DNA of 62,581 nt, counting the filler, from Syncephalis fuscata S228 (Eukaryota; Fungi; Zoopagomycota), in the NCBI GenBank assembly GCA_025786725.1. It is 4 parts of 4 records of this genome, joined end to end, with 100 filler letters (N's around TTAATTAATTAA, not from the genome) between each part and the next. Parts side by side here need not be neighbours in the genome. Positions count along the whole stretch, not along the records: positions 16,948 to 38,747 come from JAHLTZ010000150.1; 3 more parts are not named here. One strand, given 5' to 3'. Numbering within the stretch: position 1 is the first letter of the stretch; every line of letters begins with the position of its first letter. The translations under genes were made by a program, and so were the position numbers. The notes under the pieces were generated by a model. The model did not search any database. It was not told the origin of the DNA and saw only the letters and a program-made list of their open reading frames with translations. Shown piece by piece: positions 1 through 62,581 of the stretch.

Positions 1-327
1 TGGCTTTAAATAGGCACCATTAGGAACTGAAAGATTATTCAAGCCAGGTATTTGCGCAATAGTACGCAATGAGTCTTCTGATATTGCTGTTACTGCTACT
101 GTGTCTTCTACCACCACTGCCGGCTTTTCTAGTTCTGGTGTTGTCGTCGTCGTCGTCACTCCAGATACGTTTGCTGCCGTTGTTTGTTCTATCACCGGTG
201 TTGTTTTAGTCAGGCTAGCAAGTGCATTGTCTTGCACATACTTGTCGACCGACCATGCCTGTCGTAAGATGGCGAAGAAAAAGACAAATCGCACGATAGC
301 TTGCAACATCATATACCAGGAAATCAT
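1..327 (-). CDS. 5' part of a hypothetical secreted or membrane protein, running off the window edge
   Basis: Open minus-strand frame MISWYMMLQAIVRFVFFFAILRQAWSVDKYVQ...TTTTTPELEKP...; hydrophobic N-terminus then a Thr-rich stretch; no stop before position 1. Start codon uncertain. Confidence 0.5.
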   Translation of the reverse strand, partial: MISWYMMLQAIVRFVFFFAILRQAWSVDKYVQDNALASLTKTTPVIEQTTAANVSGVTTTTTTPELEKPAVVVEDTVAVTAISEDSLRTIAQIPGLNNLSVPNGAYLKP

Positions 328-2298
328 CCTGGACAAGTCATGCACCCAACACCTTGACTTTAATACGCAAAGTAATGACGGCAATACCCTGTGAATATGC
401 AATGGCAGGGATGAAGATAATAAAGGAGTACAGTAGGTGTGAATAGCGTTGTTACAATTATGTCATGTGTGTATATACGATAAGGGCGCGCATGTGTGCT
501 TGTAACTATATTTACCAAGTGAAAAGGATGACGCGTCGCAGTTTAAACAGATGAGCAGATAAGAAGAGAAATTTAAAAGGAGCAAACGAGCGCTTGTGTC
601 ATTCGCTGTTCATCAAAGTTGTAGTTCCAATTACTAGCAATTAATATTTCAGTTATTTAATCCTAAAGTATTATTTGTGTTGTAAACTATCCATCGTTAT
701 TCCTACCGTTATTTATTATTCTTGGCCATGTTGCTTTATAGCGTTATTAGACAATATTGAAAATAATTGCCATTCCGCAGTATATCCTATAACTCTAGAA
801 TTACTGTTTTAATGCTTTATATACTTTAATATTCAAAATCTAGTTAATGAAATACACAACGCGTATTATTAAAACTTTATTAAGACAATGCTTAGACAAG
901 TAAATAAATATAAAAAAGATGAAAAACAGAATAGTGAGATACAGTCTATAAAAGTAACGTGAATAGTGTAAACAATAAAATGATAACTATATATCTAGTT
1001 ACAGTTGTTATCAATAAATTATTACAACATATTTAATTGAAACAATTATAATAATTAAACCCATTAAATTTGTAGTAAAAGAATAAAACGATTTTTGTAC
1101 TATTCGTTGAATTGTATACTTTATAGTAGTGTCGGAGATTTAGAAAAATCTTATTGCGAATTAATTAAAATATGTGAACGTAACTTTAATAATTTGTAAG
1201 GATTTTAGCAGAGTTAAAACACCGCTAAATTAAATAATTGATAAGATTGTAAATTAAACAAAGTATGCTCATAAAACATGCCAGTATTAAAACAGGAAAT
1301 GTCGTAAAAACGATACAATCATCAAGCATGCTAGCAATGAATCTATAAATACATTCAAGAGTATTGCTTGTTCTTTATAGTTATCATTTATTACAGATAC
1401 ACATGTCAAAACCATTAAAGATCCCGTGTAAGTTTGCATCAGAACAAACAATGGAATTGTGACTTGGTGTCCGTGCTAGATTTCACTATGACCCAGGCTA
1501 TTGCTGATGGCAATTAAAACACCGTTAAGCTGAATAAATAGCTTTTTAGTTCATACATACTAGCAAATAACGATATTTTTAGCACGACTGGTTTGGTTCA
1601 CATGTTAAAAAACAGTTAGTTGCTTTGTCCATTGGTTGTTGCTCAGTAGCCTGTTGCAACAAAATAACGTTTTTGTGCTATAATTGGCCTGTTGATATCG
1701 CCGACATTGTTTTGTCTATTCTGGCTTTGTTCAGCAACTGGTCGCTATTATTATGCAAAGTACAAAGAGTTATTTGAACAAAGAAAACATTACATTTATG
1801 TGATTGGTTCAATTGAACTTTAGTGTTGAAATTGAGAAGCGTGGTGATTAAATTAGGAAATATTATATTGCATTGTCAATGGCTCTATGGCCTTAGCCAT
1901 TTAAGTAAAGCAGTACTTTGTCACTTTGCTTTCCTTGCATTGTGCTTGTGCGTAGTAGCATTCGGAGAACATTCTGGCCCCCGTCAGCTACGTTGTTCTA
2001 TGCAGCTAAAAACCGGTTGCTTTCATGGTTCTTTCAGCCATACTGAAACATTGAACGAATAGCGTCTTTGTAGGCTGCATAATTATGGTAACACAACAAT
2101 CAATTGATTCTTGCGTCTTATTGTTTCTAATGCACATTGCTAATAATACTGTTCAATTCCAAGCCTTTTAAAATATGTATAAATATTGGATAGATATGCA
2201 GCTAATATGCCATACTACAACTCAATAGCCACTATTAACTAATAGTTTACAATCCTTTCAAATTCTGCACCTCTATTACTACACCAAAAATTACCAAT

Positions 2299-4290
2299 AT
2301 GCGTTCTACATTTGTTATCTTCGCCGTCAGTATGCTTGTTGCAGCGCTTCAGCACTCGGCAGAATCGCTTCCTCTTTTAAGCTCTTCTCAATCAAGTGCT
2401 TCAGTCGAGGCCAGTGTAAGCGGCTTACTTAATCTTGGTATTGGCATTAACACTGGCAATGACCAAAAGCAGCCTTCAAATCAAGCAAGCAGCGGTGGCG
2501 GCAATACCGCCTACGGCAGCAACACTAATAAAAACGGTGGCGCTAGCACTGGCTACGGTACTAACACTGGCACCAGCACCTCTGGTGGCAACGCGACCGT
2601 AAATAATACTAATAAGTCAAGCGGTGGTGACACTACTACTGGTGGATATACATCACGCACCACCGGTTACAATACATCCAATGGTGGTAGCAATGTTCCT
2701 ATTACCCCAAGAAGTGGCTATGGCACATCCACTGGTACAACAAACGGTGGTGGCTCTACCCCAGGCACTCCAAGCACCTCAAGTGGTGGCAGCACTGGTA
2801 CCGGTACTCCTAATGGTGGTAACACTACTGGCAAGGGCACTCCTGACTGCGATACCAAAACTGGTACTGGTACTGGTACTGGCACTGGCACTGGCAAGCC
2901 AACTGGTGACAGCTCTACTGGTAAGGGCACTCCAAACACTCCAAGCACTCCAAGCACTCCAAGCACTCCAAATACTCCAAGCACTGGCTATGGTACCAGC
3001 ACCGGTACTGGCAAACCAACTGGTGACAGCTCCACTGGTAAGGGCACACCAAGTACTCCAAGCATACCAAGTACTCCAAGCACACCAAGTACTCCAAGCA
3101 CACCAAGTACTCCAAGCACACCAAGTACTCCAAGCACTCCAAGTACTCCAAGCACTCCAAATACTCCAAGTACTCCAAATACTCCAAGCACTGGCTATGG
3201 TACCAGCACCGGTACTGGCAAACCAACTGGTGACAGCTCCACTGGTAAGGGCACACCAAGTACTCCAAGCACACCAAGTACTCCAAGTACTCCAAGCACA
3301 CCAAGTACTCCAAATACTCCAAGCACTCCAAATACTCCAAATACTCCAAATACTCCAAATACTCCAAGCACTGCCTATGGCACTAGCACCGGTACTGGCA
3401 AGCCAAATGGCGATAGCTCTACTGATAGTGGTGATGACGACTGCGATACTGAGACTGATACTGGTACTGGCACTGGCAAGCCAACTGGTGATAGCTCCAC
3501 TGGTAAGGGTACTCCAAGTACTCCAAGCACTCCAAGCACTAGCTATGGCACCAGCACTGGCACTGGCAAGCCAACTGGTGACAGCTCCACTGGTAAGGGC
3601 ACACCAAGTACTCCAAGCACACCAAGTACTCCAAGCACTGGCTATGGCACCAGCACTGGCACTGGCACTGGCACTGGCAAGCCAACTGGTGACAGCTCCA
3701 CTGGTAAGGGCACACCAAGTACTCCAAGCACTGGCTACGGCACCAGCACTGGCACTGGCACTGGCAAGCCAACTGGTGACAGCTCCACTGGTAAGGGTAC
3801 TCCAAGCACTCCAAGCACTAGCTACGGTACCAGCACTGGGACTGGCACTGGAACTGGCAAACCAACTGGTGATAGCTCCACTGGTAAGGGTACTCCAAGC
3901 ACTCCAAGTACTCCAAGCACACCAAGTACTCCAAGCACTCCAAGCACTCCAAGCACTGGCTACGGTACCAGCACTGGCACTGGCACTGGCACTGGCACTG
4001 GCACTGGCAAACCAACTGGTGATAGCTCCACTGGTAAGGGTACTCCAAGCACTCCAAGCACTCCAAGCACTGGCTACGGTACCAGCACTGGCACTGGCAC
4101 TGGCACTGGCACTGGCACTGGCACTGGCAAACCAACTGGTGATAGCTCCACTGGTAAGGGTACTCCAAGCACTCCAAGCACTAGCTATGGCACCAGCACT
4201 GGAACTGGCAAACCAACTGGTGATAGCTCCACTGGCAAGGGCACTGCTGACTGCGATAAGACTAAAAATACCGGCAAATCTGCCTACTAA
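2299..4290 (+). CDS. Secreted Gly/Thr/Ser/Pro-rich tandem-repeat protein (mucin-like or cell-surface), 663 aa
   Basis: Single long ORF; signal peptide [23 protein letters not shown]; repeats of [20 protein letters not shown] and (TPS)n; TATAAA at ~2178. Confidence 0.85.
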
Positions 4291-7200
4291 GTCTTGTATG
4301 CGTAACAATATAACTGTTGTTTATTAATAAATATATTCCTAAATGCATACTATTCTAGTATTATAAGTTTAAACTTTTACAATTGATTAGCTTGCTACAC
4401 AACAATGATCTTTAATAAAATAAAATAATTACATGCACAATTTTTAAAGTATTTAAACAGCTTTTCTATTCAGAAGTTAAGGCAAATTATTTAACATTTT
4501 TATTGTTATTGAAAAATGTAATCGAAAAGATTGTTAGTAATAAAATAAGCATTCTAACTGATTAGTTGATATGACTATGTGTAATAATTGAAAATGGTCC
4601 AATAACTATACAATTCTTAGTATCGAAGAATTGGAAACCATAAATGCTATCATACATTCCAAGTGTTATTTTTACGCACATAGAAATAACTATATAAACT
4701 AGTATTGAACATTAGTAATAAAAATAAACTTTTCCTAAATCCCTGACCTCCCTGACTAAAATTATAAGCTTTTTCCAATCCCTGACCATACTGTTAAAAT
4801 ATTAAATTAGTATATAACAGCTAACAAAAATATAAATTAGTAGAGCTACTGTACTTTTACTTTCATATTTTTATTTACTCATTTCACTCCTTAGCACTTA
4901 AATACAATTAAACATTCACTCATAACTATAACATGTATAATCTTATATCCAACATTAATTAATTTATGTGCAATTATCAATACAATAATGTAATTAAATA
5001 TGCACATTACGGTATTAGGTGAAGTTGAAATAACATTTAATAAAATAAACGACTTTTTACACTGAATTGTTAAATATCTTTGTCGAAAATGGTCTACAAG
5101 TATAAAAAGAATAAAATAATTGCGATTACTAAATATGATTGTTACAATATGCAAATGTGGTTCAAGTAAACAGAAACAAGATAGAAAAAAATAGATCACA
5201 ACACTTTGGTGTGCAGGATGACAAACAGACAACAGAAGTAATGAGGAACGATATGGAATTGCAATCATATGGCTTCTATTAATATTCAATCAATCTTTCT
5301 ACGCATAGCCAACAACAATAATAATTGACCTCAAACGTTTCAAAGAAATCAAATAGTATGTTACACTATTTATTAAATCAATTTATTAACAATATTTTAA
5401 TATGAAGTAATATAGCTATGCTGTGCATAATAATGGCATGACTTTGATTGGAACAAATTGTGTTTTAGGGACAGATGTGGGAGTCAAAGTACAGTAGTTA
5501 TTCACTTTATACACGCACATTTCAATCATTGCTTTCCTTCTTTGCTCTCGCTCTCTCGCCCCTCTCCACATAGTATATTGCAGAAAGAAAAGTTTATTTT
5601 GCACTGAGTTGCTTTATAATTGCACGCTGTATTCGTGTATTTTGCACTTTTGCAGTATATGCAGAAACCGGAAATGCTGCTCAGACTAAGTTAGAGCAGT
5701 TACGAAATAACATTGGGCTGCCTAAGATAGCGTTGCAGTGTTTTATAATATTACTTATTTGCATTGGTCAGCAATGGTTAATGTAGACACAGATAGTGCT
5801 GCTTATCTGTAAGCTGCGCTGAAACTGTATTATCTGTGCCTTTAGCAGCCAATGATGGATTTTCGCATAAACATGGATATTGCTGTTTAGTTGTAGCTTA
5901 CATTAAACAGTATATTGCTTGTGCTTTTATTGGCCAGTAATGGTTTGATATGAGCATAAATGTTGGTTATTTTTTATAAAACACTAAGCGTTGGTTTGCA
6001 TTATTTATTGCTTAGGCTATGAAGAGATGTAGCGCGCCGGTACTGGCTCAAAGTAATGCTTACTTTTAGGCTGCGCTGAAAGGAACAGATTTGGCGACTG
6101 GTTACTTTGATGTTCAGGCTAGAATGTATTTTAAAAACAAAGATGGCTAGCAATGTTTGCAATGGTCAATATGATTTGTGTTATAATTCCATATCCATTA
6201 ATTTCAAACCAAACTTTGCTAATGATATTTGGAGTGTCCATGGCACGTCATTTCGATTATTTTCAGTAAGGCCATTTTTTTCTGCATTTTACGACTTGCC
6301 ATGTGTAGTATACTGTACAGTTTAATAGGCTATACAAACGAGTTGTACTTTTTGCCATTTATAATGCGCTTTAAAACTGCTTTTAAATGATTTAGTATTA
6401 AGTGCACAAGACAGAGTTAATGACCGAGCTTTATAATATAATAGTAATTATAGTTACTTGAAAATGGGTTTATATAAAGCAAAGTAATTGCTCGTTGTCG
6501 CTGCACTTGATACTGTGCCATATATGTCAGCCTATAATGGGATGTGGCATATACGAGCACGCTATTTAATTGCAGGGGATTACTAGTAAGGGTTTTTTTT
6601 AGCGGCGGAAATTGTTTAATGCATATCATTATTGCACCCTTGGTTTCATGTGCGAGATGAGCTATCTAGGGGCCTACACTGATATGCTTTAGATGATTTT
6701 GCGCACTAAGATATTCCCCTAGCAATACCAATGTGCAGGTGGTGTTATATATTTGTTTGCGACAAGCAAAAGTTCCCAGATGTAGCTATAGGCAATCTAG
6801 CAGATTTAATGTGCCATGTAACATTGCGCATTTCTTCGTAAAGTCCTATGGTGAACCTGGATAGCAACGACACATTGTAAGCAGCTATATTAACGCTACC
6901 AATCGCCGTAAAGTCGTCTGGTAAAACGCGAATGGATATTTAAAAGCCATAAATGGCTAGTATATAGATATTACAAGCCTCAGTTGCTTTTATTGCTGGT
7001 GCTTCTGGTAAGGCGCTATTTATGTTTTTAAATGGAAATTTGTATGTTAGTCAGTTAACTTTGCATCCCATCCCTCTTTTTAATACTTTTGAAATTGTAT
7101 ACATCAACTAAGCACAAAAATATAGCAAAACACAATATCAATAGCACAAACCAACAACACAAACATGAACAAAACAAATAGGAATAACAGCAACCAAGTA

Positions 7201-8927
7201 CGCAATTGTTATGCGATGTTTATTGCTAACCAATGCTGAATACAGCAGCTTAACCGATTTTGGACCATTACCAGTAATAAGCAATGCGGCCAAGCTATAT
7301 CTACTGGACTTTCAACCTTCTGTCGTATGTAGTTTGTGGCATTAATTATTGCTTATGGATTGGCATTTTCCTACTGACCACTACAATACCTACAAGACAT
7401 CACCACTGCTTGGCATGGTTTTATAAATGGTTAATTGTTTGTAAAGCTTTGTTTCTGTTCATTTTTTATCCGCCAAGTAGATTTTACTGTTGTTGCCGCC
7501 ATGTCTATCACTGTCAAATTACCGTCGTAATCTTCGCCGATATTACTACTTTATTTAATTATGCAACATTTACCATTTACCAGTACTTAATAAATTATCA
7601 TTTTTGTTATTTCAATTATTATTGGTGCTTATTAATAATTTTATTAGATTGCATGCTACAGCTGATATCATTTTGGATACAATACTGCACAAGTAATAGA
7701 TGTGTAAATTATTAATTCTATACTACATTTAGCTTTATAACATATATTTTATTATTAAATCGCCGCTTTAATCCAGTGTGATTTGTTTTTAAATATTACT
7801 ATGCGTTCAATATGTATTATAAATATTATTAATATAACTAATTTCTTATTTATGATACTTATATATATATATATATTAAAAAATCAGAGTAATAATACAC
7901 TTGATTAAATATACTTGATTAAACATATTTTATTACTTTATTTGGAGTAAGAAGTGTTTTACTACTCTCAATATTGTATATGTATTGATCAGTCGTGGTA
8001 TCCACTATAATAATAATAATAGCATACTTAATTTAATTTAGGTATTAGTTTTGTAAACGATTACTAAAGTCTAATCAAAAATCAAGATATGTGGTCATCC
8101 AAGCATTAGCAGATAAATGGTTCCAGATTCAAGAAGTAGTAAATAAGCTATCATTCATCTCAACTCCAGACATGCCGTCAGAAGATCTATTAAGTGCAGA
8201 TCCAGCTCCGATTTCTACGTCAAGTAACGATGGCAATAGCAGGCGAGCATTGCTGGATACTTCCCCAAAACCAGTCAAGCGGCGTAAGAAAGGTAAGTCA
8301 CATGCAAAACAATTGTTGTATGTTAATTAACCGTTTATTAGATTTGTTGCCGCAAATAATTTGTTTATTTCTTTGTCTCAATTAACAAATTTGTATAAAA
8401 TAATTGTCTGTTTAACAGTGTCGTTATCTACAACCATGTACTTCTTGCAATAATATACTAATACTTTATCATTAGATGTTACATTCTACGATTATATTAA
8501 ACTTTGGTGTCGAATAATTTTTATTCTTTTAATAATTCGCTATTATACTGAAATTACGTTCTATGATGATAAGTGTTTTTTGGTGTAAATGACTTTTATT
8601 ATATTTAATTGATCTTTTAGTATACTGAATATATGTTCTATAATAATGAATGTTTTTTGTGTTAAATAATTTTTATTCATTTACTATTAATCTGTTCTAT
8701 GATGTACCAACATGTTGGGTAGATTGACTTTTATTATTTACATTCCATTTATTAATGAATTAAACTCGGCTGTTTATAAATATTGACTGACAGGCTCACA
8801 TCTCACAATCTACGTCATCACATTTCCTTTCTCTTTCTTTACACTTGATAGCATATATCCATTGCATATACTTGTACACTTCATATATGCTAACTAGATA
8901 GTGTTAGTAGTCGACCGACTACTAGTT

Positions 8928-9361
8928 ATGTACAAACACCTTCTACACTATGTATTTGCATTGCTTTTTTGTAATCTAACCTTCATTACTCCAATCATTG
9001 ATATTGGCAGTTTTATTGACACTGTAGGTACATTTCTGGTTTGTTTTATATTATGTTGAGTATATACTGTTAAAATCTTGTTGTATGCTTTGTTTTTGCT
9101 ATAGATAATTGCAGATCATTTGGTAGCAGCTTGTGCAATCTTACCAGTAACAGCACGATCTACTACTATCAAGACGATACAAGCTATTGCCAATACAGCT
9201 TGCAGTCGCAATCTATAGCAAAGCAAAAGCATATAATGATTTTGACAGCATACAGCCACTACAGTCATCGTACACAGCAGCTTTACACACACAACAGTAG
9301 TAATATTAGAAGCAATACTACTATTGCTACTGTTGTATATGCACAATCGTCAACACGATAA
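8928..9361 (+). CDS. Putative two-exon small secreted protein (~118 aa)
   Basis: Exon 1 8928-9027 MYKHLLHYVFALLFCNLTFITPIIDIGSFIDTV; 77-nt GT..TAG intron 9028-9104; joins in frame to the 9131-9361 ORF frame (DNCRSFGSSLCNLTS...). No homology recognised. Confidence 0.3.
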
Positions 9362-9664
9362 CTGCATAGACTATAGCTTCTGTTACTTCTTTACCAATAA
9401 AATGATATATACGTACTGGATAATAATTTACACTAATGAGTATTCGATGCCTGATGCCACTCACCACCCATCATTATGTTCAATAAAACGAATGTTTAGT
9501 TCAATTACGCAAATATGATTAATTGATGCTGTTTGACATTCAAATCACAATAAATGTGATGATTCGATTAGTTAATAATATAATTATTTGCACACATCAT
9601 CAATATTAGTTAATGAAAACGATTTATAGTTTAAAACATAGAAACATATAAAATTGGCCACGCT

Positions 9665-12547
9665 TTAGTTATCATCATCGTTTGAATCGTCGCCATCATC
9701 CGAATCGTCGTCGTCGTCGTCGTCGTCATCCGAACCATCAGCATTATTTTGCTTCTTTGCTGCTTTCGCTTGAAGCGCCGACTCCATTTTAAGCTATCGA
9801 ACCAATCATTAGCATAATAGTATATCTACGTCATTTGTCTTGTAATATGTCCTACCTTCCATTGGTGTGCCATCTCCAATAATTTAAGATTTTGTTGTTG
9901 CGAATCGTCGTCTGGAAAGATGTAATCGTAGTATTCCTCCCAAGCCTCGCCAGTTTGACCACCCGCCTCGTTGTCTTCCACCTTTCTGCGACGTTTAACA
10001 ACCTTGGGCATCTGCTGAGCAACTTGTTTCTGTGTGGCAGCATTACCGTGGTGTGTTTCCATTTCACGCCACGCTTCAAGTAATAAAACACGCTACCATA
10101 TAGCTAGTTAGTATACAAAGTACTATAGCAAAAGCTACAATAAATAAAATAGTTACCTCTTCTTTAAGTCCTCGCTGTTTCATACTGTCATAAGCACGTT
10201 TAAACGTTCTACGTGCTCGCTCTACACGTTCAGCCACGGCCGTTTCGTCCTCTTCTGCATCACTTGCCATGGCCGACAGTTCAAAGTGTGCATAGCTGAT
10301 CCATACCTATAGCAGTTATTGTGAGTATTGGCAGGCTTATGCTATCATTTTCTCTCTTCACACTTGCCTTGACATGTTCGGTACGTTGTAATAAGCGCTC
10401 ATACAATTTACGTGTATGTTCAAATTCACCCAGCTCGAATTCAAAGTCAATATACGCCTTCCACAATAATTCAGGCATATCTAATGCTGGCTGACTAACG
10501 GCCAATTCAAATATGGCTCGTGCTCGGTCATCATCGCCTAAGGAGCGTTCCAATTCGGCAAATCGTATCCAAGCCGTACAATGAGCTGGATCAAACTCGA
10601 GATATTTCGTGTAGAGGATACGGCAACGATCGAATTCACGAAGCTAGTCATTGTATAAGTAAGAAATAAATCATATTGATTATGTAAAATGTAAATACCT
10701 CCAATTCCAATTCGATGTAGCCTTTAAACAGTCGATGTTTTGGTGCTTTACCTATTTTATATTGCATATTAATAACTATTTATGTTAATTACATCAATGC
10801 TAATGAACTTACCAATACCAATACCTAGCATTTTTCTGGCTGCAGTAATGTTCAATCGACGAATTTCAAATCGTGCTGCTAATAGCCAAATCTTGGCAAA
10901 GGTAAATTGTTTATGAGGAATTAAACGTATACATTCTTGGTACACTTGACGCGCACGCTCGTAATCCTACACCATTGTAAGTCCATAGTCATTATTAGTA
11001 TACAGTATATTACCTTAGTCGTTAGCTCTTCATATAAAGCATAGTTAATCCAAAGATAGATGTAACGCCGCCAGTGGCGCTTTTCTTCAGATGGTGGCAT
11101 TTGTGCAATAGCTCGTTCGTATACATCACGAACCCGGTCCTGGTCACCAGCCTCTTCCTCTAGTCGGGCATAATCAAACCATGCATCGTAGTTGCGCGGA
11201 TTCTCTTGTACTTGCTATAGCATATAACACAATATAGGCTTAATATTAAACTCATTTATCATCATTTAACCTTACCTCTTCATACTGAGCGCGTCGTTTA
11301 GCAATGACTACATTCTCAATTTCATCCTGATCACCAAATCGTTTCTCAAACTGTGTGTACTGCTTATAAAGCGCCTCAGACTTTGACTTTGGCATTCTTT
11401 CCAAAGCATATTTGTAGATGGAACGAGCTCGTTCATACTAACCACATTTGATTTGTTAATACACCACTGTTAATTATAATAGCAAGATAATCCCACTCAT
11501 CGCCGCTTACCTCTCGTTGTTTCGTTTCAAATTTAGCAAAAGCAATTACTAATTTCTGATCCATATGATCATCGCCCAGGAATTGAAATGCATTATCAAA
11601 TATTTCTCGTACTTGATCTAGTAATGACTATTAATATTATACTAATGCATTTTAGTGGCTATCACCTACCAACATTACTTAAATCTTCTTCAAACTTGAC
11701 CCATTTTAGCCAGTTCTTTGTAACTGGATGGACCTGAACAAAACGACGATATATGGCACGTGCCCGGTCCTCCTCCTCATATCGCATCTCCATTTTGGCA
11801 TAAGCCATCCAGGCCGGTTCTTCTGGCTGCCATTGCATCCACCGCTCGAATATCTGACGAGCACCATTAACGTTACCCAACATCTCCTCCATATAAGTGT
11901 ATTTCAGCCTATTTGTATTACATTATTGTGCTATTCTTTTACAAACATTAACATTAGCTTACCAAAACTGATCAACGCGCGGTAATAACGAAACAACTCG
12001 ATCGAATAAGTTACGCGCACGATTAATATTACGATGCTTCATCTCCATCTCGGTGTATTTTAGATACAATGCAATATTACGTGGATCAATTTCCAATGCA
12101 CGTTCGTAAATAGAACGCGCTCTATAAATACATTACAATTATTGTTATTAGTATAAATATAATTAATGTAATTAATATAAATATACTACCTTGTAATTTC
12201 TTCTTGACTTTGCTCCCAAGCAGCATAGTTAAGCCATGTGCCAATATGAATGCGATTTCGTCGTACCATATCCTCAAATGCCTTACGCTTTTGCATACGA
12301 TATTCGTTAAGTTCTTCGCGATCTGTAATCTTTTGTCGAGGGGCAGCCACTGCTACTTCACGGAATTCATGTGCTTCGCGCATCAGCTGTTCAGCTGTAA
12401 TCTGAACTGCGGCCGGATTCTTATTTTTGATCTAGAACGATGCTGTAGTTATACTAACCGTATCTATAGCCAAGATACTTTTCTGCTTACCTTGGGCACG
12501 CGACCGCCCCGATCGTACCCACCAGGCACCTGCTGTTGTTGCTCCAT
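9665..12547 (-). CDS. CLF1: Pre-mRNA splicing factor Clf1/Syf3/crooked neck (HAT repeats), multi-exon
   Basis: Exons encode [72 protein letters not shown] and [11 protein letters not shown], plus an acidic tail; canonical short GT-AG introns. Confidence 0.95.
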
Positions 12548-12785
12548 ATTGTCTGTAATAACAGTAGCAGTAGTAGTAGTAGCAGTAGTAGTAGTAGTAA
12601 TTTAATAGTAGCAAATAACAAAATGACAGCGTTGTATAAGAAGAAAGCTAGACTGTGTAGAAAAGTGTATTTGAGGTGGAGGTTGCCAAAACTTTTGAAT
12701 CTTGGCCCTTGTGATCCAGTAGACGAACCAGCTTCTTCTCTTCTTCTTTTTCTTCAATTCACGTTTACAGCTATTAAGAATCAGT
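12548..12785. promoter_or_regulatory. Short divergent (bidirectional) promoter region shared by CLF1 and the uS14m gene; contains an (AGT/AGC)n tract
   Basis: Head-to-head ATGs only 238 bp apart. Confidence 0.5.
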
Positions 12786-13085
12786 ATGAAGTCGCGTATT
12801 CTACGGGATATTCGTATTCGATCCGGCGTGTCGGCCGCTGAAATACAACGACAAGCATATCGTTATATTACGCACAACGAACAATTACCGGCGCGTATTC
12901 GCCATCAAGCACAACTTGCGCTTAACAACTTTCCACGCGACACTAGACCAGTTGCCGTGAATAACCGCTGCGTGATCACTGGTCGTGGTCGTGGTGTTTT
13001 ACGCGATTTCCGTATGTGTCGCTTCCAATTCCGTCTTCATGCACTTAATGGCCAATTGCCTGGTGTTATGAAGAGCACTTGGTAA
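12786..13085 (+). CDS. MRP2: Mitochondrial ribosomal protein uS14m
   Basis: [24 protein letters not shown]...[11 protein letters not shown] is the S14 signature; intronless, 99 aa. Confidence 0.92.
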
Positions 13086-13597
13086 TATACACGCCAACAA
13101 TGGGATTTCTTACAATACAGCATTAGCTAATTTGTCCATTAATAAAATTACTACATTATAACCTTTATTACTACTAATACAATTATTGCTGCTTTTGAAT
13201 GGCTATTTATATATACGTTATAGTTATTGGCATATCTTGATATTAAATTTATATGCAGAAATACTACTACTCTACCACAATACTGACTGGCTTATCTTGC
13301 CAGTAGTCGGTTATTTCGGTTAATCTAAAGCAAATCCGATACTACCTTAGCGCTTTTTAATGCTATCCTGTAGAAACTAAGGCCATAAAAGGCATTAAGA
13401 TAATGGCATGAATCTAATAATTAATTGCCGAACCAAGGTCTTGGACTAGTATTAGTATATAAACAAGCTATTGAATTGTATCTGCAGCGATAGTTTAACA
13501 TTCAACACAGATGAAAACGCCAACACGACACATTACGCTTAAGTTCTGCCTTTATTGTTTGTTTTTCTTTAATCAGCTTAATTATTTTACTAGTATA

Positions 13598-14167
13598 ATG
13601 AATAGCAAAACGCTACTTACCTTGGCCGTATTGTTCGTCGTATCGTTGCCATCGACGTCCTTAGCCGTTGGATTTCCACCATCAAAGGATTTCAATCAAT
13701 GGTCACCAGATCCTATTGATGCCAGTGCCAATTATAAACTGTATCAACCGTATTTCCATACGTGTCTTGGCCAAACCAAAATGAATCCTTACTGGTACGA
13801 GTGCTTCGCCAGTACGAAAGAGGAAACCAAGCAAATTACTTGGAAACTCGAGCCTCATGGCGATTACTATCTATTAATTAATACACTACTACACCAATGC
13901 ATCGAAAGAACTACCGATAAAGTGGTTGTACGGACATGTGACGCACAAAATGATAAGCAACTCTGGCGTTTCAATTACGAGAAAGGATATGGCTGGCACG
14001 AAGAAAAGATTATATCAAAATACACTAATGATAAAAGCGGTCAACAGCTCGACTGTTTAACAAGCCGTGTAAAGAATGAATTCGACCAAAGTGTATTCGT
14101 GGCACCTTGTACCAACAGAATTGGTCAGACATTTGTTCGTGGCTATCAAAATACGGATGGCCTTTAA
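13598..14167 (+). CDS. Secreted ricin-B (beta-trefoil) lectin-like protein
   Basis: Likely start MNSKTLLTLAVLFVVSLPSTSLA (signal peptide); QxW-type repeats and paired Cys (CL..C..QITW; CI..CDAQNDKQLW; CL..C..GQTF). Confidence 0.7.
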   Translation: MNSKTLLTLAVLFVVSLPSTSLAVGFPPSKDFNQWSPDPIDASANYKLYQPYFHTCLGQTKMNPYWYECFASTKEETKQITWKLEPHGDYYLLINTLLHQCIERTTDKVVVRTCDAQNDKQLWRFNYEKGYGWHEEKIISKYTNDKSGQQLDCLTSRVKNEFDQSVFVAPCTNRIGQTFVRGYQNTDGL

Positions 14168-14355
14168 TATAAAATAGAGCAATAATAAATATAGCTATTA
14201 TTTTATTTTCATTTTAACCTATCAATACATCTATCAACGTGTTCTAGTTCTAGTATAAACGATTTATTCGTAATAAAGAAATAAATACACCAAAGTACTG
14301 CCTGCCATACGTACATACATAAAAGTCTTTGGATGTATAAGTTTTTTATAAAAGA

Positions 14356-15604
14356 TTACCATGTAGGTCGCGAGCCATGTTTGGCCATATCGATAATACG
14401 CCATCCACCGGTAATTGGATTTTGTAAATCTTCTTCGGTTTTGGTAAATACACAGGCATAATAGACACGTTCAATATGATCCTATTGTTATGGTAGTCAT
14501 CATTGAGGCTATATTAGTTTGATACTTGTACAACTGTTTAATTGTTACCTCTTTGCCATGTACCAATTCATCCGTTTTCTTATTTCTAAACAATATAATC
14601 TCTTGTGTATTAAAGGAGACAACAATCACTGGTATATCATTTTCCAGTAATTTGGCCGATACAAACTAATAGTGCTAGTAATTAGTACTAATAGTCTATT
14701 GCCTCTATAAACAAATATTACCTCTACATTACGTAAATCAAGAATCTTTGAATCGCTGACCAGTCCTTGTTGGATTTGTGTTTTAATGCCTGCTGTCAAC
14801 ACATTAAACGTCTATATACACGCCATCATTAGTACACTTCTACCATATTATGTGACCATCTACATACCGCCTCAGAACACCATAGACGAAGTGTATCGAG
14901 ATCGCCGTGCAAATAAGCATCAATAACCTCGGGAATAATAAATTCGCGTGCCTGCCGCATAAAAACCTCAACATTAAAGTTAGGATCAAGTGTTGCCTTC
15001 AAATGAGCAATAGCAATAGCATTCTCTGATTCAGCAAACATTGAACTAAATGTATCGGTAACACGTTCTGTAATAGATCGTGTATATTGAATTAATACAT
15101 TGTCACTATCCTCGTAATTGCGCTTCATATTAAATATTCCTAACAATGATTACATTTATTATTACCGTTACTATTATTACAATTACAGTGCTTATTAGCA
15201 TACCTTGCATTACAGTATTTTTTTCTTTAAAGCTCTTCCAGCTTTCTTTCCAGGCCGAATCTTTATGCATTACTACCGATTCACCCGCTCTATTATCATG
15301 GTACAATTAATGATCAACCTCATGTATGCTACATTTATAGTATTATCCAATAACTTACTCGGGATTGGCCTCCATTCGACGTGCACTTAATGCGTCCTGT
15401 CCGCTAATCTCATAAATTGACTTGCGTCGGTGTTCCTTTGGGATATAGCCACCGTAGCGCGAACTCGTTTCATCGACGTAGTCTTTAACCTGACCGCTAA
15501 CCTCTTTGTAGGCCTTACTTTGTCGAATTGGCTCAGTTGTTTTATCGAGTGTATCCGCCACAGCAGAAGCTGTTTTGTTAATCTATATATGAATGTATAA
15601 GCAT

Positions 15605-15647
<43 letters not shown>

Positions 15648-16204
15648 ACTCTCTATAACAACTTACCGTTTTCTTACTGGCCTGTGCAAATTTTGTATCT
15701 CCAATATCTTTTGCTACGTTACGCATCTTTTCACCAACTACATCGGCATTCTTCTTTACCTCTTCTACCGTTTTACGTAACTTTTCCGATCGAACACTGG
15801 CATCCGCCTAAAACAATAACATACAGTATTTATATGATTCACCGCTTTAACTAACTAATAGTCATTGTTACCTTTGCCTTATCAAGCACTTCCTTTGCTT
15901 TACGCATTGATTCCGATTCTGAGATTTCAGACGATTTATCCTGAAGCTGCTTTACATTTTGCTGGAATTCCTGATTCTCCTTTACTTGTTCACGAATAGA
16001 TTCCATGAATCGTGCCAAAGCACTTTTATTTCGCGTTACTATCCTAGTAGCAGCACAGCTGTTGCCAATACCACCATGGGTCATGGCTATTGACACTGGC
16101 CCATAACCACGGCTTGCCTGACGAAACAGGGACGATCCAGTAGCGGGTGTACCACGCACCAAAGACATGGCCCTGCCGGCAACTAAAAGACGCTGTGTGG
16201 CCAT
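14356..16204 (-). CDS. TIM44: Mitochondrial import inner membrane translocase subunit Tim44, multi-exon
   Basis: Arg/Ser-rich presequence; FMESIREQVKENQEFQQNVKQLQ; FIIPEVIDAYLHGDLDTLRLWCSEA; PVIVVSFNTQEI; NPITGGWRIIDMA. Confidence 0.93.
15609..15652 (+). repeat. (CT)n microsatellite inside a TIM44 intron
   Basis: Directly visible CT run. Confidence 0.85.
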
Positions 16205-16847
16205 ACTGTCAATAATGTATAGTCGTAAAAATAGACGAAGGTGGTGTAGATTTGCTTCTTCTTTTTATTCGTACCATCAATATACAAATAGTAGCTATTG
16301 ATGATCAGTCTTACTATTCACACATTTACATTCACACACACACACATTTACACCCTACAACATTATTATAAACTATTAAATTTGAAACTATTAACTTATT
16401 AATTATCAATGAATGGCCAATATAGCTTGATTTGTATAATTGCATGCTTATTCCTTCTCTATTCTCTCTCCTCTCCTCACTCACACTCATTCACACACAC
16501 TCTCTCATACCACTTATTCATATTGAACTGTCTACACCACTATTTTCATTGTTATCCTCTCATTGTCGATCAGGCTTCCTTGATCATTGTTGTTCATTCA
16601 TCCATCAAGCCAAGAGGAACGTACAGGCATAAATATACAGTTATATTAGGTACGCTGCACTCAATGTTCAGGTTGTATTTCGCGACAACTACCTTCACTG
16701 CCGCCGTCGCATACTATCGTGTATCAGCCCGTTGAAAAGAAAAGAACGCGCTTCCTTGGATAAAAAGATCATTTTTATTTTTATACTCTTTATACGGCAT
16801 ACTTTGTGGGTGGCTATCTGATCTACTTTACCAGATAGACAGATAAG

Positions 16848-16947
16848 NNNNNNNNNNNNNNNNNNNNNNNNNNNNNNNNNNNNNNNNNNNNTTAATTAAT
16901 TAANNNNNNNNNNNNNNNNNNNNNNNNNNNNNNNNNNNNNNNNNNNN
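16848..16947. other. Assembly gap with artificial TTAATTAATTAA spacer
   Basis: N44-TTAATTAATTAA-N44, identical in all three gaps. Confidence 0.97.
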
Positions 16948-18291
16948 ACAATCCAAAGCATAACAGCATGTGTGTATTTGCAGGTTTATTAAACGCTATG
17001 TACAATGTTTTGTTTTCGTGCACTACTTTCGTTTAGCGTTATTGTTCTAGCTGCATCATCAATAGTTAGATCATTGATAAACTCAATCTAACATGGTATG
17101 ACAATAATAATTTGCTATAAGCTAAACCAGTAAGCCTTTGGGCTGCTAATTGTTTTTCCATTGGCTTCTGCTTTGGCTTGTTCTTCTACATTCTATCTTG
17201 CTTAACTTGGCAGGATTGGTTTCAGAAATGTAAGCAGCACTTAGGCCTTGGATGATCATCAATTGATATGCAATCCGCCGTCATTATGCACCTAAAATTG
17301 CTGGTACTTGGTTAGTACTTTTTTTGTGTCTATTCTAGTGTCTGCATATTGTATTGCGTGTGGTTTAGCCGATCCAATCTAGTTTACAACTGAAAAGTGA
17401 TGACGAAAATGACATGTTGAAACGTTTCATTGCTCAAAATGCTGTGATGCATTATGGTACAAACAATACTTATTGTATAGTTGCTTTCAGTTGATTTAGA
17501 TTAACCGCCATTTGAATGATGGTGGTTGCACAGCATGTAGCATGATATGCCTGGATGTAATATATTTGTGAATTCAAAGCAATGATTACCCCATAATAGT
17601 GAGCATAGTGTCAAATGAAATGCACGCATGTACCAATCAACACACTTTATAATCTAGAAATTACGGCTGACCTATGTATAGCAGTAAAAACCTGTATAGA
17701 ATACCAGTTTGATACATTAAACTTGTTTTTGCATCAGTGTTGTGTGCTATTCTGTATGCATGTAGATATTGAAGACCGAGTCGATAGAAATGACAGCAAA
17801 TACATCGTTATCGTTTTTATAAAGCAAGCAATATACTTGTTTTTACCAAATAGTTAGACCGTATAACAAATAATACAGACTAATGTATCTATTTGTGTCG
17901 CATATGTATTGGATTATTACCATTACCGTTACTTATGCAAATGACTGGCAGATTGAAATAAAGACCGTGCAAGTTAAAATCAAGACTGGTCAGGTTGAAA
18001 TCAAGGCGAGAAGCATCCTATTACACCATGAAACTATTGGTACATGCACGCCGCAAACCATTAGTTCGATTGATTTATTGGTTCATATTACACATCAATG
18101 GTGTACCTCATACTACAGTATACTAGCATCCCAGTATAGTCATAAATATAAATAGCCCACAAAATATGCACAATCAATTGCAATATCATTATCACACTCT
18201 ACTTCTTGCTATAAACGCACTACTCTCCACTTTATACCAACCGCACTCTACTATTCCTTTTATTTGTTTGTCTTAACAAATCGATATCACC

Positions 18292-21200
18292 ATGAAGCTT
18301 TCCATTGCTGTCGTTTGCACCATTGTCGTGGCTATCATGGCCAGTACAGCCATGGTGGATGCTAATCCAGCCATAGTTCGTCGTGATGGTATGTTGCAAT
18401 AATAGACATGTCACAGAATCATGCTTATTAACAGTATTTTTAAATAATAATTATAATAGCCAGTAGGTTGTGCTGCGTATTAACTGACTATTCGCTAACT
18501 ATATCACGTATTGTGTATCGATAACTTAACATTAATAGTTGGTGGGTTGTATTACATATCAATAGAGCATCTACTAATTATGTACCATGTACTGTGCCCA
18601 TTAATAACTTAATATTAGAGGATTGTAAGTTATATGTATATTAACTGATCACTTACTAATTGCATGTTATACACCATGTTTATCAATGACTTCATATCAA
18701 TAGGTCGTAGGTTGTATTGTATATCAATTGACTACTTACCAATTACATGCTATGCACCCTTTGCATCAACAACTTAATACTAATAGGTCGTAAGTAATAT
18801 TGTATATTGCTAACTTATAAATTAATTTCCATTTATTATTTGTATTAAAAACCTTATTAATAGGAGGTAGGTGGTACTCTATATTAACTGATCACTCACT
18901 AATCACATGTTATACACCATGTTTATCAATGGCTTCATATCAATAGGCCGTAAGTTATATTGTATATCAATTGATTACTCACTAATTATACGTTATGCAC
19001 CATGTGTATTAACAACTTAATATTAATAGGCGGTAAGTGGTATTGTATATTGACTGGCTTATAAATTAATTGTATAACATATATTATGTATATCAACAAC
19101 CTAATACCATAGCGGGTAAGTTGTATTGTGTATTACTTGACTATGTGCTAATTCTATGCCATGCGCTACGTATATCAACAACTTGATACTAATAGCATGT
19201 AAGTTATTGTATATTAATTAAACATTGGCTAATTATATATTATGTGCTGCGTATATCAACAACTAATGCTAATAGGTTGTAAGTTGTATTGTATGTTGAT
19301 GGCGTATAAACTAATTATATATCATGTATTGCGCACATTGATAACTTAATTCCATAGTTAGTAAGTTGTATTATATATTAATTGAGTATTAACTAATTAT
19401 ATATCATGTACTATGTGTATCAATAACTTAATATAATAGAAAGTAAGTGGCATTTTATATAAGCTAATTACTCACTGATTATATTCATGTACTGTATGTA
19501 TCAATTTAATATTAATAGAATGTAAGTTGTATTGTATATTATTTTTATTTTTATTTTGAAGAGCTTGTGAGCCCCCGCTGCGCATAATTAAAGAATTTGT
19601 GCTGCTTCCCACTATATTTGGACTTTTCCAAACTTTTAACGGGTGGACTGCCACGTTTTTGCGCAAAATCTGGTCCATATAGATTTTACACGGGGGCCAT
19701 CTTCTTTTAAATGGTGCTACACAGCACTATTCTCTTGAAGTTGGTCCCAATTGGGTTTTCCTCGACTATTCTGGCCAAGGTCTTGTTTCCGGACCTACTT
19801 ATTGGGTTCTGGTTTGCAATTTGTTAACTAGAGAAAACTGGGGGGGATTTTCCACTTAAGGATTGGTTCAAACTGAGGTTTGAATCCGAAGCCTTCAGCT
19901 CGGGAGACGCTGCCTTACCAACTGGGCTAGCAACGTCCCCTTGTATTGTATATTAACTGACTACTTACTAATTATATATTGTGTATTGTGTGTATCGATA
20001 ACTCAATATTAATAGGCGGTAAGTGGTAGTATATATTAATTGACTATACATTAACTATACTATTTACTGGTGGTATTAATTATTTAATATTAATAGCTTG
20101 TAAGTTGTATTGTATATTAACTATGTTATTTACTGCTTATACTAATTATTTAATATTAATAGATTGTAAGTAGTATTGTATATTAACTATGTTATTCGCT
20201 GATTATACTAATTATTTAATGTTAATAGATTGTAAGTTGCATTGTATATCAACTATTATTTACTAATTATACTAATTATTTAATATTAATAGTCTGTAAG
20301 TTGTATTGTATATTAACTGACTATACATTAACCATGCTATTTACTAATTATACTAATTATTTAATATTAATAGCTTGTAAGTTGTATTGTATATTAACTA
20401 ACTATGCATTAACCATGCTATTTACTGGTGGTATTAATTATTTAATATTAATAGTGCGTAAGTTGTATTGTATATTAACTATGTTATTCACTGATTATAT
20501 TAATTATTTAATATTAATAGGGTGTAAGTGGCATTGTATATTAACTAACTATACATTAACCATACTATTTACTGGTGGTATTAATTATTTAATATTAATA
20601 GCCTGTAAGTTGTATTGTATATTAACTATGTTATTCACTGATTATGCTAATTATATAATATTAATAGGCAGTAAGTTGTATTGTATATTAACTAACTATA
20701 CATTAACTATGTTATTTACTTATTATACTATTATTTAATACTAATAGATGGTAAGTGATATTGCATATTAACTGACTATACATTAACTATGTTATTTACT
20801 GATAATATTAATTATTTAATATTAATAGCGGGTAGGTGTTATTGTATATTATTTAAATATACATTAACTATGTTATTTACTAATTATACCAATTATTTAA
20901 TGTTAATAGAGTGTAAGTTGTATTATATATTGACCATGCTATTTACTGATTATACCAATTATTTAATGCTAATAGGCGGTAAGTTTATTATATATTAATT
21001 AATTACTAATTGTATTAATTATTTAATATTAATAGATTGTAAGTTGTATTGTATATCAACTATGTTATTTACTGCTTATACTAATTATTTAATATTAATA
21101 GCTTGTAAGTTGTATTGTATATTAATTATGTTATTTACTGATTATACTAATTATTTAATATTAATAGATTGTAAGCAGTATTGTATATCAACTAACTATA

Positions 21201-21644
21201 CATTAACTATGTTATTTACTGGTTATACTAATTATTTAATATTAATAGGGCGTAAGTTGTATTGTGTATTAACTGACTATACATTAACCATGCTATTTAC
21301 TGGTGATATTAATTATTTAATACTAATAGGCAGTAAGTAGTATTTTATATTAACTGACATACATTAACTATGTTATTTACCGACTATACCAATATTCAAT
21401 ATTAATAGTATGTAAGTAGTATTATATATTAACTGACTGCATTAATTATACTATTTACTGATTATACTAATTATTTAATGCTAATAGGCCGTAAGTAGTA
21501 TTGTATATTAACTGACTGCATTAATTATACTATTTACTGATTATACTAATTATTTAATGCTAATAGGCCGTAAGTAGCACTGTATATTGATGTCTTATAT
21601 GTTAATTATATGACATATAATATCTATTTGTAAATACAGCATAA
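18292..21644 (+). CDS. 38-exon micro-exon gene for a secreted cysteine-rich peptide precursor (70 aa): MKLSIAVVCTIVVAIMASTAMVDANPAIVRR-DAIEDCRRGRAACFKKCAYYFSLRSCNAECDSYWRICRP
   Basis: Exon 1 18292-18388. Micro-exons (start:sequence) 18460 CCA, 18539 TTG, 18619 AGGATT, 18704 GTC, 18787 GTC, 18864 GAG, 18947 GCC, 19030 GCG, 19113 CGG, 19196 CAT, 19276 GTT, 19358 TTA, 19440 AAA, 19519 AAT, 20016 GCG, 20097 CTT, 20163 ATT, 20229 ATT, 20293 TCT, 20374 CTT, 20455 TGC, 20521 GGT, 20602 CCT, 20668 GCA, 20748 ATG, 20829 CGG, 20910 AGT, 20976 GCG, 21036 ATT, 21102 CTT, 21168 ATT, 21249 GGC, 21330 GCA, 21409 TAT, 21488 GCC, 21567 GCC. Last exon 21640 CA-TAA. Each micro-exon is preceded by TAG and followed by GTAAGT, GTAGGT, GTGGGT or GTAAGC. 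No in-frame stop; symmetric 6-Cys pattern. Confidence 0.85.
18450..21590 (+). repeat. Tandem array of ~60-85 bp units, each one intron plus one micro-exon
   Basis: Consensus GTAAGTTGTATTGTATATTAACT...ACTAATTATTTAATATTAATAG-NNN; periods mostly 79-83 or 66 bp. Confidence 0.95.
19542..19940 (-). mobile_element. tRNA-derived SINE (~400 bp) with 15-bp target-site duplication, antisense in intron 15 of the micro-exon gene
   Basis: TSD TTGTATTGTATATTA at 19527-19541 and 19941-19955. Minus-strand head GGGGACGTTGCTAGCCCAGTTGGTAAGGC... has an A box (TAGCCCAGTTGG) and a B-box-like GGATTCAAACC; 3' tail AAAATAAAAATAAAAA. Removing 414 bp restores the 83-bp unit period. Confidence 0.8.
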
Positions 21645-22804
21645 TCAATGGTTGCAAGACATTAGCATTAATAGTGCAATCAAATCACTATTCCAATACA
21701 CTTTAGGTATATATTCGGTGAAAAGCAAGACCATTTGACAACTACGCCGTCCTGTCTATCCATATAAGTTTTGGCCAATGCTCCGGTTTATCCAGTTTTT
21801 AATTAATGGAATCATTATTTTATCAACAAGCTTGCATTTAGCTGTTTTTATTCAACTGTGCAGGCATATAGTAATAGACTTGTGGTTTCATCTTAACTGT
21901 ATACAATCAAATTGCTATATCAATAACCATGTTTTATTTGCATCCAATAATGGCAATTATTGATCAAATAGTTAAATTAACAAAAGACATGCACAATTAT
22001 ATTTTATTAGCCATAAGCATAGGATGGTATGAATATGGTAATGTTAAATATGGATATTGTAATGATAAATGTTGGCAATAAAGTTGGCTGTGCTTATTTT
22101 TAAATATACCATGGATAGTAACAAATCTATCACTATCATATAAGAAAATGATATTGTACCAATATTGATATAGAATAAGCATCGATTGCTAACAACTTGG
22201 CACTACATTGTGACGACTAGCAACTTAATGGCTACCGTCTTGTTTACGCTTACTTCTATCATCCAAGCATTAGTGGCTACTAATTAATTGCTTAATATAA
22301 CATGAACCGATGTTATTATAAAATAAACAATAAATGATTTTCCTTTTAATTATTGATTACCATAGTTAAGCTTTTAATAACTAAATAACATTTGTAACTA
22401 AAGCAGAAAAAAGAATACAGCACCAAAGATATAGATGTGTATTATAATTCCAATAAAGCTAGTGTTTTATAGTATATACTGTTGTTAATAGAATTGAACT
22501 TTGTCCATAAGGTTGCTTATATGTCAGTAGATAACAAGTATTTACTGGTTATGTCCTTGTATAAATGTTTGTTTATGATTGTTAGTACTAGTATTTAGTA
22601 TATTGTTGCTGTGGCTATTTATATGTTATCATTGGCATATTGTTTAATTACATAGTGGACTTTATGGATCAATTTCATGGTAGATAATTACGCGACCATA
22701 ATACTGTAATTCGGTGCCGTAAAAATGTAATATTTATATATTTTTAATAACTATGGCCATTATAAAGATGTAATGTGTTTGTTTCTAACAATCAAGCTAT
22801 TCCA

Positions 22805-23691
22805 AAAAATGATTTCAACATAACTAGGTAGTAAATGTTAATATGGCATTACAAATCATGTATAACTTTACATATAATAAAGCAAACCACTTAATATTGT
22901 GCACAAGTATACACACGACATATAGATAGCTACTGGCAAATTACACTGCGGCTGTATTGCGTGATGATGTAATAGTTGTGATAATAGGCTAGTAAATGTG
23001 TAAAATGGCCATTTTTTACCAACCATGAACTATATAACTAAACGATATCAAAATAATTGCCAAATTCGTGTTCTCCATGCTTAGTTATACAGATTGGTAT
23101 GATTTATAGAACGCCGATTTTTGCAAAAAAAGTTCGCCAAAAATGCAACTTGCATGTTATTAATTAACGAAAAGTGCTTAAACTTTGTGACTTTAATACT
23201 TTTAATGTTAAGAATTAAATTTGGGCTAGAGTAAATCTAAAGCGCTCTATAATACTAGACAATTATAATAGCAAGCTAGTATGCAGAAATACCAATGTAA
23301 AGTGGCAATATATGTTATATACATACATGTATCTAATTATACGTAAATTGCATTTTTGGCAAACTTTTTTTGCAAAAACCGGCGTTCTATAAATCATACC
23401 AATCTGTATAACTAAGCATGGAGAACACGAATCCGGCAATTATTTTGATATCCTTTAGTTATATAGTTTATGGTTGGTAAAAAATGGCCATTTTACACAT
23501 TTACTAGCCTATTATCACAACTATTACATCATCACGCAATACAGCCGCAGTGTAATTTGCTAGTAGCTATCTATATGTCGCGTGTATACTTGTGCACAAT
23601 ATCAAGTGATTTGCTTTATTATATGTAAAGTTATACATGATTTGTAACGCCATATTAACATTTACTACCTAGTTATGTTGAAATCATTTTT
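22805..23691. mobile_element. Foldback/MITE-like non-autonomous element with ~345-bp inverted repeats
   Basis: 22805-~23149 is the near-perfect reverse complement of ~23348-23691; ~200-bp AT-rich spacer; no ORF; no TSD identified. Confidence 0.7.
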
Positions 23692-24779
23692 AATACTACT
23701 TTATACTGTCACGGCATTGAAGCAATAGTTTCACATTTTAAATCTATAAACTAGCATTTTATTGGTATTTAAGGCATAAATAAAATAATGTATTTTTACT
23801 ACATTCATATCTATTAGAAATAAAATACTTACGCTTTTACGATGGACATATGTTAAAATACCATATAATGGCTGTATTGCTATGTTAGTGTGACTGATAG
23901 ATATCAAAGGACATTTAGGTTCTGCTATTAGCTATGTTTAATACAAATGATAGCATTATCAATGACAATAAATACAATATAGCCATAGTTGTATTTTGTT
24001 TCTATTTAGTATCATACAAGTTATTCGGCATATTATAGTTTAGATGTAATAATCAATGCTAACTGTGAAGTAGTTTATTATTTGTTTGCTATTAACCAAG
24101 CAAGACGCTGTATTTTAAACGTTAGCATAAGTGTTAGTAAACATCAGAAGCTAGCGCTATGGAATGACATCAAGATAAGCCATTGTTCAGCTAAGTTATA
24201 ATTTTTAAATCAAAGCTGCAAAAACACTATAATTAATTTGAGAATAATACAGTTAATAAAATACGTGAATTTATAAACTAATGTTTGTACTTGTTGTCAC
24301 TACTATGAAAATGAAACCAATATGTGCACAGCTTGTCTCTGATCAGTATTTAGTATAGCCCAGTTATAATAGAGCTTAGATAAGTCAATTTATTAAATTG
24401 GAATATCATCAATTTGGTTGGTTTATTGTATGGGTCAGCATGATCACGTAAAGACATAACATTTAAATTGAATAAAACTAACGAGCTGAGACATTTATCA
24501 AGACAGTATTAAAATCTACAATTTAGTAAAAGCTACAACATGTAATTACGTACGAAATATACAACATAAAAACACATTGGCAGAATAAAACATTCATTAC
24601 ACATTCATACTTATATTAAAGATGTTGTTTTAGTTGATAAAACTTTATTTGAAAAAGTTGTATCAGATATTCATTGTATTTACCGAGTTGTCGTCACAAA
24701 ACGCAAACTGCGCGTACATAAGAGACATGAGCTAGAGCTTAGAGTATTTAAAAACGCCGTTTATCTATTAAATCTAGAT

Positions 24780-27512
24780 TTAGTAAGCGCCGGTGTAACC
24801 ATAGCTGGTGCTAGGATAGGAGTTGTAACCGCCGTTAGCTGGTGCAGATACCGGAGCTGGCGCATTTGGGTAGGCGTTATGCGAAGCTGGAGCTGGAGTG
24901 TCTGGGTAGGCATTGTGAGAAGCTGGAGTGGTTGAAGCAGCTGGAGCTGGAGTCACTGGAGTGTATGAAGAGTGAGGGGCTGAAGTGACTGGAGCTGGAG
25001 TATCTGGGTAGGCGTTATACGAAGCTGGAGTGGTTGAGGTAGCTGGTGCTGGAGTTACTGGAGTGTATGAAGAATGAGGGGTTGAAGTGGCTGATGCTGG
25101 AGTAGTTGAAGTGGCTGGTGCTGGAGTCGCTGGAGTGTAAGAAGCTGGAGGGGCTGAAGTGGCGTGGGTCTCATTGTGGAAAGGAATGTGACCGCTGCAC
25201 TTGGAGCCGGAGCCAGTACCGGTGCAGGTAGATGGAGCTGGAGTGGATGGAGTGGTAGTTTTACCGCAGCTAGTACCGGTGCAGGTAGATGGAGTTGGGA
25301 CAACTGGGGTGGATGGAGTAGTTGGGACATATCCGCCATAGGTGTCGTTACCAGCTGGAGTGGATGGAGTGGTAGTCTTACCGCAGCTAGTACCGGTGCA
25401 GGTAGATGGAGCTGAAGCAGATGGGGTGGATGGAGTAGTTGGTACATATCCGCCATAGGTGTCGTGACCAGCTGGAGCTGGAGTTGAGACGACTGGAGCT
25501 GGAGTGTCAGGGTAGGCGTTATGAGGAGCTGGAGCAGATGGGGTAGTTGGTACATATCCGCCATAGGTGTCGTGACCAGCTGGAGCTGGAGTTGGGACGA
25601 CTGGAGCTGGAGTGTCAGGGTAGACGTTATGAGGAGCTGGGCTAACTGGAGTGGATGGAGTAGTTGGGACATATCCGCCATAGGTGTCGCTGCCAGATGG
25701 GACTGGGGCTGAAGTGGATGGCGTGGTGTAAGTCTCATGACCGGATGGGACCTGTGGCTTAGCTGGAACATAACCAAATGGAGCTGGTACACAAGTGCAG
25801 ATCTGGTGGGTTGATGGAATATAGATAGGAGCTGGAGCAGATGGAACGACATAAGTGTTGTTACCAGATGAGACTGGAGCTGGAGCAGATGGGACATATC
25901 CGCCATAGGTGTCGTTACCAGCTGGAGCTGAGACAACTGGAGTGGATGGGATGGTTGGTACATATTCGCCATAAGTATCGTGACCAGCTGGAGTTGGAGC
26001 TGGGACTATTGGGGTAGATGGAGTAGTTGGGACATATCCGCCATAGGTGTCGCTGCCAGATGGAGCTGGAGCTGAAACTACTGGAGCTGGAGCAGATGGG
26101 ACATATCCACCATAGGTGTCGTTACCAGATGGAGTTGGAACGGTAGTTTTACCGCAGCTAGTACCGGTGCAGGTAGATGGAGCAGATGGGACATTACCGC
26201 CATAAGTGCTGTTGTCGTGATCACCTGAAGCTGGAGTAGCTGGTGCGGTCTTGTTGCATGGAGCCTTTGGAGTTGGAATGTCATCAGTGTCATTGCCAGC
26301 TGGAGTTGAAGCTGGAACAGATGGAACTGGAGTGGTAGTCTTACCGCAGCTAGTACCGGTGCAGGTAGATGGAGCTGGAGCAGATGGGACATTACCGCCA
26401 TAAGTGTCGTTACCAGATGGAGTTGGAACGGTTGTTTTACCGCAGCTAGTACCGGTGCAGGTAGATGGAGCTGGAGCAGATGGGACATTACCGCCATAAG
26501 TGCTGTTGTCGTGATCACCTGAAGCTGGAGTAGCTGGTGCGGTCTTGTTGCATGGAGCCTTTGGAGTTGGAATGTCATCAGTGTCATTGCCAGCTGGAGT
26601 TGAAGCTGGAACAGATGGAACTGGAGTGGTAGTCTTACCGCAGCTAATACCGGTGCAGGTAGATGGAGCTGGAGCAGATGGGACATTACCGCCATAAGTG
26701 CTGTTGTCGTGATCACCTGAAGCTGGAGTAGCTGGTGCGGTCTTGTTGCATGGAGCCTTTGGAGTTGGAATGTCATCAGTGTCATTGCCGGCTGGAGTTG
26801 AAGCTGGAACAGATGGAACTGGAGTGGTAGTCTTACCGCAGCTAGTACCGGTGCAGGTAGATGGAGCTGGAGCAGATGGGACATTACCGCCATAAGTGCT
26901 GTTGTCGTGATCACCTGAAGCTGGAGTAGCTGGTGCGGTCTTGTTGCATGGGGCCTTTGGAGCTGGGGCATCATAAACATCATCGCCAGCTGGAGTTGGG
27001 ACTGGAGCTGATGGAGTCTCATTGTATTCACCACCTGGAGTTGGAGTATCATGGTACTCACCACCTGGAGCTGGTGCTGATGGAGTCTCATCGTATTCAC
27101 CACCTGGAGTTGGAGTATCATGGTATTCACCACCTGGAGCTGGAGCTGATGGAGTATCATGGTATTCACCACCTGGAGCTGGAGCTGATGGAGTATCATG
27201 GTATTCACCACCTGGAGTTGATGGAATCGATGGAACATTTGATTCAGGTGCTCTGGCTCTGCACTTGAACACGCTGCAGCAAATAGGATGCTTGGTGTTG
27301 CACTTGACATTTTGGGTGGTCGTGTGCTTTGGTGTAGTAGTGCACGTACCATCAACACGCTTTAGATTACCGTTAACAGTGCCGCAGTGGTGGGCACCAT
27401 TGTAGCAATGGAAAGTAGCGGTACCACAGCCATCGCTGATGATTCCGGGGCTAGCAATGACGCTCTGGGCGGCAAGGATAAGAGCAGCAGACAAAATAAA
27501 AGCACCCTTCAT
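24780..27512 (-). CDS. Secreted Pro/Thr/Ser/Gly-rich repeat protein with a small Cys-rich N-terminal domain, 910 aa
   Basis: Signal peptide MKGAFILSAALILAAQSVIA; 8-Cys N-terminal segment; repeats GGEYHDTP, STCTGTSCGKTT and HDTYGGYVP. Confidence 0.85.
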   Translation of the reverse strand: MKGAFILSAALILAAQSVIASPGIISDGCGTATFHCYNGAHHCGTVNGNLKRVDGTCTTTPKHTTTQNVKCNTKHPICCSVFKCRARAPESNVPSIPSTPGGEYHDTPSAPAPGGEYHDTPSAPAPGGEYHDTPTPGGEYDETPSAPAPGGEYHDTPTPGGEYNETPSAPVPTPAGDDVYDAPAPKAPCNKTAPATPASGDHDNSTYGGNVPSAPAPSTCTGTSCGKTTTPVPSVPASTPAGNDTDDIPTPKAPCNKTAPATPASGDHDNSTYGGNVPSAPAPSTCTGISCGKTTTPVPSVPASTPAGNDTDDIPTPKAPCNKTAPATPASGDHDNSTYGGNVPSAPAPSTCTGTSCGKTTVPTPSGNDTYGGNVPSAPAPSTCTGTSCGKTTTPVPSVPASTPAGNDTDDIPTPKAPCNKTAPATPASGDHDNSTYGGNVPSAPSTCTGTSCGKTTVPTPSGNDTYGGYVPSAPAPVVSAPAPSGSDTYGGYVPTTPSTPIVPAPTPAGHDTYGEYVPTIPSTPVVSAPAGNDTYGGYVPSAPAPVSSGNNTYVVPSAPAPIYIPSTHQICTCVPAPFGYVPAKPQVPSGHETYTTPSTSAPVPSGSDTYGGYVPTTPSTPVSPAPHNVYPDTPAPVVPTPAPAGHDTYGGYVPTTPSAPAPHNAYPDTPAPVVSTPAPAGHDTYGGYVPTTPSTPSASAPSTCTGTSCGKTTTPSTPAGNDTYGGYVPTTPSTPVVPTPSTCTGTSCGKTTTPSTPAPSTCTGTGSGSKCSGHIPFHNETHATSAPPASYTPATPAPATSTTPASATSTPHSSYTPVTPAPATSTTPASYNAYPDTPAPVTSAPHSSYTPVTPAPAASTTPASHNAYPDTPAPASHNAYPNAPAPVSAPANGGYNSYPSTSYGYTGAY

Positions 27513-29029
27513 ATTGGATAAGTAAATGTGTTCGCAAGAAAGACTACTAGTATCGGTTAATAATTTTGTTGGTGCAAGTGAAAAATCTAGCTATTGCTTC
27601 ACAGGCAGCTGAAAGAATAAACGCAATTAATAGGGTGCGATATAGAAACGTGTAGCGTTACTAAAACGTAATAAGACGAGGAGAGGCGTAAAACTTCGAG
27701 TAAATAGTGGCAACTGCCTTAGGAAGCGAGGATATGGTATTCGGGGAATGACCAACATTTGCCCTGCTATATAGATGCTCTTGCCACGTAGAAGCATCCG
27801 GTCTTGTACTCATTATTACCATTTTGAATAACACCAAAAGCACGTATTCGGAGACAGAAACGAAAAACGTGTATATTTCAACCAACTGTATAGAACGCAA
27901 ATGGCAATTACTTTATTAGGAAGTGTTTGGCGTGTTTGTGAAACCAACTCAGTAAATTGCATTTACAGGCGTAATCAAAAATGGAAATTGAAAATTTTTG
28001 CCATTCTTTCACCTCCTGGCCATGTGAACCTAGACTATTTTTCCGCTAATTGGATGTTTTAGGCTTAAGTTTGCTCTTTTTTCCAGTTATTTACCACGTA
28101 TTTGGTAAAGGAGTTTATCGCCGGAAGAGAAGAAATCCATGCCTTCTTGTTGCAGCACAATGACATCGTGCGCTCGTAATAACAAATCCGTTATGGAAAA
28201 GCAAATAAACGCTGCTGAGCAAATTTACTGCAAATCAATTAACAAATACGTACAACGTTAGCAATTTGGTTCCAAAAAAAACAGATAATAAACTCGTTGT
28301 TGTGCGCCGGCCCGTATCTATACCGAATAAATCCAGGCCTTAGTTTATGATATCAACTAAATTCGCATGGCTGTACAATATCATGGTGCCGAAACAATAA
28401 TACATTCTAGTCTTGTAGCACCTCTTTTTTTAACAGTTGCTAGTAGTTGCCCTGACCAACTATCTTTATGTGGCGTCTTTACAAGTCATATTGGCCTTAA
28501 ACAATGAATTAATTTTCAAAATATACCCAAGCTGATGGATGAGCAACAGAACGGCCCTGCATATTTATTTAGGTAGCAGGCCATGTGTTTGCGTTATAAA
28601 TAAATGCACTTCCAAACGCCACTGATAAAAACAATACTCCGCCTTAGTATTGTATCGCCATTATCTGACTTGCACAAAACTTTAATGCCAATCGTCGAAT
28701 TTTTTTTAGTAATCTAAGATTAAGAATGGGGCTAGACGTGTACAAATTATGACTAACATTACACGTACCATTATTTAGATATTAAAGTTAATAAATTGCT
28801 AGCACTATTAATAGCAAAATACCATTTTATGTTAAAAATTTAGGCCAATAACTACTTTACCAAAAGCAGTAAATTAAAGACTTTTATTTTTACTTTCTAG
28901 AACTATCTAATAAATATTGCAACAACCATTCGCTCAACCATTTGTATTTGTTTTATTTTGTTTTAATGCTTGTTCTGATAGAAATACTGTAGTTTAATAA
29001 TGATTCTGATCAATTTTCTAATCAAGACT

Positions 29030-31107
29030 ATGTATTATTTTAAAATCACAGCAGCATTAATTTTATTATTAATGCAGTTGAATGAAGTCCCAAATGCTAC
29101 ATTAGGATGATCAGCCTTATCAGCTCTGTGTTATAATAAAACAGCAATAACAACAGCCGATACATCAGATAATTATGTTAAACAAAACATACCACGCTTA
29201 GTTAAACGTTTTACTCAAAAATTAAAACAAAGAACTGTTGCACAGGATTATAAAATCATTGGATTTGGAATGGCACCAACCATAAAATATCTGAAAACCA
29301 ACAGTTTGGTAAGTCCCATGGTACCACATGCATCTACTGGTGTAGATACTATGCATCGCCAAGGTGTAATGGGCAAAGGAGTTAAAATAGCCATTATAGA
29401 TAGTGGCGTCGATTATTTACATCCAGCGCTTGGGGGCGCATTTGGTCCTAATCACAAGGTGGCTTTTGGCTATGACTTTGTTGGTGACAGCTATGGCGAC
29501 ACGGGTGTTGCCGCCGCAAAAAAAGATCCTATGGATTGCATGGGCCACGGTACACGTATAGCCGGTATAGTTGCAGCAAACACAGCTACATTTGTTGGAG
29601 TAGCACCTGAGGCGAAACTTGGGCCTATTGCATAATTGGTTGCAGATTTGCGCCTGCTTCCATGTCAATTATAAAACAGGCATTCGACATGGCAGACACG
29701 GACGGCATGCATATTATTAATATTTCATTCAGCAATTATCTGGGCAACAATGGAGCACTTTTGTCTAGTTTTGTGGAGCAATACACTCAGCGAGGAATCA
29801 TTATTACTGCGTCGACTGGTAATATACGACAAATGCAGAAAATAACGTGGACTTCTAATGTACCGAGTATTGCGCCATCTGTAATTTCAGTTGGTTCCAT
29901 GGATATACCGTACATTATATCCGATTCGTTTAAAGCTGTTGGCCTTGGCACGGATGCTATTATGTACAAAAACATTTGCTTTAATATTCAACTGTTATTA
30001 AGAGAATATGATGTGATTACAATGCATTATTCAGAATATCCAGATCAATGTACCATTCCAAATAATGCAAATGGCAAGATAGTCTGGATGCCATATGATG
30101 GATGCGATATTAGTCGTTTATTTAAAAATATGAAAAATAGTGGCGTTGTCGGTAGTATAATTTTAAATTCTGACAAAAAATACAACAATTGTTTAGTTCC
30201 AGCTATTTCTGTTGGTAATCAGTTTGCCAAGATTGCTTCAGAATTGATTGCAAAAGGACAATCACTCAGACTTGGGTTCTATGGACACAAATCTCACGTT
30301 CCAGATACAAGCAGTATCTCGGGCTCTATTTCTGCAGCCTGGGGGCCATCGTTAGACCTTGGAATGAATCCAGATATTATGGCGCCCGGCGTAGCAATGT
30401 TTACAACTACAAATAAGGCTGAGAAATTTCAGATTGATCGTGGTACATCATTTGCAGCGCCTTATGTGGCAGGTGTGGCCGCGCTCTATCTTCAGGCACA
30501 TGCCAGTGCAGACGATAATATTAAGCGATTTAATCCAGTAGAATTTAAGAAGACTATCCAAAGTACGGCAATACCTTGCATAATGCCACATACACAGCTT
30601 GCTGGATCGGTGGCTCAGCAAGGCGCTGGGCTTGTTTGTATCGATCGAGCCATGTTGGTCTCATTTACTGTGTCGCCCTCGGTGATAGAGCTTGGAGATA
30701 GGCAGACAAAGGCCATGTATCAGGATGGAAAACTAAGTCGGATAACTATTTATAATCCAGCATCTGTTGTAAAAACATTTACCACTACTCATTTACCTGC
30801 CGTATCAATGCGTGGATTTGATAGCAATGGTAAGGAGTTCAGGCCACCACAGATTTGTGAGATACATGCAAAAGCTATTTTTTCCAAATATACATCGGTA
30901 GAACCAGAGACATCAGTGTCGATTAGCATTAAATTCGACATACCGCTTTTACGTGCCTACAAAGACCACTGGCTTTACTCTGGTTATATTATCGTCGATC
31001 CAGATCACAAACCAAACCGCCCATCTTCAAGCCAGGCTATTTATATACCTTATTTTGGGCTTAATGGTAGCATAAACAATATTAGAAAAATGGTTAAACA
31101 GCCGTAA
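29030..31107 (+). pseudogene. S8 subtilisin-like serine protease (PA/Fn3-like C-terminus), disrupted
   Basis: Catalytic triad motifs IIDSG, HGTRIAG and GTSFAAP. A 1-nt deletion at ~29621-29624 breaks KLG-AYCIIGC (family consensus LGAYRVFGC). The signal-peptide-like start at 29030 (MYYFKITAALIFIINAVE) is followed by TGA and further stops. Confidence 0.75.
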
Positions 31108-31848
31108 TATATGCTACTTTAAACATAACATTTAATGTTACTATACAAAAACAGCTATATTAACACAAACAATGTTTGTAAAATATTTTATACTAAATAT
31201 GTAGATATACTATAAATTACATTTATTTATTTAAAAAATGTTCATTTATTTAGTAAATGTTAAATACGTAATTACACATAGTACATTATTTGTATAATAA
31301 TAGTTTATTGTATGGATGCATAAGTCGCCATAGTATATTATTATGTATACTAATAATAAGTAATTTGCTACATTGTATACTTGTTGCATTTTTTCAAAAT
31401 AGTGCCAAATACTTGTGCAACAAAATGGTCAATCAATCATCAGTTAAACAAACACATAGACACTTAATTGTCAGCACACAACAAACAACACAGCTATGTT
31501 ATCATTTGCTTTTTACTATTTTGGATCAAATAAATTTAACTTGAATACAATTAACTAATCATAGCATAAATAGTGACAACATCATTTAACTAGCATTTTG
31601 CTTTTATCCTATGTCTTACCACAATCATATCGCAGCAATATAATATTACCTAATATATAAATAATACTTGTTTATTTAAATAATAAACAATTAATTTATA
31701 TTAAATACATTTAAAATATACTTTTAAACAGCAAAAAACAACACTGCAGCTTGCAACAGACTACGCTGCACCGCTAGCCATCTAGTTAGTTAGCAAAATA
31801 AACAAAATTTTAGCAAAAATAAATCCAGTGCGCTGGCTGGCAAAAGGT

Positions 31849-31923
31849 TGCTCACTACAGGGATCGAACCTGTGACCTTGGCGTTATTAGCACCACGCTC
31901 TAAACCAACTGAGCTAAGCGAGC
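31849..31923 (-). tRNA. tRNA-Ile (AAT)
   Basis: GCTCGCTTAGCTCAGTTGGTTTAGAGCGTGGTGCTAATAACGCCAAGGTCACAGGTTCGATCCCTGTAGTGAGCA folds to a cloverleaf; anticodon AAT; T4 run downstream. Confidence 0.95.
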
Positions 31924-31930
31924 CGATAGA

Positions 31931-32048
31931 AACTACATTACTTCTCATTCCCGCGTGGTCCCCCACCGCAGTACTACAGAAGCGCGGCCTAACTTAACTT
32001 CGGAGATCGGACGGGATCCGGTGCTTTCTAGGCGCAATGAACGTAGTT
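31931..32048 (-). rRNA. 5S rRNA (dispersed copy)
   Basis: 118 nt with paired ends AACTAC...GTAGTT; conserved GAAAGCACCGGATCCCGTCCGATCTCCGAAGTTAAG and AGTACT..GTGGGGGACCACGCGGGAA motifs. Confidence 0.92.
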
Positions 32049-33104
32049 GAAGTGGAGGCATTTTTTTGCTAGCCATTCGTAATTTTAATTTACGTAAAAG
32101 CTTGCTGCAAATGTTATTTAGACACATGCACACATTCAATATTACACCATACATCAAATAAAACGCATACGCACAACAATAATAGCAACTATAAATACAG
32201 TACATATAATAGGCATATAATAGTGATAGTAGTACATGTCTGTAATCATTAGTATAGTTATTATCATAGCTACTATCATATCAGCACAGTATAATAAAAA
32301 TCATACCAATAAAGCAATGAGCAACAACAAGGGCATTTATAAGCAGTGTGTAATGCATATATAACTATAGAATACAAATACTGTTTGCTAGTATATGTAT
32401 ACTGCTACTCGATAGTTGTAGCAGATGAAAAAGCAGCACAGTACATTAGACGATAAGTTTAATCAACAATAGGAAAGCATATAGTGTAGATGACTAGCAT
32501 GCATGCAGGCTGTATACTGTAAACAAGAGGATTGTGTTTAATGTAGGTGATAACAGCAAAGCAAGCAAGAGAATACAAGCGATAGAAAAGACAGACTCAG
32601 ATGTGGCACATAGATAGTGGGTGTACTTACTATTATAGCTATATGTGGGATTGTAAAGAATAAAGAATACAGATTGCAAGTAAAAATAGAAAGAAAGAGC
32701 GTGATAGGTAAGTAATGGAATATGAGCAAGTGTAGTGCATACAATTTATGCTGTATAGAGATGAGTGCAGCTATCAGCACCATCATTGCACTGGTGTTAG
32801 CAAAGTTGAATAGCGTGCGGCTATTGTATAATAATGAAACGATAAATAATAGAATGAATAAACAGAGAAGGTGCGATTAGCTATGTTAATGAGCATATAT
32901 GCAAGATCAATGAGCGGAATCAGTCGACGTTTATTAATAATAAGGCTAAAACAAAAATAAAAATAGTCTTGGATAGAGAAAGGCTAGACGAGTATAGAAT
33001 GATATAGAATAACATGAATATACAATGGGAAGAGTATGATAAGTGGTGTTGAGGTTATAATGCATATAACAAAATGAGTGAATTAAACAAAGTATATTGG
33101 AATA

Positions 33105-33320
33105 TACAAACGATAGAATGTGTCTAGTATATCGTAGAATAATACATATTAGTATGGGACAGAATGGAAATGATATAGGTGAATAGAAAGTATATATGTA
33201 TACTAAATATATGCATACTGGATAACGAATCTATGATGATGAGATTTAATGATTGATGTAACTCACCGCCTATCATCATGTTCAATAGATTGGGCGTTAT
33301 TGAATATTAGTTATTTGACC
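33105..33320 (+). repeat. Dispersed repeat, homologous to 40515-40707, 43399-43590 (inverted) and 57322-57510 (inverted)
   Basis: Shared ATATATGCATACTGGATAA..CTCACCGCC.ATCATCATGTTCAATAG..ATTTGACC. Confidence 0.75.
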
Positions 33321-33909
33321 ATTAATCATACTAAATAGTTAACAAATTACCTATTTATTTATAATAATGTTAAATGACCTATAATATGTTATATGATTAA
33401 CGCTAAGCGATAATTAATCAGCCTATATAATTTACAGTAATCGCTTTTAAAAACCATCTCATTATAAATAAATATTAATATATATATAAATACATACAAA
33501 CATGCAAACAAATATACCAGTAACAATAAATTGAACATACATTATGAATAAATGATCAGTAATATAACTAAATACAAATCTACGTGGATCATAAAAGTAT
33601 AATCGGTGCTATTTGTAATGGCATTAATGGTATCTAGATTACCACATCGTTAGTAGTATATAGTATTGCTCTATTCATAGCGCTAGATAGTAGTGGCACA
33701 TCTGGACAATACACGGTTAATTACATTATTCACCAACCACCACATTAGTAGCAAATACACCAGCTCATATAATACACAACAATCATTATAAGCACATTGT
33801 TTGTAGTGAAGAAGAAGCGTGCGCTAAATCATTTAATCGTTGAAGCAACATAACAGCCAGTACGATAAAGTAATATCCACACCCATATATATACTTGTAG
33901 ATACGACAA

Positions 33910-35401
<1,492 letters not shown>

Positions 35402-38057
35402 GATGATGATAAAAAGTAATAAATGTTATGTGAGTATGCACACACGGGAGTACTGGTCAAAGAACTAGCACAGATGAATGAAGATAACGCGAACAAATGC
35501 GGTGGTTAGCAATACCGGATGAAGAAAGTAAAGAGATGAGAGTTGGGGGAAGGTCAAAGGCAAGAGTGATGGCGCTTTTAAAGCCATCAGTTTAATGACA
35601 CCATGGGTCGGCAATAGAAACGACGACGACGTAATGCCTTACACACACACATGCTTGGTATTTCTGTGTGTATTTCTGTGTGATGTGTTTGTGTGTGCAG
35701 TAATTGAGAGCTACTAAGTTAATCTAGAGAGATGCCACATGTTCTTCCATTCTAGATCATGCCACCTTGCCCACTCTTGTTATCACACACACACACACAC
35801 ACACGGATATCACACGGCTAGCCATATTATTTACCATATTATTTTTATCACTGATGAATGTTTGAGATTCAAGGACATCCTGAATCCATTATTCATGTGG
35901 TGATGAATCAATGTTAACACGTTGGATTTCTTGGCAAAGAATAAACCAATTAGTAAAATATTTAACTAAATTATTTATTGTTGTCGTTTGTTATCGCTAT
36001 TTATTCATTTATTCGCTATTATTGTTGTTTGTTACTACAAGTAGATGTATCTGGCCAAGATATAAATATTAATAGCCATCTTTTACTTTGTAAATCGCTG
36101 CTATTGCTATCATTTAATTTCCTTATTTTTCGCATATACTCAGCCAATCAGCACTTGCTGTATCATTCATGGTAGTAATACTTATAGCAGCAATACTCAT
36201 GGTAAACTACGACTTGTAAAGTAATATACTCTATTCTTGGCAAATCGCTGATTTTTGGCAATATAATTAGTCATGGTTGTTATGATCAGCACTCGTAGTC
36301 TTATGACCTTTGATTAATTTTACTATCACAATTAATTGCAAACTTCTTGGCAAAAATGCCCATTATATTTATTGTTAAAGTCAGCCAAAATGTTTTATAT
36401 TTATTTATGTTTTCGTTATTAGAGTTTAACCACTTTTTAATTTGTTATTGTCAAACACGCCCGCATTGTTTATAATATGTTCTATAAATAAAACAACTGT
36501 TATTATACATGCATTGCATAGATGGTGTATAACCATTTGTTTTACTATTATGCATCGGTCCTATGCCCAATCTGCATGGTCGAAAAAGAAAAACCAGCGG
36601 ACTGTTTCGAGTTGCCCCTTAATATACCACTTTTGTAATCCCTTGCTAAAACCACTCATTAGCAGCATAGGACATTGTTATCATGATTGTTATACTATGG
36701 CTGTTGTCAATGGTTGATGGCGGGGGTACGTTTTATAAACAAGAATTGCAATTAAACCCAAGTGTAACGGAAACAATAAAATAACAAAACAATCAATGTT
36801 TTCTAATGGGTCCAGTAGCAAAGTAACACTAAACAGTAATTAATAATTAAATTGCACATCTTATGTCTTTATCTGGATAGGTAAAGCGGAGTTTACACTT
36901 CTGCATGTGGTGTTTTAGCGAACGTTCTATTATATTCAGCGCTAAACTTGCCTTTCTCCTCCGCAACATCTTTTTCTTTTATCCGTTGATTTGTGTCGTA
37001 TCTTATTCATTATACTCTACAGTCTGCTGGCCAGACTTTGCACTGCACAGCATTCTCCGTAAACTTTTTTTTGATAGCTTCTTGGTGTTTCTTTTTAGTA
37101 TTCTTTCGTTAGTTTGACAGGTGTTTTCAAACAGCTGCAACGCGGTCGTTTCACTTTTGCTTAGTCGTTAGCTTGATCTTTGTCGTCGAGACAGAAACAG
37201 TTTGCTGCTGGTAGTTTTTTATTATCTTTTGCAATCTCCTACTGTGTTACTGTATCCTTATCCGTTTGTATTCTTACAAGATTGAACTGGTGGCTACTCG
37301 CCTGCTTCATACTAAGTCGAATAACGAGCGAAGGAGTAGTTACAAAAAGTTCGCGTGTACTCCGTGTTTCGTACTATTTTCTCCGTGCACGGGTTTAGCC
37401 TACCTTTTAAACCACCCATTGAGTAACAACAGCTCCTGACTCTTTAAAACAACAACAACAGCGATAACCGCGGCGGTAGTAGTAACATTAAACCGTCACA
37501 ATCATAACGTTTTCTTCTTTATTCCTTCAACGGCCATAAATCATTCATTATCTATCCTTTCTTTCGCAACATCGCATTTTAAGTAACACCTTCACTTCAC
37601 TGTCCTACTATTATACACTGGCTGGTTCAGCGTTTGATACATCCATTGCATTTCCTTACTTTAAAGCTGTGCTCTTTGATACAGTTCACCTTTTTCATTC
37701 TTTTCTACTTTTACCGTTCACTATCGCGCCATCTTTACGCCATCTTTTTTCTACTGCTTTAAATAAGATTTTATTTGTTTCTGTCATAATGACTTTGGAC
37801 AAAAACCATCGCCAATTGGTACAGCGGTCGGAGTCGCTAAATATTTCGGCAAAAGCCAATTTAACATTTATAATAACGCCACAAAATAAAATCCGCGCTA
37901 AGCGACCATTTCCGCTGATTGCACAAAAACACCTGTTGAGCCACTGCCAAAGTGCTCTACAACAGGATCATCAGAGCACGCGGCTCCTTCAGCGTATCAT
38001 CAGGAGGTATTATCCAAGGCAACTGATGCAGATGTCGAGGCCAATCTTGGTAAAAAA

Positions 38058-38501
38058 ATGTCAGCAATGACTAGCTCGTTGGCCCAACTACCTGCGTTAG
38101 CACGCGCCCGAGAACTTATTCAAGCTGAGCAGCGAGGCAAGGTCAATATGGAGCTTGAGGCATCAAATAACGCGTTAAATGTCGAGATGGCATCTCAAGC
38201 ATTAAAGCCAAATGGGCATCCTGCCCGTGTTATTCGTAAACGACGATCGCAATCGGTGTCGGCAGTAATGAATACGTTTACAAGCCAGCTAGACGCCGAT
38301 AACATTGATGCACCACCACAAGCACATGATCCTGAGAGTCTAGAGGCGGATGCAGCTTGCTTTGAGCGTGTTTTTTCTTCCTATGCAGAATGGGCTCATA
38401 TGACCTTTGTCGCCCCGACGTCGGATGTAGATCCTAACAGCGCTAAGGTGCCTAGAAAGGATTCAATTCTTGCTAGTTCTCGACAACGTTTACAAAGGCA
38501 A

Positions 38502-38534
<33 letters not shown>

Positions 38535-38747
38535 GTAATGTCAGCCTTGGGTGAGCCATCAGCAGATGTTTCGCCCATCCCGCTATATCGTCGACGCCGT
38601 CCTTCTTTATCTGCTCCCTCGCCTATTGCTATCGATCAACTACTACAAGCACCTATGGCCCAGATGTGCGCTCAATCACCAGCAAGTTCGGACCAGCGAT
38701 TGAAGCCATCTTATCCACTAAGAACGGCATTTTCTCCGCGCTCACCT
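38058..38747 (+). CDS. Hypothetical low-complexity protein (polyQ, RRxS motifs); partial, cut by the gap; true start possibly upstream (~37789)
   Basis: GC-richer open frame of 230 codons up to the Ns; Q run; RRSQS, RKDS and RRRPSL motifs. Confidence 0.6.
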
Positions 38748-38847
38748 NNNNNNNNNNNNNNNNNNNNNNNNNNNNNNNNNNNNNNNNNNNNTTAATTAAT
38801 TAANNNNNNNNNNNNNNNNNNNNNNNNNNNNNNNNNNNNNNNNNNNN
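38748..38847. other. Assembly gap with artificial spacer
   Basis: N-TTAATTAATTAA-N. Confidence 0.97.
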
Positions 38848-41800
38848 CCTTCTTTTGAATATGCTTAATTCAACGGAACATTTTACTTTGTTCTGTTTAC
38901 TTACAAATCAACAACAGCTCATCAATACTACCAATTCCCAGTTGTAGACTGCCAATAAGCAGTGCAAATCCATCAGATATATCGTCGAAATTACATAATC
39001 GATTACGCCAGGTAGAACAACAACATAAGCGATCAGCTACTGAATACAACGTAATATGCTGTGTGCATGTGACGCTAATCGATGATGAAATAAAATGATA
39101 CCTTTACGCATCAATGCCACAAATACTGACATTGGTTCTAAATAATTAGCACTCTGTGTATTAGTATAGAATGAACGGAAACAGAATAGATCATAGCTAC
39201 AAGGTAGCTAGCATTTCTTACGTGTATCCTCGAGCTTAATAGCATCAGTCGTCAATGGATGTATACGGAATATCTAGTATTCAATGTACTTTAATTCTGA
39301 TTAATTGTCTATTCTATATCATTCATTAACAAATGCACGTATTTCTGAATCAGTGGATGTTACTGCATCCACTTGGAACAAAGCTTTGCGCAATAGATTG
39401 GCTGTCTAGTGTATATCCATTAATATTATGGCTTCATTTTTCGCAGAAGCAATGCAGCTTTTCAATAATGCTGTCGCCGCATATTTGAACTAATATCAAC
39501 CGACATTGCTGAAGCAAAGCTGTTACACCGGTCAGCTGTACTTAATAGCGCTAAATCAAATTCAACATCCTCCAGTCATAAATCCAATTTTCAGCGCTTG
39601 TATACAAATTTAATTGAGCAGTGCCGCGTATTGTATAGAAGTGGTCGCTGATCTAGCCGTTATTGGCATATTACGCCATAAATAAGCTGACAGTCTAAAT
39701 TAACCACCAACAAAAGCTGTCGATTGAATAATCCTTGTAACTTCAAAATAAACAAAACACGGATTTACCAGAATATACAATATACAATACAGTTTAATGA
39801 TTTGTAGCGGCGTGTAGCAATAGCTGACGGCGTAATAAAAATCTCGACCCAATTAACAAGCGTTTATATACCACAAAAGGCTATGTAGCCGCTGCAACAA
39901 CTGTAGCTTGCTATTTACAAATATTCAACAGCATAGAAGAAGGCCATGCTGAATAGACTGAATGAAAGTAGACATGAACGACAAGCGGCAGATCTTACAA
40001 CAAATAAAGCTACTAACAAGTGAACCACTGTAACAAACTGCGCACGTTTATTAGAAAACAAAGCACTACGCAATAAGACGAGTAGACACGCTAAAGTGTA
40101 TAGACAGGAAAGTAACTGCTGCAGTGTATATGGACCAATGAGAGATAAAAAGGAATGAGCTGAGCTTTACAACCAATAGACCTAGCGCCAAATAAACAGC
40201 AGTTTTGAGTAGCGCATGGCTATCATATGACAGAACGATACAGAATGAAACGAATATATAAAGTAAAAAGTATGAATAGCAGTGGTATAGCTACTAAGCA
40301 TATATGCATGAGTGAATGAGCGACATTAGTCGACATTTATAAATAATAAAGCTAGAACAGAAATAAACATATTTTTGGATAGAGCAAGGCTATACGAGTA
40401 TAGAGTGATGTATAGAATGATAAATGTACGGTAAGAAAGCATGTAAAACGACATCAAAGCTATAGTGTATATAGCGCAATGAATGGAGAGAGAAAAGTGT
40501 ATTGGGACAAACAGATGATAGAATGTACCTAGTATGTTATAAAATGGTATATAGAGGTGTGGGATATAAAAGAATGGTATACGTGAATAGAGGATATATG
40601 CATACTGGATAATGAATCTATAATGATGAGTATTTTGATGATAGACGTCACTCACCGCCCATCATCATGTTCAATAGCTGGATGTTATTAAAAATAGTCA
40701 TTTGACCACCAAGCAAACAACAAATGCGATGATGTGATGATTAAAAAAACTCACCATTTGTCCCATTTAGTAGAATAGATGTCTAGTTCAGTTACGCGAT
40801 TATTATTAAAAAGTCATTTAACACAAATTATAATAAAGCTATAGCGCACTGAGTGGACTGAGTGAAGCTGATTGAAATGCATAATAAATATAAGTGTTCA
40901 ACCTGTCATTGACTAATAGTAGGATGTAAAGATACAATTTAATGATATTATTAGATTAAAAATATATGCATACTAAATAATAAATCTATGATGGCGGTAT
41001 TTTGGACCCTGACGTCAGGTACTTTTAATTTCATGTTCACTAGAACGTGTGTGTAGGTCAGTTGCGCGAATACTATTAAATGTAGTCATCTAACACTAAA
41101 TTGCAATTATCATTTAATTAAAAAACATTTTTTTTATAAACATTCAAATTATTCTGCCCACTTAACCGGCTTAGAAGTCAAAGAACACCAACTGTAAATA
41201 TGCTGTACCCTTTATTATGTTTTGAGGTTTTAAAGCTGTCTTTATCTTCAATTAATCTCTAAAAATTTTAAAGTAATTATGGTTTTATAAGCTTAATATT
41301 TGCTAATTCGACGCATTTATAAAGTCGAATTTTAAACAAAAGCAATGCCATTTGCTAGTGCATAAACTATATTTTTGGAATAAAACTAGTATTTTTGTGA
41401 ATAAAGAAACTAATCAAACAGTTATTCTTCTAAACATCATGACCGCGAATAAATCACGTTGTCCAACGTGTGGAAAGGGTTTTCCGTCGTTAGCCAGCCG
41501 TAGGAAGCACGACTTTGAAGAACACAAGGCACAAATAAACGTATGGAAAGGTGAAGGTAAGTAATGTAGCTTACGCTGAATAAATCAATCCACTTAACGA
41601 TCTTCTACGACAGAACTACTTTTTGTTTGTACTAAACAAGATGGGCGTTTTGGATGTCCGTTTTAAAAATTGCACTGGCAGTTGCGCTACAACGGAAGGA
41701 TTCAAAAAGCATCTAAAAAAGCACGAAGCTTATATTACTTATTTCGAGATGGAAAACAAGGAAGCTCAAGTCGGAGCAAAACGACTTTATCAAGATGATA

Positions 41801-44800
41801 AAAAAGCGACAAGCTTTAAAAACAGTGATGACGACGTATCACTGTTCACCAAAAAAAAGCAGAAGATTGGAAAGGAGCTATATTCTACTCCTACTCCTAC
41901 TCATAGCACACCACTGGCGGATGCATCGCTTTCCTACGATGATGCAATTCTTAGTGCATTCAACGCGCTTCAAGCGTCGCCAAAATGCCAACAGAAGGCA
42001 AAACTAGTTGCAAAATCTAGCAAGTTACATCCTCTGTCGCTCACAACTGGAGATGGGCGTTCAACGTTTCACGTGCTGGCTGTCTCTGAAGCAATCTCAC
42101 GGATTCTCTTTGCTCAGCCAAAAGGGGAAATTATTGCACCACTGATTACACCCTCAGCAGCAGACAATGCCTGCCTTAATAGTAGCAAGACAGCTGACAA
42201 CCGTTTACGTCATTGCTTGCAACATGGGCTGTTTGGTGAAAAACTGAAACAATGTGACATCATTGAAATGAACGATGAAATCGCCGAGCTATTACAAAGA
42301 GACTGGCATATTTGGCCACAAATGCGCTACGTATCAGCGCAATTATTCAGCAATGCTATACTTGTTGAAGATAAGCAAATTCTACTGATCAACTGCGTGG
42401 AGGCGTACGGCCGCAGATGTACCATCGATGTACATCATGAGACAGCGTGGCGTTCACCATCTGTGCCAGATGATGACGACCTTCGCTATAATGGAATTAA
42501 AGTTGTGGTGGACACATACAACAACTCAAAAAGACTGTTAATAGGAACGCATTCTTCAAATCTTCTTGTGACGTCGAGTGTCCTATTAAGAAATAATCAA
42601 CAGATTATCCAGCTCGGGCCCAGTACAAAGGACATTAGTCTAAAAGATCCACGGGTTTATTTGGACTCTAAAAGCATTGAAAAATCAATATGCCTTTTCA
42701 ATAAGGGCAATAAATGTTGTCACATTGATTATCTTGATTTCATGTCACAGTTACGCCAGGTTCGGTCGAAGTTCCATTGTCCTTCGACATACACACTTTG
42801 CCGCTCAAGCTCAGCGGCAACCAATTCTGTCACTCGCCGCCCTTTTACCATTTGGACATTGGCGGACTATGAAATTTCTCGATTAACACAAGCAAAAATC
42901 GGATCGCAGTTGTTCCAAACAATTGCAACTGCTGTAATCAATAATGGGCGAAAGGCCAAGCTTCAAATGTCAGATGTGCAAAACATTGCAAACCAATGCA
43001 AAGAAGATAAAGTCTTGGTGTTCATAAAGCTTATTCTTAAACAGTTCGACGGCCAAGATCATATTCCAATTATCGGCAACAAGATATTGGACACACATCT
43101 GCAAGGCTTAGCAAACATTGTTACAGGAAGTTTAAGCGATGCAAACAAGGCGGTAAAGAAAGAACTGTCTAAAATATTTCAAAAATAATTAATGCAATGC
43201 TATCTTATTCAGCTGTCTTGTTTGTATTAAAGCTATCGCATTAACATTAAACGACTTATTGACCATTTATTATAATTTGTGTTAAATGATTTTTTAATAA
43301 TATTCGCGTAATTGGACTACACATCTATTCTACTAAAGATAGGGACAAATGGTGAGTTTTATTTAATCATCACATCATCGCATTTGTTGTTTGCTTGGTG
43401 GTCAAATGACTATTTTTAATAACATCCAGTCTATTGAACATGATGATGGGCGGTGAGTGACGTCTATCATCAAAATACTCATCATTATAGATTCATTATC
43501 CAGTATGCATATATCCTCTATTCACGTATACCATTCTTTTATATCCCACACCTCTATATACCATTTTATAACATACTAGGTACATTCTATCATCTGTTTG
43601 TCCCAATACACTTTTCTCTCTCCATTCATTGCGCTATATACACTATAGCTTTGATGTCGTTTTACATGCTTTCTTACCGTACATTTATCATTCTATACAT
43701 CACTCTATACTCGTATAGCCTTGCTCTATCCAAAAATATGTTTATTTCTGTTCTAGCTTTATTATTTATAAATGTCGACTAATGTCGCTCATTCACTCAT
43801 GCATATATGCTTAGTAGCTATACCACTGCTATTCATACTTTTTACTTTATATATTCGTTTCATTCTGTATCGTTCTGTCATATGATAGCCATGCGCTACT
43901 CAAAACTGCTGTTTATTTGGCGCTAGGTCTATTGGTTGTAAAGCTCAGCTCATTCCTTTTTATCTCTCATTGGTCCATATACACTGCAGCAGTTACTTTC
44001 CTGTCTATACACTTTAGCGTGTCTACTCGTCTTATTGCGTAGTGCTTTGTTTTCTAATAAACGTGCGCAGTTTGTTACAGTGGTTCACTTGTTAGTAGCT
44101 TTATTTGTTGTAAGATCTGCCGCTTGTCGTTCATGTCTACTTTCATTCAGTCTATTTAGCATGGCTTTCTTCTATGCTGTTGAATATTTGTAAATAGCAA
44201 GCTACAGTTGTTGCAGCGGCTACATAGCCTTTTGTGGTATATAAACATGCTTGTTAATTGGGTCGAGGTTTTTATTACGCCGTCAGCTATTGCTACACGC
44301 CGCTACAAATCATTAAACTGTATTGTATATTGTATATTCTGGTAAATCCGTGTTTTGTTTATTTTGAAGTTACAAGGATTATTCAATCGACAGCTTTTGT
44401 TGGTGGTTAATTTAGACTGCCAGCTTATTTATGGCGTAATATGCCAATAACGGCTAGATCAGCGACCACTTCTATACAATACGCGGCACTGCTCAATTAA
44501 ATTTGTATACAAGCGCTGAAAATTGGATTTATGACTGGAGGATGTTGAATTTGATTTAGCGCTATTAAGTACAGCTGACCGGTGTAACAGCTTTGCTTCA
44601 GCAATGTCGGTTGATATTAGTTCAAATATGCGGCGACAGCATTATTGAAAAGCTGCATTGCTTCTGCGAAAAATGAAGCCATAACATTAATGGATATACA
44701 CTAGACAGCCAATCTATGCGCAAAGCTTTGTTCCAAGTGGATGCAATAACATCCACTGATTCAGAAATACGTGCATTTGTTAATGAATGATATAGAATAG

Positions 44801-45261
44801 ACAATTAATCAGAATTAAAGTACATTGAATACTAGATATTCCGTATACATCCATTGACGACTGATGCTATTAAGCTCGAGGATACACGTAAGAAATGCTA
44901 GCTACCTTGTAGCTACGATCTATTCTGTTTCCGTTCATTTTACACTAATACACAGAGTGCTAATTATTTAGAACCAATGTCAGTATTTGTGGCATTGATG
45001 CGTAAAGGTATCATTTTATTTCATCATCGATTAGCGTCACATGCACACAGCATATTACGTTGTATTCAGTAGCTGATCGCTTATGTTGTTGTTCTACCTG
45101 GCGTAATCGATTATGTAATTTCGACGATATATCTGATGGATTTGCACTGCTTATTGGCAGTCTACAACTGGGAATTGGTAGTATTGATGAGCTGTTGTTG
45201 ATTTGTAAGTAAACAGAACAAAGTAAAATGTTCCGTTGAATTAAGCATATTCAAAAGAAGG
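38848..45261. mobile_element. Element with ~2-kb inverted repeats (38848-40837 and 43266-45261) enclosing one gene; left arm truncated by the gap
   Basis: Arms are near-identical reverse complements with scattered SNPs and indels; the identical 109-aa ORFs at 40326-40655(-) and 43453-43782(+) confirm this. Confidence 0.75.
41439..43188 (+). CDS. C2H2 zinc-finger protein with an uncharacterised ~480-aa C-terminal region; apparent +1 frameshift at ~41661-41664
   Basis: Exon 1 MTANKSRCPTCGKGFPSLASRRKHDFEEH; intron 41557-41613 (GTAAGT..CAG). Exon 2 reads ELLFVCTKQDGRFGCPF then TAA; removing one T gives a second finger CPFKNC...FKKHLKKH continuing into the 521-aa ORF. Confidence 0.65.
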
Positions 45262-48200
45262 CAACAAGATTGGGACGGCTTCTTAGTATTAAAGCCGATG
45301 TGATGGGTAAATTGATTAAACGGTGCAATAAACGAGTCGACAGTGAAATTGGCTCATACCTTGGCAATAACCAAAACATGTATGAGTATATTTAGCATAT
45401 AGATATGATAGTGATACTTTGACATAGATCATTCGATTAATGTATTGCAGACTATAGAGCATTACAAAAAGACTATTGTGCATGTACATAGCAACTATTT
45501 TGGTACAGATCGATATTGAGCTAATACAGCTATTTAAAGTTTCCAACGATGTTATGACAAAGTTAATAGTTTTGACGCTGGAATAGTGCCAATGAACGTT
45601 ATTACAGAGCGCTATATAATGAATATGTGTCGATTATAATATATAAACAGCTACATTACTAACACGGATAATTGTATAATATATATATATAAGCATTAAT
45701 AAACAATCAAGCAGCCGTCAATGGTCAGTAGTGAACATGAAAACATTAAATTACTGTTGCCATCAACGTATAGCCAGCTATATTAGTTAGCTGGCAATGG
45801 CAACATTGTAATATTGCTCATGATTACTATAGAAATTAGCATTATTCTATTGACAAGATCGTATTGTTAATATCTATCTAAATAGTAGAAATTAATAGCA
45901 AGCGCTATTAGCAAATGGACAACTAAGCACCATGCATGTTTTCAATATATATATATAGCTGGCCAAACGCTATTAATCCATGTTGTTTACCGACTAGCTG
46001 GTTGCATAGTATTTACGGATACCTGCTGATTAGCTGTATCAACTGATTAACAATAGCCAATATAATAGTATAGCAATATTCTGTTAAGCAATATGCTAGT
46101 AATCGCGCGTCAACACCGATAAAGTATGGATATTTGATTATTTCCATAGCCGGCTATAGGTTAATAGACATGTAACATGGGTATCAGTTAATCATATGGC
46201 TACATTAGTGCTATCTGTTATTGTGTATTGCTGGTTACTGGTCGACAGTTAGTGTTGAATATACTGCGTGCATCATTGGCATGATATAGCTACCGATACT
46301 AACAGTTAGTGAGCGCTATTTATACAGCTTACTACCATTGTAAACCAATGCTATGTATTGCAGTGCAACAACTAGGAATTGGCAAAATAGTTGCTATTTG
46401 TATTGCCAACGACAGTGGTGAGCTGTGTTTAATAAATGCCACAATTGAAATTACTGTTGAAGATTACCGATCGTCAATATAAACATGTATACTAATGCTG
46501 GCTATTGAGAATTGCCATGCCAGTTGTTACTGGGTAATTGGCGACACAAGTAGTAAACCTAGTGTTGGTGCTTGCCAATTTGAAACATATCTACAAATAA
46601 CATGGACAGTTAACGTCTGCTCGCTTAGCAAGTGGCAGCATAATATGCACTGTTACTAACTGATGACTATGCATAAGATTTGCTTTTGTATACCGCAACA
46701 GTATGGTGTGCGCACCAATGGACAATACTATACCAATGGCTGTTATTGTTATACACTCCACTACATAATTGTATACGGTATGTAGCCAAAATCGCCATTG
46801 TCTGTATAACACATTCACAGCCATTAACATTGTCAGTACTATTACGGATGACTGATAGCATCTGTATAGTTGCCAGTGGCAATGCCACATAACATGATCT
46901 ACCAATGATGCCGGTTATACTTGATACACGCCACCACCAATGCTAATAAAACAACCAATGTACATGATTAGCATACCGTTCACAGCACGTGTGGCTAACG
47001 GTGTACCATTGCGTGCTATTGTGCTATTACACACATACTGTAGCTATATGCAATACCAATCATTAATATATTTATTAATTATATCATGTCACCGACGCTG
47101 TTGGTTGGCCGACATAACTAGCAAATCGACGGCAATTGTTAACGGTCAATTATGGCTACAGGGATTGATACTGTCAAGTTGCAATTGGCTATCTATTAAG
47201 CAATCGATACATTTTTAATTAGTATTTGTGTGGGCTTTTATTGTCAAAATAACAAAAAAAGGACTATTATAGCCTTTATTAATTAACTTTACCAATTCTT
47301 GATTCTATCAATCATACAGCTAGAAATACGTAATAGCATCTACTATAACCGCATGGCGTTGACGCATTGGCGCATATAACTGACATATGTTGGAAAAATC
47401 GTGAAAAGGCACCACAAATAGAAATGGCAATATTAGCATTAAATATTAACAATATTTAATATATATTGGCCGTCGGCACGTATTTTGATTACAATCAACC
47501 ATAATGACGCTACTATTTATTTTGTAATTATAGCATAGAATCAATCGCTGGTGTTGCATGCGTACTAACATGCGTTTCAACAGCTGTATGCTGCTGTATG
47601 CTGCTGTATGTTGCTTAACTATACTGCTTATTAATACAGTAGCTAATATGTGCAGCTTGCTGGCGTGTATTGACATTGATCGCCGCTGATGTCAGTTGAA
47701 TATTACCACCAACATTGCAACTAAAACGAGCGGTGGTTGTCGTACTTATACTCGCTGATATACATTGCCATTGCTGTTGCCTTTTGTATCGTTGAATGTG
47801 TGTGTATATGGAGGTCAACTATTTGACATGATGCTTATATCGTAGTGCTGATTCCCATTGTAATGCCATGCCTAACCTGATTATAGTAGTAGCAAATACA
47901 GCTACTTTTTTATAAACGCTTTAACATTTAGCATCCTTTAACTAAATAAATATGCTATAAATCAACATTAGTATAGTGTCTAGTAGCTTTGTTATGCCAT
48001 TCAATTATTTGAATGTACTATACTGCTAGTATACTAAAAAATAGTTACATTCTATAAAGCTACACCCACACTGGTCATTTTAATAATAGCAATAGTGGTT
48101 CGTTTGATTGGTTTGATTGTGTTAAGCCTAGTATAATAATATTAAACAATTTGCTAATGATCTAGTATGATTTGAAAGATAAATGGCTAAATTTAACAAC

Positions 48201-48999
48201 ATCCAATCTATTGGGCATGAAACTGTGTGGTGGATGGCATTAGCCATTAAAATACTCGTCATTATAGATTTAGTATTTAGTATGCATATGCCTTCTATCC
48301 ACCCATATCATTACTATTCTGTATTTATTAAGTCATATATCGATCGATCATATAATAAGCACAACCCATTTACAGCAGGTATTTTATTGCCGCTAGCTTT
48401 ATTGCTATAGGTTCAATTTATTGTACTTACCTAATCGTCTATGTATATCTTCACTATTATTTTATCCATTGATTCTATTCTAAACTATACTCATCATGTC
48501 TTATTGATAAAACTCGTTTATTTGTTACTCGCCGTATTGTTTGTATATTTTACTTGATTGCTTGTGCAATACGCATACTATACCTTTATTGCCATTATTT
48601 TACACTTTATTTGACCATTCATTTGAATCTATATTATTCCATATTATAACACGGCAAGGAAGAAGGCTTGTGATCTTGTTAAAAGCTAGTATTATTTGAA
48701 AACAAAACACAGTGCATGAATGCAAACAGCAACACTAACACTGCATACCTAAATATCTATGTAAAAATAACAGTTGATTAAATGGTAAGTAGTTTGAAGT
48801 AAAAATAAGCAAGTATTTATTACATAGCAGCGCCAGTTGTCTTACCATAGTAAACAGCCGATTATAAAAGCGTACATGGCTATTTGTGCTACACCGTCTT
48901 TGTCCGCACAATAATACATATTTAATAAAACATAACAATGCTTACCTGTAGCTTCAAAGAAACGGCAAATGCTTTAAATGTAGACTGATAGTCGATAGT

Positions 49000-49310
49000 C
49001 AGAGACTGTCAAGGCAGAATGGCGGAATGGCAGAATGGTAGTGGCAGGACGGTGAACTGGCAAAACGGTGAGATGGTGGAATACCGCTGTTCTGCCATCA
49101 CCATCCACCGTTCTGCACCACCATTTTAGCGTTCTGCCACCACATCACCGTTCTGCCACCATTTCACCGTTCTGCCACCATCAGTCCACCGTTCTGCCAC
49201 CACCATTTCACCGTTCTGCCACCATCAGTCCACCGTTCTGCCACCACCATTTTAGCCGCACACCACCGTTCTGCCACCACCATTTCACCGTTCTGCACCA
49301 TCAGTCCACC
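49000..49310 (+). repeat. Array of short CACCGTTCTGCCACCA(T) repeats in both orientations; possible DNA-transposon end
   Basis: Abrupt GC-rich start CAGAGACTGTCAAGGCAGAATGG; GGCAGAA(T/C)GG units followed by inverted CCGTTCTGCC units up to the gap. Confidence 0.6.
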
Positions 49311-49410
49311 NNNNNNNNNNNNNNNNNNNNNNNNNNNNNNNNNNNNNNNNNNNNTTAATTAATTAANNNNNNNNNNNNNNNNNNNNNNNNNNNNNNNNNN
49401 NNNNNNNNNN
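49311..49410. other. Assembly gap with artificial spacer
   Basis: N-TTAATTAATTAA-N. Confidence 0.97.
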
Positions 49411-51181
49411 CATCAAATGTTTCTCGGATGGTAGATGATGGATTAATTTGTACTTGAGTGTAGTAACATCACACCATTCTTATGCACATGTACCTATTAA
49501 TTGACTGATGTTAATAGTATTCGTGTCCTTGACGGATTATGATACTAATTCAGTTGTTGTTTCTATAGTTTCTGTGCCTCATAGTCTGCACGTTAAGTCT
49601 ACGGTTCATTTTCCTTGCCCAACATTATCGTCTTGCCTTCTGAGTCCTTTAGTGCTCATTAAGTCTGGTTCCCTTTTAGGAATCCTGGCATGATTTTGAG
49701 ATTGTACGGCGCCTTTTTGTGTGTAGTACCCGTAGATTAACGTTGCCACTGTGTTCATTAAAAACTATAGAAGCGTGGCTGGCATCAGTGATGACGTATG
49801 TGTACAGGCGCGTGTGGGTGTGTGTGGTGCTTTATTGCGCAAAGGTATAAGTCCCATCATCGGCCTATGATCTTACGAGAAAGACGCGCCATAGTCCTGT
49901 GAGCTGGACAAATGAGCTGCGTTGCATCTATTATGGATGCCTGGTGCCGTGCTGCTAATTGTCTCTTTTAGAACCAAATCGGTCGTTTGTTAAACAGCTA
50001 CCATCGTACCGGATGCGCTATACCTTTGGTCCCGTTCGCTCGGGCTATAGATGTTTGCAGGCTTTCGTTTGGCCTGTAGACCCTTTGCACAACAACAGAT
50101 CTTTCGTAGACTCTACTTGTAAGCCGGTTCTTTTGCTATAAATAGCAAAGGATCATCAAGCAGCAATACAACAAGTTTGAGCAGCCTGGCTCTTGCACAT
50201 GGCTCCTTAGTTGTATTAGCCTGAATTACTAGTCGCGGCCATGCACGATCTGTCTTTCTATGTGACGTTTGTACCCATTAATCCACACTAATCTTGTGTG
50301 ATGCCATGTAACGATACCCCACACTATCCATTATATCTACCCTTACGAGCGTTACCGCGCTTTACCTTTGCGTTTGTCTTTATAGCTGGCGACGCCTATG
50401 GGCTAGTTGCCGCTAGAGACTTATTATTCGTTTTGCCTTAGTTTTTTCGCCGTTCTTTTCTGTGTTTTCCGTCGTTTGTACCCTTTGTTATTTACTTACT
50501 ATGCATAGTACGTGTTTCAACTGTGTTCTCGACTGTATTCGGTTACATTCGTCAACTATAAGTTACAAAGCAACCAACACACGATGCATATTAACGGCGC
50601 GCGCTCAGCGTTCTGCTTCTGCGTTCCATCGCTTATCTTAGTACTGGCTATTCATTGTGTCGCAACATTTGCCATATCAGTCTATTTTCTATATTGGCAC
50701 TGGTGCGTGTAATTTGTTTCCTTTATTACATAGATTTAACAATGAAAGCCACATTTGGCAAATAATCATTATATTGCGTGCATGTACATGCTTATTAATA
50801 TCACAAATGTTTAGTATCAAAAATATACTAGTAATACTATGTGAAATAGTGTGTAATTGATTACTTTCATTATGTATATTTAACAATGATTGCTATATTT
50901 AACAGCTAATTATTATATTTTGTTTGTATATATACGTTTATTAATATCATTACAGTGTTTAGCATTGGAAACTTAGCATTAATGCCATTTGGAGATACTG
51001 TATGTAATTGTTTACTTTATTACATAGAATTAACGGTAACAGTTATGTTCGATAAACAATTAATATTTTTTGTGAGTGTATACATGTTCCTCAATATCAT
51101 AACAATGTTTAGCATTAAAATATATACTATTATGACACGCGAAAATTGTGTGTCCTTATATCTGGATTTGTTGTTCGTGAG

Positions 51182-53023
51182 TTACAATTTTGCCAATGGT
51201 TTGGCGTTGGCTTGATTGCGAAGCAATTTACGCAAAATTTTTCCTGCTGCCGACCGTGGAACTACATCGATAAATTCGACACCGCCTCGTAGCTGTTTGT
51301 GCGGTGCAACACGTTGCGCCACATATTCGGTTACCTCATGTATCGTAATGCTATCTCGATGAGTCTCCTTAATAGCAATGTACGCTCGCGGTAGCTCGGT
51401 TGCTAGTTCCTCGCTAGTGACCGGGATGACCGCCGCATCGGCAATTGCTTCATGGGTCTGCAGGATGGCCTCGAGCTCGGCTGGTGCCACTTGATATCCT
51501 TTGTATTTAATCAGCTCCTTTTTGCGGTCTACGACAAAAAAGTCGCCGTCTTCATTGATCTGGACCACGTCGCCGGTATAGAGAAATCCATCAGCATCGA
51601 TCATATCTGATGTGGCATTTGGATTGTTTAAGTAGCCTTTCATCACGTTTGGCCCTTGGACGCAAAGTTCTCCGGGGCTGTCGTCAAGTACTTCTGTAGA
51701 ATGATAACAAAACAATGGCATTAATAAAGTGTTTTGTCGTTACTGTCTATTTGCTGCGTCACTTACCATTGCCGTACTCGTCCACTATCTTGGCTACCAT
51801 GTTAGGCAGCAATCTACCCACACTGCCGTCCGTAACATGGTTTGCATTTTGAACAAGAATGATTGGCGATGTTTCACTCATGCCATATGCTTGTCTGACA
51901 ATGACATTGAGTCGGTTTTTGACTGCAGCCGCTAGATCAGAACCCAGTGGAGCGGCGCCACTAATTACTTCGCGTAAGCTTGTTAGGTCGTACTTGTCCA
52001 CAAGCGGGTCCTTTGCTAGCCCCAAACAAACTGGTGGAGCCACATAAGCAAGTGTAATTTTGTATCTCTCAACAAGCTTTAAAAATTCCTCAAGTTGGAA
52101 ACGACGCATCACAACAACAGGAGCACGTCTGTTGATGGAGACATGAACCAATACTGTAAGTCCGTAAATGTGGTAGAAAGGTAGAAATCCTGCCAGTACA
52201 TCATCTGAGGCAAGCTGCTTCCAGTGTTCGCTTTCGAACGCCGAATATTGGCACACATTCGCCAAAATGTTTTTGTGTGTCAACTCAACGCCTTTTGGTC
52301 GACCTACAATACGTGTTAGATGGCATTACAATAAATATTTATTCCAATAGCCTTACCTGTCGTGCCTGAGGAATAGCACAAATAAGCTGTTTGCTTCGAA
52401 GCTTCTGATGGTGCAATATAAACAGGCGCAGCTTCAGAGGCGGTCGCCAATAAAGAGTGCAACGTTTGATGTCCTTGATACGGTGCTAAGCGACCAGGGC
52501 CCTCAAGTATACCACTAACGATGATGTGTTGGTGTGAAATGCCTACTTGGTCGGCCGCCTTTTTGGCAATGTCGAGCACAGAGTAATCGGCCACTATGAA
52601 TGATGCAAACGAGTCCTTTAGCTGGAAAGCAAACTCATCAGCAGTGGACGATGCGCTGACTGTCGTCACAGCAAGACCTGCTGCCAGGGTACCAAATGCC
52701 GCCACGGGATAATCAATCTACAGTAATAAATGTTTTAATTTAATTTAGCGTATTGTCGATGAATTAATTAATGTTGCTATTACCGAGTTGGGCGAAAATA
52801 GCGCTAGAACCTGGCCATGCTGCACATGAAAATGTTCCTTAAGCGCACCAGCAAATCGTCTTGTTAGATGGCGTAGATCACTGAACGAATAGCTGATCCC
52901 GGTGGTGCCATCAATAAACAACGGTGTATTTTTAACAACTGAGCTGCTCGGCTGTTCAAACAAAAATTGATAGATACTTTGATCGGGGATGTACGCATCT
53001 GGGACGGGAGAACGGTAGACCAT
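51182..53023 (-). CDS. 4-coumarate-CoA-ligase-like AMP-dependent acyl-CoA synthetase, peroxisomal, 4 exons
   Basis: YSSGTTG/RPKGV, LPFYHIYG, QAYGMSE, GELCVQGPNVMKGY, TGD, DRKKELIKYKGYQVAPAELE and GKILRK motifs; C-terminal AKL (PTS1). Confidence 0.93.
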
Positions 53024-54279
53024 GGTAGTAGCTAGTGTTGCAGCTGTATTAAACAAAGGATTCGAAAAATAAGACTTGGAAATTGCGCACAGGATCGTAA
53101 AGACGTACGAGTTGTCACAGTAACCACATTATATAGGCTTTGTGTATCCTATTGTTTGGATTGCGTGCTCAATGAGCAAGAAAATTGAGGTACCGCCTCA
53201 TGAGCAATTCACATAACTACTAAATCCCCAACATCTGCATGTCATACAAGCACAAATGATACTTTCAATTAGTCTGTGCTTATTCGTGAGAAGTTTGTCG
53301 GATATAGCCAGTAATTATCCCGGACGCTATATCCACACAAGTGCACGAATCCAATGAATACTATCCGCGCGTATTCCCCCTTTGATTCCCATCTGGGTCG
53401 AATTTCTAGAAACGACAGCTTTGCAATGCATACTTGTCGCTATTACCTTTGTAAATCCCCACATACATGTTGATCTTCTCATACACTGCACATGATGAAG
53501 CTGGAAACTGTTTCAGCGTAAACAACAGTCTAACTCGATTATATTTCATGCTAGCCATTTGTAATTATCCGTTTCAACCTATCCCATGGCCTTCAAGCCT
53601 TAAATTATTAATAGTACTAGCATCTTTATGCAGACTTGGAACCAGCCTGTTACAAAAAGCATTGCCCATGCTAATATGGGTAATTACGTTTACACTGTGC
53701 GCTAGCCGTTTGCTGGTATGTTTTACATGCGCGGTAACTCGTCTCCTGCAACATTATAACACTGATGCGTGTATAAGTGTCGTTTCAACAATGCTTTATT
53801 ATTATAACAAACAATATAGCTCTTATACCATTATTAGCTGGTATAAACAAGTATCAGTAATACAATTGGTTTTTCTCGTTTAATTATTATTATTATTAGC
53901 ATAGCTGTGTTTCAATCCATCCAACCGTTATTAGCGGCTATTGTTTCGCCGACTAGTGGCATTTCTGCTCTATTGTTGCCAATCAGCAAACGGTATTCAT
54001 TTTTAGCTTACCCCTTTGTGCTCCTTACCATCATTGTGCACATCCCTGCATCTTAGCATGATTATTCTATATTTGCCACTATTGTGATGCTTTGGTTGTT
54101 GCGATAACGCGTGGCCTTCAAGCCTGATCTCTAGCCGATATACAAAAGGTGGCAACTTTGGCCTGGCCCATAAAAGCCAAAATTAGTTACCATTAGTGTC
54201 CACATTCTTTTTACTCCATTTTGCTACTGCTTGTTGCTGATTGGCTGTCATTACGCCAACCTAAAGCACACAATCATCC

Positions 54280-56646
54280 ATGGATTCCATCATTACTCCA
54301 AATTCGTCTAGTGCTGGTAACGGGCTGAATGAATTAAACAGCGGCAGTTACCCAAAAACTGAATCAGGGCCAGCAACCAAACGCAAGACTGATAACAATA
54401 AAATTAAATCTACTGATACTAATCCACACAACAATAGTCCTGAATTTGATGCGTTTATGCTGGAATTACAATCTATACCAGCTGCTCGTCTTGCCGGAGA
54501 CCATATCGATGCAGGCCCTTACAGCCTGATTCTGGGCCGTTTTCTTGGACGTGGTGCTTATGGTGAGGTATATCGAGCACAATGTCTGAAAACCAACCAA
54601 AAATTTGCCGTAAAAGCCATGAAAGCCAGTGTACTGACCCCTGGCGTAAGACGCCAAGTAGAAAGGGAGGTAGACCTTCAGAGACGATGTGCTGGTCATC
54701 CCGGAGTATTAAAGGCTTATGGCTTAATTATTGTTCCTGATCTACCAATCTATCGAACTAATACTCCGCAAAAAAGCGTAAATTCCCTTTCCCCTCCTAT
54801 TTCACCATACCAGCCGGCAGCTCAGTCGATATCATCATCCTTATTTACAAATAGTTCAAATCTGTTTCCCACCTATACTTCAACTAGCGCTTCAGCCCCA
54901 AGTGGTTGGTACATATTGCTGGAGTATTGTGAGGGTGGCGATTTATTTGGATATATTACACGCAGTACTATTGATTCAAAAAACGACAAAGAAAACCTGC
55001 AGCAAGATTTTGCCGAAGATATAATATCAGATACGACATCGAAAAAAATATTTATTTCTGTGCTAAAAGCAGTTCAATGGTGCCATTTACAAGGCGTAGC
55101 TCATCGTGATCTTAAACCAGAGAATATTTTATTAAAACGCCGACGCCAATTATCAGCACCAACCAAGAAGGCAGTCACAAGTAGATCATTTGATTTAAAG
55201 CGTAAACCCAACGCGAATCACTGGAATGGCGATTCGGACGATGAACTAGACCAGACATTTAATATCGATGATTGGGACGTTAAACTGGCCGATTTTGGAC
55301 TAGCTACAGATTATGAATTCTCAAGCGAATTTGGCTGCGGATCTGTATTTTACATGAGCCCTGGTAAGAAAATAGAATAAACATAAACCTGCTGAACTAA
55401 TTTACATGAACTTATAGAATGTCACCCAAACTCAAGCAGACAGCCGTATATAACACAGAGTTGTGATGTATGGTCTACTGGTATATTACTGATCAATCTA
55501 CTTCGCCAAGTTAATCCCTGGCGACGCGCACATGTGTGTGATGCTGGTTACAGATACTATGTAGCACGGCCACGAAAGGGCCTACGCCAATTAACAGGTA
55601 TACAACTTAGTGTGAATGATATACTTGTACGCGCACTACATCCAGATCCAGCATGCCGTTGCACCATCGATGAACTGATTATGCTGACCCAGGACACATG
55701 GATTCCACAATTAGTTCCATATGATTCTTTTTCACAATCAGATACCAAAAAGCAACAATCCAACTTTTCTTCTGCCTCAGTAAAACAAGCTACTAATGAT
55801 CATCGAGCAATAAATGGTAAAAATACAGGCCAGTTTTACCAGACAGAATTAAAGCAGTCTAGCTATAAACATCCAAACAGCGCAGGGCATAATATACCTG
55901 CTGTTGAAAATACTTCACTTTTGACTAGTGACACTGAAGTAAATAATACATCGAAAAAATGCGTTACTGCATTGGCTGGCACCGGTAAGACCCGTGATCG
56001 ATATGTCGATACGTCGGTCAATAAACAAAACGTATTCCAATATACTTCTTCAGCACAAGTACCCGCACCACAAACCACATTTCACAATCCTCATTGCGGA
56101 CAGACAATGCAGTTGGAACAAGTTTGCCGTTTATCAGATATTAGTGAAATATCTCACGAGTCATCCTCTAATTTTGCAGTTACTCAGGCATTGCCATACA
56201 GTCGACCATACGCGCCAGAAAGTCTAGTTCCTTCGAAAATACCGACTCACGTAATAATGGATGGACAAAACTTTATTGATACACAAGGGCCTTTGGCTAG
56301 CTTGCCATCTAAAAATACGCCTTATCGTAACATTTGTTCGGATAGAATACCGATCGAATACAAATCATTCAATGCATCCAAAGTTGCACCAAGGAAATCC
56401 AAGCTACCTTTTTTTAAGCACGGTGCCGTTAACGATATATCAATGGAAACAGAAAAGTCCATGATAACATGTAGAACAATGGCAATGGCACCATTAATTA
56501 ATCGGAAAGCATCAAATAATGCATCTCTTGCTTCTCGATTTTTATCTCCTGTAACTATGCTGCGCCGTGTATTTGGAAACCAAAAAAGATCCAATAGTAT
56601 AAAAGAAACTGCACAAAATGAGATTTCTTTGAAATACATCGGTTAG
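54280..56646 (+). CDS. Ser/Thr protein kinase, Ran1/Pat1/Sks1-like, with a long C-terminal tail; intron 55364-55417
   Basis: LGRGAYGEV, AVK, HRDLKPENIL, DFGLAT, EFGCGSVFYMSP/EC and DVWSTGILLINL..NPW. Confidence 0.9.
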
Positions 56647-57321
56647 TATAATTATACTAAACTAACTACACTTTCACTAATTTATATAATTACACTCCAG
56701 AACACTCTCACCCACGTATAGCTTCAATTCATAGAAAAGAAGACGGTAGGACAAAAAACAGCATTTCAGCCAATGTTCCAAGTTCCAAGAAACTATCTAA
56801 ACAACAAGCTGCTATGACTAACTCCAACGTATCAACTTATAAATCTCAACAAGCTCCAAATTATCTTATAAAAAGTCGAGGAGGATACGCCTACCACCAA
56901 TAATAGCTAAATTAAATCTAAAGCCCATACCTTCTACTGTAACTAGAATAATAATACATATTACCAATATTTATTAATATTCAAACCTTTTGGCTGATAG
57001 TATACTAAGTTTTCGGGTACTACAAAAAATGGGATTTAAATCAAAATCTACTGGCTGTTCATTTATTAATCAAATATCAAGCCATCTTTTACATTAATGT
57101 ATAATAGTTTGTTGTAGTATAAGCCAAGAGTTTAAACAATATAAGAATAAATAGTATACTATATGAGCAGTAAAAACTAAGCAACTATTTACTGGCTAAA
57201 GCTTGTAAAATAACTAAAATCATTAAGGAAGCACACTACTTAAAATAGACAATCATCTATTATTAATTTAAAGTTATTACATTTATATTTAACAATCTAT
57301 TAATAATTTAATATGATCTGG

Positions 57322-57560
57322 AGGTCAAATGACTACAATTAATAACATCCAATCTATTGAACATGATGGTGGGCGGTAAGTGACATCAATCATCGAATGC
57401 TGTTTAGTGTAGATGTATTATCCAATATGCATATATCCACCATCTACTTATATCATTCCCATTCTGCCCCACGCTACTATATAGCATTCTATGACATATT
57501 GAATACATTCTATTCGTTATATACATCAGCACACTTTGCTCATTACCCCCATTACGCTAT
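57322..57560 (-). repeat. Diverged copy of the dispersed repeat also seen at 33105-33320 and in the large inverted repeats
   Basis: GGTCAAATGACTA..AATAACATCCAATCTATTGAACATGATGGTGGGCGGTAAGTGAC matches the sequence from 43399 onward. Confidence 0.75.
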
Positions 57561-58478
57561 ATATACTATGACTTCAACATATTTATTCATACCTTGCTCA
57601 TCGTTACTTTATTTTACTTTATACCATTATATATTATAATAACCACGCTTTTATTTGTGACAATTGCCTACACGTTTTAGCTATGTTCGTTGCAAGTTTA
57701 ACTTTGCTCTGTTACTCATTAAACATAACTACACATAATGGCAAACTCTTTACTTATCATACTTTTTTATTTCACGTCAATCTTAAAGTATTGTAGTAAT
57801 ATGGAATGGGTTAGTGATTAATTAGTACTATTTACCATGGCTAGATTGCACTTTGAGTTTTCTAAAAAAATTGTTTCAATGAAAGCCATGCTGCTATGTA
57901 TAACATAACTATATTGCTTAAATAAAAAATGTGACCTATTATTTGATTTCATTAAAACATTTGAGGTCGATTATTATTGTTGTTGGCCATGTGTAGAAAG
58001 ATTGATTGAATATTAATAGAAGCCATGTGATTACGATTCCATATCGTTCTGTATTTGTTGTTGTTGCATCTATGTACAACATGGATTATTGCATCTAAAT
58101 AATCTCTTTTATTTTCTAATATTCTACTATTATATTTTGGGCATATTTGTGATGTAAGATCAAGATTAATATAATTATTATAAAAGTTGTTTATTAAACA
58201 GCTACTTTTCCTATAGCCAATCTGACTAAATAAATGGCATTTGAACAATCAATATTATAATAAATAAAATTGATTAAAATACAACAAACGCTGGTTAGGA
58301 ACTTAATACATATATGTGTTAAAAGAATATATAATTTATTGTAGAAAGATCATTGATAGGACTAGCTATGGTGTGATGTAAAAGCATCAGTGTTTACAAC
58401 AAAACAATGGCTAACTGCTATGTTTAAATATTGCTACAATATAATGCAATTCTTAATAGGTTAATCCATACCAATTGA

Positions 58479-59792
58479 TTAATTAAAAATAGACTCAGGA
58501 ATTGACAATAATGCAGTCAGTGTCATTAGTGTACCGACTATCGTCATCGGAATGATATTTCGAATCAACTGACGACGCTGAAGCCGGCGTACTAAAGAGG
58601 ACCGCACAACGCCTTTATAAGTATTGTAGGGCATTTTTCCAAAAGATGTGCCTTGTTCAAGACTTGCAATTGGATGTACTTGTTGGTCACGTTTCCAAAA
58701 CATCCAGCCGCACTCAGGTGGGTCATTACTAATGGGTATGTCGGCGTACGAGTCGACGTATTCAAGTGATGGTAAGCGTGTCGTGGCGGATGAAAGTCTA
58801 TGAATACTACCAGAGTATTTAGTTTCACCATCGAGACTAATTTTTGCTTCAGCAGGCGATGAAGGTCGATTAGCTTCATCTGCTATTGACTTTTCTTCAT
58901 CAGATTCATTAACCTCTTGAACAGTTTCCAGAGTAGGGGAACATACAACCGATTCACGCTTTCTTAGATTCACGTCTTCCAGTGGTGATTTTTCAATCTC
59001 TTCCATAGGCTTTTTTGCAAAGCTGTTACGATATCCGGCCTCATCTCGAATACCTTTCAGATGGCGTATGGCACAGAGAGAAACACGCGACCCTGCCAAG
59101 GTAAATATGACATAAACTATAAGTGGCAAAAGAGCAAAACGAATCCAGCGTGACCATTCAAGCAACAGTCCACTTAGTGTGGCCATCAGTACCAATACTA
59201 TGCCAAATATACACCATGCATTGCGAACAGACACAGATCGTTTGTTTAGATTACGGCAAGAGACAGCCACGTAATTTGGCAGCGCTTCGGAGGCAAGTCG
59301 TCGTCGGCAGTGATCTGCCACGCTAGCGAATGCACTAGGGTGTGTTGTACGTCCAAGTAAGGTTAGACAGCTATCACGGATACCGAGTGGCATGCGAAGG
59401 TCCAAGGGCGCGCCTGGATTTAAGAACCGTAACTGGCAGAAATCAGCGGCACTACGGAATGGCTGCTTTCCTGGAGGTGATAGGCCATAACGTATACCAG
59501 GTATTGTCGGCTTTACCGCGCTCATTTCCACGCGATCTCCGCGAACTGCAGGACTACGTCGCTGAAGATCAAGCGACAGCCTAGAAAACCGGACAGTATA
59601 GTCTACCAGCCATTGAAGAAATTCAAGGCAATGTTCAAGGCTTTTGTCACTGTTGTCTTGCAAATACGTTTGAAAATCCTCTAAACTTAATGGCGCTTGA
59701 GTTGTTCCAACTGCTGCTGCATGATCCTCTGTTAGCAACACCTCAAGCAAAAGGCGGCACTCATGGTTGGTTGGTGCGATGATTGGTGACAT
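58479..59792 (-). CDS. RGS-domain membrane protein (fungal Rax1-like)
   Basis: PLSLEDFQTYL..LEFLQWLVDY N-terminal RGS-like region, FLNPGAPLDL, two central hydrophobic helices and a C-terminal helix ending in IP; likely start MSPII. Confidence 0.75.
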   Translation of the reverse strand: MSPIIAPTNHECRLLLEVLLTEDHAAAVGTTQAPLSLEDFQTYLQDNSDKSLEHCLEFLQWLVDYTVRFSRLSLDLQRRSPAVRGDRVEMSAVKPTIPGIRYGLSPPGKQPFRSAADFCQLRFLNPGAPLDLRMPLGIRDSCLTLLGRTTHPSAFASVADHCRRRLASEALPNYVAVSCRNLNKRSVSVRNAWCIFGIVLVLMATLSGLLLEWSRWIRFALLPLIVYVIFTLAGSRVSLCAIRHLKGIRDEAGYRNSFAKKPMEEIEKSPLEDVNLRKRESVVCSPTLETVQEVNESDEEKSIADEANRPSSPAEAKISLDGETKYSGSIHRLSSATTRLPSLEYVDSYADIPISNDPPECGWMFWKRDQQVHPIASLEQGTSFGKMPYNTYKGVVRSSLVRRLQRRQLIRNIIPMTIVGTLMTLTALLSIPESIFN

Positions 59793-61022
59793 TGTTAAAG
59801 TATGAATACAAATGCAATTATATACTATAAACAAATTGCTACTGAAATAGTCGTGACTGTTTTATCAATGGAATAAACGTTAATATAGTATTGAATAACG
59901 AATGATATAAACAATGAGCTCAATGGAATAATATAAACGGGCCGGCCCTTTATATTTGGCGAGATAAATACGAAAATACAGCACTTGGTCTGAGATAGGT
60001 ACAGGCTTTCAACAAAGAGACACTAGCAGCTGCTAATGGCTGTAGTGACCAAGTAGCAAGTAAAGAATGAGCTTCAAATGATAAGGAGAAGATTCAAAGT
60101 GCCAGCACTATTGCTAATGAATGGTAGAGAGAGAACGAAGTAGAGAACCAAGGTAACGAACATTTGGATGATAAGCTATGCTTGCTTAAAAGTATCCATA
60201 CGTGTGCCTGTACGGCTGAAACGCCCCTAAAGCATGCATATTCATGCTGCAGTTTATGAATTGGCATGCTGTTTCTACTCACATGATATAAACATGCTAG
60301 TTACACGAACCATCACAAGCCGGTTTAACAGCATGAATTTATTTCTTAGTTTACGCTAATAGTGTGAAGACAAAAGATAATAGCATGCTTACTGACGAGG
60401 CGATAGTAATACTGGTAATGAATGTGTTTGTTGTTAATGTAGGTGTACAGTTATTTAATTAACAATAATATAATCAAATTTGCGAGTTTGTAATAAGAAT
60501 AAGTAGCTGATTTATGTTCAGGGTAGAGTATATGTGTGTACACAGTCTAGTGTTAAAGATAGTTGAACAGCAAGCAATAGAATGGAAGAACACAATAGAC
60601 ATGTGTGGTAAGTATATGATTGAATCGGATATAAAGTAGATGGATATAGATGGCAGTAATGATGTACAATGAATGAACAGCCAATATTAGCAATCAATGT
60701 AAACCAATGCAAATATGCAATACAGCAATAATGGCAATACTATAGAAGTGATAGTGCTGAAGTACAAATGGTCAATAGAATAGCAGTATATTAATGATAC
60801 GTTGAAATATAACAATAGAAATACAACAATGCTAGTAGTGTCTGAATTAAATATAGTGTAGCAAAGAATGGGGGTCAAATGACAAAATCAAAATCAAATA
60901 AGAATTAAATATTTTAATCAAATTTTGATCAAATTTTTTAATAATTTTTTTAAAACCAAACACGTGCATTACGGTTTTAAATTTGCCTTGTATATGTTAG
61001 AACGGACTACCAAATATCCCGA

Positions 61023-61095
61023 GGGCGCATGGCCAAATGGATAAGGCGCCTGACTACGGATCAGGAGATTCCAGGTTCGAGTCCTGGTGTGCTCG
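61023..61095 (+). tRNA. tRNA-Arg (ACG)
   Basis: GGGCGCATGGCCAAATGGATAAGGCGCCTGACTACGGATCAGGAGATTCCAGGTTCGAGTCCTGGTGTGCTCG cloverleaf; T5 terminator follows. Confidence 0.96.
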
Positions 61096-62581
61096 GGCTC
61101 TTTTTGCTGCGTTTTTACGTACTACAGATGACATATAGCGTCATCTGCTTCTTTTTGCAACTGTGAAGCATCTTACAATGTTTTATTCATATTTTTTAGC
61201 TTCCATTGTATCAGCCAGCTCTCACAGTACTGTTTTATGCCATAGTATACCCACAAAATGGTATATAATTGTAGCATACTTTAATGTTATCATCCAAATC
61301 ATGTTGATTGAATGTGATTTAAATAATCAAACGTTATGCAAATCAATATACAGATTAATGATATTTTGAATTAAAGCAATGCTTTATTTAGTTGGCTAAT
61401 AGATGTCGAGCTATTTATACACTAATCTGTCTCTTGATGTAATATTAATAATAGTAATGCTGTAATAGCTCTGCGTATCATATGGTGTTAATTGTAATGT
61501 GTTTGATGTATCTAAAAATATCATTACCAACATATCTCTGTTTAATAAATAGCAAAACTATCATAGTACAACAAATGTAAATGTCATACTAATAGCAGCA
61601 ACTAATATCGATACGACATATTATTATTATTACGCTTATCAGTGTTTGTTACAATACATCGTCGTAGTCCTATAAGTCAGCGATATGACGCACAATAAAT
61701 ATAACAAATATTAGCTTGCACCTACATACAATAGTATGATTGCCGGTCTTTTATCTTTAAAAGTACTGAAAGTAAGTATAATATGTTATGTTCTTTATTT
61801 TGTGTTACAAAGCGTGCTAATAGTGTATTTGAATTGCTATTTGTAAAATAATTCCACTTACATCATATTCTGATTTGTTTATTTTACTATTCATAAGTGC
61901 ATCGTTTTACAACGAGTTCATTCATTTTTTTAGCGCTCCCTACACCAGGTAGACTCTAAAGTACTGTTTTATACTACAAGCTATCCATAAGTGTTATGCA
62001 TTTTCTTTCTATTCTAAGCTAAATGTTATACAATGTTGCTGATCAGTGCTTATTAATTTTGTTAATATGATTTATACTAGTAATAATTCAACCTTACACA
62101 CAATTTAAAGTTTTTTCGCTGTAACACTGCCAAATTTAATAATATTTACACATTTGAACTATGTATTCATTCTACTGAAGAAGAGACCGGGCGGCGAGTT
62201 ATGTCGATCATCGAGTCTATCATATGATAAATTTATTGTTGTGATTATTTTATATAAATATATATCGTAAATACCGCCATATCGTTACATTCTCGCAGTA
62301 TTGCAATATTAATACTTGTATTTTTTTATTTTCAACTTTCTACAGTCCCATGCCAACCTATTTGGTGTTGACTAGTTCAGCAAATAATTGACATAAATGA
62401 CCAGCCAAATGCATACTTTTAATAAGAAATAGGTCTATGTATACCTATATTGCTTGTTTTATCCGCGTATATGACTCAATAAATGAATAATATTTTTTGT
62501 TGAGCTGGGCACAAACGGATAGCGGCTATGAATAGTAAGTGGCTACTACAAAATAAATGACATAGAGTAGGACAAATAACA

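Follow-up and report, generated by a model that had tools for sequence, protein, structure and literature searches.

The window analysed here (the whole stretch of 62,581 nucleotides, filler included, from Syncephalis fuscata S228) very probably contains a genuine gene whose one-codon exons are spliced constitutively; the genome has about 150 genes of this kind. A first-pass annotation had proposed that this locus is spliced to encode a secreted peptide rich in Cys. This proposal is supported by the reading frame and the Cys statistics of the family, as well as by a genome-wide constraint on exon length, and is further backed by intronless paralogues, a second species and the expression of the family; the micro-exon splicing itself we infer from the sequence. 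Both the family and the element inserted in one of the introns were absent from that annotation.

The array gene in the window

The parse of the window sequence agreed with the layout proposed earlier: the region 18292-21644 consists of a signal-peptide exon, 36 internal exons (35 of them 3 nt long) and a stop exon, separated by 37 introns, all of them in phase 1 (Table 1). Each of the 37 introns starts with GT and ends with AG; 36 are 57-80 nt long, and the remaining one (19522-20015) reaches 494 nt because an inserted element is situated there. The joined exons had been claimed to give a frame without internal stops, and the 213 coding nt indeed form 70 open codons followed by a stop codon. 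The translation of exon 1 has a hydrophobic N-terminus and an Arg-Arg pair (secretion is predicted by sequence reading), and the Arg-Arg at the end of the propeptide would be a Kex2-type site.

Table 1. Coordinates of the array gene and the associated features in the window.
Feature	Position	Strand	Remarks
TATA-like box, putative promoter element	18147..18154	+	read from the sequence; upstream of the array gene
Exon 1	18292..18388	+	97 nt, ends in phase 1, donor GTATGT; hydrophobic signal peptide, short propeptide, first mature residue
Tandem array	18389..21639	+	37 phase-1 introns and 36 micro-exons coding for the mature peptide
3-nt exon starts, first half	18460, 18539, 18704, 18787, 18864, 18947, 19030, 19113, 19196, 19276, 19358, 19440, 19519, 20016, 20097, 20163, 20229, 20293	+	
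3-nt exon starts, second half	20374, 20455, 20521, 20602, 20668, 20748, 20829, 20910, 20976, 21036, 21102, 21168, 21249, 21330, 21409, 21488, 21567	+	
Sole 6-nt exon	18619..18624	+	third micro-exon; a 6-nt exon has the same rank in most paralogues
SINE-like insertion	19542..19940	-	399 nt; lies antisense within intron 15, with a poly(A) tail and a tRNA-like head
Last coding exon	21640..21644	+	5 nt: two bases finishing the final codon, then the stop
3' UTR	21645..21810	+	end approximate; common to the family including the intronless members; 220 candidates in the genome

Across the units, the entropy per position is 0 bits at ATAG and GT and approximately 1.9 bits at the three exon positions. 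The mature region contains six Cys with the spacing 6-3-8-3-6, the codon of each Cys being divided by a junction. When the order of the exons was shuffled (n = 200,000), the lack of stops together with at least six Cys and mirror spacing had a frequency of 1.05e-4, and the lack of stops alone, 0.049. A branch-point-like motif had been described as usual in the units; CTRAY is indeed present in 34 of the 37 introns, but taken alone it is weak evidence, as the distances are scattered and the DNA is AT-rich. The intron units are 66-99% alike, with the likeness dropping as the distance increases, and units 35 and 36 are 99% identical. The terminal intron and its acceptor also close 21 of the 22 parsed arrays. 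The 5' flank of the gene is common to 281 candidate places in the genome, and in one probable RNA run the depth climbs in the bin starting at 18194, near the TATA-like box.

As anticipated for gene predictors, this structure escaped the public annotation: models P0003 and P0008 run through the array introns. Unspliced ORFs within the array were dismissed as repeat read-through.

Elsewhere in the window there is a secreted-looking ORF of 910 aa (24780-27512, minus strand), repetitive and Pro/Thr/Ser-rich, with Cys-containing repeats and no Pfam match, and a subtilisin (S8) with an Fn3-like domain (29270-31107, plus strand) in two frames, with a break near 29635-29662 (an intron, a frameshift or a pseudogene). 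An actin gene (33910-35401, minus strand) has two ordinary introns unrelated to those of the array. In 31817-33400, a 5S rRNA gene (31930-32048, minus strand), followed directly by tRNA-Ile (31849-31923, minus strand), lies at the edge of a 1.5-kb repeat, possibly a mobile element, with 927 candidate places of 71-80% identity. In the segment 16948-24512, the contig is 99.8% identical to paralogue L036 from the contig start to the SINE site and 95% identical to L037 downstream. It could be either another haplotype of a duplication on contig C2 (L036, L037) or its third segmental copy.

The family and its coding sequence

In the S. fuscata genome (29.36 Mb, 371 contigs), the scan for tandem 3-nt units that had been suggested yielded 2,420 matches of two adjacent units (the 3+3 pattern) versus none in the reversed control. 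With the first exon of the pair changed, the number of matches fell to 14 (2+3) and 1 (4+3), and 2+2 gave none. Single 3-nt units numbered 5,258 versus 738 in the control, approximately 4,500 above background; since a gene has about 30 units, this excess gives a rough estimate of about 150 array genes. At least 150 homologues of exon 1 were scored among 323 candidates, about 80 of them with a short open frame, which marked an array in every inspected case.

We parsed 22 arrays. Strict PWM parsing missed real units and was replaced by a later parser, and three calls of 7-nt exons were corrected manually, before the statistics, to a 3-nt exon followed by the donor GTATGT. Among the 660 parsed exons, 622 (94%) have a length of 3 nt and another 32 a length of 6 nt, with 15-42 exons per gene. 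The introns (53-88 nt), unlike the exons, vary freely in length and fall in all three classes modulo 3.

In Pfam, no family was found for exon 1 or for the intronless mature peptides; the sole match, Gloverin (E 0.032), was weak and was disregarded. A profile of exon 1 and the intronless paralogues matches only S. fuscata proteins and one protein of S. pseudoplumigaleata. Four paralogues (L031, L044, L046 and L047) look broken, having a 2-nt exon, a lost acceptor or lost units, as a family evolving by birth and death would show. Two others (L033 and L034) belong to a subfamily without Cys; it has 15 micro-exons, one of which, 15 nt long, codes for a second dibasic site; by eye, the end of an RNA-run contig behind 18388 resembles this exon.

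The homologous arrays were checked for stops and Cys spacing, as had been proposed. In 13 non-redundant arrays (related and hence not fully independent) we observed no stops at the exon junctions versus 27.7±3.8 in shuffled order. Junction Cys (71 versus 37.5±4.2) and CX3C motifs (27 versus 2.5±1.6) are enriched in the same arrays. Due to the shared ancestry, the P-values of the shuffles overstate independence; without two block-sharing arrays, the numbers of stops are still 0 versus 23.1. Six Cys are present in 10 of the 13 arrays, eight in one, three in one incomplete array, and none in one subfamily. The description of six Cys, each built from two exons, is correct for the window gene, but their exact mirror symmetry is not a trait of the family, which conserves a CX3C..CX3C core, to which another Cys pair is added. 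The CX3C-Xn-CX3C core is 3-8-3 in the window gene and similar in most paralogues, with 4 or 5 instead of 3 in a few.

Several paralogues (L048, L049-L051 and L054) are intronless. They carry the 5' flank of the family (to at least 300 nt upstream where covered), exon 1 and the 3' UTR, with an uninterrupted six-Cys region of 33-38 codons in place of the array, so that their peptides equal those of the array genes in size, and form one branch (94/93) among the array genes in the midpoint-rooted tree. From this position, and from the presence of an array in the sister species, we infer that a cDNA step removed all of their introns; this in turn would mean that the array introns are spliced. The only peptide folded, that of the intronless L054, gave in AlphaFold a two-helix hairpin (helices 2-13 and 21-30, pLDDT 85), and the fold search with an intronless paralogue returned generic hairpins (best Z 3.8).

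In the second species, S. pseudoplumigaleata, the contig KZ990530.1 (L105) has a homologous phase-1 signal exon followed by 33 parsed 3-nt exons, with one further exon visible in a 164-nt gap. Its introns are GC-richer and diverged, and the phase-1 frame is open. Taken by itself, this array counts as weak evidence, the P value for the lack of stops being about 0.07, but between the two species the one-codon-exon layout has persisted longer than the sequence of the introns.

A real gene could also follow the model of the schistosome micro-exon genes (MEGs), its purpose being combinatorial exon skipping with many isoforms per locus. In Schistosoma mansoni, MEGs encode secreted proteins by a signal exon followed by frame-preserving micro-exons and are missed by automatic annotation; there are 35 such genes, with 10-20 exons mostly of 15 bp (range 6-81, or 3-81 by the abstract), introns of 0.1-5 kb, and alternative splicing (10.1101/2023.06.21.545858). 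The window gene is similar in that its coding region consists mostly of symmetric micro-exons, the signal exon comes first, the product is a predicted secreted one of a parasite, and annotation missed it; moreover, all exons are multiples of 3 in a single phase, and 35 of the 36 single-exon skips leave its frame open. However, junctions skipping one, two or three exons contain 32, 27 and 27 stops versus 26.8, 25.9 and 24.9 expected, which is the chance level, and the depletion is restricted to junctions of exon i with exon i+1. Therefore, selection acts on the product with every exon in order; and, as stops are not avoided at skip junctions, the splicing of the array genes looks constitutive, unlike that of the MEGs. 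Besides, nine single skips in the window gene remove a Cys and one truncates the peptide, whereas the Cys pattern fits only the product of all exons and is coded in full by the intronless copies. Thus, we consider skipping an unlikely purpose of the layout: the analogy with MEGs drawn in the first-pass annotation holds for the layout, and probably not for exon skipping as the main source of variation.

Variation, insertion and expression

Compared with L036 and L037, the window gene matches at 97-100% in introns 1-14, and its last 10 units match L037, while the middle block differs and is shorter, so that the loop changes from 14 to 8 residues. The pairs L043/L046, L031/L039 and L042/L053 also differ by whole units or blocks. 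Point substitution in close pairs is equal in exons (0.015) and introns (0.014), the counts being small, and hence there is no sign of faster point mutation in exons in these pairs. The whole-unit differences fit unequal crossover and gene conversion guided by the homology of the introns, in which codons are always transferred whole. The variation appears to stem from exchanges at the DNA level in which an intron travels together with its codon.

The sequence shows that each unit is one short spliceosomal intron with one phase-1 3-nt exon, so that two exons contribute to each mature codon. In the mechanism that we propose, the introns would be removed singly by intron definition, with every exon kept in order, and the prepropeptide would be secreted and cut at Arg-Arg, yielding a 39-residue helical hairpin with three disulfides. 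The introns, 70-99% alike and approximately 78 nt long, would allow unequal crossover or gene conversion, both within and between paralogues, to add, delete and swap codons in frame; the frame would stay intact because the exonic part of a unit is exactly as long as one codon. Recombination would then vary the loop length and the surface residues around a fixed Cys scaffold.

If, alternatively, the introns were inserted one by one by an introner-like transposon, the repeats would reflect a common mobile source, and the layout would be neutral, with no role in diversification. The introns are indeed related in sequence across the family, and active retroelements are present. This does not agree with the strict spacing of one intron per codon in a single phase, confined to the mature-peptide region, nor with neighbouring units being more alike than distant ones (units 35 and 36 being nearly identical), whole-unit indels between paralogues, and the unrelated actin introns in the same window. 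We regard this origin as quite improbable and retain the exchange of units.

The SINE-like element is flanked by a 15-nt target-site duplication (19527-19541 and 19941-19955). Its head was judged tRNA-like by eye, ARAGORN and Rfam giving no call. The genome has about 41 full copies with 86-97% identity, approximately 26 of them in genes of the family, all antisense; for these, a listed homologue of exon 1 lies 0.4-2.7 kb upstream on the same strand. The element occupies the same intron site, a few bases past the donor, in L031, L041 and L052; the near-identical L036 and L037 lack it, and the copy of L048 lies in unrelated AT-rich DNA. This suggests a site-preferring partner retroelement, or else spread by gene conversion.

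Expression was assessed in one run, tentatively taken as RNA and available in contig form, over 17900-22300 of the window, with the depth summed over all paralogues. The summed depth is 6e4-3e5 in exon 1 and 6e4-9e4 in the 3' UTR, and from 1e0 to less than 250 in the array, except for the inserted element, where it is high. Four contigs tie the end of exon 1 to the region of the last exon; the intervening letters are not given, and these contigs may stem from intronless paralogues. Among the contigs of this run, none was seen to carry a micro-exon junction. The family is probably expressed at a high level as short transcripts, for which the run does not separate array from intronless origin.

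It seems very improbable that the arrays code for nothing, being minisatellites or the remains of decay in one large intron, with the peptides coming from the intronless paralogues only: the tandem-repeat character, the lack of micro-exon junctions in the run, the broken copies and the pile-up of SINE insertions in arrays would agree with it, but it leaves unexplained the invariant AG and GT around a variable 3-nt core, the near absence of 2- and 4-nt cores, the zero stops and CX3C enrichment in the natural order only, and an array kept in a second species with diverged introns.

Similar arrays in other fungi and known systems

A metagenome scan for three adjacent 3-nt units produced 47 loci. 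About a dozen matches were rejected as CRISPR arrays with an invariant triplet (including L058, L064, L073, L074, L088, L089, L090, L095, L097, L098), and a few, as plain satellites; CRISPR repeats mimic the splice pattern and hence cause false matches in such scans. In soil contigs L100 (minus strand, from about 953 down) and L076 (6073-7190), a phase-0 signal exon is followed by 3-nt exons with clear branch points; further phase-0 soil arrays are L063, L066, L067, L069, L075, L080, L083, L091, L092, L099, L103 and L104, and the arrays of this group reach 49 units. In the soil arrays, 238 units have no stop when read in phase 0 and 29 stops when read in phase 1. They are unrelated in sequence to the Syncephalis family and, from the neighbouring ORFs, look to come from an ascomycete-like fungus.

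In AT-rich contigs L059 (90-1710) and L094, 17 to about 40 phase-1 units directly precede a kinase exon whose relatives are Funneliformis and Rhizophagus kinases (Glomeraceae-type), the array coding for Tyr/Asp/Asn-rich N-termini; other phase-1 arrays are L061, L065, L081, L085 and L102, and the introns of this group are about 90 nt long. The Glomeraceae-like arrays have one stop in phase 1 versus 5.5 in shuffled order (P 0.007). Both groups look real, and we treat them as leads. Contig L087 (minus strand) carries a further array of 18-20 units, Glu/Lys/Ala-rich and open when read in phase 0, with introns of 67 nt.

Tiny exons are known elsewhere. A long-read annotation of Coprinopsis cinerea includes 27 three-base exons in 26 genes (PMC12230235), and isolated exons of 1-3 nt are also listed for human MAP4K5 and Drosophila homothorax (PMC8632122, PMC7392893). 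Such cases demonstrate the splicing of 3-nt exons, fungi included; unlike C. cinerea, S. fuscata has thousands of them in runs of dozens. The fold may be compared with that of plant alpha-hairpinins, two antiparallel helices with a CXXXC motif in each (PMC7191063). The window gene shares the double motif, helix-loop-helix is predicted for the intronless L054 only, and for an intronless paralogue the top fold match is a tie that includes vicilin-buried peptide 10 (Z 3.8, rmsd 2.4, 34 aligned). However, alpha-hairpinins have four Cys and are of plant origin, whereas the S. fuscata peptides are fungal and usually have six; no sequence similarity was detected, and the Z value indicates a common fold only.

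Coding minisatellites and repeat-module effector genes vary by unequal recombination of in-frame units, the repeat itself being coding. In S. fuscata, by contrast, the homology for recombination is intronic, leaving the coding part of each unit a free codon. Compared with MEGs, S. fuscata differs in exon number and size, in short introns forming a tandem repeat, in the number of genes, and in the lack of a statistical sign of selection for skipping; no link in sequence to the schistosome MEG proteins came to light, the profile searches giving Syncephalis proteins only. No description of 3-nt exon runs or of Syncephalis micro-exons turned up in the literature searched (most subscription journals being outside it), in line with the initial claim of an undescribed architecture. 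We rate the layout as new and not a member of the MEGs, since it differs from them in the size of the exons, in the origin of the repeat and in the way variation apparently arises; a more cautious view would see in it a convergent and extreme form of the MEG layout.

On balance, we favour the view that the intron-plus-one-codon repeat is an overlooked general fungal architecture, a codon-level shuffling device, that would have arisen more than once: in phase 1 for the secreted hairpin peptides of Syncephalis, in phase 0 for the peptides secreted by a soil fungus resembling ascomycetes, and in phase 1 for Glomeraceae-like kinase N-termini, with the S. fuscata SINE targeting a fixed site of the intron unit. 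The hosts of Syncephalis are Mucorales, and with similar, middling confidence we suggest as a putative role a diversified effector or antimicrobial repertoire against the host or competing microbes, the effector role being a guess. The exchange of whole codons may be adaptive or neutral.

With 37 introns in 213 coding bases, the window gene is an extreme of exon size and intron density, and a case provided by nature for testing how dozens of 3-nt exons in a row are processed by the spliceosome with none being skipped. The layout would offer protein diversification codon by codon via recombination in introns. Syncephalis species are mycoparasites (PMC13188720), and here about 150 predicted secreted peptides, probably highly expressed, are misread by current gene models; similar hidden genes are suggested in other fungi, including arbuscular mycorrhizal ones.
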